A stretch of 64,000 nt of DNA, from NCBI RefSeq assembly GCF_006345805.1, contig NC_043009.1, forward strand, positions 16,492,001 through 16,556,000, written 5' to 3'. Below are positions 1 to 64,000 of the stretch, piece after piece. The position numbers and the translations under genes are program-made. The notes beneath the pieces were generated by a model, which was given only the letters and a program-made list of their open reading frames with translations, ran no database searches and was not told the origin of the DNA. Source of the DNA: Octopus sinensis (lineage: Eukaryota). Positions within the stretch are counted from its first letter, which is position 1; each line of letters starts with the position of its first letter.

Positions 1-499
1 TTATTTCTCTGTATTTAAACTGAATATATTTTATATTAGATGAAGCATTTTAAACAGAAGCTGGGCTCTGGTTCAGGAATTTCAAGCTTTTGCGGAGCGT
101 GAAACCACCTCTTAGCCTTTGTTGTTCCCAAATTCATTTTCACCGGGAGAAGTAGCACCTGTCAGGACCCCATATATGGGTTAACTAGTATATATCTCAT
201 GGGCAGGATGGGACTCTTTCATCTTGAACGACAACCCCTCTCCAGGAAACTGAAACTCCAAAATCAGACTAGGATTATAGAAGTCCTTTACCCTTGGGTG
301 AAAATCCCTTTAATGATAGTGTTACAAAAAAAATACTGTTTGGTGGAAAACCTAAAACACATCCCTCAAACTTGAGAGAAAAATACGAAATACAAATGAA
401 ATAAATAACGGCGTGAATGAAACTGGAACCAAGAATGGTGACGCCGTCATGTCCGGCAGGTGTGCCGCTGCGCAGCAGGGTTGGCCGGTCGTCAACCAG

Positions 500-2280
500 C
501 AACAGCTAGCCAACAAGCAAGACTGAGTTAGAGCAAGCGAGGGAATATTGCAGTTATTGAGAGCTGATATTTAAGTAAGCTTGTTGGTGAAGAAGAAAGA
601 TTAATCAATGAATACAGGACAATGGAAGGGAAAAAAGAATATTTGAAACCCCTGAACTGAGAATATGCGATCAATTTAAAGCGATTGGAGAGAATGAGTG
701 GCTAAATGATGTCGAGCTTGAGCTAATTAGAAGAAGGGTTCTTGACATAGAGAGTGAAAGATTTGAAGAAATGGAAAAGAGTAGGATGGAAATGCGACAA
801 AGGAAGGAACTTTAAAGGAACCTGCTTATGATGTGCCATATAAGGAGCTTGATCACGTGATGAATGTACTTGAAGAAGAAAACCTTGCATGGGAACAGAA
901 AACACCGTGCAACGGGATAACAGCCGAACTTAGAAAAGGGGACAATGACTAAATCTGTAACCTAGGGATGGTTGATCAGTGGTACTTAAAGCAGGAGACA
1001 ATGAAAGTGAATGAAGCCCTAAAGTATATCCATACAAGCAACGTTTCAAAGGCTAATAATTGGCTCAGAGTAGGAAGTATTACAGAAGCAGAGAATGAAG
1101 GCGTGGCCACAAAGAAATCGATAAGTAATACCAAACGAAAGCACACAGAGGAGGTGGAAAAGACGAATGCAGTGAGGTATTGAAACATTAGTGAAAGACA
1201 TTTCAGCGCTGGGCAGAAAAATCAACGGCATCTTTAGAAATGAGCAGAAGAATGATAGACTGAAGAGACAACATGACATAGAAAGAAAGAGGCTCTTGAT
1301 TGTATTTGAAGAACTGGAACAACGTGTGATTGCAAAGAAACCAAAAGTACCAAGGTATGAACAACGAATTATACAACCCCAATGTAACAAGTTCTTCAGC
1401 ATAGACCAAAAGAGGTTTTGCAAGAAAATTAATGAGGAATTAGTAGAATAAGCGTTAGTCCCAAATGAACAGGACTGTAAAACTTCTCTAGTAATATCTG
1501 GAGTAAAAGGGGAGAGCACAGCAAAAAGGCTGAATGGTTAAAAGATCTGAGGAGAGCCTCTGTAAATCCGAGACAGACAGAAATTATAATTACAGGGGGA
1601 TATTCGAGAAAGAAGTAACCGTATAACTAGAAGTCGTCAGACCCAGACAGAGTGCAGTGATATTGAATAAAAAAAAATTTAAGTGGTGCCACGCAAAGAT
1701 TGCAGTAGAGTTTGACGTTTTGTTAGGGAACTGGAGAGGAAATACCAGAGTGGCTGATATAGACAGAACAGTTTTATGCATGAAGAACTTGGTGAAAGAA
1801 AATCCTGCCGAGAACTTTCAGATCAATATTTTGTTTACTTTCCATGTGGAAGCTATTGACAGTGGTAATTGCAGATAAGATGTATACACACTTGGATAAG
1901 CAGAAGGGCAGCAAACGAAAAGAGCAGAAGAGTAAATGAAAATGCAGAAGTGCTAAAGAACAGTTGCTAAGTGATACGATCTAATTGCTAAGTACTAATT
2001 GGCTGCAAAAGAAGGGAGACTAATCTGGCAATATTATGAATTGATTACCCTTAGGCATAGGATTTGGTCTCACACTCATTGAATAGAGAACGCCTAAACA
2101 TACTTGAAATTGCAAATAATATAGAAAATTTTCTGGGATAAAGTATAAAAACATGGAAGACCGAGTTTACATGTGATGAACAAAGATTTTTTAATATTTC
2201 AAGGAGCTGATTTTTCTCCATTGTTGCTTGTAGTGTGCAATGATCTTGAAAAGAACTAAAGCAGGGTATGAGTTCAGGGG
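500..2280 (+). mobile_element. Decayed R4/Dong-like (R2 superfamily, REL-endonuclease) non-LTR retrotransposon ORF remnant
   Basis: Broken frames give FEELEQRVIAKKPKVPRYEQRIIQ...FSIDQKRF (1191-1451) and RT-like segments near 2020-2270 (NLAI..IDY.., IANNIENF, SPLLLVV, KRTKAGYEF). These resemble R4/Dong ORFs as I recall them. Many stops and frameshifts. Confidence 0.75.
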
Positions 2281-2700
2281 ACATCTGGATGTCTTGAGAG
2301 AAAATTCGTACGGATTGAATAAGGGGGTCCAATTGACGACTGCTAGCTCCGTAAGGCATCAAACCATCCGTTAACATCAGATGATTGATTGGTTCCATGT
2401 TCTCCCGCCGTTTGTAACCAGCTGCCATCTTTCTCTTGTACCCTTCCGGTTCGTCCGCTGTACAATTTATTTCCAGTTAGAAGTTTACACATCATTAGTA
2501 AACAAGCAATCGGACAATAGTCACTGACCACAGTAGCATTCGATGGATCCCTTTCAATCAACAGTTCTTCCTTTGACCATCTATTCTAGGTGTACGCAGC
2601 CTTGTAGGAGTTTTTGTAGTTTAGCATGTACATTCGTCGAAACTTTGAGCCAGAATCCCTGAACTAGATCCGGGCCAGCAGCCTTCCAATTTCTCATCTA
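2281..2700 (-). mobile_element. Inverted, internally deleted second fragment of an R4/Dong-like RT
   Basis: Minus-strand peptides INHLMLTDGLMPYG...QLDPLIQSVRIFSQDI (degenerate motif C, INHLLFMDDLKLYG-like) and DPSNATVVSDYCPIACLLMMCKLLTG (NYRPITCL-like). Confidence 0.7.
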
Positions 2701-2780
2701 ACCAACTCCGGCTTGAGTACCTTCCAACCTGATGACAATGTACTTCTGTACCCCGATGGCTTTAAATCATCATCATCATC

Positions 2781-2845
<65 letters not shown>

Positions 2846-2848
2846 CAC

Positions 2849-3248
2849 TAAGGCGGCGAGCTGGCAGAAACGTTAGCACGCCGGGTGAAATGCGTAGTCG
2901 TATTTCGTCTGCCGTTACGTTCTGAGTTCAAATTCCGCCGAGGTCGACTTTGCTTTTCATCCTTTCGGGGTCGATTAAATAAGTACCAGTTACGCACTGG
3001 GGTCGATGTAATCGACTTAATCTGTTTGTCTGTCCTTGTTTGTTCCCTCTGTGTTTAACCCCTTGTGGGTAGTGAAGAAATAGGTATTTCGTCTGTCTTT
3101 ACGTTCTGAGTTCAAGTTCCGCCGAGGACGACTTTGCCTTTCACCCTTTCGAGGTTGATAAATTAAGTACCAGTTGAGTACTGGGGTCTATGTGATCGAT
3201 TGTCCCCCTCTCCAGAAAATCCAGGCCTTTGCCTATAGTAGAAAGGAC
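2849..3248 (+). mobile_element. tRNA-derived SINE, family A, with a partial second unit
   Basis: Head ggcggcgagctggcagaaacgttagcacgccggg...gagttcaaattccgccgaggtcgac (A/B-box-like). The internal segment is repeated from about 3082. Flanked by (ATT)n. Confidence 0.85.
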
Positions 3249-3281
<33 letters not shown>

Positions 3282-3467
3282 GACTGCTGGTGTTTATAAT
3301 GTTTATGACGTTGATAATTATGGTCGTCATGAGGATACTGATGGTGAAAGAATTTGCTTTATTAACATAAATTTATGCCAGTTGGATATATTGTCATATC
3401 CAAATAACAAATTTTGTAATACCCAGCTTAGTCTTAGATTGGGATTCGAATTGCGAAGCGCAAAATA

Positions 3468-3980
3468 TCTATATATATAAAACTGTAGTTGTGTGAGTGT
3501 CTGTCCCCTTCGATTTAGATTCCTAACTACTCCCACATTTTGCGGTGCAGTTTAACCAAATTCGGGTATCTTATAGTCGGGATGCATATCGAGCCCGTCT
3601 GAGTATTAGCGCGCGTCTACGATGAGTCTACGATTTTAAAAATAATTTAACATAATTTTTTATTCCATTTTAATGCATAATTTTTCGTGTGTCGATGGCG
3701 GCGGAGTTGGCGTCCATGGTCACACCTGCACCTGTTTGCTTCTCCCCCTTCTTCCCTCCCTCGTGAAGCTGTGGGGAAGGGAGTGTAAGGAAATCAACGT
3801 CGTAAAGCGTTGTCAAGGAGACCAGCGTTCTTTTAGAATAACGACTTCATGGCTTGAAGACACCAAAACAGAAATGGCTAAGAAAGCCCAAATTAGCATC
3901 TATAAGGGAAGTAACTCTCTAAAAATGCTTATATAGTTATTTCCCTTACAAACCCGAGCAACGCCGGGCGATACTGCTAG
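3468..3980 (+). mobile_element. Non-autonomous Helitron
   Basis: Starts A|TCTATATATATAAAA and ends with hairpin cccg-agcaacgc-cggg then CTAG|T. Inserted between A and T with no TSD. The same 3' end occurs at 10038-10065. Confidence 0.75.
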
Positions 3981-4194
3981 TGTAATATAATTTACCGTTT
4001 ACTGGCAATCAGCATTGAAATTATTAGGTAAGAGTTAGTTCCCTTGTTCACAGATTACTTCCCTTGCATGCCTGGTTACCATTACATACAGCTACATGAC
4101 TTTATTCTGGTTTCTTTTTCGGGTTTTCGTTTTCCTTTCATTTTACTTTCATTCCGTTTAGAAAGTAACGTTGACTACAGGTTGAATGAATATT

Positions 4195-4640
4195 ACAGTT
4201 ATTATTATTATTATTTTTTTTATTATGACCGGATTCCAGCCCAGTCCGCAGCCACAAAGTCCACCGCCACATTTTTCGCTGCCTCGAGGTCCTGGATACA
4301 CTTCAGGCCATTGTCTGCAATCAGGTTGTCGATGAATGTCAACGTTTTCCTCTTCTTGCATCACTTTGGAGTGAGTTCCACAAGACTAATTCGGATGCTG
4401 GCAGTTAAGGGTGGCGCACGCAGTGACCAGATAGTCGCAGCCGTCTTTGCCTGATCTTCTCTCTAACTTTTGGCAGATCTCCGTAAAGGCCTTCGTTTGT
4501 CCTATGCTGCTGCCATTTGTGGCATCCTTGTGAAGCAGCCATCGAGCCCGTTTGATCATTTAAGGGAGTCTTTATTCTATGTTTCGTTAAAGATTTCCGA
4601 TGTAGAACAACAGTTTCGAGTTTCAAAAGAGTTGATTTTT
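4195..4640 (-). mobile_element. 5'-truncated RTE-clade LINE 3' end
   Basis: Peptide WQQHRTNEGLYGDLPKVREKIRQRRLRLSGHCVRHP is typical of an RTE ORF C-terminus. (AAT)n tail at about 4195-4224. Confidence 0.8.
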
Positions 4641-4832
4641 CTCGGAAATATAAAGAAATGTATTAAATCAGCCGCGATGCAAAGGATTCAGCAAGTGTAA
4701 TCGCTGTACGCAACATACGAACGTAGTAAGGTTACGGAAACAAGATGAAATTCAATGTTACGACGGTGCTCGTGTATGACAGGGGGGGGGGTGTTCTTGG
4801 TAATCATATTTATTGTTTCCATTTCAATAATT

Positions 4833-4990
4833 AGACGCAGGCGTGACAGTATGGTAAGAAGCTTGCTTCCCAATCACATAGTTCCGGGTTCAGTCCCACT
4901 GAGTGACACCTTGGGACGACCAAAGCCTTGTCACAGGGTTTGGTAGATAGAAACTGAAAGAAACCTGTTGTGTATATATGTGAATGCATG
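4833..4990 (+). mobile_element. SINE family B, 5' part
   Basis: Matches the head of the full copy at 29391 (ggtaagaagcttgcttccc...ggttcagtcccactg...gaaactgaaagaa). Confidence 0.7.
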
Positions 4991-6346
4991 TGTGCATGTA
5001 TGTGCGCGTGTGCGTGTGAGGGGATGAAGTTGATAAAATGGAGAAGCATTATTTTGAATCGGTATTTGCTGAAGTATATAGAAGTGGAGTTAGATGCAAA
5101 TCACGCAGCAAATGTGGAGGTTACAGTCTGAGAGGCGGAAGATTTTGTGGACCATGCAATACACAGAATAATTCTTTGCGTTTGAGAGTAACGATTTCAC
5201 GGGACTTACGACAATGGATAAAAGTGGTTCAATTTATAGAAGTAGTTGAATTTTTCTGGACGTCCCAAGCCCCGTCTTCCTGAACCGATGTAACACATAA
5301 GTAAACTTATGGAATTTAGTATTATAAGATTTGTTTGTGTTTGGGATAAGGTGGGACAAGAGGAGGGTTTCTGTCAGCCGGTGAGCTGGTGTGAAAGACA
5401 AGTAGTGTCAGAAATAAGAGGAACGCTGAACAGCAAGTGAATGGCAAGTGCCAAGGGTCTGAGAAGTGAAAGGATTCATAATATATGAATGCGTTGTCGA
5501 AATAAAGTATTAGTTAGGTGACCCGATTGGTACAGAACTGTTTGGTAGCAGTTGGGATTTAAGGTGTGAAGGAGATTAATGGTGTTTCATACGTCTGTGT
5601 ATCTATCAAGAGTTGATTTGTTCTTAGTGGGAGACAAAGGAACTATGGCTCAAGAACAATCACTAACCACTAATTCGATCCATAAAAGTAACCCAACTAG
5701 TTATCAAAGCAGCCATCCAAAACTTTTCAGCGAATATTGTTCTACTATCTATTATTACAGCCGATAAAGGAGCTTCTATGCAAGTCTCATGACACGTTTT
5801 TAAACAGTTACACCTTTCGTACTATTTCAGGCGTTTCGGTTTAAATTTTAGGACAAACCAGTCTATAACAGACAAAATATCTATGGAATTCATTTGTAGG
5901 ATATAGGTTTAGTTTATAAACCGGACCCCCATAATTATACACTGATCTTTCCACTCTTCATTGTTCTATAACCCTAACCCTAACCTTAACCATAAACATA
6001 ATCTTCACTAAAACTTCATGCAAAGCACTTTGCTCTGGTCTTTCTCCTCAAAAGTACAAACCTTTGAAATTCTCACTTTGCTCATGTTTTCCCTACAAAT
6101 ATAAATTCCCTGTAAATCCTTATAAATTTATACTGAACAAGCAATCGCATTAACCTGCTCCTCTAACTTGATCTAAATACCGTTTACAAAAAAATTAATT
6201 AAATAATAACAAGAAGAATGACAACAGTGTCAGTTTTGAACAAGAGAATCATTGAATTTCATTTTCTTAAATATCCTTTAAATAACGAAAGTTCTTCTTA
6301 CAGGAATAAAAAGGTAAATGGCATATGAAGCAGAAACGTTTCTCCC

Positions 6347-6901
6347 TTATTTTTTATTTTTACCTCTATGTTTAAGCATTTCCCCCAACAATTTATGCGG
6401 ATGTAAGTAGTCTCTTCTGCTATCATACTGTCTCTCGTAACATTTTCTGAAATATTCCACATAAAAACTTGATGGGTTCCGTGGTTTAGCTTCTAACTTA
6501 TCATCGCCCACTTTTATTTCAAACGATGGTTGCAAGCCATGCTTACCTGAAGCAGAACTTACTTTGTAAGTCATTGCTGGTAAGAGAAGTGTCTGCGGTT
6601 TTAAGACTTTGTTTGTGGGAGTATCATATACTTGAATGTCTTCGGTTTTCATGAAACATGGTACTTTTGATTGTTTGTTAGACGAACTTGAACGATAATC
6701 TTTCTCGAACTTCTTGACCGCCTCACCTGAACGAGGCTTTTTAACCTCTATCAATTGCAACTTATTTTCACTTAAACGAAAGTTATTCCAAGCGAATTTT
6801 CTGTTATTTTTGTAATAACTTAAATTCGTTGGAATATCTTTAGGTTGCCCAACATTCGGGCGCAAACCAGCAAGATACGTGTCTTGGCTCAGGGAGTGCA
6901 T
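6347..6901 (-). CDS. Orphan 184-aa basic ORF, product unknown
   Basis: ATG-to-stop 555-bp non-repetitive ORF in AT-rich DNA. No family recognised. Confidence 0.4.
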   Translation of the reverse strand: MHSLSQDTYLAGLRPNVGQPKDIPTNLSYYKNNRKFAWNNFRLSENKLQLIEVKKPRSGEAVKKFEKDYRSSSSNKQSKVPCFMKTEDIQVYDTPTNKVLKPQTLLLPAMTYKVSSASGKHGLQPSFEIKVGDDKLEAKPRNPSSFYVEYFRKCYERQYDSRRDYLHPHKLLGEMLKHRGKNKK

Positions 6902-7790
6902 TCAAATGCGACATTCAGATCGGTAATGCCGTGTTGCTGCTTTATTCCGGCATTCTATCACGTGACATAGAGCTATTATGACGTGTCAACTAACTTTCCA
7001 TCAGATCAAAAGTTTTACATATTGTGTAGCACTAAAGATGGCAGGAAAAGTAATGTCTAAATTTATTACAATATTTCATTTTGTCCTGCTTGCTTCTAAA
7101 TTCACTTCTTGTCAGAATTCGATGTATCTTCATATTTCCCCTTGTAAGTTGACACAATATTTTATGGCTGTCTCGTTGAATTTCGTATATTTATAACAAA
7201 GTTTATACTTTTTTATGAAATTATAGAAAGGAGAGATTGGGTTCCTCGCCAGGATGTTCTCTATGAGGCTGGAAGAATCAATGCGGTTTATGTTCAACTT
7301 AAATGTATGTTACGCAACGTCTTAGGAAGAATCGGGGAAAAAGCAGATAGAGTAAGGACCAGGATGGTTAGACACTGTAGTAGTAATAACAGAAGGAGTA
7401 ATAACGTGTCGGGGAGTTAGTATGTAGGGAGCTTGTTCTGTGTAGTGAAAGCCGTTGTACTAGACATAAAATTGGAAATATAACGAGCGTTGTGCAATGA
7501 GGATTGCCAAGGAACATATTGCTAGATACTAGTTAAAGGAGAATTTTCTCTGAAAAAAATATATGTATATTTTGCCCGATCGAATATATCACATCATACA
7601 ACTTTAACCAGTAAAACCTGTATCCAGTAAAGCCAGTAGTTTGGGACAATATTCCTTAGCTCCAAATATTTTTCATTTTATGTTTAAGTTTATAGTTTCA
7701 GCATACATCACATCAAAACTTTGAAGGATCTGATCTCAATATGGATGCGCCCTTAACATACTTCTCAGCTACTCTATACTCCGAGCTGGC

Positions 7791-8007
7791 AGAACCGTTA
7801 GCATGCCGGGCGAAATGTGTAACCGTATTTCGTCTGCCGCTACGTTCTGAGTTCAAATTCCGCTGAGGTCGACTATGCCTTTCATCCTTTCGGAGTCGAT
7901 AAATTAAGTACCAGTTACGCACTGAGGTCGATATAATCGACTTGATCCGTTTGTCTGTCCTTGTTTGTCCCCTCTATGTTTAGTCCCTTGTGGGTAATAA
8001 AGAAACA
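7791..8007 (+). mobile_element. SINE family A
   Basis: Same sequence family as 2849 and 12097. Followed by a (CT)n/(TATC)n tract at about 8060-8224. Confidence 0.85.
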
Positions 8008-8134
8008 TATACTCAGCCATCCACCCAACTTCTCACCCACAACGTACACATACATCTCTCTCCTCTCTCTCTCTCTCTCTTTCTCTCTCTCCTCACTCTC
8101 TCTCTCTCTCTCTCTCTCTCCCCCTCTCTCTCCC

Positions 8135-8225
<91 letters not shown>

Positions 8226-9707
8226 CGCCCGCGCTCAATCATCCGAGAAGCAAATAACCGTAAAAGCACGAAAAACATTTAGAGTTCATTTTATAAAAAA
8301 GGTTTAAATTTTTAACATATTTTAAAATTTCAACCAAAAGAGAATGGAAAAGGTAAAAGAAAAAGGAGCACGAGAAGTGAGTCAAAGAGAGTTGTTTTAC
8401 TGATTTCGGTCACTGGGCTGTAGCCATGCTGTGATGGCGGAGATAATGTCGGTGATTGCCAATGGCAAAGTTAATGATGATAACATTATATAGCATCCCT
8501 TATTATAAAAGGCAGATTTTATCTGCCTCACTTTGTCTCTTATAGAAATCTACAATATAGGATTTCTTCAATTACAATTTACCTAGCATTTTTAAGAGTA
8601 GAATAAATCGGGTCGTGCCAGGTCCAGTTTTTCAAATTTCAACCCCAATTAAGCAAAATTTCGAGAAAACTCACATTGTGGTGTGTAAGTCAAGTGCTTT
8701 TCTTAGTGTGGCTACAGCACACGCACACACACACACAAAAACGGAGCGATCTGCTTCACTCACGCTATCACCCTAATTTCTCCTCCTTTCTCTTTGCAAG
8801 TATGCAACGATTAAAGTGAAAGTATTTCTATAAAACGAGAGAAGTGTACCTTAAACCACTACTCAAAAAAAAAACAGCAAACAGAAACAAATAAATACAT
8901 AACGATTTACTCCTCACACAATTTCTTCAATTACAGTTTACCTATGATTTTTACAAGTACTTCCATTCGGTCATGCCATACAAAATTTCTTTCAATTTCA
9001 CCCCCAATTAAGACAAAATTCGAGAAAACTCAATATTTTAACATTTCACTCCGAAAGCATTGATGTACATGTGTGCGTGCGTGAGTGTGTGTGTGTGTGT
9101 TTGATGGGATGTGCGACACAGAAAGTGTGGTGTGTAAGTGAAGTGCTTTTGTTAGTGTGTGTAAAGAGACAGAGAGAGTAATGTTGTGCTGTGTACCTAA
9201 AGCACGCACACACACACACACAAGCGGAGCGCGAACTTCAAAAGAACTTCGCGCGCTATTTATCTGGTTTGCCATTCCTCACACACACGCATACACATAC
9301 ATATATGACAGTGACAAACACAAACGTTTCAAACAACTACATACAAACACTCAAACACACACACACGTGTGTGTTTGTTATTAGTAAAAAAGGCGCCAAA
9401 CACAACTCACTTCTCATTCGAACACATTTGCAAAAACACACCGACGGTCGAATTGCCATAACAATACAGAAAAGGTAAATTGGTTTTTAATTTACTTTCT
9501 GTCGTTAAATTTTGGTAGTATTAATTGGCGAGCGTACTTCTGTTGTCAATTGTTGACAGAAAGAAATTGTAAGCTAATAAGGTGTGTGTGTGTGTGTGTA
9601 GGAAGTGAAGGATAAAAATATTGCAAGAAGTGGACAGATGTACATATATACATCCATACATACATGTGTGTGTGTGTCTATGTATGTGTATTAATGTGTG
9701 TGTGTTA

Positions 9708-10065
9708 TCTCTATATAAAGCTGAAGTTGTCTGTGTGCGTCACGTTTGGTAACCTTCAACTAACACTATCTCCTCCGAGACCCTGCGGCGCAAGTTGACC
9801 AAAATTGAAAGTATGATAGAAGAAGGGTTGCTCTTCCTTCCGTAGAACATAAAATTCAAATCGGACCATGTTAACACCAAAGATTATTTACATCAAAAAG
9901 CTGCTTTTTTCTATGAAAATCCCTATTTTTTACGATTTTTTCACTGCTGTGTCGCCACTTTTCGGTGTATTTCGACCAGAAAAATGTTCACAAAATTTTT
10001 ACTTTTCAAAATTACAATTCCAGCGGGTCGAAACAAACCCGAGCAACGCCGGGCGATACTGCTAG
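9708..10065 (+). mobile_element. Non-autonomous Helitron
   Basis: A|TCTCTATATAAA start. The 3' end acaaacccgagcaacgccgggcgatactgCTAG|T is identical to that of 3468-3980. Confidence 0.7.
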
Positions 10066-10157
10066 TATATTATAAAAGCTATGATAGTGAAAACCATGAG
10101 AGCGTAAGACAGACATAAAGAAAGATATACGAGTAGAAAATGAGAATAGTGAGAAAT

Positions 10158-10324
10158 ACATACACATACATACATACATACATACATACATACATACATA
10201 CATACATACATACATACATACATACACACACACACATACATACATACATACATACATACATACATACATACATACATACATACATACATGCATACATGCA
10301 TACATACATACATACATACATACA

Positions 10325-10358
<34 letters not shown>

Positions 10359-11042
10359 CACGCATACATACATACATACATACATACATACATACATACG
10401 TACATACATACATACACATTCACATACATACATACATACATACATACATCCATGCATGCATACATACATACATACATACATACATACATACATACATACA
10501 TACATACATACATACATACATACATACACACATACATACATACATGCATGCATACATACATACATACATGCATACATGCATACATACATGCATACATACA
10601 TACATACACACATACATACATACACGCATACATGCATGCATACATACATACATACATACATACATACATACATACACATTCACATACATACATACATACA
10701 TACATACATACATACATACATACATGCATGCATGCATACATACGTACATACATACGTACATACATACGTACATACATACATACATACATACATACATACA
10801 CATACACTCGCATACATACATACATACATACATACACATACACTCGCATACATACATACATACATACATACATACATACATACATACATACATACATACA
10901 CATACACACATACATACATACATACATACATACCTATATACATACCTACATACATACATACACGCATACATACATACATACATACATACATACATACATA
11001 CATACATACATACATACATACATACATACATACATACATACA
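10158..11042. repeat. (ATAC)n microsatellite, about 885 bp, imperfect
   Basis: Direct reading. Explains all the YIHT/MYVC ORFs here. Confidence 0.98.
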
Positions 11043-12096
11043 TTGTCTGTTTGGAACTCCGTCGATTATGGCGACGAGGTTCCAGTTGATGCGATCAACG
11101 GAACAGCCTTACGACTAAGCCACGCACCTTCACTGTGTGGGGGTACAGAGTGGTGCAGAATGGGGTAGTTGTGAAAATAGTAGTAGTTGTGAAAATGAAA
11201 TAAAAAATATTGAATCCATCCAAGGAATGTAGTAATGTTCTGTATCAGCGAATAGTAAAAGAAAAAGTTGAGGTATTGGAAGTATTTTGTTCGTTGTGGG
11301 AAGGAAGTGAAATTTAATGTTTAGGGAAGAACTCTTTATTAGAAAAGCGGAAATGTCTGCTCATATTTGTAGGATAAGTAAATTTAGAATAGAAAGAATG
11401 AGAAAAGATATGAGGGATTCACGTTTTGGCAAAATGTAACTGTCAATGACTGATTCTATCACCTTTGAGATATTGAAAGTAAGAGAACTGAGTTATAACT
11501 GGCGACATCTGGGTAGTTTCCATTTTGGAAAAATTCGGATGGATGCTTTTAGAAAGACCAATTGAAAGATCTGGCGAATAAAAAGAAATAGAAGAGAAAT
11601 AGTAATTTTATTAGTTTAAAGCAACGCAGGGGTGAATTCGCAATTGGAGCATATGCGTACGCATTGATGTGTCTGGTTGAGTTTTATCCACAATGCGCAA
11701 TGTTGAGTTAGAAGTGAAGCAGGGTTACTTCCAGAGAGTACTGCTTTCAGAACCATTGTTTTTAGAAGTGGCGGAAAGGATGCGTTAGAAAATTGACAGA
11801 GATTCGCTGGAGAAGGGAGGGAAAGAATTGACTACAGCTTAATTGCTGAAGCTGGGTAGCTTGAATACAGAGAGGCATCGTCTGCATTTCGGATTTTGGT
11901 CTGGCAATAGTTGCAGTCGCAGTTCCAGTTGTTGGTAAATACACTTTATAGTGAGTGATTTATTTTTCAAACACTGTTGGCTGTGTTTTTACAAGCTGTC
12001 TCAGCTAGGTGGAGGGTGAAGCGCATGCGCTGCCAGAGATAGTTATCTTAGAACTGACAGAGTTCCAGCCTGTTCGTGTAACTGTTTATTCGTCAA

Positions 12097-12330
12097 TAAG
12101 GCGGCGAGCTGGCAGAATCGTTAGCACGCCGGGCGAAATGCGCAGCCGTATTTCGTCTGTCGTTACGTTGTGAGTTCAAATTCCGCCGAGGTCGACTTTG
12201 CCTTTCATCCTTTCGGGGTCGATAAATTAAGTACCAGTTACGCACTGGGGTCGATGTAATCGACTTAATACCTATGTCTGTCCGTGTTAGTCCCTTCTAT
12301 GTTTATCCCCTTGTGGGTAATAAAGAAATA
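12097..12330 (+). mobile_element. Full-length SINE family A with 14-bp target-site duplication
   Basis: TSD tgtttattcgtcaa at 12083-12096 and 12331-12344. Confidence 0.92.
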
Positions 12331-12974
12331 TGTTTATTCGTCAAAGGTGTATGTAGAGAACTAAAATTAAAGTTACAAAAGACGATTCGGCACAAGAAAC
12401 GTCCGTGTGGAATGAATGTGAGAGCCAGTGAGAGCTGTGAACAGTGAAGTCACAAAGAACGATAAGTTTGAAGGCAGATAAAGAAAGAATAGATATAGTC
12501 GATGAGTGATTGGTTATTGAAGAGGTTTGGAGAACGATAGAAGATATATTTTCTTGGAATGCGTATCAAGGATTCTAATTCGGGTTTTGAAATGCAAATT
12601 CAGAAAAAGAATATCGACATAAATTTTGTTTTATAGTTAGTGTCATGAACAATTGATTTTATAAATCGAATAATCTCCTCGAAATATTTTTTATGCAAAA
12701 GAGAATAAATGTATTACAAACTTTTGTTTTATTCTGTAGAGTTAATCACATTTATGAAATGTTCAATAACATTTTGTATAAGGCAAGGAAAGATAGGTCT
12801 CCGGAATAATTGTTATACACGGTGTCTTACAATGTTAGGGTGTATTTCATTTGCTATTAACAAGATTCTGGGGACTCACCTGTCTTTAACTATTCTGTAT
12901 TTCAAATGTCGGTCTTTGGAGTTAGTTTTGTTTTTCTTTTCCAAGTCATTAGTGTTTGGACTTTTTAATCCTTA

Positions 12975-13560
12975 ATGATGTCGTCGTGGACACCATTAGA
13001 ACTTGCATTCGTTGTGAAAGCACACTTCACCAGTGGAGATTCCATTGCTACACGACAAAGGTGAGTTCAACATTTTCAGAAGCGGCAGGCACCGTCCCGT
13101 GAGGTGATCCTATCTGCTCCTACAGCGCCAACGCCAACAAGAAACAATTCACCTCGGACGTCCGGCACTACAATGAATACTGAACGCGTGGCATATTCCA
13201 TTGAACAAAGTCCTCGTAGATCTATCCGTCAATTGATCCAACAGGTGAACGTTACTTGTAAGAAAAAAAAAGACTTGATACTATATCCTTATACGGTAGA
13301 AATGGTGCAACAGTTGCTCCCAGCAGATGGCCTCACAGAGTAACATTTAGTGAAGGGTTTATCAACAAGTGCAGAGGAAAATGATTTTGTGCAGCCCCTG
13401 CTCACATTTTCTGCAGCTCATTTTCACTTCTTCAGTTATGTAAATAACTCTAGATTTTAGATTAAAGGAAATGCACAGGTCTTACATGGAAAGCACGCGC
13501 TCAGTGCCTTGGTCACAGTGTGATGTGCCATGATTCATGCTTGTTTGACTGATCCTATTT
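12975..13560 (+). mobile_element. Decayed Tc1/mariner-superfamily (DUF4817-type) transposase remnant
   Basis: MSSWTPLELAFVVKAHFTSGDSIATRQR and NTERVAYSIEQSPRRSIRQL...KDLILYPYTVEMVQQL resemble the HTH region of these transposases. Frameshifted. Confidence 0.7.
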
Positions 13561-15091
13561 GGAGAACGGACGTTGTATAGCCGTCATCGAGACAGCTGTG
13601 TGCCACAAACACATGCTAATCATTTTGCAATTCTTCAATTGCAACGAGTTGGTCTTACATAAATGAAATGATACTAGTTATATGGCACAACTGTTACTGG
13701 CAACCCAAAGCCACTCTACCAAAGCCACTCACCATGTTTTGGTCGGTACAAGGCTATAGTAGAAGACACTTCATTCCAAACAATTTGGGATGAAGTTTTA
13801 GTTTCTGTATAGTTGATACAAATGTAACAATAATTACGAATGATTGTTTTACAAAAGTATAATAGAATCCATGTTTTACAGAGTTATTTACTATCTTTGT
13901 CATTGAAAGATGGCAGGAAAAGATTGAATCTCTCTAGAATCGTTGAGGTTTTAAAATAATTGCAGCTTTTGTTTAGTACTTAAAAATTAAGTACTGTCCT
14001 GAGAATTCATGGAACTGGTCATCCAGTATCCATGGCGAATAAGTGACCGAAATCAAACTATTCCCTCAGAACGGAGCGCCACTCCGTCGCAGAGTTATTC
14101 ATTTTGCAACTAAGTTGACCGGAGATGTGTAAAATGCAGTGTTTTGCTCCAGAACACAACGCCTACTCCTGGAATTGAAAGCACGTTCTTGTGATCGTGA
14201 GTGCAACATCCTAACTCCAAGGCCACGCACCTTGAGACAAGGACACACTAATTATGGAAAGTAGAAGAGAGTGCCGATTAAATCGACTACAGTATTTCAC
14301 TGATATTTCAATTTTGCGGCATTCCAACGGTAGTTCAGCACTGAGAAGGGGTTTCGTCCTCTGTGCAACCGATCCGGCTCTCCTTCACTGTTAATACCGA
14401 TAATTATGATAATGATTTCTTTCACTGATACAGAGCTACTCATACAAATATTGCTATTGCTTGTTCTCAATACACCAAGCAAACGAGTAATCAAAGGCCT
14501 TCCAGCTGTGACCAGCCTATTTAAAGAATATCTGGAAGTATATCACCACAAAGAGGTGGGGGATGTTTTGAGAAGATTATTTCTGGTAGGCCAATGGATC
14601 ATGTGCAGCCTAATTCGTTGCATCTAAATGATGCAACAATTGATATGATGATATGATGCTAAACAACAATGCAACATGTATTTATTTTTATCGATCTTTG
14701 ATCCCGAAGGATGAAGATAAAGTCGGCCACGACTGGTTTCCAACTTAAAACGATATTAAATTTTGTAGTGCATTTTGCTAAAACCCACCGCCAAGCAATT
14801 CTTCGATTTTTAACTGATTTTTAGCAACAACAACAGCAGAAACAATAGCAGCAATCATAATATTAATTCTTTGTAATAAAGCCACAAGGCCCGAAATCTG
14901 GCAGAGGAGGAAGTCGATGTCATTGACCCCAGTACATGACTGGTACTTTACTTTATCGATCCCAAAAGTATGAAAGGCAGGGTTGATCTCAGAGAGACTT
15001 GAACTCAGAAAGAACATAGAGGGGAAGAAATGCCACAAGATATATTTTCTAGCACGTTTTTACGTTTCCACCAGCTCACCACTACCATCTA

Positions 15092-15179
<88 letters not shown>

Positions 15180-15837
15180 TTTCTCTCTCTCTTAAGACTG
15201 ATACTGCTTTTGTTTAATCTACATATCACAAAATATGCTGCTACCACACCGGTTCTTATTTATAATGTACGTACCAAATATTAAAATTTGAAAATCCATA
15301 AATGTAATTGATACTAATTTCTATGCTAATTTTTTCTCTCATTTTCCAAGATTTCAGCAAAATTTTTCCCAGCGTTTTCATCCAAATTAGTTGACATCCA
15401 GTGTCCGATATATCATGAAACAAATTGTGTAATATGAAAGGTGCAAACTGAAAAGGATACAAATTATACAGATTAGTATTTGAATTCTTAATCAGATGTA
15501 AAACAGACACAAGTTGAAATACAAACAAGAGAACAGTGAATAATTACAGGAAATGAAATATACATTGAAATACAGGCCGAGGAAAATACCCAGGGACGCC
15601 TGCTGCATGAAAGGGCACTAATTAATTAAACGGTCAAGTATGCTAACGTTTAGGTTAATATAAGGTATGTTGCGTTAAGCGAGTGAAGAAAGGGGAGAAA
15701 AGTTAGATAAAATGTGTTGTGGTATATGATATATAAAGTGATGAAAAGGAATGAGAACAAAAAGTACCGAAAATTAGAGTACGTTGTATGCAACTTTCGT
15801 CAACTTGGCTTTAGTGTTTTGATTATATGAATGATGA

Positions 15838-16055
15838 TAAAGCGACGAACTGGCAGACTCGTTAGCATGCCGGACTAAATGCTTAGCGACATGTCGTCCG
15901 TCTTTTCATTGAGTTCAAATTCCACCGAGGTCGACTTTACCTTTCATCCTTTCTGGGTCCATAAAATACGTATCAGTCGAACACTGTGGTCGATGTAACC
16001 AACTTGCGCTCCCTTCCTCTGACCTTGCCGGCCTTGTGCCAAAATTTGAAATCAG
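15838..16055 (+). mobile_element. SINE family A, diverged
   Basis: agcgacgaactggcagactcgttagcatgccgg...gagttcaaattccaccgaggtcgac. Confidence 0.75.
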
Positions 16056-17767
16056 TATTTTAATAATGATATAACAGGATAATATATAAGATAGATAAGG
16101 AGCAACATAGAGAAAGAGGAAGAGTGAGAGGTAAAAGGTGACAGAAACTGCGTACTGTGTGTGAGATAGAAACCAGGTGAGTTACAGGTGAGGTAAGAGG
16201 TAATGAATTGCAATTTGAAATATAATGTATACTGTATGTAACATAGGTGGGTCGAATAATAGCAATAAATTGTGAAAGAATCTTGTGATGTGTGTATAAC
16301 GGATAGAATGATCTACAGAGAGAAATAGAAAAGCAGAATCCGTTAAATTATAAACAGATTGTATTGTATGTAGGTTACTGTATGTGTGAATATACTACGT
16401 GTGTTTAGCATTGTGACCATTAGATAAATCTATGTTGTAAGTACAATAGATACATAAGGAGATATAGAGCAGGAATGTAAAGGAGTGGTTTGGATTGATT
16501 GTGAAATAATCTCTTTTCTGTATACAAGGCTGTGACATGGAAACTTCGAGAATGAGTGAAATAAATAGTGGATTAATTTTATAGCTTTGATTATACATTG
16601 ATTTAAAATTTTGGTACAAGACTAGCAATTTCGGTGGTGAGTCGATTACATCGACTCCAATACTTGGCGTGCTAACGACTCTCACCGTCTTGGTGTTGAT
16701 AGGACATTAAAAGAACTTATTTTATAAACTGAAGAAATTTGTCTCGAAGAGGCTGAGTGCCACAATATAGTATTTTCTTTCTTATGAAAATTGTCAGTTT
16801 TGTGTCCATCAATTACAGCAGCAATCGACTGTCAGTGAGAGATGAATACAACTTGGTTGACTTAATACGTTGCATGCAGTAAAGAAAACATTTTGTCAAG
16901 GGACTATATTCATAGAAGATAATACAGAGTAGCGTCCCTTGACATGGAAATTAAAGCATGATCAACTTTTTCTTGAATTTTCTTCGTTTTACTTCGCTTT
17001 TTTTTTGTATTTGCTTTTAAAAAAGTTCGAAAAAGAATACGAGAAAGTGAAAAAAGAAAGAATTCAGGAGAATAATAAGCACTTTTTTAACTACATATCG
17101 CACACTAGTGTTTCCCTCTTAAAATAAAAAGTGAAAGAACCAACCCAATCCAGTTACGATATCACGAGTAACTGTGAAAAGCGGGACTTTGGAACAGCCA
17201 AGTACCCTCACAGACATTATCTGGTACTTTAGTGAAACGAACACCTTGTCAGCAGTCCATCTCCCATGGACGTTTCGATTATTACTGTTTGGAAAATGTA
17301 ATTTAACAAATTACAATTTCAGGTTATCAGTGATTGCAATTTTTTGTCGTTTTTATTTTTCCTATCTTTCACCTTTTTATTATATCAGTTTATTTACCGA
17401 TTATAACTGCAAGTTTAGCCTTACTAATCTTGCAGCACTGCTATGATGTGTCCTCCTCAAGCTGTCTCTACCACTACAGCCATAGTGCAGGGTCTCTTCT
17501 CCTTAGACTTTTCGCAAGAACAATTATTTTAAAAGCCTTTTGCAACTAACTAATTGATAAAACAAAAGAAATATTGATTTATTTTCCAATATCTATTTAT
17601 TTTTAAAATATGTCGCTTTAATTTTATTTGCTTTCTCGAGCCTTAGCGATTACAATACCAGTAAGTTTATGCGATGGTATGTGTTTACACATTTCAATAT
17701 ATCCAGTTCTACTGCAGGTCAACAAACTCACCGCCAATAACAGGCTGGTTTCGTTTAATCAACTATA

Positions 17768-18160
17768 TAGGCACAGGTGTGACTGTGTGGTTAGAAGCTT
17801 GCTTCCCAACCACATGGTTCTGGGTTCTATTATAGCCTCGAGCCGACCAAAGCCTGTGAGTGGATTCGGTTGATGAAAACTGAAAGAAGCCCGTTGTATA
17901 AGTGCGCGCGCGCGTGTGTATGTGTGTCTGTGTCTGTGTGTCTGAGTGAGTGTGTCCTACCACAGCTTGACAACTGGTGTTGGTGTGTTTACGTCCCGTA
18001 ACTTAGCGGTTCGGCGACAGAAAACTGGTAGAATGAGTACCGGGCTTTAAAAAAGGTTAAATAAATAAGTACTGGGTCGATTCGTTTGACTAAAAATTTT
18101 TCAAGGCGGTGCCCCAGCATGAGCACACTCTAATGACAAAAACAAGAAAAAGATAAAAGA
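17768..18160 (+). mobile_element. SINE family B, diverged
   Basis: Collinear with 29391-29792. Confidence 0.8.
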
Positions 18161-18532
18161 TATATCTTTTTATGGCTATACACCAAAGCAACGAATTTAA
18201 ATGCTTCATCTCTTCTTTCCAAAACCTCTATTAATATAACTAACAGAAAGACCGCTTTCCGGGAGGACTTCTGCTAGCCCCTTGATAATATTTTCACATT
18301 TGATTCCCAATTCAAATAATTAATATATTTTATGTCTAAATATTCTCACTTGTTTAGTAAATATTGCTTTCATTATTTTATCACAGTTATAATTTCTCTT
18401 TTTTAAACAAACATCACGGTAATCCAACAACACAGCGGGAGAAGCAGTTTGTCAAGTTTTATCCCTCAAAGCAACATAGACATTTCAATTCAGCAGCCCA
18501 TCTGTAAGCTTTGCAGTGTGTGTGTGTGTGAT

Positions 18533-18565
<33 letters not shown>

Positions 18566-18577
18566 GGCAGGCAGACA

Positions 18578-18614
<37 letters not shown>

Positions 18615-18722
18615 CATTGCCATCAATGAATGAAATAAACATGAAATGAAAAAATCGTATAAATAAAAGGGTATTCTTTTCTACTCTAAGTACAAGGCCC
18701 GAAATTTTTGAGGAGTGGGGGG

Positions 18723-19251
18723 ACCCTAACTCTAACCCTAAATCTAAAATAGATTGAAATGCAATAGATCGATACTAGGGTTATAATTATGGGTGACAAT
18801 TTCATACGACACACCACTACGGAAAATGGGATTTTTTTATAGCGGTGTCAAATGAAAATGTCACCCATAATTATAACCCTAGTATCGATCTATTGCATTT
18901 CAATCTATTTTAGATTTAGGGTTAGAGTTAGGGTTAGTTAGGGTTAGGGTTAGGGGTTGGGGGATGGCATCTTTTTTCTTCACAAATGTAAATAAACCCA
19001 ATCTGTTTCTTAAACGAGGGACATATTCATTATGCACAGAATGTTATTTACCTAAATGGACTCCAGTGATTGGTTAAAATTGCCGAAATGAAAGTAATTT
19101 CAGACGAAATATCTTACAAACTATAGAGTTTTCTCAATAAAGTCAAGAGAAAATGATGTTTTATAAACACATTCTACCAGTATACGAAGTTTAAAACTTT
19201 TTAGTTACCTAGAAATTATGTTACAAAGTGCCGTTCAAAAGGAAAAGATCC
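18723..19251 (-). mobile_element. Rearranged copy of the MITE at 36135-36574, one end replaced by a fold-back duplication
   Basis: 18840-19251 is the reverse complement of the 36135-36545 region, including one TIR (ccgttcaaaaggaaaagatcc). 18723-18934 forms a hairpin with taaccc/gggtta motifs. Confidence 0.7.
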
Positions 19252-19979
19252 TTATAAAAATATTTCCAGACAGTCAACCCTTTAATAATTGCTTTCTTTT
19301 GGTACTTTTAGTAATTGTTAGATAACTAATTAATAAGCAGCTTCCGCCATTATAGTATAAATGTGCTTTATATATATCCTTAAATGTTCTTTTTGTATTT
19401 CGTCAATTGAATAGCTGCTTTTTGTCAAAAAATTTAGTTCAAGCCTGAATGTATGGGAATTCAAAGCCGACATATTTCCTGTTTTATAAGTGATACATTT
19501 TAAACTCTTCCTACATTATTTTATTGACTGTATTTGAGAGAAGTCGTTTTATATTCTAATTTGTCTTATAAATTATCGGGGTTTTAACTGAAGCTATTAT
19601 TAGACTTGTTTGTTGGAGTATCAAAAACAATACCCACCTTAAAGACAAGGATATCACAGGACTACGGTTATTGGTCCAATGTTAAAGTAAAAAGATAAGA
19701 CTTCTTCAATCTAAGAAGTAATCATATCCCGGATATTTCCGGAGAACCACACAATTGACTGTGTCCCTCTTGTTTATTTAGCTGGACATGAATTCCACTA
19801 ATGTTTCTAAAAATGGTGTGAAATCAGGAACTAGGAAAATCCGGTTTGAAAGCAATATTTAGCAGAAAATACTTAATTTCATCGGAATTTCCTACTTGAA
19901 GATGCTGATGACGTAAATACCTCGAAAAACAGAGTAAGCATTCAAGATGACTGATGATGGAGCGGTTTCTATAGAAAGT

Positions 19980-20250
19980 TGGTGGCAGCGGCGGCGGTGG
20001 TGGTGGTGGTGGTGGTGGTGGTGGTGGTGGTGGTGGCGGTAGTGGTGGTGGTGGTGGTGGTGGTGGTGGTGGTGGTGGCGGTGGTGGCGGCGGTGGTGGT
20101 GGCGGTGGTGGTGGTGGTGGTGGTGGTGGTGGTGGTAGTGGTGGTCGTCGTCGTCGTTGTCGTCGTCGTCGTGGTCGTGGTGGCGGCGGTGGCGGCTGCG
20201 GTGGTGGGGGTGGGGGTAGGGGTGGGGTGGATGTTTTTGTGGTGGTGGTG
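19980..20250. repeat. (GGT)n/(GGC)n/(GTC)n trinucleotide tract
   Basis: Direct reading. Confidence 0.95.
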
Positions 20251-20538
20251 AAGAGGACATTATTAATTTTAGCATTTACAATAGCATACGGACAAACAAC
20301 GGAGTTTTAATTCAGCTTTTAACAACATAAGTTTTAATAAATATACATTTTCCGGTTCCGAACTTATTTAACTCAATGTCTGTCTACTGCCTATCTTTTT
20401 GGCTATCTAAATATATGTTGAAAAATCCGCCAGTTTAAATTTTCTCTGCTCTCTTTGCCTAATTATTTAACTGCCTGCCATTATATATCTGTTCATCTAT
20501 CGATCTCTCTACGTTGCTGATCACATACAGACATACAG

Positions 20539-20569
<31 letters not shown>

Positions 20570-20901
20570 CATACATAATACATACATACATAACCCCTCC
20601 CTCCCTCTCTCTCTCTATATATATATATATGTATATATATAAAAAGGAAATGAAGAAAATGCTGACATACATACATAACCCCTCCCTCCCTCTCTCTCTC
20701 TAAGAGAAAAAAATCTATCAGAAAGGAACTCTATCTCTTATAAGAGAAAAAAATCTATCAGAAAGGAACTCTATCTCTCTTAAAAAAATATCTTTTGATA
20801 AGCATAACAAATGCGCAACCGGTAAAAAGAACTTTCACCTAATTAAATACACTCTCCCTTACTTAAATTATTTTGTCAGCATTTTCTTCATTTCCTTTTT
20901 A

Positions 20902-20934
<33 letters not shown>

Positions 20935-20969
20935 GGAGGGAGGGGTTATGTATGTATGTATTATGCATG

Positions 20970-21044
<75 letters not shown>

Positions 21045-22149
21045 GTGTGTGTCTGTCTGTCTGTCTATCTGTATGTATGTATGTATGTATGTATGTATGT
21101 ATGTATGTATGTATATGTAAGTGTGTATGTATAAGTTAGCAAACAAAAGAAGAGCATTCAATATATGATTTAGAGTTTATATTTGTTGGATATCAGTTAC
21201 TGACTAACTCAGGTGACACCCAAGTTTCACGCACTAAAGTAGTGCATTCAGTCAATCAATGCATGGTAAATAAAGCTATGTTCACAACACGCTCATTCTC
21301 TCTAGTCAAGGTGGATCACGTGAATGAATATGTATAGCTCACTAGACTGCTAATATATAAGGGTTCGTGATATTCGTTATATCTGGTTAGATCTGGTGGC
21401 TATATATTTGAACCAATACGTCTCAGACTCTCTGGTAACATCACACTATCCAAGACGATAATCGGAGTCAATTGGATAATATTTCTGTACTCTTGTGGCT
21501 GCCTTAGAATCGGAAACTTTTCATTTAGACAAAGCCTGCAATTTTCTGATCCCTTGAAGTATAAAGTGGTTTTGTTGACGGATGTCGGTTATTGGAAGGG
21601 GAAGCAGTCATACCCTTGGTTTCTGCGTTTCCAGACGAATTAAGTCCGCAAAGTATTTTCACTGAATCAGGTGTTTGATAACGCCTAGTGGTGCTATGGA
21701 TGACTCATGTTTCTAAGATTCAAAAAGGCTGACTTTACTGAATAGGAGGACTTCTGAAGATACTATCCGGCTGCTGAGATGGTGGTTGTGTAGGAATGCT
21801 TTTTGTTTCAGCTGTAAGGTGTGGCCATTGAAGCATTGTTGTCCAGAAAGTAATAACTGGCCTTGATGTATGTAAATGGTAAGTGGTTTTACAAAGGCTT
21901 GAAAGTTTCTAGTTACCACTCAAGACCACTCAAGTTGTATGATGGATTAAGCGAAATTACCTTTCCGCTTCTCAATTTTACTCAGAAGAAGTGGAATGTT
22001 CTCCACCGAAGCTAGTTTCTCTTTGAAGCCGCTTCTATCTAATGTTGTAGTTAAGTGCAGTTCTGTTTGAGATGTTTCTGACCAAAAATAGTTCAGAGAC
22101 TCTCTTACTTATTCCAGATGCAAAATTCCTGACCAGCTGTATATATATA

Positions 22150-22560
22150 CTAGCAGAAAGACCGCTCTCCGGACGGTTTTCTACTAGCCCCTTGATAATA
22201 TTTTCACATTTGATTTCTAATTCTAATAATTTGTATATTTTACGTCTAATTATTTCTTTGCATAATAGTGCTCACTTGCTTAGTAAATATTACTTTCATT
22301 ATTTTATCACAGTCATAATCTCTCTTTTTTAAACAAACATCACGGTAATCCAACAACAGAAGGAGAAGCAGTTTGTCAAGTTTTACCTTCCCCTCAAAGC
22401 AACATGGAGATTTCAATTTGGCAGCCCATCAATTTGGCAGCTTTGCATTGTGTATGTGTGTGTATGAGAGAGAGAGGGGGGGGAGAATATTGCAAACAAT
22501 GAATGAAATAAACATGAAATGAAAACATCGTTTACATAAAAGGGCATTACTACAGATGTA
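22150..22560 (-). mobile_element. Probable Helitron-type repeat; second copy at about 18240-18660
   Basis: The minus strand ends with hairpin accg(t)ccggagagcggt followed by ctttctgCTAG. About 400 bp is similar to 18240-18660. Confidence 0.45.
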
Positions 22561-24126
22561 CATGTCCCCGGCTTTGTTGCCTCATAACATCCAGAAAAAT
22601 GGATACTTTTTAACAAAATTTTCTACAAATACCGCTTAGATGTTGTGGCTTCAGAGTATATAGGGATTTATATGAAATAATTTTTGCGAGGGTGTGGAGA
22701 CAGGAGTTTTAGAAAATTCACACGATCTGCTTTTTTCCCTCATAACTTTTAGGAAGATGGGTATCTTTTAATGCAAATTTATACAAATGCCTTTCAAATG
22801 GCATAGATTACGATTATAAAGAAATTTGTTGGGGAAAGTTCTTCGGGGATTTTCCCCAATTTTTTAAACTACACCCTTCGAAATTGTGGAGTTGTGAGAG
22901 GTGGCATCTTTGTATGAAAAAGTTTTGAAAGCATTTTTTTACACCCCACTTCCCTCATCATCCCACTCCAGACCTATTTTGGCCAATTTTCTATTTTCTT
23001 ATTGTTTTTTTTTTTTGCCCATCAAAACCATGGGAAGAGGATTTTCGGTAATTTCTTTTTTAATTGTTAATATTTTCAGACGAAATAGTGATTTAAGGAC
23101 GAGTTGGCTGCTGTTTCTAGCACATCCAAAGACAACCTTCCTCGTTTCTTTATCACTCTCGCATGTATTGATGTTTTTCAATATTTTTCTCCATAAATAC
23201 ATTTATATGCTATAAAAAAGAAAATTTGAGAAATTATGAATTTTTTTGCAGCCCTACTCCCTGTCCCCGAATGTTTCTGCTTAGAATCTGACAAAACTTT
23301 ACAAAAGTGATGCAGCACGAAGTTTGTCAGAGAACAACACACATACACACACACACACACACACACGCACGTACACGCACGCACGCACGACGCACGCACA
23401 TACACTCACGTTCATTGCCTTTCATTTGTGTATATGCGTGTCTGTGTGTGCGCGAGTGTGTAGTGGTGTGTGTCTGTAAGAGAGAGAGAGAGAGAGCGCG
23501 TGTGTGTTACAGTTGAAGTTGTATTTAGAAATTGTGAATAAGGTTCAAATTTCGAGTACTTGTCGGTAACTTTTTCTTTCTTTTTTTCTCGTCTTTTTTT
23601 TTTTTTTCTCATCTTCTAATAGTAATTACCCAACTTTCTTGGCTCTTCTCACAGCTATCCCGCGTTCAAAAATTATACAGGCATTTAAAAAAATTTCATT
23701 CAATAAATAATAAATTACATATACACTAATAGACTAAACTGTCGGTTTTCCAAATAGCGAATGAAAACTTAAAAAAGAAAGTGAGAGACTTTGCAAATGG
23801 AAATGGAATACTCCGCAGTGAATGCAATGAATATTTAAATTTGTGAGAAATTGGATGCAGTGAATGGCAATGAATATTTAAATTTGCGAGAAATTGGAGT
23901 TAAAAAAAACTCAATAATCTTGAGAAATCGAAATTATAGGAAATTTCTTAGAACATGAATTTATAAAAATATTTCCAGACAGTCAACCCTTTAATAATTG
24001 CTCTCTTTTAGTACTTTTAGTAATTGTTACACACCTAATTAATAAACAGACTTCTCTATTACAGTGTGTGTTGTCCGGATGTTTTGCGTTCTTGTCCCAT
24101 TTTGTATTTTATATATATATATATAT

Positions 24127-25524
24127 ATAATTAATCAATATAGGGTGGCAAAAAATTTTGTAGAATTTTTTTGCCACCAGCGGCCTAGTGGGAAAAAATT
24201 AAATAGTCATAGACCATTTTTAAGTTCAACATCACAATCAAGGAACGGCCATAATAGGCCATTCACCCACTAGAAATAACAGCCAAAGCTTCAACCGCAA
24301 AATAACATCAATTCCGTAAACCAGGAGAAAATTAAAAAACATTTACCCAGTAATTTCTTATACGATGCACCGTTTCATCTACTGTTTAATGGTAAACTAA
24401 CCTGATTAAATTAAATCAAGCCAATCTTCCATAGGCCCTTAGAATCATCAGTAAGAAATAGCCAAGTCGGAACAGATATTTTCACGAGGCATTTCCGTCC
24501 CTGCCTCGGCAATATCTGACCTAAAATTTTCAAATCATCGCACTCGCGCCAAATTTATCGGCAGCAAATAAATATAAGCCGCCGATTCCATTACGGAATT
24601 AACCAGAGAATTCATAATTAATCAATATAGGGTGGCAAAAAATTTTGTAGAATTTTTTTGCCACCAGCGGCCTAGTGGGAAAAAATTAAATAGTCATAGA
24701 CCATTTTTAAGTTCAACATCACAATCAAGGAACGGCCATAATAGGCCATTCACCCACTAGAAATAACAGCCAAAGCTTCAACCGCAAAATAACATCAATT
24801 CCGTAAACCAGGAGAAAATTAAAAAACATTTACCCAGTAATTTCTTATACGATGCACCGTTTCATCTACTGTTTAATGGTAAACTAACCTGATTAAATTA
24901 AATCAAGCCAATCTTCCATAGGCCCTTAGAATCATCAGTAAGAAATAGCCAAGTCGGAACAGATATTTTCACGAGGCATTTCCGTCCCTGCCTCGGCAAT
25001 ATCTGACCTAAAATTTTCAAATCATCGCACTCGCGCCAAATTTATCGGCAGCAAATAAATATAAGCCGCCGATTCCATTACGGAATTAACCAGAAAATTC
25101 ATAATTAATCAATATAATTTTTTGCCACCCTATATTGATTAATTATGAATTTTCTGGTTAATTCCGTAATGGAATCGGCGGCTTATATTTATTTGCTGCC
25201 GATAAATTTGGCGCGAGTGCGATGATTTGAAAATTTTAGGTCAGATATTGCCGAGGCAGGGACGGAAATGCCTCGTGAAAATATCTGTTCCGACTTGGCT
25301 ATTTCTTACTGATGATTCTAAGGGCCTATGGAAGATTGGCTTGATTTAATTTAATCAGGTTAGTTTACCATTAAACAGTAGATGAAACGGTGCATCGTAT
25401 AAGAAATTACTGGGTAAATGTTTTTTAATTTTCTCCTGGTTTACGGAATTGATGTTATTTTGCGGTTGAAGCTTTGGCTGTTATTTCTAGTGGGTGAATG
25501 GCCTATTATGGCCGTTCCTTGATT

Positions 25525-25529
<5 letters not shown>
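24127..25529. repeat. Two 487-bp direct repeats followed by a 399-bp inverted (fold-back) copy, flanked by (TA)n
   Basis: Unit starts at 24127, 24614 and 25101. Arms 24718-25116 and 25131-25529 with a 14-nt loop. Confidence 0.95.
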
Positions 25530-25585
<56 letters not shown>

Positions 25586-26349
25586 CGGTGTACGTACACT
25601 TTGGTCTCTTATATGTAAGTATACATTTTTTCTAAATCTTGTACGACTTTATTTCTGTCTATCAGCCCTTTCCCGCTCATTCATTCATTCCTCTCTTCGT
25701 TCTTTCGTTTCCCCTCTCTCACATTTCTTCACCTTCTCTTTCCCTCCACTTTTCACTTCACTGTGTCCCTGTCATTTTTTCTCGCCCCTCCTTATTTCTT
25801 CTGTCCATCTGCCTCTACATCTCTCTCATCTCTTCCCACATGACCGACGTTCGGCCAAACCTGATCTTTCTTTCTTGGTCTGGCCGTTGTCCGTGCAATA
25901 TCGATATTCCTCCCTGTGCCTCTAAAATCTTGTGTCCCTGCCGTAAGGCTTTGTTTCCACACACGCCAGCTTAATTTGATTCGTCCTTACTCGAAAGACA
26001 CCTGTTTTTATGTCCTGTCATTATTTTTATTGCATTTGTGTAACATGGTCGTTTTTCCCGTCCTTGTTTTTGTATACATTCGCTGCTTTCTTCCAAGGAA
26101 TCTAATGCTCTTAGCTTAGTTTTTCCTTGGAGCTGGCCAGATTGGAGCAATATCGAGTATAATCAGCCGAAATGCGAAGATAATCTGGTACTCGACTGAG
26201 GAAAGAAAACTTCGAATGACCCGCCCTTGGTTTCTTTGTATCGTCTAGCTGGATCATTTTTTTGTCTCATTTTTGTATCACTTAACTGTCCGGATGTTTT
26301 GCCTTCGTGTCCCATTTTGTATTATACATCTTCTTTTTCTTTCTCTGTT

Positions 26350-26542
26350 TCTCTTTTTACTTGTTTCAGTCATTTGACTGTGGCCATGCTGGAGCACCGT
26401 CTTTAATCGAGCAACTCGACCCCGGGGCTTATTCTTTGTAAGCCCAGTACTTATTCTATCGGTCTCTTTTGCCGAACCGCTAAGTGGCGGGGACATAAAC
26501 ACCAGCATCGGTTATCAAGCAATGCTAGGGGGACAAACACAG

Positions 26543-26627
<85 letters not shown>

Positions 26628-26793
26628 TACGACAGGCTTCTTTCAGTTTCCGTCTACCAAATCCACTCACAAGGCTTTGGTCGGCCCGAGGCTATAGTAG
26701 AAGACACTTGCCCAAGGTACCACGCAGTGGGACTGAACCCAGAACCATGTAGTTCGTAAGCAAGCTACTTACCACACAGCCACTCCTGCGCCT
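26350..26793 (-). mobile_element. SINE family B
   Basis: Reverse complement of the family B consensus, with an internal (CA)/(TA)n tract. Confidence 0.9.
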
Positions 26794-26983
26794 ATACATA
26801 CATATATTGATACATTTGGTACATTTAGAAAGTGCACTGCCCGCAGTTCCAGAATATAATATAAACTGCCACAAAAGATTTTAATGTATTCATTAGTACT
26901 GACTAAACCATATTTACTTCCTAGATATAACATTAAATTTGGATACAAACAAAGACTACTCTCTCTCCCTCTCTCTCTCTCTC

Positions 26984-27048
<65 letters not shown>

Positions 27049-27845
27049 AACTTAATCCACAATCATCAGATCAAACAAGTTAATCTGATGACCATACGAC
27101 TTGATCGGGTAGCTTCCTTTACATATAAGAGTCCAGTCAGTTTTAATTATGACCATGACCTGATTCATAGTTGACCACATGGCCTATATATTAACCAGTG
27201 GAAATCTTGTGCTGTTGACGTCGTTTGACGGATCGCTTCTATGTTTTACATGTGAAACGCCGAATAACAATAGAGTGAATCACCAAGTTTTTTCCCACTG
27301 CGCACAAATACTCATGTGTGTGTGTGTGTGTGACTCAGACAACGTTATCACTAAGTAAGTTAAACAAAGTTCATTATGTATTAAATTCCACTTATTCAAT
27401 AGATAAATGAATAAATAGGTAAATGAATATATCCCCCCATTTCGTCCGTCTTTACGTTCTGAGAGCAGAGTTTTGAAGAGTTGAGTTAAACCTAGAACTA
27501 ATTAATTTTAAACCGGGACATAAACAAACCAACACCTGTCATCAAGCAGTGGGACGATAAGCACAAACATACTCACACACACACAAACAAACATATATAT
27601 ATATATACACACACACATAAACATATATTTTATGTTTTCTTTCAGTTATTAGACTGCGACCATTCTGGGGCAATGCCTTGAAAGACTTTTAGTCAAATGA
27701 ACTGACCCCACTTTTTAGGCCTGGTACTTATTCGATAATACTCTTTTTGCCGAGCCGCTTAGTTACGGTGACGGAAACACACAGCACTGGTAGTCAAGCT
27801 GTTTTGGGGGCACAAAAACACATACATACATATGTATACTACATA

Positions 27846-27881
<36 letters not shown>

Positions 27882-27885
27882 ATAT

Positions 27886-27913
<28 letters not shown>

Positions 27914-27924
<11 letters not shown>

Positions 27925-29315
27925 TAATAAATAAAACATATGCATATATATATATACATATATGTCCGTACCTACCTCTATATGTATTCATACACGCATA
28001 TATGAGTACAGGACACCAAAAAAACGTCGAACACAATGAGAAATGAAAACATAGACACAAACCCAAGGAACTGGACATTTTTCTTAAACAACAAAAAAAA
28101 ATAGAGTACAGGACAAATAACACAAGGAAAAACCCCTTCTTCAGTCGCCATGGTTTCATCTACTCTACGTTTCGAAGATGAAGGCGAGACGTATCTTCGA
28201 TAGAAACTTTCCTTCCTGCGAAAAGCAAATCAAATAAAATTTGAGATCTTTTCGCAGAGGGGTAAAAATGGTAACAAAAACAGGACAGTAACGACAGTAC
28301 AAAATATAAGCAGTAAAAGACAGGACAATGAAAATAACAAGACAAGAAGGGCTGTTAAGCCGAACGAAAAAAAGTATTACGAACGCTATTTCTGTGGACG
28401 GCGAAGGGGGCAAAGAAAATTGCCGTCCACACCTCAAGAAGGTCAGGCGAGAAAGACGGTGGCAAGGCTCTCGTCCCGGGTTAACGGCGGGAGGGAGGAG
28501 GAGGAGGAGGAGGAGTAATAGAAAGGGAGAGAAGAAAGGGTAATGGTTGTGAAGGGAGAGAGAGAGTGAAGAATGAGAGAGAGGGAGAGACAGTTAAGTA
28601 GAAAAAAAGGAAATCAAAGAATGAAGGCTAAGAAACGGAGGGGACAGAAAGGTTAAAAGTGCGCATCAAAGTTAATATCAAGGACAATCTTACTTAGAAA
28701 GGGATGTGTGCGTTCCGTCATATAATATATTAATAAATAAAACATATGCATATATATATACATATATGTACGTACCTACCTTTACATGTATACATACACG
28801 CATATATGAGTACAGGACACCAAAAAAACGTCGAACACAATGAGAAACGAAAACATAGACACAAACCTAAGGAACTGGACATTTTTCTTAAACAACGAAA
28901 AAAATATAGAGTACAGGACAAATAACACAAGGAAAAAACCCCTTCTTCAGTCACCATGGTTTCATCTACTCTACGTTTCGAAGGTGAAGGCGAGACGTAT
29001 CTTCGATAGAAACTTTCCTTCCTGCGAAAAGCAAATCAAATAAAATTTGAGATCTTTTTGCAGAGGGGTAAAAATGGTAACAAAAACAGGACAGTAACGA
29101 CAGTACAAAATATAAACAGTAAAATACAGGACAGTAACGACAGTACAAAATATAAGCAGTAAAATACAGGACAGTAACGACAGTACAAAATATAAGCAGT
29201 AAAATACAGGACAGTAACGACAGTACAAAATATAAGCAGTAAAACACAGGACAAGGAAAATAACAAGACAAGAAGGACTGTTAAGCCGAACGAAAAAAAG
29301 TATTACGAACGCTAT
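27914..29315. repeat. Pair of LTR-like direct repeats (27914-28389 and 28720-29315) around a 330-bp purine-rich spacer
   Basis: Direct alignment by eye. The second copy is 120 bp longer because a 40-bp unit is amplified from one to four copies (29086-29245). Confidence 0.85.
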
Positions 29316-29390
29316 ATATATTGTTAGTGGATTGTGAATTATTTATCCACCAATGCGGTGTTGATCACTCATTCCAACGTTCTACTTTTA

Positions 29391-29792
29391 CAGGAGTGGC
29401 TGTGTAGTAAGTAGCTTGTTTACCAACCACATGGTTCCGGGTTCAGTCCCACTGCGTGGCACCTTGGGCAAGTATCTTCTACTATAGCCTCGGGCCGACC
29501 AAAGTCTTGTGAGTGGATTTGGTAGACGGAAACTGAAAGAAGCCCATCGTATATATATATATATATGTATGCGTGTGTGTGTTTGTGTATCTGTGTTTGT
29601 CCCCCTAGCATTGCTTGACAACCGATGCTGGTGTGTTTATGTCCCCGTTACTTAGCGGTTCGGCAAAAGAGACCGATAGAATAAGTAATGGGCTTACAAA
29701 AGAATAAGTCCAGGGGTCGAGTTGCTCGATTGAAGGCGGTGCTCCAGCATGGCCGCAGTCAAATGACTGAAACAAGTAAAAGAGTAAAAGAG
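29391..29792 (+). mobile_element. SINE family B, near full length, followed by (GATA)n
   Basis: caggagtggctgtgtagtaagtagcttg...ggttcagtcccactgcg...atggccgcagtcaaatgactgaaacaagtaaaagag. Confidence 0.9.
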
Positions 29793-29793
29793 T

Positions 29794-29875
<82 letters not shown>

Positions 29876-30485
29876 GTAATGGTCGAATTTAATTGATTTG
29901 TAAACATTGTTATGAGTTGGGGGTCAGCTGTAGTGACGATAAATTATTTGCTGTTGAATCGGCAAGTTGTAAAATGTGTAAGATGAACAATGCATGAAGT
30001 TTTAAGGAAATGTTTATTTACCTTTGCGTTACAAACACCTTGCCTCGACGGGCAGGTTTTGATACATCCAAAAGCATGCGAAAGTTAGATGCGGTAGAAG
30101 GTTTGAGTTTGGGTTCTCTTCAATGTTTAGTAGTAAACACAGAGAGAGAGAGATAGAATGATGTTGTAAGAGAACAGAATTAGAGCTAGAGAGAATTATA
30201 GGGTGCTGGCTCACAGTTGCATTCTCCCTCTGAAAATAGTTGGTCAGCCAGACCTCGTTGAGTCGTCACCGGTTGGTGACTGACTTTTGCTTGGGATGTG
30301 TTTGCTTATATTAAGATCCAGAAGGATAGATATATCATTGAGAACAATAGATTTAGTATGATGCTTTATTTTTCTTGGGCTCTAGAAATCATAAGGTTGG
30401 GTCCTGTTTCCATGGCGTATAAGCAGCCGAGATCACACCTTTTCTCTTTTAAAGGGGCCGGTCTGTTGCACCGGTCAAAGCCGAC

Positions 30486-30675
30486 AATTTTGTGGGCCGG
30501 GACAAGTTGATTACATCGACTCCAGTACTTAACTGGTACTTTATTTTATCGAATACGAAGAGATAAAAAGCAAAGTTGACTTCGGTGGTATTTGAACTCA
30601 GAACGTAAAGAACCGAAAGCAATACCACCGAGCATTTTGTCCGATGTGTTGTACCTCTGCCAGCTCGCCGCCTTA
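30486..30675 (-). mobile_element. SINE family A, diverged
   Basis: Ends ...ctctgccagctcgccgcctta, the reverse complement of the family A head. Confidence 0.75.
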
Positions 30676-31523
30676 TATAGTATGATAGGTTTTCAAGCAT
30701 GGGATTGTCTCACAAATCTCTGACGCTAGTTTTTCCAACACCGCCATGATCGATGCAGCGTTTGTATAGGGTTAAACATATTCCGTCAATATGGACGCTA
30801 ACGAAGTTGGTATCAAGTTCAGAAATCAATCAAAGCTGGCTACGGTGCCACAGGCCCCAATAAAAACCGAAGCCACATCAATAGCGAAATTGCGAGACAA
30901 CTTTTTACTTTTATTTTACTTCAACGTGTCGTATTTTATTAAATACTATCCTCAGAGAAATCGAAAAAGAAACAGATCTCAGAACTTGTGAACGGTACGT
31001 TGAGAAAATTCATATGTAATTTAGGCCTTGGGTTTAGGATCGTTGGGTCGTTGGCTCGATTCTTGAACTGGATGGTGCATTGTGTCTTGAATATTTTATG
31101 TCTTTTCAGTCAACTCAGCTGGAAACTAGAACAGTGTCAGCTGGGGAAATACCCATGTGACGTACTGGAATCCCCAAACAGTCTCTTAACTGCAACCAAA
31201 ATTGGGATAAAACCCGGATTTATGCGTACGCGTAGGCTCATGTCAAATTACACCCCCCCCCACACACACACATACATACATACATACATACATACATACA
31301 TACATACATACATCTATATATATATATGAATACGACGAGCTTCTTCTTTCTACCAATATTTTATATATATATAAATAAATTCTATTGTGTCTGGGGAGTC
31401 AGTCTATTTTTGTGCCTTAAAATTTAACACTCACCGGTAAAATTTCCACTCATTTACTTATTTATTTTTCTATATATATTTATTTTTTTACTTATTTATA
31501 TATATATGAGTGTGTGTGGGTGT

Positions 31524-31775
31524 GGACGCGCGTGGCTTAGTGATTAGGGTGTCAGCGTCATGATCGTAAGATTGTGGTATCGATTCCTGGACCAGGCGAC
31601 GCGTTTTGTTCTTGAGCAAAACACTTCATTTCGCATTGCTCCAGTCCACTCAGCTGACAAAAATGAGTAACGCTGCGATGGACTGGCGTCCCGTCCAGCA
31701 GGGGAACACACACGCCATAGAAACTGGGAAACCGGGCCCATGAGCCTGGCTAGGCTTTAAGAGGACGCATTTATT
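31524..31775 (+). mobile_element. tRNA-derived SINE, family C; another partial copy on the minus strand at about 14135-14232
   Basis: A-box-like tggcttagtgattagg and B-box-like gtatcgattcc, central gcgatggactggcgtcccgtccag, (TTA)n tail. Confidence 0.7.
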
Positions 31776-31823
31776 ATTTATTATATATATATATATATAT
31801 GAGACCAAAGTGTACGTAAGCCG

Positions 31824-31918
<95 letters not shown>

Positions 31919-33491
31919 TACAAAATGGGACAAGAACGCAAAACATCCAGACAGGTGATACAAGGAAGAGGCAACAAAACATCTAGATAGACGATACAAA
32001 GAAAACAACAACAGGCCATTCGAAGTTTTCTTTCTTCAGTCGAGTACCAGATTATCTTTGCAATTTCGGCTGGTTATACTCGAGATTGCTCCAATCTGGC
32101 CAGCCCCATGGAAAAACTAAGCTAAGAGTCCGAATAGTGGTGTCGCTTTGCGTGCGCAGAATGTGCCAGTCGGTGCGCGACTGAGGTGGAGTGAAGGAGC
32201 GTGCGCATGAGTGCCTAATGTGCCAGTCGTTGCGTAACAGAGACAGTGAGTGAGCGTGCAAGGGCGTATACATGAGTGCGAGAGAAGGTCCTGGGGCTGT
32301 GGAATAAGCTGAAGCGAATGAGTGTGTGTGCTCTCAATCCTTGATATCAGCAAAAGTTTTCTTGCAGGATTGCATTTTGTGTGAAAATGCCTTGAAAGGA
32401 GGGCAGAAGCAAAATGTGTCTGGCATTGTTGTCGTGGGAGAGACAATTTTATCTACTAACTTCATGACCAACCTGGGGTCGCGCAAAGGCAGCTTGTGTC
32501 TGACAAGGGTGCAGAGAGCATGCACTGACATCCAACGTACACAGAGTCGGAAAAAAGAGCTGAGCGGGCACAAGCATGAGAAAACGACTCTAAAGGCACT
32601 ATATTGAGGTGCATGTATATAAGTGGATGCAGGGATGCAGGTTCATGTATGAACGTTGAGAAAAAAACATTTCTTGTTTTGTTTTACAAACAAAATACAG
32701 AGCAGTACATAAATAAGTCAGCGTGCGAAGAAAGAAAGACGCTGCAGAGATTTAAAAAAAAACATGTAGCGAGAAAAAACAATGTAGTTGAAAGATTTGT
32801 ACAACATGTGTGCAAAGATGTGCAATGCCAGTGGCCAATGAGAAAACAAAAATATTATACAAATATAGAACATTCAAAAACAAATGAAAGTGTGTAGTGC
32901 TAACAAAAGAGAAAGAAATAAGCAAGCATTTGAAATGTAAAAATATGTGCGTGCAATGAAATTTCAAGTCTATAAGTGTTCGTGTGACATACAGGTTGCA
33001 TTTTTTTAAAAGGAAGTAAAAGTCTGAAAATCGGCTATAATAATGTAGTCTTGCAGTCTCATTGCTATGAAGGTATATGGTGTTGTGGAGAAAACAATTG
33101 GAGGAAAAAGTTACAGAAGTTTAAAAATCGAAAAAAAACTGTGTATTTTTAGCCAATAGCGAGACAGACATTTTCTGTGTTTAGTGGAGCGATGTCACCT
33201 TTAGGTTGTATCCTTTTAAATTTATAGTTTAGCGTCTGTGAAATGACCTGTTCATTGTGGGTTTCTAAATAAACAGAAATACCTAATTTCGTTGTAGGTT
33301 TGTAAATAAACAGAAATACTTAATAAAATCAACATTTATCATCTTAGTGTTTCTTTTGTCTCTTCATTGATTGTATTTTTTTATCTTTAATTTTATTTGT
33401 TATATTAATATATTTGTCTGCATGTGTTTGCTTTATGCATACTTCAGTATTATGTATACCTGCCATGTATTTATGTACACCAATAATATAT

Positions 33492-33575
<84 letters not shown>

Positions 33576-35526
33576 ACTTCAAAATTGTCTTCAAAACTCC
33601 AAAATTGAGTTTTCATGCTTGGATTTGTAAACTAAAATAAGAATAACACTGGTCAACAAAGAATTTATCCCAAAATGATATGAAATGAAAAATATGTAAA
33701 AGTACTAACACACAGAAAAATATGTAATATACTAGCATACAGAAAAAATTTTAAAAGCACCCGGGTGAAAAGAATCTTGTGGTGAGAAGAATCAACAGAG
33801 AGCAACGAGCGGCACAGACACGAGTGAAGGGAAACACAACACAGCGTGCGGTTGCCATGGTAAAAAGCTGCTTAAGCCACGCTGTTTGTTGATTGGCTAA
33901 AATTACCCAGATTTCCTAACTTTAATTCCAAATAACATCAACTTTTTGTTAATTTACGAGATAAATCAATTGGATGATTGTAATCAAAATTTAGTTGCAT
34001 CGATACACCAAAACTGAAAGCAATCTGGGCAAAATTAAAAGGGACTCATTTTGCGAATGAAACTAACTAGATCTTTCGAAAAGTTTGTAGCTGTGACGAA
34101 TATTGCATGTGCAGGTTTCCTTATTTTCATCCAGGTAGTTTTTGATCGGATGGCTGTCGAAATGTTGCGTTTTTCAGCTGTCGATGTTTCTTTCGTGACT
34201 CTGTGCAACGTAGTGGCGTGCATTCTGTGGCAGGTTGAAAGTGCATAGTGGGTGTCCATTGTGTCGGCGAGTTCTTTTTTTTTTTTTTTTTCGTATAGTG
34301 TGACAGTCAAAACGGAAACTGTTTAGTGAAAGTTGTTAATCTTGTCTTCGATGTGACGAGCATGATGTGAAGGCTGTAATTCTTGAGCTTGGGTCACCAG
34401 AATGTAGCGACGAAATGGAAAATTTAACCGCAGAACAAAAAGCGGTCTTCATTTTTCAAATGCAATGAAGTTGGTGAAGTAGAGGCAATCGTATATTAGA
34501 ACGTCGGGAAGCATACGAGGCAACGGCTGTTGGAGTGAAGGTTGTAGATCTTTTAGATCGGGGGTCACCAATTGTAGTGGCCGTTTGGTGAAGGCCGTAA
34601 TTGTCTTCACGAGTTCGTGCGATGTAACGGATACAGAACATGTAGAATCACGTCAGTATGATGTAGCCTACTACCAAATGTAGCGTGTAGGTGCAACGCT
34701 TGAAGGTTCCCGAGTGAACATCGAAGAATCAACATCAAGAAGGAAGAAATATTATTTACATATATTTATTCATTTGCCCGACAGGTAGTTAGGGAGACAG
34801 TAGTGATTGTAGTGATAGTAATAAAAAGTTTGGCTCGGTGGTTAGTAGTCGATAGTGTAGAACTTGCTGTCTGCCAGTAGAGAGGGAAAGAGTATGGAAT
34901 GCATGGTGCTGACTAGAAAGGAAGAAAGAATAAAGGGAGCATCGTCTTTCTTGCGGTCGAAAACTTCTCTTCGTATGTCAAGTGAAATACGAAGGGATGT
35001 GTTGCTCCTTGGTCATAGCTGACACAAAAGACACAAGAAATGCACAATGGTCAGTAATGCAGGTCAAGCCCTAAACAAAGGACTGACCTTTCCTTGACCA
35101 GCGCAGGTCCTTGCGGGTTCAAGTGTTTCCCCATCAATCCTCTAGTGTGGGGGTGCAAACAAAGGATTTCCCGCTCGTTTTGACAAGCGGGTGGATTTGG
35201 TTTCAAATCTCAGGCAGAGCCAAGCGAGGTTCCTACATACACACACACACACACATGCATATATATATATATATATACACTGTGTGTTTGTATGCATTTA
35301 GTTAAAAAAAAAACTCAGAAATGGTGCATTCACGAGAAAAATGAGCTTGATTTTCAAAATCTATAAATCCTTCATGGATCTATTCCATTTCAATCATGGA
35401 TTTTCTAATCAATTTGTTTTTTAACTAAACAGTTTGAAATTTTAAATACTGAGGAAGAACCTCCAGGTCATCTCTACTTAATGTCACCACTCCGTTTCTT
35501 TTTTTTTTTTGTTTTTTTTTACGTAT

Positions 35527-35936
35527 ACTCTTTTATTCTTTTATTTGTTTCAGTCATTTTGACTGCGGCCATGCTGGAGCACCGCCTTTAGTCGAGTAAA
35601 TCGAGCCCGGGACTTATTCTTTGTAAGCCCAGTACTTATTCTATCGGTCTCTTTTGCCGAACCGCTAAGTGACGGGGACGTAAACACACCAGCATCGGTT
35701 GTCAAGCAATGCTAGGGGGACAAACACAGACACACAAACACACAAACACACACACACATACATACATATATACGACAGGCTTCTTTCAGTTTCCGTCTAC
35801 CAAATCCACTCACAAGGCATTGGTCGGCCCGGGGCTATAGCAGAAGACACTTGCCCAAGATGCCACGCAGTGGGATTGAACCCGGAACCATGTGGTTGGT
35901 AAACAAGCTACTTACCACACAGCCACTCCTGCGCCT
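35527..35936 (-). mobile_element. SINE family B
   Basis: Reverse complement of the family B consensus; nearly identical to 61971-62375. Confidence 0.9.
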
Positions 35937-36134
35937 ATATGTAGTTTCAAAATGCCTTATTTTACAACTATGAGATGTATTGTCATGATTTCATCTTACT
36001 ATAATCAACAACAAACACATTTCGTCAATATAAAAGTATTTATTAAATTAAAAAAATAACATAATCAAAACATGAAGGTAAAACAAAACAAATAGCGGCT
36101 TATACACTGTAATTGTAGTGGCAGTAACAAGTTC

Positions 36135-36574
36135 GGGATCTTTTCGGTTTGAACGGCAGTTTTTTTTTTTAAATAATTTCCACGAAACTAAACACTTTTA
36201 AACTTCGTATACTGGTAGAATGTGTTTATAAAACATCATTTTCTCTTGGCTTTATTGAGAAGATTCTATAGTTTGTAAGATATTTGTTGGGTTTTTTTTC
36301 TTCAATTTCTGCAATTTCAACCAATCAATGACCGTCTATTGAGGTGAAAACATTCTGTGCCGTATGAAAATGTCCTTCGTTTAAGAAACAGATTGGGTTT
36401 ATTTACATTTCTGAAGAAAAAAAGATACTCTTCCCCACCCCTAATCCTAACCCTAATTAACCCTAACCCTAAAATAGATTGAAATGCAATAGATCGATAC
36501 TAGGGTCATAATTATGGGTGACAATTTCATATGACACCGCTAGAAAAAACTGCCGTTCAAACCGAAAAGATCCC
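36135..36574. mobile_element. MITE with 30-bp perfect TIRs and a 6-bp TSD
   Basis: TIR gggatcttttcggtttgaacggcagttttt and its reverse complement. aagttc is duplicated at 36129-36134 and 36575-36580. Confidence 0.85.
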
Positions 36575-37864
36575 AAGTTCACTCGCTGGTTGCTAGTTGA
36601 AAGTGAAGGGAGGGAAAGAGTAAGGAATGCACGGTGCTGATTAGAAAGGAAGAAAGGATAAAGGTGGCATCGTCTTCGCCCGCCATACGAATAGAACAGA
36701 GTGGTGACATTTAGTAGAGATGACCCGGAAGTTGTTCCTCTTCGATTACTATCGCAAACAGCAGTAGCTTTCTTCAACCGAATACATGTTTATGGGAAGA
36801 AAAATATTGAAAAATATCAATGCAAAAGGCGGTGCTCCAGCACGGCCCCAGCCTCTGGCTGAAACCAGTAAAAGAATAAAAGTATAAAGGAACATGCCAA
36901 AAGGACAAAAAAAATGAAGAAGGCATTAGGTGGTCGTGGTATGTGCTAGAAACACCAGTTAAATCTCCCTTCAATCAGCTTTTCGTCTGAAAATTATTTT
37001 GAAATTATAAACTGAAGGCAATCGCAGATTTGGACTGTCTGCATTTTAAAACTACGATTAAAATAAACGTAAAGTATACTAGCCATCTCAATATGGCTAA
37101 CCACTAAGGGTGGGCGTTACTGTAGCTTTTAGCCCCAGGAGATCATCGTCTCCAGCTGGCTTTAGGCACACTTTCTGTGCTCTTATGATATTTGCAAAGG
37201 GAGGTCATCCCTCTCTCGTAAACCAAAGCGATACGCACGGACTGCAGTTTCGAGGTATTTGCCTCGTTTCCGAGTAAAAAAAAGCCGAAATTTTAGGATT
37301 TCTTTTTAATGGATTTTTTTTTTTTTTTCACTATTGTTTGAAAATGAGATGGCGATTGTAATTGTGATCGATTTTTGATATTTTATATATTTATTTTTCT
37401 TTTTCAACCTTCGAGACTTTCCCCATCGTTTTGAAGTACGTAATGCAGAAAAAAAAACATTAGTCAAAATTGGTGGAGCAGAGGAGGTTGAAAAGATTCA
37501 TAAATTTTCAAAACTATTTTATCTTTTTAGCCGAAAAGACGTCTCCCATTGTTTTTAATGTAAAAAACAAAGAAAATTAACAGAATCGGTCCAGAAGGGA
37601 GCGGTGGGGATTCCCAAATATTTTCAAATATTTTTTTCCATAAAACGCTTTCTCCCATCACTTGCGAGGGAGTAGGGAAAAACAAATTTGAAAAATCCCT
37701 GTCAAAGAGGAGAAAATCCGTCTTATGTGGGTGTGATATTCCGAAAGTCCCGGTGAAAATTAGCCAGCAACTTCGGAATACTCAGGCTATCGCGCGCGTA
37801 TGTGTGTAAGAGAGAGAGGGGGAGAGAGTATCCGTGTACATTCTCACACTTCAATACATATACG

Positions 37865-38039
37865 AATGTGTTATGTATGTGAATTTGCATGTATGTATTT
37901 ATGTATGTATGTATGTATGTATGTATGTATGTATGTATGTATGTATGTATGTATGTGTGTATGTATGTATGTATGTATGTATATATGTGTGTATGTATGT
38001 ATGTATGTATGTATGTATGTGTGTATGTATGTATGTATG

Positions 38040-38070
<31 letters not shown>

Positions 38071-38359
38071 ATATGTGTGTATGTATGTATGTGTGTATGT
38101 ATGTATGTATGTATGTATGTATGTATGTGTGTATGTATGTATGTATGTATGTATGTGTGTATGTATGTATGTATGTATGTATGTATGTGTGTATGTATGT
38201 ATGTATATATGTGTGTATGTATGTATGTATGTATGTATGTATGTATGTGTGTATGTATGTATGTGTGTATGTATGTATGTATGTATGTATGTATATATGT
38301 GTGTATGTATGTATGTATGTATGTATGTGTGTATGTATGTATATATGTGTGCATGTATG

Positions 38360-38392
<33 letters not shown>

Positions 38393-38505
38393 GTGTATGT
38401 ATGTATGTATGTGTGCATGTATGTATATATGTGTGTATGTATGTATGTATGTATGTGTGTATGTATGTATGTATGTATGTATGTATGTATGTATGTATGT
38501 ATGTA
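37865..38505. repeat. (ATGT)n microsatellite
   Basis: Direct reading. Confidence 0.98.
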
Positions 38506-39221
38506 TCTTCTTTTTTTTTTTTGTTTTGCTTTTGTTTTATTATTATAAATCTTCCAAAGATGAATGAGCCTGATTCCCATCAAAGATGCGGGGCTCATCT
38601 TCGGGCTGAGCGCACATTGGACACCTTCGAAGAATGTCTCTCTTATAAGACGGTGGAATATTCGTTAAAGAAAAGGAAGAGGAAAGAGGAAGGATAAACA
38701 ATGGAAGTGGGGAAGGACGTGTAAAGCTTTTAAAGTCGTAGGTTTGAGGTGTCACTAATAAATTGCTTTGTACTGCGATAGAACGTCGCTGGTCTCAGGA
38801 GTGGCGGTGAGAGACGACATGGGAGTGGAGTGGTGACGTTAAGCAGACAGATAAGAGAGACTAAGAGTGAGAACGGAGTGGGGGGGAGGAATTGGAGTTA
38901 GTTGAACTGAATTGTTATAAATGACGTATTTTCCTGTTGTTTTTTTAAAGCTGATTACGAGATAAAAGCGAACTAAGTGTGACTAAGAAAGGAAGTGAAA
39001 GAAAAACTAGGAAAAATCCATTTGCGTTACAACCACTTCAAAGTTGATAAATATTGGTGTCTCGGAAAAACGCGACACTTTTTAGAAAATAATTGACTGG
39101 TTAACATATTCATCAAAACAGTCGAGCACACATATATTTATACTTTTGTAAACTTTAATTTTTGTCGAAATATAATAACATATTAGCTTTCAGTTGATAG
39201 TGATTAATATATACTTACAAG

Positions 39222-39366
39222 ATGAAATCTTTTGTCGGACTGATAATTAACATTTGGATATGTCTGGGAGTGATCTTACTAGCAGCCAGTCTGACGTCGT
39301 GTGTTAGTGTGGTTACCCCATCAGATGTCACAGAAGAGGTGGATCAAAATGAGACGATGTTGTTCG
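39222..39366 (+). CDS. Probable first coding exon of a secreted or membrane protein (signal peptide)
   Basis: MKSFVGLIINIWICLGVILLAASLTSCVSVVTPSDVTEEVDQNETMLF-G|GTAAGT: K at position 2, a hydrophobic core, an N-E-T sequon, and a consensus phase-1 donor at 39367. Upstream acceptor ctttcag at 39187-39193. Confidence 0.6.
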
Positions 39367-39606
39367 GTAAGTGTATAAACTTATTTTAACTTTGATTTAA
39401 TGTAATTGGCAGGACACTGTATTCCAGGTGCCCCCCCCCCCACCTTTTACCAGATTTTGCGAAATTAATACAGAAACTTTTAGAATCATAAATAAAACGG
39501 ATTAGTCCAAACCATAGAGAAAATTAGGAATTCATCTACCTCTTGCCGAGCACCACTGGAACTTGAATAAAATAATGGTTCAATGGTTGGCTATAGGTTG
39601 CGTAAA

Positions 39607-39663
<57 letters not shown>

Positions 39664-39995
39664 TATGTTTGTGTGTGAACATATATATATGATAGATCGT
39701 TAGCCACTACACACATTTTTTTCTCTCCTTGTTTTTTCTGTGTCCCTTTCTGTAGAAGAGCGTAGGCTCGAAACGTATAAGACTTCTTCTATTCCTGAGC
39801 GTTATACTAATACATCCGTTTGTTTTGTACACCACCTGTCTTCGTCTTTTGTTTTTTTTTTGTAAACTCTCCCTATATATATATATATATATATATCATA
39901 TATAATATACATACATATACAATATTATATGCAAATATAATATTGTATATGTATATATACATATTTGTTTATTTATACACACACACACATATAAT

Positions 39996-40056
<61 letters not shown>

Positions 40057-40069
40057 TATACACATATAC

Positions 40070-40141
<72 letters not shown>

Positions 40142-40145
<4 letters not shown>

Positions 40146-40357
40146 TAAGCAATAAGGGTTTAGCAACGAGTTGCCTTACCACATACCGAATTTAGAAATA
40201 GCAGTCAAAGGGTTATAGCTATTTCTTCTACTAAAAAGGGAGATCTCTACTGAGATCTCCCTTTTTAGTAGAAGAAATAGCTATAACCCTTTGACTGCTA
40301 TTTCTAAATTCGGTATGTGGTAAGGCAACTCGTTGCTAAACCCTTATTGCTTAGTAT
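40142..40357. repeat. Perfect palindrome, about 105-bp arms, 4-nt loop
   Basis: tactaagcaataaggg...gagatctc-TACT-gagatctc...cccttattgcttagta; abuts (TA)n. Confidence 0.95.
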
Positions 40358-40458
40358 TACTTAAATTTTCCTCGAATGAGGCTTTTACATGCCGAAGACT
40401 ACTTGGTGTAATTGATAATTTTTCCAAATTAATTAATTTCACCCTTCATTATTACGGA

Positions 40459-40551
<93 letters not shown>

Positions 40552-41120
40552 TCATGTGTGTGTGTGTGTGTGTTTATGTATTAACATAGAGGCTATTCCA
40601 GAGATGACAGTCCGAATCCAATATATTTATATGGCAGTCCGTAGAATTTAAAGGGTTAACTTTCAATGAAGAATTGAAATTTCGGTACATTGTATAATAT
40701 TAACCCAGTAGATTCAGTATCGAATACTTGCGTCCTGTAAATACCTAAGTCGAAAGACACTTGCTTAACCGTATACTTTTATCAGACCACTCCGAACCAC
40801 TAGCGTAGCTAGAGTGTTTCCCACCCGGGGCGGACCGCCCCGCCTCCACCCCGCTACGCTAGTGCTCCGAAAAACCCTATAGGCTGTACGGCGTATTCCC
40901 GTTTTTTGGTATTCAAAGGTTTATTATTTTCTGCCTCTCTAAAATATAAATTTAGTTCTTGAAGAATGCTAAACTGACCGTCTGATACACTGTTATGTTG
41001 GGTTGGTCTATACATAAGTGCAGGAACGAAGTTTGCTTCGAGGGTGCAAACCCAGGTCCTAAATTTTTTTTACAAACAAGGTCAATTTTTTAAATCTTAA
41101 TATCAAAACAAATACAGGTA

Positions 41121-41126
<6 letters not shown>

Positions 41127-41155
<29 letters not shown>

Positions 41156-41465
41156 TACTTTTAATCTGCATGTTTGTTACAATCACTTGTCGAGACACAC
41201 CCAGCGTCCTAGGGCGAGTGAAGGATAAGATATGTTACACTATGACTGAAAGCTTGGGGAGGGGGAGGTGACAGGAACAGTAGCGAAATATTTTCATGTA
41301 ATACAACATAGGCATTTAAATTGATGGGTTTTTCTAAGGATGTGGGCAGTACTTGTCAGCATAATCTTTTGGATTTCTTTGAGACATGGTTCTCCTGGGA
41401 TATTATCTAGATGTTTTTGACATCCCCTTCCTATCATACCAAGAGCACCTAGGGTATACCAGGCA
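41127..41465 (-). mobile_element. R4/Dong-like LINE 3' end with (TAA)n tail
   Basis: LGALGMIGRGCQKHLDNIPGEPCLKEIQKIMLTSTAHILRK resembles the C-terminus after the REL endonuclease. Tail at 41127-41155. Confidence 0.75.
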
Positions 41466-41879
41466 CATGCATCACAACCAAATGTGCACGACATGGAGAT
41501 CTCATATCAAGATAAACAGCGCATGACCTTGCAGGTGGGGCCCAGTTAGAATTTTCTTCAGGTAGAGTAGCCCATTCCGCTCAAATGGTCCTTGAATAAG
41601 GAGTGTTTAAGGATGTTGAACCTATGCTTCAAGAGGTGAATTATTCAAACTCCAAAGGATTCCTCTCGGCACATGGCTATGATGTTCCTCCGCTACTTCA
41701 GCTCGTGATCAGAGATGCACACATCGTCAGCCACCAAAGGACATGCTCAACTGACAAGCAAATCTGTAGTGTTGAGCAGAATACTTACTGTAGCCCATCT
41801 ATTATACCAAGATAAAACATTTACATGATAACACTTCCAATCAGTTAAGATCAGAAGCCATGAGATCCAGTGCCAGGGA

Positions 41880-42038
<159 letters not shown>

Positions 42039-43084
42039 GAGTAAGAGAGCAGCACATACCATCATAGGCACAAATATATATTTGTACATCAATCAAATCA
42101 GATGAATCAAATAATGGAAAAGGAAGGTTTCAAATCAGTCCAAAAATGTTGTTCGCTCGTTCGTTTCGGCGATGAACTTTTTCAAGAGGATGTTCAAATT
42201 TTTAGGGGTTGGGGAACTTGCATATCCTGCCTCCACCCACTCTACCATTTCCGAGCCAATGGTCTAACGCATTCCTTACTAATGAAAGACGATTGTTCAA
42301 GAACGGATGACATAAAACCATTGGGGCACACATACAAAAGCGTCCTCGCACCCTTCATAACTTTCAGAAAAATGGATATTTTTAATACAATTTTCTACAA
42401 ATACATTTCAGATGGAATATATTACGATTATATCAGGAATTAGATTTAGGGAAAAAAAGACTGGTGAGCACGTACACATAAATACTGACACATATCGCAT
42501 ATTACTATCAAAAGTTCAAATTTCATTTGGTAGCTATATTTGTGATGTTAGTCATTAAGTGTGTGTACGCACCCACCAATGTTTTCACGTTAAATTACTA
42601 TATGATCATAATCTACACCATCTGAAAGGTATTTGCAGAAAGTTTCATCAAAAATTATTAATATGTTTGTTCAAACACAGTTATAACACTTGTATATTAC
42701 ATTATTCTATACAAATTACTGAAACTTTTGTAAAATCATGCAATAGAAAAGGCTATATTTTCCTTTCATCTTTAAGGACTGAAGCCATCAGATATTTACA
42801 AACCCGGGCCCTTCTTCTGGTTACCGAGTCGCAACCGCGGTGCCAATTAACCTCACTCACGCCAATATAGACGTAGTTTATGTCTGAAAGAACGTTTTTG
42901 ACTATAAATCTGCAGTATCACAATGGCTTGAGGCTTTAACAACAAATTATAACTCGGTGTTGGATTTTTTAATACAAAAAACTATAATGCGTAACACAAT
43001 GAGAAAACTTAGGTAAACATAAATGAATGACTTTCACTTTTATCAAATAGTGACCCTTTAGGGGTTCCTTGTTAGGAGAGAGTG

Positions 43085-43720
43085 GTTATGTATCTAGAGA
43101 ATAATAATTTGCTAAGTAATACCCAACATGGTTTTCGTCAAAGCAGAATCAGTCTCGCACAGTTATTTCTATGTCGTAATTGATAAAACAGTTTCTGAAG
43201 CGTTCAAATGTTGATAAATGATATATCCGGTCTTTCAATAAAGCTGATCGCAAGATAATATGCCCCGATTTCTTGACCTCGATTTAGTCAGAAAACAAAG
43301 AAGCGAATTTGTATGACTCAGGAAAATTCCATAGAAATAAAATAAATAAATGAAACAGACGCCTTCATGTTACAACCAACGGTGCACTCTCTGAAGAGTC
43401 GGATTTCCAGGGCGGGATATTAAAGGGAACTATTTTGAGGACATTATTGTCTGCTTATAGCTCTATCGGGCTTATATGTGCGGTTACCATAGTCAACCCC
43501 ACCACACGTGCCGATAATTCAGGGAAATAAAAATACAGTAAACAACCCCAAATATATTAAAAGCCTTCAGAAAAGTATATCGATTCTGTATATAAGAAAA
43601 CAAGAAATCCACGATAGGATAGTTTTGATATAAACTCATCAACACAGTGCAAAACATGAAGACACAGGACTGGAAGAAATTGCAATAACAGAATCAGAAA
43701 CTGTGGAGATCAGGGAATTG
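43085..43720 (+). mobile_element. Highly decayed CR1/Jockey-group RT remnant
   Basis: ENNNLLSNTQHGFRQSRISLAQLF is the QHGFR motif upstream of the RT core; the rest is frameshifted. Confidence 0.6.
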
Positions 43721-44354
43721 TAATGAGTAATACCCCATCCCGCCAGGTGCATATCAAAAGTATGAAGGTATGCAAAACAAGGACATAAGCGCTCATTCTG
43801 TTTTTTCCCAAACGCCATTTACTCCCCTTCCTAGATAGTCGCTTCGGGATGCCAGATTAACAGCTGAACTGAAGATAATCCAAAGTATCGAGGCAAAAAC
43901 AGTTATTCCATGCCCCATGTGAGCTATTGGGGAAAAAAAGCTAAAGTTTTGAAGCTGTAGTCTTTAGAACAAAGACAGGGACGATATACAATCATCTAAA
44001 TGGAGAAAACCCTTGACTAACTGGTGCCGAAAGTTGGTATTGAGAACTCCACTAATCTCGAAACAGAGTTCTATTGTACAAGACCAAATTTTCTGACTTC
44101 TCTCTCTCAAGGATGAAAACAAGTTATTGTAAAAGAATGAGTTGACTCAAACATTGTGAAAGAAACGGGGTTGGCAGAAATTGTGTAGAAGCCCGATGGA
44201 TTGATTGCACTTCTGATTCAAAGGTCCGCTGTTGTCACGTATTGTACCGCTCTGATTCGCTCTCATGACTGAGTTCAGGGTGAAAATATATGCGGAATAC
44301 TCAGTCACTTGGTACTAAATGCGTATTGGCGGGATTCTTATGTATGTATGTATG

Positions 44355-44424
<70 letters not shown>

Positions 44425-44689
44425 TACTCACAATACACACATGCACATATATTATAAGTATGTGTGTGTGTGTGCGCGCGCGCGCTTGTGTGTATGAAAG
44501 AGACAGACAGAGGGTCAAATTTAATTGTTGCTGCTTCTGGACACACCGCCTGAAACGATGTATTTATTTAACGGAGAGTTGAAATTTTTTTACAATAATA
44601 TCGAAAATCACGTTATTACCTTTTTTCCTTGCACACTTATTACAAATAAACACAGATAATCTTTTATCTGCGTTCACAAAAACCCTCAT

Positions 44690-44731
<42 letters not shown>

Positions 44732-46452
44732 ATATATATGTGTGGTTACATATTTAAGTTAAAGTATAAGTGTTTTATCTAAGATATATATGTACATAAT
44801 ATTTTTGTCTTATCTGTTGCTATTGTTTGCAACTACATGATAGATTGAACTTTGATACATCATTAACTGGTATGATCTTTGATAAAACTCAACCAGACAT
44901 TCATATCGCTTTTAATATTGTATTATGTTTTACTTCACAATAATAATAATAGACAAGAGCACTCAGAAAGCGCCAACCTCCGCCAAGGCAACACCAACGT
45001 CCTCTCGATGATTTTCAAAATGAGAATATCTGAAAAGCCGCACCCATCTACTTGGAATTGAGTAGCACACGTTCATCATGTCCCACCAAAGACCGAATTG
45101 TAGCTTTGTTGCTACGTTGCACTTTTGCCATTTGGGCCCAATGATTTATAAGATTTGTGTCTATAAGAAATTTGGGCCCAATGATTTATAGATTTGTGTC
45201 TATAGGACACAAATCTATAAATGTTAAAGATAATCGATATCGATTCCACTCTGAACGGCTACTTAATTTATTGACCTCAGGTATAAACAACAACAACAAC
45301 AACTTTCATAGTGACCACCACCTGACTATCTCAGCTAAAACCCCCAAAGCACCTGACACTGAACTCTTAACTACCCGCCACAGATACAACTTTGGTCACC
45401 ATTTTACCACAGCTTATGAAGCAGCAAGAAAACATCTACGTTGCTCACCGATTAGAAATAACAACCTATCCATAAACAACGATCTTTAAAACAAGGACTC
45501 TGTTAAACAATGCAATCCTAAATTTTCTAGATCAATGTTTTGAGGGGATTTTTAAACATAATATATGAAGGATCACATTATCCGATATGTTTGCTTTAAA
45601 GATTACAGGGAATGGTTTGAGGACGATTTGACTGCTATTTACAACAACTCGGTCGTCGAGACAGATTAATGTATTGTCAGCTGTGAGGTGGCGATGGCTG
45701 TGACTAATCCCTCATTGAGAAAATGTGACTGCCATACCTTTACTAGTGTAAGTGTAATAATTTGTTGAAATCCTCTTTAATCACGATTGAGCTTGATCAG
45801 TGATAAATTCAACAAAAAAAAAAGGGAAACAATGGAAAGAAGAGGGAGGTCAGTATTGCTCTGTAGATCCCAGTACAGATCGATGAATTTAGGATTCTGT
45901 GAGAATAAAGGTAGGATGAATGGGTGAATGGAAAATGCATTAGAAAAGAAATCATTTTGTTGAGCAGATCATTTGATTTCACCCGGAAATATCTTTCAAG
46001 GATCATTTGCTAAGTTATTAATCGCTCTTAAGTACGTGTATCAGTACTAAATACCCTTTAAAAATAAAATTAATCCACAAGCTGATCTATTGTCACCTAA
46101 ATCCGAATACTAACGGATTAATATAAATAGTGTTTGTCATTAAAATATTTTTAGACATTAAATTCAAGTTTGACATTCTTAACGATTTCCTACCGAAATG
46201 ATATTAAGCCTCGACATTTTATTGCTAAAATGAAACTGCTAAATTAGTCAAAGGGAGAGGAAGAGAGGGAGAAAGTCACCTAGGGGTGTGATACCGATTA
46301 TTAGCTTATCATTTAAGTCTTCCTCAACAAATCCTCCAGTCTTCCTATCGGTCATCTCGGTACTCCATGAAACCTGCTAGTTGGTCAGTAATTTCCTCTT
46401 CTACAAATTTTTTAGTACACCCTCATACGTTGGCATGCCGACGTTCTTCGAT

Positions 46453-46560
46453 ATCCGACGAGCTGGCAGAAACGTTAGCACACCGGGCGAAATGCTTAGC
46501 GGTATTTCGTCTGCCGTTACGTTCTGAGTTCAAATTCTGCCGAGGTCGACTTTGCCTTTC
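46453..46560 (+). mobile_element. SINE family A, 5' half
   Basis: cgagctggcagaaacgttagcacaccgggcg...gaggtcgactttgcctttc. Confidence 0.8.
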
Positions 46561-47638
46561 AAGGGGTTCATAGGTTGAAAACCACTGCTTTACATAGTAA
46601 CCCGCTATATAGAAGCATACTGCTAATGTGTTCGTTTTCTTGGATGTTAAGTATTGCATTCAGCATTCTGGTGTAGCATTCATCTAAAGATTTGCGGAGG
46701 GTAGGCTTCGGAGTCTAGCATTCACAGCCTTTCAGTCAATTGTAAAAACTGATGTGTCCAGATGTCGTTTAGCCCCAGTTCTAACTTGATTTTACTGAAA
46801 GATCTATAACCAAAGGTGGTCTAGTCATGACCATCCTGCTTTTTTTATATATCAGAACCGTATAAGTGTAATATATCCGCAGCTAAGATGTAATTTAAGG
46901 GAATTTAGGTGCTATTTGTAGTAGACTGAGCGACCACGATCAAGCTTCTTCATTGACTCATATAAATAGATCAGTGGAGTACAGTAGTGAAATCGAGTTT
47001 CAGTCATATTATTACGACTGACTGACCAAAGTATCAAAGAATAAAAGAGCAGGAACTTGTGAAATCTTGAAGAATTACTTATTTTGCATTGTTTTCTTTT
47101 TCGCCTCAAAGATCTTCTCAAGAAACAACAACCATCATCATATAAACACATTTACAAAAGTATTCAACCTTGATCTTAACATTATTTTCACATCACTTGA
47201 AGTTGCAATATAATGATCTTTCATCATCTGTAAAATTCTAAAACGGTTTGAAGCTCTATAGTTTGAAGTCGATAACGCAATTCTTGTTAGTAATATTCTG
47301 GCTATAAATGAAATCCCTCTGTTGAAATGTTGTCAGGAATGGTCTAATAAAGGCTTTGTGCAAGCACTGACAATCTCAGGGTTCCAACAGTCCAGAATGA
47401 TTTTTGAAAACCTAGAGTTCGAATCATTCGAATCAGGTGACGGGCTTTGTCAAAGCTAAACATATTTCAAAAGTATATTTCGCTCATGACAATGGCTTGA
47501 TCAAAGGTCGCAGACATGAAGTATTGCTTCACTCATGCGAAAGTATATATAAGATTGTCTTCTGTTCTAGCTGCCACTTGATTTTTAGAACTTGGTTCCT
47601 ATTGTGCCATTGCCGTCGACGTCACTATTAGTGTAGTT

Positions 47639-47681
<43 letters not shown>

Positions 47682-47683
47682 TG

Positions 47684-47737
<54 letters not shown>

Positions 47738-48187
47738 CACATGTGTCTGTATGTGCGCGTGTGACTGAGTGAAAATGATATTCTTGCTGCAAATGAAGCC
47801 ATTTTATTGAGTTAATGCTGTAAATTATTTATTAAAAGCATTTATCAAGCGTTGGCGATAGCTGTGTCCAACAGTTTAGAATTATTATTGAATACTTACG
47901 ATCGAATCACTAAAACATCGGTCAGGTGCATCAGTGGAGTTTAGTAAAGCTTCGGAACCACGAGTGCACGCGTACGTATATGTGTGTGTGTTCGTGTATG
48001 CGTGTGTGTGTTGTTGTTTATGCCAAATCGTAATAAAAAAACACAATTTGATATTACGCTGAGTTTAACATTAAATTCAAATGTTTGGAATGCGTGTTTC
48101 TTTAAGAGGAATAATAAACGAAAAAGGAAATGTGGAAAACTTCTAACAATGTGGAGAGGGAAGCTGAGAAACCTTTATATATTTCAG

Positions 48188-48276
48188 ACACAAAGGCGCA
48201 TCCTCGGAAGGATATCTACGGACTTTACGTTAATGCCGTTTGGATAACCGAGCGAGCAGTGACCTCGCTTAGTTCG
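48188..48276 (+). CDS. Candidate internal coding exon (phase 1 to phase 0)
   Basis: atatttcag|AC ACA AAG...AGT TCG|gtgagt. Only the phase-1 frame is open (D-TKAHPRKDIYGLYVNAVWITERAVTSLSS), which is compatible with the exon ending at 39366. Confidence 0.3.
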
Positions 48277-48464
48277 GTGAGTGTGCTAGCAACAGCAGGT
48301 TCCAAAAGATGGTGTTGTCGGTGCCGTAGAGGTCGCAGTGGTGGATGATTGGCTGTCTATTTTCGTTTATTCTAATTCTGTGCTACAATGCTTCAAGCGA
48401 ACTACAACGCTCTTCTTTCATATTTATACAAGAGGAGTGACAGCGACTTCATTCTATCTATCTA

Positions 48465-48499
<35 letters not shown>

Positions 48500-48500
48500 A

Positions 48501-48533
<33 letters not shown>

Positions 48534-48568
48534 ATATATATATATATATATACCCATCTATCTATCTA

Positions 48569-48641
<73 letters not shown>

Positions 48642-48647
<6 letters not shown>

Positions 48648-48757
48648 ATAGTTATCGCCATACTAATATGGCATTCTTATAAAAATAAGAAAAAAGCTTT
48701 TCCGCTTATTAGCTCCATGAGGCCATCGCCTTAAGTTAGCTATTTGATACACAACTG
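48642..48757 (-). repeat. Inverted 116-bp partial copy of the 362-bp terminal repeat
   Basis: Exact reverse complement of 50180-50295 (and of 50542-50657 and 50904-51019). Confidence 0.95.
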
Positions 48758-48829
48758 AAAGGATGAAAGGCAAAGTCGACCTCGGCGGAATTTGAACTCA
48801 GAACATAACGGCAGACGAAATACCGCAAA
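48754..48829 (-). mobile_element. SINE family A internal fragment immediately upstream of the ZCCHC7-like ATG
   Basis: ctgaaaggatgaaaggcaaagtcgacctcggcggaatttgaactcagaac...gacgaaataccgc, the reverse complement of family A. Confidence 0.85.
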
Positions 48830-48843
48830 GCAAAATAAATACC

Positions 48844-49884
48844 ATGAAAATGTTGCCCCGTATTAGTGATGAAGACGAATCTTATGAGCTGTATGATGAA
48901 TTCGATGATGATGATGAGAAGGATGAAGAAGAGGAAGAAGCAGAAAGATTAAAGGAAATAGAGAGCGAACTGTATAGTTATATCCATTATGGTTCTCAAA
49001 CTGACTTAGAAACAGAGACTGTTGATCCAACATTTTGGAGGTCTTTAGAAAAAGATAATTCAGCAGTAAATAGACCACTAATGAGGCTGAAGGTGAAGGA
49101 AGATAAAAAGAGTGCTGAAGACCCTATTTTGACAAAGACCTTCAAGTGCGGTAACTGTTCCCTTGTTGGTCATCTTAGCAGAGATTGTCGGCAAATGAAA
49201 CCACCTGTATGTTATCTCTGTGGAATTTTAGGACACAAAAGCCATGAGTGCCCAGATAGTATTTGCTTTAACTGTGAATGCCCTGGACATTTTACTCGTG
49301 ATTGCAATGCATGCAAACGCCCTTATAATGCACACTGTTCCCGATGTGACATGAAGGGCCATATGTATCATGAATGCCCTGATCTTTGGAGAAGATACCA
49401 TGCGACCACCAGAGAAGGACCTATTATGAAGACGCCATCTCGTTGTAACCCAAGGGTTTATTGCTCCAATTGTGGACTGGTTGGACATTTCGCTTATGAT
49501 TGTTATAATCTAGCCATGTACAGGTTCATCAAACCTAGTTATCCTTTCATCGTCAGCTATAAAAAGAACTTTGTGAGTAGAAAAAATTTTAAAAAAAAGG
49601 AGAAAAGATATATGAAATTTATGTTCGAAAATGATGAAATTCCAGTAAAGAAACCGAAGATTAAAGACAAAGCCAAAATAGTAAAAAAGAAAATATCCAA
49701 GAAAAAGAAGAAAAACAACCAAATTGGAAAAAAAGTACAGATTAGTAATATAGTGAAAAAGAGATTAAAAACCAGAAAAAGGAAAAACAAACTCGGTTAC
49801 AAGAAGTTCTTCCAGTTTTTTCTAACAAGTGTCAGCTTAAATATCTGTCGAGCTTTTAGTGTCAGCAACATAACTCGAGTGTAA
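48844..49884 (+). CDS. ZCCHC7: Intronless ZCCHC7/Air1-Air2-like zinc-knuckle protein (TRAMP subunit homologue), 346 aa
   Basis: Five CX2CX4HX4C knuckles (49147-49503). The Air/ZCCHC7 linker motif CPDLWRRYH(A)TT lies between knuckles 4 and 5. Acidic N-terminus with ELYSYIHY, lysine-rich NLS/NoLS-like C-terminus, ATG context aaataccATG, AATAAA at 49918 and 49978. No stops or frameshifts. Confidence 0.85.
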   Translation: MKMLPRISDEDESYELYDEFDDDDEKDEEEEEAERLKEIESELYSYIHYGSQTDLETETVDPTFWRSLEKDNSAVNRPLMRLKVKEDKKSAEDPILTKTFKCGNCSLVGHLSRDCRQMKPPVCYLCGILGHKSHECPDSICFNCECPGHFTRDCNACKRPYNAHCSRCDMKGHMYHECPDLWRRYHATTREGPIMKTPSRCNPRVYCSNCGLVGHFAYDCYNLAMYRFIKPSYPFIVSYKKNFVSRKNFKKKEKRYMKFMFENDEIPVKKPKIKDKAKIVKKKISKKKKKNNQIGKKVQISNIVKKRLKTRKRKNKLGYKKFFQFFLTSVSLNICRAFSVSNITRV

Positions 49885-50070
49885 ACAATTGGACATGGCA
49901 GATGAACAAGGACAGAAAATAAAAGACTGAGATGTGTACAATAACAGAAAAGATTGAGATGTGCAGACTGAATGGTAAATAAACTGAAATTATTGAAAAC
50001 AAGTGGATGTATTCCACCGAAACTAGGTAAATAAAACCATCGAACAGAGATTGTCGGAAGCGACACCTAC

Positions 50071-50132
50071 TGGCTGGCTACGCTGCATTGAAAAGGGGCA
50101 ATACCCCGAAACGCGTCTGTAGCTGCCGGTCA
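50071..50132 (+). ncRNA. Type I hammerhead ribozyme, copy 1 (U3:A8 core variant)
   Basis: Stem I GCTGCA/TGTAGC extended by TGGCTGGC/GCCGGTCA; core TTGAAAA; stem II GGGG-caata-CCCC; GAAAC-GC-GTC with palindromic ACGCGT stem III. Predicted cleavage after C50117. Confidence 0.8.
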
Positions 50133-50432
50133 AGTAGTGTGGAGCGACTGACCTCCCTTGTTCGAAGGTTATATGGATACAGTTGTGTATCAAATAGCTA
50201 ACTTAAGGCGATGGCCTCATGGAGCTAATAAGCGGAAAAGCTTTTTTCTTATTTTTATAAGAATGCCATATTAGTATGGCGATAACTATTATTTTCCGGG
50301 AACGCTGCCGCTGTTCTCTTTTAGAGAGACTTAGTTATTTTAATATTTCTATTATTGAAAACAAGTGGATGTATTCCACCGAAACTAGGTAAATAAAACC
50401 ATCGAACAGAGATTGTCGGAAGCGACACCTAC

Positions 50433-50494
50433 TGGCTGGCTACGCTGCATTGAAAAGGGGCAATACCCCGAAACGCGTCTGTAGCTGCCGGTCA
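50433..50494 (+). ncRNA. Type I hammerhead ribozyme, copy 2
   Basis: Identical motif 362 bp downstream. Predicted cleavage after 50479. Confidence 0.8.
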
Positions 50495-50794
50495 AGTAGT
50501 GTGGAGCGACTGACCTCCCTTGTTCGAAGGTTATATGGATACAGTTGTGTATCAAATAGCTAACTTAAGGCGATGGCCTCATGGAGCTAATAAGCGGAAA
50601 AGCTTTTTTCTTATTTTTATAAGAATGCCATATTAGTATGGCGATAACTATTATTTTCCGGGAACGCTGCCGCTGTTCTCTTTTAGAGAGACTTAGTTAT
50701 TTTAATATTTCTATTATTGAAAACAAGTGGATGTATTCCACCGAAACTAGGTAAATAAAACCATCGAACAGAGATTGTCGGAAGCGACACCTAC

Positions 50795-50856
50795 TGGCTG
50801 GCTACGCTGCATTGAAAAGGGGCAATACCCCGAAACGCGTCTGTAGCTGCCGGTCA
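50795..50856 (+). ncRNA. Type I hammerhead ribozyme, copy 3
   Basis: Identical motif. Predicted cleavage after 50841. Confidence 0.8.
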
Positions 50857-51073
50857 AGTAGTGTGGAGCGACTGACCTCCCTTGTTCGAAGGTTATATGG
50901 ATACAGTTGTGTATCAAATAGCTAACTTAAGGCGATGGCCTCATGGAGCTAATAAGCGGAAAAGCTTTTTTCTTATTTTTATAAGAATGCCATATTAGTA
51001 TGGCGATAACTATTATTTTCCGGGAACGCTGCCGCTGTTCTCTTTTAGAGAGACTTAGTTATTTTAATATTTC

Positions 51074-51111
<38 letters not shown>

Positions 51112-51140
51112 GTCTGTCTATCTATCTATCTATCTATATA

Positions 51141-51183
<43 letters not shown>

Positions 51184-51203
51184 CTACCCATCTATCTATC
51201 TAT

Positions 51204-51985
51204 CGTGTGAGACGAGTCGGTTTATCAGCTGAGTCTATCGTCAATATTGTCACGCCTCCTTCCTTCAAACGGGAAAGAAGAGCTACTTTCATCATCCTTG
51301 TGGCTATGGCGAAAGAATGTATCTGGTGGACGCGTCTGAAAGGATTGGAGACAAACACTTTCCTCTCTTGTCAATCTCTCATCAACTTCTTCAAGTACCA
51401 CTTGAAAAGGAAAGTGAGAGTAGAGAGGCAAGTTTTGTCTAGCGAATGTTTTAAAAAAAGATGGGTGAATTAGCAAGGATGGCACGTATGAATGACGAAG
51501 CCACCTTGAGCATAATCCTATGAACCCAGAAATTGAAAACAGAGGGTTACCCACTTGCAAACAAATGTGGTAACATATAACAATATTGACCAAGGTTACC
51601 GTGGTCTTTTTCGTAGACTTTTCTTCCCACGGATAAACCTTACTTGCTTTCCCCTTTACACCATATATCATAACACTGTGATACACGATTCCTATTGATC
51701 GTTTTTTTTCCTCTTCCTCTTTTTTTCCCTTTTTTCTTCTTTTTTCATTTCTCTTTTCTTTTGTTCCTTTTCCTTTTCTCTTTTTTTATTTTTATTTTTT
51801 TATTTTTTATTTTATTTTATTTTTTTTGTTCTTTTCTTCCCTTTTACGATCCCTCTTGATCGAAAACCTACGCCATCCCCTTTTTTTGTTTCTTTTGTTT
51901 TTCGTTTTTTTCATCCCCCAAAAGAAAAGCTCTACCTTGTAACTTGTCCCATCTGTGTGCAGCCCTGTGTGGCCAATAAAGAAAC
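51204..51985 (+). mobile_element. 5'-truncated Tx1/L1-clade LINE 3' end
   Basis: FIILVAMAKECIWWTRLKGL...FFKYHLKRKVRVERQVLSSECFKKRW resembles a Tx1 ORF2 C-terminus. T-rich 3' UTR, AATAAA at 51975, (TATC)n tail. Confidence 0.7.
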
Positions 51986-51990
51986 TTATC

Positions 51991-52079
<89 letters not shown>

Positions 52080-52081
52080 AC

Positions 52082-52144
<63 letters not shown>

Positions 52145-52164
52145 CCTACCTACCTACCTATCTA

Positions 52165-52208
<44 letters not shown>

Positions 52209-54254
52209 GATATATATATATATATTTGTATTCTAGTTTTACACACACACACACACACACGCATATATATATATAGAAAAGTGGGACAAGAACGCAAAGC
52301 ATCCAGACAGTTAGATGATACAAAAAAGGGGGCCATGCTGGAGTACCGCCTTAAAGGGTGTTATCGCCGTATCTCGCTTCCAGTAAAAAGTATGTTTCAT
52401 TTCCCCACCCCCACTCTTTTTTTTTTCACTGCTGTTACATTAATTTACTCAATAAAGGAATTACTCATTAGGGTTTCCTATGCCTGAATAACTGTGCATT
52501 TCCAAGCCTTTTTAATAACGATCTTATTAGGATAAAAGACGAAAATTGACAACGGTGAGATTTGGACTCAGCACGTAAAGGACCCCCGCGACTCAAATCC
52601 AACGATAATCTACCCTACTCAGTATTGCAGTACTTTCAATATTGTTCGATTACCATCAACGCCTGATGAAGTTTCATCTGGCAAGTTTTTGTTTTATATA
52701 CATATAATGGCGGACAGCAAAGGGAAAGAAAAGCAACTGCCAAATCAAGTCACAGTATACCACAGTCTTTCCCGGGAAAGATCACTCACACCTTATGTTT
52801 GTGAAAATAACACCAGGTAAACTCTTGTGAGTTGAGAACAGAGTGCCTGAAGTTACTAGCAATGATTGCCATAAATGAAATAAAATAACATAACAGGTTA
52901 CAAGAAAGATGTGTGAGAGAGCTTCGTGGTTAGGCTGGACTGTTGATCTTGCAGACATGGTTGACGTACTGTTTGGTGGTGTGTAGAGGCAGCCGTTGGT
53001 CTGTTGGTCGTGTGGTCTTCGTACATCAACGATGAAGGCAAGCGTCTGGTAGCGGTGAAAGCGGAGACTGGCTGGTGTCAGATAGATCGTTGTCAAAGAC
53101 GAGTTGCGTGTGGTCAATGGCGCGTGCCAAAGACCTAGAGCAGGCGAAAACTGTCGATCTTACAGAGATCAGTGGGCTCCCAAGAGCTGGGGATTAATTT
53201 CACTCGTAAGGAAAAATGAAGTGCTGCACCAAAATGATTGAAAACCGACCTATAATAAAAACAATTTCAGCGAATCACAAGGTCATGTGATGTGGTAGAA
53301 CGAAAAGGGCTCGTGCGGCCGATATCCGGGTATTAAAGCCTAATCAGCCCAAAATGAAAACATCTCACACATAATGGCAGTGTCAATCACTTCTGCCACA
53401 ACTCCATATCCCTGCCGATGTGAATCGTTAGGATTTATACTATGAAAACTGGTTTACTGTGTAATGGTTCGACAATTCTCTACCCGTTTCACTGTGTTGC
53501 CTTGTCGGGTAATGCGATGCATTTGGTGTTAATCTATGGAAGTAAAAACAATAAGGTTTGTTGCTATTGCAAACGATGTGGACACGAGACAAGCTAAATT
53601 AAATTGGCTTCAACTTGAATTGCATACCTGGCCTACATATTCAACTGGCTGGGAGCTTAGTAGTTGTTCTTTATTACATAAAATGTCAAGAATGGCGAAA
53701 AGAGTTGTTGGTTAATATTATGTCACTGGCATTCCTACATGCTCATAGATACTTAAGACTCGTACTAACTTGCTTTTGCTCGCGTGTGTATATGATCGGT
53801 TGTAGCTCTTAGTGAGAAGAAAAAAATTCAACTATTCAACAATAGTGAGTATGTATGATATAGTTTATATCCAATCACACTGACAAACGACGCTCATGAA
53901 TCTCGTCTGCCAGTATTTATCGCCATTAAACTCTATGGGGGGCTAAAGCCGCACACTGTCTGACCGCTGACTAGAATTGCTTAGCAAATCTCCAAAACAA
54001 ATTCAAAGCTTTGTGGAGCAAACAACAAGGTAAGCTCCCAGCAGTCTCACACTGCAAGTAGGTTTCAACTGCTGGCTCTTCTCTTAGTTAATTACCTTTC
54101 GAAATGTATGCACCTCCCAGTTCCTTTCTGCAATTAAATATACAAAACATTGTCCTTTGTCAAATAGATCAAATATTTCCTTTTTTTAGTGAGTGGAGAA
54201 ATGACAGACGCAGTAACTTGATGCAAAAATGCATTAACGATATTCAGTCACACA

Positions 54255-54323
<69 letters not shown>

Positions 54324-54731
54324 CTTCTCTCTCCCTCTCTCTACGTTATATGGAGAAAGTGGGACACTTAGCACCTGGAGAGGCAAGCAATGAACAAGCA
54401 ATACCAATGCAGTCTTAACTTCAATTCTGACAGGAATGAAGCGTTGTAGTTTTCTGGTTTCAGTTATAGGACTATGCACCAGATGGAACACCAAACAGCA
54501 AACCCTTTTACTTGGACACCGGTCATTGGACACCGGTCATGCTGGGGCACTGTCTTGGAGAGTTTAGTCGAACAAATTGATTCCAGATCTTATTCTATCG
54601 CAAAGTTGCATTAACAAAAATGAACATCGGCTGTCAACCAGTAAGATAACAAACACAGACATGAACATATATACATACATACATACATACATACATACAT
54701 GCATACATACATACATACATACATACATACA

Positions 54732-54767
<36 letters not shown>

Positions 54768-56292
54768 CATATATATGGTGGCTGCCCCCTCGTCATCGAG
54801 TATGGCCATTGCACGAAGCTTAATCAATGTTGTTATTGTGCAATGCCTGTGCAAGAAGATTTTTTTTAAAGTGAGGAAAGGCTGTGCACTGAGTCAATCC
54901 CACTCACTAAGCAGCAGCAGCCATAATCCGAAAAGAAGAACAGGTCAACATCATCGGTAACCACTGAACCACAGGTTTTATGTCGGAGTTATCCCAGTTA
55001 CCTTCTCCTAGAAGGATGCCCTAACTAAGGCTAGGAGTCCTTCACTCCCAATGGTTTAGCCGCGCGATCGGGTATTCAATTCGATTATTTCTATGTCCCC
55101 GCGCATGATACAGCCTTAAGCCTTAAGAGAAAAAAATACACATTTATCGGATGGCCGTTGACTCTCAAGAGTTCCTCCGCCCTTTGACAGGTTTTGTTTT
55201 TCATCCCGCAGGGTGTCCAATAAACACCCTCCTCACCAAGCTTGGTGGGGTTGCCGGTTTAGTCGCCGACGACCTGACCATGCAACAGGTTGTACTGGGT
55301 TACATGTTACCAGTAGCACTCGAAAGTGACCATACATACATACATACATACACAGAAAGCCAATTCGAAGGTTACAAATTCAAGCCATCAATGGAATTGT
55401 AAGGATTTGTAAAATTTTCAAGAAGTTTAGCATTTGAATATATACGCACATGTCAAGACATGCAGCTATATATGCATGAGAATAAATACATAGAACATAC
55501 AAATCTACACATGCAAGGACTCCAAAAACTGCGCACACACAAACATACATAACTACCGTGTGGACATCAATTAAAAATTTTAATGATCTAGGTTAGAAAC
55601 CGGTTCTTTATTGCCAAGAAATTTTGAAATAAACTTAATAATAACAAACATACACATGCCCCCGCCCCAACATACACATACATATTAATAAAACGCGCGC
55701 GCGCATGAAGTGCTTCCGCACAGTTTTTGTCTACTAAATTTCCTCACCAATAAGATGGAAGTGAACCCGAAACCACATGGCTTTGAAGTGAACTTCTGAA
55801 CCACATAGCAATATCCGCGATTTTATTTATTTATTTATTTATCTATTCGTCTTCACAAATAATTACAGCAATTCCTTACTTATACATAGGGCAAAAGTAG
55901 CTGAGAGCCATCGATCAAATCGATCTCACATTCCGACACTTTCCAGCAAAGTCAACCGAACCGAGATCACTTTTTTTTTTTACTCCTGGTTGTTTCTAAA
56001 CATTTCATTTACATTGTACATGCTCTTGGGAAAGGGATCACCATCACAACATCCAATGCCTCTTACCACTAAAATAATTTTTACTTCGTCAAAAGAACCG
56101 GTGTCGTTTTAAGATTTCGAAAATGATCTTAACTAAGAGCTGGGTTTTCGTCCCACTTCATTTCTGTGGGCTGAAAAGTGGTATCGAAGTCACATAATGT
56201 TCTCTCCATACACCTATCGGTTTCAGGTTTATTAGACGAATAAAATCAATACATTTCTCGCTCCGTCATTATACACTATATGTGTATGTATG

Positions 56293-56333
<41 letters not shown>

Positions 56334-56432
56334 CTCATCATGCATATTTATTCATGCGTATTGATTTAACCTACAATTCCATCCTCAGTGGAAAACAGAG
56401 CACCTGTGTGTGTATATATATATATTATATAT

Positions 56433-56476
<44 letters not shown>

Positions 56477-59059
56477 CACATAACGTGTGGTTATACGGTT
56501 ATACTTTCACCTGGAACAACTGTTATCACCACCACCACACTGTTCTTGATTCTGAACACTGCTACTACGATGGCTGCCAATACAACAGCCATCACCTCTA
56601 TCCTACATTTCCTGTAGCTTCCACCTGCTGCATGCCATGTAGTTCTATATTTCCATGCAAAGCTTTCCTCCCCACATCCACTGTCTTTCGCTTGTTTGCA
56701 TTGCCTTTCTTTGCATGAGTACTCTCGTACCATTATGTGTGTATGTGTTCCTTTGTTTAGATTCCGAGTGATAGCTTAACATGTGTGAAGGCGTGTGATT
56801 AAACACAACGGGACCATTTTTAAAAACCCTGGTGACTGAAAAAAAAAATAACCGAAGAAAAGAGAAGAGAGAGTGGAGTGAGGTATGAATATTTCTGTAG
56901 CTATTTGGCGATCTGTTTCCAAAATACGCAGGTGGCATACAGAAGATAGAAGCAGATACTGAGATAATAAATATATTTGAGGAAGCGGGGAAAGAGAGAG
57001 ACATAGCCAGTATATATATATATATATATATATATAAAGCTGAGAGAGAAAGAGTGTTGGACTCAGAATTAGACACACATCGAAAGGTAGAGACGAAAGG
57101 AAGTCTAAACAATTGAGTGAGAGAACAAGAAATACAGAAAGTGAATATAACAAACAAAGTGAACTAATGAGACGGCGAAAGGAAGAAAGAATAAGTTGAC
57201 AAGAAAATTAAAGCAACTGAGGGGAATATACAAAGTGGAGGCAGATATGTGTGTAGGTGGACAAGGAAGCAGAAGGCGAGAAAGGGTATAAGGAGATGCG
57301 AGCCACGGACAGGGAGGAAAAAATCCCCCAATAAGCTGGGCAGGGAGAGAAGCAGGCAGACAAGTAATCAGAGAGAGAGAAGCAAGGCGGCAAAAAGAGA
57401 AAGGTGAAAAGTATGTGAGAGAGAGAGAAGAGAAGCAGAGAAGCAGAGTGGCAAACAGAGAAAGATGACAAAATATGTGAGAGAGAGAGAAAAAGAAAGA
57501 GAGAGAAAGAGATTTAGCGAGGAATAAAGAGGTAGAGCAAAGAGAGGGAGTAATAGGAAGCGTCACAGATAGACAAAGCAAAGGAATAAAGCCGAAACCT
57601 TACATTCGAGAGAAGCTGAACAGAGAGAAAGGGTTCGCACGGCGAAACGACGAAAATGATTCATTACAATGAGAAAATAGGTATGTAGCAGATCTGTGTT
57701 AGAAATATCTAAATGTGAGATTGTATTTGCCACATGGTTTTTCTTTCTTTTTTTTTAACTTTGTGCTTCTTTAGTAAAAAAAAATAAAATAAAATGAACG
57801 TTCACCCTTTTGAGATTTTGTCACGTGGAATATTGGAGAAGCTGTTTATTTTTGTTTACATTTACAAATGTGAAAATATACATCCTTGTATAATTAACAT
57901 GTTTATGTGGATGCGCTATGTACGTTCACCATTCTATGTGTGTGTGTGTATCAGACGAACAAGCAGTTATTTCTGGCCATCTGTGTGATTACCTTGGTTT
58001 TATTAATTGTGATACAAAGACTTGTTTCAATTTCGTACACCCAATTGTATATGACATCAAATCATTTATAAAGATGAATGTGCTTGTATAAATATCTATC
58101 TTAGTTTTATATCAGCATCATTGCTTTTCACTGGATTTAGTTTTTGTGGAACTGAATGACTATGATGGGGAGCCACAAGTCCAGTCAAAGACTGGGACAT
58201 TGCTTTCCTCGCGGGAAAAGGGTAGGTTTGTGCTTTGTGAGATGTTTGGTTCGTGTTGTGGAAGTCTTGGTTCCACCATAGATTTTCTTATTAACGTCAC
58301 ACTTTTTTCAATTTTCCTAAATATTTAAATTGCTTCTTTTGTCCACCTTCGCACCTTTGAGTTTCGCCATTCACACCGATGCTCATGTCGTATAATGACG
58401 GTTTCAATGCAGGATCCATGAAAGGTCCTACTCAAGTATGCTAATATTCCACCGTTTGAAGCACCACTGAATGTGTATGATTTTCCTGGCTTCTGGTCAT
58501 ATATTTCCAGCTTATGGAGATGTCGCCTGTGGTTTGTTATCTTTCAGAGCCGTAAGGAGAGCGAGTACAACTATTTGCTTAATAGACATCAGTTTGGTTG
58601 TCTCATATCATAATCTTCATCAAATGGTTTCGCTAGGTACATTTTATCTGCTGTTAGAAGCGTACTGAGATAAGTGACCACCTAGTTATTGAAAGTGCTC
58701 TACGTTTTCTGCTATTTATTTGTCTATGAATGGCTGAACCAGGTGGTCCCTGCCTCATAGAGCAATATCTTTGTTCTTAAATATATCGACAGTGAAACTT
58801 ATGCTTCGAACGTCATCGAAAATGTTGGTAATTGTAATTTTTCTAAAGTTGTACACATGGCATCATATGCTTACCTATGTAGTCGTGCTCGTTCTTCCGT
58901 CCTCTATTGTACTGTAAAGACAAGGAAGGTGTTTACATCTGACTGCATGCAGCAGTGGCTAAAAATCTATAGACATATTCTGTAATATAGCTCTGAATGA
59001 AAACAATGAATTGCCCCAGTAATTTATTTATAAAACTAGCTGCCAAAAATGCGTTATAT

Positions 59060-59232
59060 ATAAGGCCCGAAATTTTGGGGGAAGGGGTCAGTCGATTAAA
59101 TCGACCCCACTACTGAAAGGATGAAAGGCAAAGTCGACCTAGGCAGAATTTGAACTCAGAACGTAAAGACATACGAAATATCTCTAAGCATTTCGCTCGG
59201 TGTGCTAACGTTTCTGCCAGCTGGCCGCCTTA
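59060..59232 (-). mobile_element. SINE family A
   Basis: Reverse complement of the family A head and body. Confidence 0.8.
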
Positions 59233-61970
59233 AGCCCTTATTAATATTGGAATTATAAGAATTGTCTCAATGTTTAAGAAGTGCTCAAGGCCCTTATAAA
59301 ATCCCAAAAGCTAGTCTCTTTTTCTGTCTACGAAGGCAAGCTATTTATTTACACCTGTTCACATTGAGTTGGCGAAAAACCTAGATATATTGTACTGTGT
59401 AGTAAATTCTGTTTAGTTGTATTCATACACTCAAATGTATTAAAATATTGAAAATGTCTTAGTAGATTGTAAAAGGTCAGTCACTAAAGAAAGATGCGTC
59501 CTACTCTATGCTTGTCTCATCTCCCGCCCCTTAATTTAATTCGTGCTACTTACATTTCAAATGAATGACTGACCTCAAGTTGACTCCTGTAGATGCCGAA
59601 TGGGGGCGAGCTAAGTGTGACTTGAATGGGGTATTTTTAATCAGCTCAGTGAAGTTGGTAAAGAAGTTTGTATGCCGTGGGGAAAAGAATTCAATCAGTA
59701 CTTCCTTAAATAAGGACACCTGGAGTAAGGTTTTCTACCATTTGTTTAAGAGACGGTCTCCTTCATAAAGAATCAAAATTGTTGTAGCCATGAAATCAAT
59801 ATACCTACAAAAGAACAGGTGTAAGCTTAGTGGACATACTAGAAAGAGCAGTCAAATCTTCCTCATATACATTGCTAACTTTGAAATGGAAGAACAAAAT
59901 GAATAATGTAGTCCAAGGTATATAAACAGAATGGGATGGCCATAAGTCAGCTTGGGTGTTGATCTGGAGCTACAGAACAACATGCTGGCACAAAATGTCT
60001 TAGCATGCATACAGATGAACAACCATTTCCCTTTTACCACTTGACTCTTTGGCATGGCCCCATGACCAAGAAGACTTTTAGTCTTCATGGTCATAACTGT
60101 GCCAAAGGGTCAACTTGGCATATATTTGACCAATGTAGACAGTACATACGTATATTGCTGTGTTCTTTATATCCTATAATTTCATCATTTAAATCTTACC
60201 ATGCCTTTTATCTTTTGGGGGCTCAATAAAACAAAGTACCAGTCATGTACTGAGGTTGGTTAATGTAATCGACTAATCCCTTCCTCGAAAATTGCTAGCC
60301 TTGTGTCAGAATTTGAGACAGTTATGTTGGCCATACTGGGGCTGCATCTTCAAGAATTTTAGCCTCTCATGTTGACCACACTACTTATTTCAGTATGGTA
60401 CTTGATTTCTGTTTGTTGAAATTATAGGACATAGAGAACACAGCAATATATGTATGTATTGTTCAAATACATACCACTGGCCACTGAGTTGTTTCTCTTA
60501 GTTCCCTTGGCTACTGGAGATAAGATCCCTCCTATGCTGATAATGGCTAACAGGGTCAGGAATACATGTCCATGATTGTACTCTCATCTCCAGATAATAA
60601 GCCTGTTCTTTTCCTTAATGTCATGTCAACTTTGGAGAAAATTCTTGATTCTTAAATCTCTCTCATCTTCTGCTGGGGAATTGGTTTCAGTTGTTATTTG
60701 GTATTTATGATACATCCTCTTGACGTGGAAATAATTTTAGTACATTGAAAATTCATGTTGTATGGTATCTAATATACCTGTATTTGTCTATGTTCAAATA
60801 CATGCCCACTGGCCACTTGGAGTTATTTCTCTTACATCATTCTTGTTTATGTATAAAATGTATAGACAGGCATTTGCATAGTCTCCATCTACCAAATTCC
60901 AAAGTATAGGTTAACTTGGGGTAAAGATAGTAGAACCTGCTTACCCAAGGTACTACTGTACAGTGAGATGGAACGTAGAGCTATGAGGTTGTAAAGTGTG
61001 GTTCTTAACTAATGTTCGTCCTTTGGGTTCGAAGATGACCATTGACATCGTTTGGTGGAATTGCTGCTATGAGACCGGAGGTGGCTGGTGAGGCCAATCC
61101 GGGCAAGAATGTATTACATGTTTGTTTCGACAAACACCAGATGGTCAGAGGCATAGACAGTTCTTCTCAACATTATAGCCATACCACAAAATTGACCTGT
61201 TCTTTTTAACAGTACTTAGTTAGTTTTATGCTCTGCTAGATGTAACTTAAAGAATGGTAAACGCCTCCAAACTGACTTACCCATGATATGTGATAAGCTA
61301 CATGATGTTGCTTAGTTTCAAATCAGAACTAATTGAGCAAACATAAGGTCAAAGTAGCTTCAGACATTCCATTTCTGTATATCAGGGACTACAGAATATA
61401 GGGTGTCCTTCTATTTTTAAGATGGCAGTGTATAATCTGAGGGAGAATTTGCTGCTTTTTCAAGCAGCTCAGTCAACATGCTCAATCAAAGTTGACATGG
61501 GGGTGTATAGTTACTACATTGTGGTTCAGTATTTGGCTCCCATAAAAAGGAAGTATTCAGTTGCTAATTCTATAATGTTGGTGAGTTTAAAACAATAAAG
61601 GCAATAGTGGTGGTGGTGGAGGAGGGGGAGGGCATTATCTGGTAGTGGTCATGATTGGGCAGTATTTAGTGGTAGATGTGGTGTGAGAAAGTATTTATGT
61701 TAGAGTGAGTAGAATGCAATAAAAGAATAAATGAAACAAAGAGAATTCTATGTTATTTCCAAACATGACTGGCTGCAGGCAAAGTGCCAGCTGTTTACTC
61801 TGATTAACAACAGCTCAGGTAATTACACCTGCCTTGTTGTTGTTCTTTTTTCTGGCTAGCTATACCAGTTTTGGTGGGTTTTGTTTTGGTTTGGTTTTTG
61901 TTAGCTGAAATGCGTTGCTGTCCGTAGCAGCTATTACTGGTGTTATTGAAATGTTAACTAGTTAGGGAGT

Positions 61971-62375
61971 ATACTCTTTTACTCTTTTACTTGTTTCAGT
62001 CATTTGACTGCGGCCATGCTGGAGCACCACATTTAGTCGAGCAAATCGACCCCGGGATTTATTCTTTGTAAGCCCAGTACTTATACTATCGGTCTCTTTT
62101 GCCGAACCGTTAAGTGACGGAGACGTAAACATACCAGCATCGGTTGTCAAGCAATGCTAGGGGGACAAAAACAGACACACAAACACACACACATATATAC
62201 ATACATATATACGACAGGCTTCTTTCAGTTTCCATCTACCAAATCCACTCACAAGGCATTGGTCGGCCTGGGGCTATAGCAGAAGACACTTGCCCAAGAT
62301 GCCACGCAGTGGGACTGAACCCGGAACCATGTGGTTGGTTAGCAAGCTACTTACCACACAGCCACTCCTGCGCCT
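61971..62375 (-). mobile_element. SINE family B
   Basis: Near-identical to 35527-35936. Confidence 0.9.
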
Positions 62376-63572
62376 ATGTATAGTAAAGATAATAAAATGT
62401 AAATTTCAATTTTGATTGAACCCACAAAAATTCACTGTAAAAATTAGTAAAAATTAGTTCTGTAACTAATCTAATTTTTAATAAAACCTAATTGTATTTA
62501 AACAAGTTATTTTATTGTCAGTTTTATTCTGTTTAATAAAATGGCTGGTAGACAAATGCAACACATCTGTGAAATTGTTTTTATATCAAACAAAGTCACC
62601 ATCGTTATTGGTTTCAAATTATGGCACAAGGCCAACAATTTTAGGGGAGTGGGTAAGTTGATTACATCCCCCCACCCCAGTACTCAACTGGTTTTGATTT
62701 TATCAGTGGCAAAATGATGAAAGGCTAAGTTGACCCCAATGGCATTTGAATTCAGAATGTGAAGTCACAAGAAATGCCACTAAACATTTTTCTTCCCAGC
62801 ACAGCAACAATTCTGTCAGTCACCGCCTTTCAAAGTCAACCTTATGATTATCATTGTTCTATGTCTATTTTCCCATGCTGGTATAGGTTTGACAGGTGTT
62901 TTGAGAGAATGGTTTATAGCTGGATCCCCTTCTTGATGTTAACCCTTTTAGTCTTCTCTTTGAAGAAGTGTGGTTTATGTATACTAAAACTAGGACACAC
63001 AGGAGCTTTAAGAAAAATTATCTAAAAAAATGTAATTTACTGTCAGAAAAAACCTTGAACAAAAAGATTAATTGGGCATCAGATCAGATTCATAGAATAC
63101 TGTCATAAAGTGATATGCAGTACACGAGTCTCCTCCTTTGACACCAAACTACCTGAAATAGCTCTTAGTTCAATGAAGCAAATTCACTGTTTTAATATTT
63201 CATCAAAATTTTGTGTTAATTTATGTTCCAAACACCAGCTTAATCATAAAATTATTTTACTAAATTCTTTTTTTTTTTTTTCAAAAATTAACTCAAACAA
63301 AAGCAGTGTGTTTTGATAGAGATATGGTGTCAAAAAGGATAAAGTAGTTAAGGTGAAACTCTTAACAGATATATCTAGATTAAGTAGAAAGATTAGTCCA
63401 AGCCAGATTGTTGCGGGGCAAAGAACAAGGCTGACAGTTCAGAGATAACATAAGACAATGTTAATAAACTTTGCCACCCTTAAAACATTTCAGATGTCCA
63501 TAAAGGATTGGCTTTTGGTGACTGTACAAAGAGTTTTATTTTGTTAAACCCTTGAATTCAAGATGATGAGTC

Positions 63573-63925
63573 ACTAAGCTACATGGTTCCAGGTTCCCAC
63601 TGCATGACACCTTGGGCATGTGTCTTCTACATAGCTTCGGGTCAACTAAAGCCTTGTGAGTGGAATTCATAGATGGAAACTGAAAGAAGCCCATTGTATA
63701 TAAATATGTGTTTGTTTTTGTGTCTGTTTTTGTCCCCCACCACCTCTTAACAACTGGTGTTGATATGTTTATGTCCCTGTTACTTAGTGGTTCAGCAAAA
63801 GAGACTGATAGAATAAGTGTGAGCTTTAAAAGATGTATACTGGGGTCGATTTGTACAGCTAAACTTCTTCATGGTGATGCCCCAGCATGGCCACAGCCTA
63901 ATGACTGAAACTAGTAAAAGATTAA
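63573..63925 (+). mobile_element. SINE family B, diverged
   Basis: Collinear with 29391-29792 with many substitutions. Confidence 0.75.
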
Positions 63926-64000
63926 CATGTGTTACTTCTTCTCTTATCTTATATTCCTCCTCTCTCAGTAATTCTTATTTATCCATCAATACTAAGCGTC

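What the first reader, a model, noticed from the sequence alone, without database searches (positions are those of the whole stretch)
48642..51079. Hammerhead-ribozyme/pLTR cassette carrying a ZCCHC7 (Air1/2, TRAMP) gene as cargo
Seen: (TA)n | 116-bp inverted terminal repeat | antisense SINE piece | intact intronless five-knuckle ORF | 104-bp spacer | three 362-bp direct repeats each with a hammerhead | (TA)n. No RT or endonuclease and no poly(A) tail. Established: Penelope-like elements have an inverted 5' pLTR and tandem 3' pLTRs with minimal type I hammerheads; some target microsatellites; giant PLEs (Terminons) carry ribozyme-associated captured ORFs; Air1/2-ZCCHC7 are the RNA-binding subunits of TRAMP, which feeds RNAs to the nuclear exosome. 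Inference: a non-autonomous, ribozyme-processed retroelement has captured a host RNA-surveillance gene, or a PLE enzyme retrocopied a ZCCHC7 mRNA in trans. The protein could be a decoy or modulator of TRAMP, a nucleocapsid-like chaperone for element RNA, or a neutral or new retrogene. I know of no description of such a cargo, but could not search the literature.
Basis: partly seen in the sequence, partly recalled or inferred. Interest (0 to 1): 0.92.

Follow-up and report, generated by a model that had tools for sequence, protein, structure and literature searches.

The report
Ribozyme repeat fused to gene retrocopy
A very young, spliced copy of an octopus RNA-surveillance gene (ZCCHC7-like) was pasted into a TA microsatellite fused to three identical hammerhead-ribozyme repeats, most likely as a one-off by-product of Penelope-type reverse transcription and not as cargo of a mobile family.

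Summary
The window is Octopus sinensis chromosome CM016871.1.

- **The ORF is a retrocopy.** It is not the ZCCHC7 orthologue. The intron-containing, syntenic parent lies on another chromosome, next to the copper-chaperone gene, in three Octopus species.
- **It copies the spliced mRNA.** The copy runs from the 5'UTR exon, which supplies the "SINE piece", to just past AATAAA. 538 sampled bases are identical and one substitution was seen. There is no poly(A).
- **The 3' junction is a microhomology fusion.** The copy joins the 362-bp unit at a 5-6-nt microhomology (TTATT).
- **The hammerhead is real but non-canonical.** Rfam finds none. A descriptor finds one type I motif per unit with a U3-A8 core, a variant published for Penelope-like elements.
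- **A second element supports the mechanism.** A cargo-less, unrelated 487-bp element 24 kb upstream has the same (TA)n, inverted-arm and tandem layout and a canonical hammerhead core.

Best reading: one target-primed reverse-transcription event that switched template from a retrozyme RNA to an mRNA. Only one such ORF is annotated, so "cargo of a mobile family" is unsupported. No partner PLE was found, and the empty site could not be tested.

The parts
48455..48641 (.). Left half of the compound (TATC)n/(TGTC)n/(TA)n microsatellite that served as the insertion target
   Evidence: TRF and direct reading. It shares the pattern (TGTC)n(TATC)n(TA)n-ACCCATC(TATC)3 with the right flank.
48642..48757 (-). 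116-nt inverted arm, the antisense copy of unit positions 192-307. It corresponds to the 5' inverted truncated copy typical of PLE-type insertions.
   Evidence: 100% complementary to 50180-50295, 50542-50657 and 50904-51019. Its last base, G at 48757, is shared with the start of the mRNA copy.
48757..48843 (+). Copy of the parental 5'UTR exon 1, which is itself an exonised SINE fragment
   Evidence: The 88-nt string 48756/7-48843 matches L002 8025-8112 exactly. The parent then continues with the donor GTTAAGT. The SINE nature is shown by at least 10 other copies in the window.
48844..49884 (+). Intronless 346-aa ORF: a processed copy of the ZCCHC7-like (Air1/2 family) coding sequence with five CCHC knuckles
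   Evidence: Pfam zf-CCHC. Collinear with the five knuckles of yeast Air2, PDB 2LLI, E=7e-13. 289/291 aa identical to XP_036367406.1. The exon blocks are spread over about 24.7 kb of L002, and every matched tile has 0 mismatches.
49885..49988 (+). Copy of the parental 3'UTR, with AATAAA at 49978-49983 and no poly(A)
   Evidence: Matches the O. vulgaris parent at L003 46707-46810 with one mismatch. The parent continues GTTATTAGG where the window continues ATTATTGAA.
49989..49994 (+). Junction microhomology (A)TTATT, shared by the parental 3' end and the start of the unit
   Evidence: Direct comparison of the window, L003 and the unit.
49989..51079 (+). 3.01 tandem copies of a 362-bp retrozyme-like unit, 100% identical. 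GC is 41.4%. The unit RNA folds to -122.7 kcal/mol (z=-7.0).
50082..50123 (+). Type I hammerhead motif with a U3-A8 core, unit 1: GCUGCA-UUGAAAA-GGGG(CAAUA)CCCC-GAA-ACGCGU-C|UGUAGC. Predicted cleavage is after C50117.
   Evidence: Custom descriptor scans. The MFE fold shows helices I and II. The U3-A8 variant is documented in PLE hammerheads (PMC4209133). Not detected by Rfam.
50444..50485 (+). Same hammerhead motif, unit 2. Predicted cleavage is after C50479.
50806..50847 (+). Same hammerhead motif, unit 3. Predicted cleavage is after C50841.
51077..51203 (.). Right half of the compound microsatellite. The array ends in ...TTTCTATTAT and merges into (TA)n.

Best explanation
This is a chimeric processed retrocopy made in one integration event by a Penelope-like (PLE) or retrozyme-mobilising reverse transcriptase.

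**Proposed sequence of events (inferred)**
1. A (TA)n microsatellite was nicked.
2. Reverse transcription was primed at the AUUAU site of a circular or multimeric 362-nt hammerhead retrozyme RNA. It ran for three full units.
3. At the same AUUAUU site, the nascent cDNA switched by 5-6-nt microhomology to the 3' end of a spliced ZCCHC7-like mRNA, 6-11 nt past its AAUAAA.
4. The RT copied that mRNA up to its SINE-derived 5'UTR exon.
5. A second priming on retrozyme RNA (twin priming or self-priming) gave the 116-nt inverted arm that closes the 5' end.

**Outcome**
The result is a single, very recent extra copy of a TRAMP-subunit gene inside an intron of another gene. Its intact ORF reflects youth, not proven function.

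**Shown versus inferred**
- Shown: the parent-copy relationship, intron loss, the junction sequences, the identity of the repeats, the hammerhead architecture and the (TA)n setting.
- Inferred: the enzyme, the circular template, and the order and mode of priming.
For: 1. **The parent is elsewhere.** The 90% cluster of the ORF holds XP_036367406.1 on O. sinensis CM016878.1, plus O. vulgaris and O. bimaculoides genes. All are multi-exon (19-37 kb) and next to an HMA+Sod_Cu gene.
2. **Processed copy.** Eight exon blocks were located in L002 between 8025 and 32745. All tiles that matched had 0 mismatches, for 538 nt in total. One TTA>TTT change was seen. The upstream ATG is created by the exon 1-exon 2 junction, as in the parental isoforms.
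3. **3' junction.** The parent reads AATAAACTGAAgTTATTagg. The window reads AATAAACTGAAaTTATTgaaaac. The unit reads TTTCTATTATTgaaaac. There is no poly(A).
4. **Ribozyme repeats.** Three 100% identical units each carry a type I hammerhead with a U3-A8 core. That covariation, and the 6/4/1-2-bp helix pattern with a palindromic helix III, are described for PLE and metazoan hammerheads (PMC4209133).
5. **Retrozyme criteria.** The unit meets the published criteria for non-LTR retrozymes: 170-400 nt, tandem, low GC and highly self-paired (PMC7229834).
6. **PLE layout and target.** An inverted 5' copy plus tandem copies is the PLE layout, and (TA)n is the target of Hydra and Naiad PLEs (PMC8557442).
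7. **Second element.** A cargo-less element at 24127-25529 has the same layout in (TA)n, with a canonical CUGAUGA...GAAAC motif. A relaxed hammerhead scan of the 64 kb hits only these two elements.
8. **Active PLEs nearby.** The sister species O. vulgaris has 31 PLE families with 336 recently active insertions (PMC13282606).
9. **Template form.** The array starts and ends at the same unit position, 129 nt away from the predicted cleavage site. This fits a circular or multimeric template.
Against: - No autonomous PLE sharing the 362-bp unit was found. No other copy of the unit could be retrieved, because no octopus genome search is available.
- The hammerhead is not recognised by Rfam, and its cleavage is untested. 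Published PLE minimal hammerheads cleave poorly in vitro (PMC4209133).
- The local 58-nt fold is no more stable than its shuffles.
- The 5' junction has only 1 nt of overlap, which is uninformative.
- The empty site in O. vulgaris and long-read support were not testable.
- The last exons of the O. sinensis parent lie outside L002. A 44-nt segment of the copy (49816-49859) was not found in L002 or L003.
Confidence: 0.72

Rival explanations
1. The composite is one member of a non-autonomous PLE/retrozyme family that carries ZCCHC7 as heritable cargo. It would be transcribed as a unit, processed by the hammerheads and re-mobilised.
For: The ORF is framed by an inverted arm and tandem repeats. That arrangement was judged sufficient in cis for trans-mobilisation of an NRPS gene in Adineta vaga (PMC3846280). 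LTR-mediated chimeric retrocopies can be retroposed again (PMC5131818). The ORF is intact.
Against: Exactly one contig encodes this product. The 90% cluster contains only the parental genes. The copy includes the parental UTRs and is almost identical to the parent, so it has had no independent history. No further unit copies lie in the 64-kb window or in about 140 kb of other loci. Unannotated copies cannot be excluded.
Confidence: 0.1
2. There were two or more independent events. A retrozyme or PLE-repeat insertion (arm plus tandem) landed in (TA)n, and a separate retrocopy of ZCCHC7 later landed exactly between the arm and the array, or the events came in the reverse order.
For: The cargo-less 487-bp element shows that arm plus tandem can exist alone. 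LINEs are active in Octopus (PMC13282606).
Against: There is no poly(A) tail and no target-site duplication around the gene copy. No spare bases lie at either junction. A 5-6-nt microhomology sits exactly at the 3'UTR-unit junction. All parts are equally young: the repeats and the arm are 100% identical, and the copy shows about 0.2% divergence from the parent.
Confidence: 0.08
3. Assembly artefact: a chimeric long read or a collapsed or mis-joined repeat created the composite.
For: Microsatellite-rich regions and perfect tandem repeats are error-prone. Only one assembly carries the locus.
Against: The junctions are biologically structured: exact exon-exon joins, a microhomology switch and a perfect inverted arm. 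They mirror a second independent element in the same window. NCBI annotates a protein at this locus.
Confidence: 0.05
4. The chimera arose at the RNA level. A retrozyme RNA with hammerhead-generated ends was ligated to a ZCCHC7 mRNA fragment, and the ligated RNA was then reverse transcribed as a single template.
For: Retrozyme RNAs are substrates of host RNA ligases (PMC7229834).
Against: The junction lies 129 nt from the predicted hammerhead cleavage site and sits in a 5-6-nt microhomology. Both features point to an RT template switch, not end ligation.
Confidence: 0.05

Closest known systems
Metazoan non-LTR retrozymes (Cervera & de la Pena 2020, PMC7229834; Li, Clavereau & Pollet 2026 preprint 10.64898/2026.07.22.740005)
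   Same: Tandem units of about 170-400 nt with one type I hammerhead per unit, low GC and a highly self-paired RNA. Mobilisation by PLEs is presumed. The units here are 362 nt x 3.01 and 41% GC, with a fold z-score of -7.
   Different: Here the array is fused to a spliced host mRNA copy and to an inverted arm. The hammerhead core is U3-A8. Copy number, circRNA expression and self-cleavage are unknown.
Penelope-like elements with pseudo-LTRs, including the (TA)n-targeting Hydra and Naiad clades (Craig et al. 2021, PMC8557442; Cervera & de la Pena 2014, PMC4209133)
   Same: An inverted 5'-truncated copy plus tandem 3' copies, a hammerhead in the repeats, insertion into (TA)n, and a U3-A8 core variant reported in Cercyon PLEs.
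   Different: There is no RT/GIY-YIG ORF. Homology of the unit to the pLTR of any autonomous PLE has not been shown.
Penelope-mediated mobilisation of host genes in Adineta vaga (Arkhipova et al. 2013, PMC3846280)
   Same: A host gene framed by direct and inverted PLE repeats, and attributed to PLE enzymes acting in trans.
   Different: The rotifer NRPS copy kept all its introns and had an 8-bp target-site duplication. Here at least seven introns are gone, so the template was a mature mRNA. The junction shows a microhomology template switch.
Chimeric retrocopies formed by RT template switching (LTR-mediated: Tan et al. 2016, PMC5131818; LINE-mediated bi- and tripartite chimeras, e.g. PMC2104539)
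   Same: A retrocopy fused without a gap to retroelement sequence, with short microsimilarity at the fusion point, and flanked on both sides by element sequence.
   Different: The element partner is a hammerhead retrozyme or PLE repeat, not an LTR element or a LINE. The mRNA is copied nearly full length. The target is a (TA)n microsatellite.
Air1/Air2-ZCCHC7, the zinc-knuckle subunits of TRAMP
   Same: Five CCHC knuckles collinear with yeast Air2 (PDB 2LLI, E=7e-13). An LWRRY motif lies between knuckles 4 and 5. Databases name the parent ZCCHC7.
   Different: This is a duplicate of the octopus gene, not the orthologue. Its expression and any TRAMP association are unknown.

Membership tests
Metazoan non-LTR retrozyme | Short tandem repeats of about 170-400 bp | tested here: met
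   362 bp x 3.01 copies at 100% identity.
Metazoan non-LTR retrozyme | One type I hammerhead ribozyme per unit | tested here: inconclusive
   A descriptor finds one motif per unit with correct helices I, II and III, GAAA and a UC cleavage site, but with a U3-A8 core. Rfam is negative. The U3-A8 variant is published for PLE hammerheads. Catalysis was not tested.
Metazoan non-LTR retrozyme | Low GC (<45-50%) and a highly self-paired unit RNA | tested here: met
   GC is 41.4%. MFE is -122.7 kcal/mol, z=-7.0, and 0 of 100 shuffles fold as well.
Metazoan non-LTR retrozyme | Dispersed multicopy family expressed as circRNA | not testable with these tools
   No octopus genome or transcriptome search is available. 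No further copies were found in the window, in other loci, or in viral or metagenome contigs.
Penelope-like element (autonomous) | ORF encoding a PLE-type RT, with or without a GIY-YIG endonuclease | tested here: not met
   The only long ORF is the zinc-knuckle protein. No RT or EN domain was found in the 10 other long window ORFs scanned (of 22 listed), most of the rest being overlapping microsatellite frames.
Penelope-like element (non-autonomous derivative) | Pseudo-LTR layout: tandem direct copies plus an inverted 5'-truncated copy | tested here: met
   A 116-nt perfect inverted arm plus three tandem units. The layout is as described in PMC8557442.
Penelope-like element (non-autonomous derivative) | Insertion into a microsatellite, (TA)n for Hydra and Naiad | tested here: met
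   Both ends abut (TA)n. The same holds for the second element.
Penelope-like element (non-autonomous derivative) | Repeat unit homologous to the pLTR of an autonomous PLE in the same genome | not testable with these tools
   No octopus PLE sequence could be fetched. The supplement of PMC8557442 is not held.
Terminon / Athena giant PLE | Giant, telomere-associated element with an EN-deficient RT and many ORFs | tested here: not met
   The element is 2.4 kb, interstitial at about 16.5 Mb of a 72-Mb chromosome, and has a single non-RT ORF.
Processed retrocopy (retrogene) | An intron-containing parent elsewhere, with the copy collinear with the spliced mRNA including its UTRs | tested here: met
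LINE-type processed retrocopy | 3' poly(A) tail and flanking target-site duplication | tested here: not met
   There is no A-run after the 3'UTR, which is fused directly to the unit. A target-site duplication cannot be determined in the microsatellite.
Template-switch chimeric retrocopy | Microsimilarity at the fusion points | tested here: met
   The 3' fusion has 5-6 nt, (A)TTATT. The 5' fusion has only 1 nt.
Air1/2-ZCCHC7 family | Five tandem CCHC zinc knuckles collinear with Air2 | tested here: met
   PDB 2LLI matches residues 101-221 at E=7e-13, and 3NYB matches knuckles 4-5. The Cys and His columns are invariant across the aligned octopus, O. bimaculoides and Lottia proteins.
Air1/2-ZCCHC7 family | IWRxY-type motif between knuckles 4 and 5 that contacts the poly(A) polymerase (recalled from the Trf4-Air2 structure literature) | tested here: met
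   LWRRY at residues 181-185. W182, R183 and R184 are invariant in alignment A2. The definition of the motif is from memory.
Air1/2-ZCCHC7 family | Physical membership of a TRAMP complex | not testable with these tools
   This needs biochemistry.

The most novel reading that the evidence does not exclude
In octopus, and perhaps in other PLE-rich invertebrates, the enzyme that mobilises hammerhead retrozymes may regularly switch templates onto cellular mRNAs. That would create poly(A)-less processed retrogenes framed by ribozyme repeats. Such composites would keep the cis signals needed for further mobilisation. This locus would then be the first caught example of a PLE/retrozyme route to retrogene birth, and it would give direct sequence evidence for rolling-circle copying of retrozyme circRNA.
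Probability: 0.25. Interest if true: 0.7.

Novelty: new variant of a known kind. Interest (0 to 1): 0.5.

Why it matters
Which reverse transcriptase makes retrogenes outside mammals is poorly known. How animal hammerhead retrozymes integrate is still a model, not an observation.

This single, almost unmutated locus preserves every junction of one event:
- entry into (TA)n;
- three exact unit copies whose boundaries do not coincide with the ribozyme cleavage site;
- a microhomology switch onto a mature mRNA;
- an inverted arm.

It therefore gives testable evidence for two things. First, retrozyme arrays are laid down by target-primed, multi-round reverse transcription. Second, the same enzyme can produce spliced gene copies. 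This complements the earlier rotifer case, in which PLEs moved intron-containing genes.

It also warns annotators. The "ZCCHC7-like" protein at this locus is a days-old-looking duplicate, not the orthologue. That the gene encodes a TRAMP subunit is probably incidental.

Tried and rejected
- **Rfam.** Searches at gathering score over the whole window and at E<=10 over 48600-51100 gave no hammerhead or other ribozyme. The only hits were chance snoRNA-like ones in the acidic coding stretch.
- **Plain motif search.** CTGANGA...GAAA gave only chance-level hits outside the element.
- **Other unit copies, protein route.** The 56-aa minus-strand ORF of the unit is not in the protein collection and has no homologue.
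- **Other unit copies, DNA route.** Exact-pattern scans of metagenome and viral contigs found nothing. K-mers of both units are absent from the other loci.
- **Empty-site test.** I used exon 1 of the host gene (window 39222-39366) to reach the O. vulgaris orthologue. No candidate came back.
- **PLE consensus sequences.** The supplement of Craig et al. 2021 is not held, so no partner PLE could be sought.
- **Scripting on the parental loci.** Loci L002-L004 never appeared in the scripting sandbox. The exon map was therefore built from tiled pattern searches, not a full alignment, and dN/dS was not computed. With one substitution it would be meaningless anyway.
- **Second hammerhead.** A possible second motif at 49995-50030 also has UUGAAAA...CGAAAC. 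I rejected it because helix I does not pair and helix II is flanked by unpaired bases.
- **Relation between the two units.** The 362-bp and 487-bp units share no similarity, so they are separate families.
Full report
**Where the window comes from**

The exact product of the ORF is encoded on one record, Octopus sinensis GCA_006345805.1 chromosome CM016871.1, at about 16.54 Mb. The window is 37% GC and rich in SINE copies and microsatellites.

**Check of the observation**

Reading 48300-51500 together with TRF and the repeat finder confirms the layout.

- A compound (TATC)n/(TGTC)n/(TA)n microsatellite ends at 48641.
- A 116-nt arm at 48642-48757 is 100% complementary to positions 192-307 of each downstream unit.
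- A SINE-like piece follows, with at least 10 other copies in the window.
- An uninterrupted 346-aa ORF lies at 48844-49884. It matches zf-CCHC and has five CX2CX4HX4C knuckles.
- After the ORF come 104 bp of spacer.
- Next are 3.01 copies of a 362-bp unit at 100% identity, 49989-51079.
- The microsatellite then resumes.

No RT or endonuclease ORF is present. Ten of the window's 22 long ORFs gave no Pfam hit, and most long ORFs are microsatellite translations.

**The hammerhead**

Rfam 15 finds no ribozyme, either at gathering score or at E<=10 over the element. CTGANGA...GAAA does not occur in the unit.

By eye, the stretch 50082-50123 reads GCUGCA UUGAAAA GGGG-CAAUA-CCCC GAA A-C-GC-G-U C | UGUAGC. 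It has:
- a 6-bp helix I directly abutting the core;
- a 4-bp helix II;
- the GAAA box;
- a 2-bp helix III with a 2-nt loop, inside the 6-nt palindrome ACGCGU;
- a UC cleavage site.

The only departure from the consensus is U3 and A8 in place of C3 and G8. Those two positions pair with each other.

A descriptor written for this architecture, allowing any Watson-Crick 3-8 pair, finds exactly three hits in 64 kb, one per unit. About 0.02 hits are expected per Markov shuffle.

Cervera and de la Pena (2014) describe this same U3-A8 covariation in hammerheads of Cercyon PLEs. They also give 6-bp helix I, 4-bp helix II and 1-2-bp helix III with a palindromic loop as the typical metazoan type I design, which works as a dimer (PMC4209133).

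The local 58-nt fold shows helices I and II but is no more stable than its shuffles. The whole 362-nt unit is strongly structured, at -122.7 kcal/mol and z=-7.0.

**What the ORF is**

Its best solved relative is yeast Air2. All five knuckles are collinear (2LLI, E=7e-13). Databases name its relatives ZCCHC7.

It is not the orthologue. The 90% cluster holds four proteins:
- this one;
- XP_036367406.1 on a different O. sinensis chromosome, CM016878.1;
- two O. vulgaris isoforms.

Those genes, and the O. bimaculoides gene, span 19-37 kb. All sit next to a gene with HMA and Sod_Cu domains, so that is the syntenic parental locus. The window protein is 289/291 identical to the O. sinensis parent.

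**Mapping the copy on the parent**

The parental loci were not available to scripts, so I tiled the window sequence as search patterns.

- The 88 nt at 48756/7-48843 match L002 8025-8112 exactly. The parent then continues with a GT donor. The "antisense SINE piece" is therefore the parent's SINE-derived 5'UTR exon.
- Exon 2 follows in the parent 1.9 kb downstream. The junction ACCA|TGAAAATG creates the upstream ATG also seen in parental isoforms.
- Further blocks lie at L002 12186-12322, 18911-18980, 21841-21910, 28651-28743, 30129-30153 and 32715-32745.
- Every tile that matched did so with 0 mismatches, for 538 nt in all. Tiles that failed span exon junctions.
- One substitution was seen, TTA to TTT, which gives L249F.

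At least seven introns are therefore removed, and the copy is about 0.2% diverged.

The spacer is the parental 3'UTR. It matches the O. vulgaris parent through AATAAACTGAA with one mismatch. The last exons of the O. sinensis parent lie beyond L002. A 44-nt segment (49816-49859) was found in neither L002 nor L003. It is probably an alternative exon or splice site.

**The junctions**

- *3' junction.* After AATAAACTGAA the parent continues gTTATTagg. The window continues aTTATTgaaaac, which is the start of the unit (preceded in the array by TTTCT). The switch lies within a shared (A)TTATT, 6-11 nt after the poly(A) signal. There is no poly(A) tract.
- *Right end.* The array ends ...TTTCTATTAT and merges into (TA)n. 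The array therefore begins and ends at the same unit position, 129 nt from the predicted cleavage site.
- *5' junction.* The arm and the 5'UTR copy share a single G.
- *Flanks.* Both flanks carry the same compound pattern, (TGTC)n(TATC)n(TA)n-ACCCATC(TATC)3. This may be a long target-site duplication or simply the structure of the microsatellite. I could not decide which.

**A second element**

At 24127-25116 there are 2.03 copies of an unrelated 487-bp unit. A palindromic junction follows, then a 399-nt perfectly inverted arm at 25131-25529. The whole is again enclosed by (TA)n.

Its sense strand carries AUUUCUUA CUGAUGA [long helix II] GAAAC GGUGCAUC GUA | UAAGAAAU, with a fold z-score of -4.2. 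A relaxed hammerhead scan of the whole window hits only these two elements, six motifs in all. This is the same architecture without cargo. It shows that such insertions are recent and recurrent here.

**Mechanism**

The following fits every junction.
1. Target-primed reverse transcription started at a nick in (TA)n.
2. It initiated at the AUUAU site of a circular or multimeric retrozyme RNA.
3. It made three rounds of copying.
4. It switched template by microhomology to the 3' end of a mature ZCCHC7-like mRNA.
5. It copied that mRNA to its 5'UTR.
6. It closed the 5' end with a second, inverted cDNA primed on retrozyme RNA.

The literature supplies the components:
- Tandem plus inverted copies and (TA)n targeting in PLEs (PMC8557442).
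- Retrozymes as tandem hammerhead units probably mobilised by PLEs through circRNA (PMC7229834).
- Retrozymes as pLTR derivatives (10.64898/2026.07.22.740005).
- Self-priming and palindromic inverted junctions in PLEs (PMC3846280).
- Microsimilarity-guided template switches that make chimeric retrocopies (PMC5131818).
- Recently active PLE families in O. vulgaris (PMC13282606).

The enzyme, the circular template and the order of priming are inferences.

**Rivals**

- *Mobile cargo family.* Disfavoured, because only one such ORF is annotated and the copy is essentially identical to the parent, UTRs included. Unannotated copies cannot be excluded.
- *Independent insertions.* Disfavoured by the absence of poly(A), target-site duplication or filler, and by the microhomology at the fusion.
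- *Misassembly.* Unlikely given the structured junctions and the parallel second element. It needs reads to exclude.
- *RNA-level ligation.* Disfavoured, because the junction is far from the cleavage site.

**Function**

The ORF is intact because it is young. There is no evidence for selection, expression, or a decoy or chaperone role. It lies in sense orientation inside an intron of a gene whose CDS starts at window 39222. If transcribed into the array, the RNA could be cut by the hammerheads. This is speculation.

**Novelty and score**

Host-gene capture between PLE repeats is known, but with introns retained (PMC3846280). Template-switch chimeric retrocopies are known for LINE and LTR enzymes. 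I found no description of a spliced mRNA copy fused to a hammerhead retrozyme array in the papers searched.

I rate it a new variant of a known kind, with interest 0.5. It is mechanistically informative for retrozyme and PLE biology.

Noticed in passing
window 24107-25585: A second, cargo-less element in (TA)n. It has 2.03 x 487-bp units (24127-25116), a palindromic head-to-head junction and a 399-nt perfect inverted arm (25131-25529). A canonical CUGAUGA...GAAAC type I hammerhead with an 8-bp helix I and a long branched helix II lies on the minus strand of the units. The element is unrelated in sequence to the 362-bp unit.
   Followed up: yes
window 48455-48641 and 51077-51203: Both flanks of the insertion carry the same compound microsatellite pattern, (TGTC)n(TATC)n(TA)n-ACCCATC(TATC)3. 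This is either an unusually long target-site duplication of about 125 bp or the native periodic structure of the microsatellite.
   Followed up: partly
window 49995-50030 (and the same position in each unit): A second stretch with the same UUGAAAA ... stem-loop ... CGAAAC layout (GUGGA-UGUAU-UCCAC). Helix I does not pair, and helix II is flanked by unpaired bases. It may be a degenerate duplicate of the hammerhead module.
   Followed up: partly
L002 8025-8112 (O. sinensis parental ZCCHC7-like gene): The parent's first, non-coding exon is an exonised SINE fragment. The gene's 5' end apparently lies inside a SINE. The exon 1-exon 2 junction creates an upstream in-frame ATG (MKM...).
   Followed up: partly
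window 49816-49859: A 44-nt segment of the retrocopy ends in TTTTAG and restores the frame to the shared C-terminus SVSNITRV. It is absent from L002 and L003. It is probably an alternative exon or acceptor of the O. sinensis parent that lies beyond the fetched locus.
   Followed up: partly
window 39222-39366: The retrocopy lies in sense orientation inside an intron of a gene with a 166-aa product. Its first exon encodes a signal-peptide-like N-terminus (MKSFVGLIINIWICLGVILLAAS...). No homologue was retrievable with the word-indexed search.
   Followed up: partly
window 2900-2966, 3083-3150, 7825-7891, 12145-12214, 15880-15953, 46493-46561, 59108-59190 and others: At least 10 copies, 73-97% identical, of the same tRNA-like SINE core that forms the parental 5'UTR exon.
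   Followed up: no
L003 38630-40659; L002 2437-3796 and 38908-39829: Long-period tandem arrays near or within the parental genes: 93 bp x 21.8, 89/179 bp x 15, and 389 bp x 2.3. They were not examined for ribozymes.
   Followed up: no
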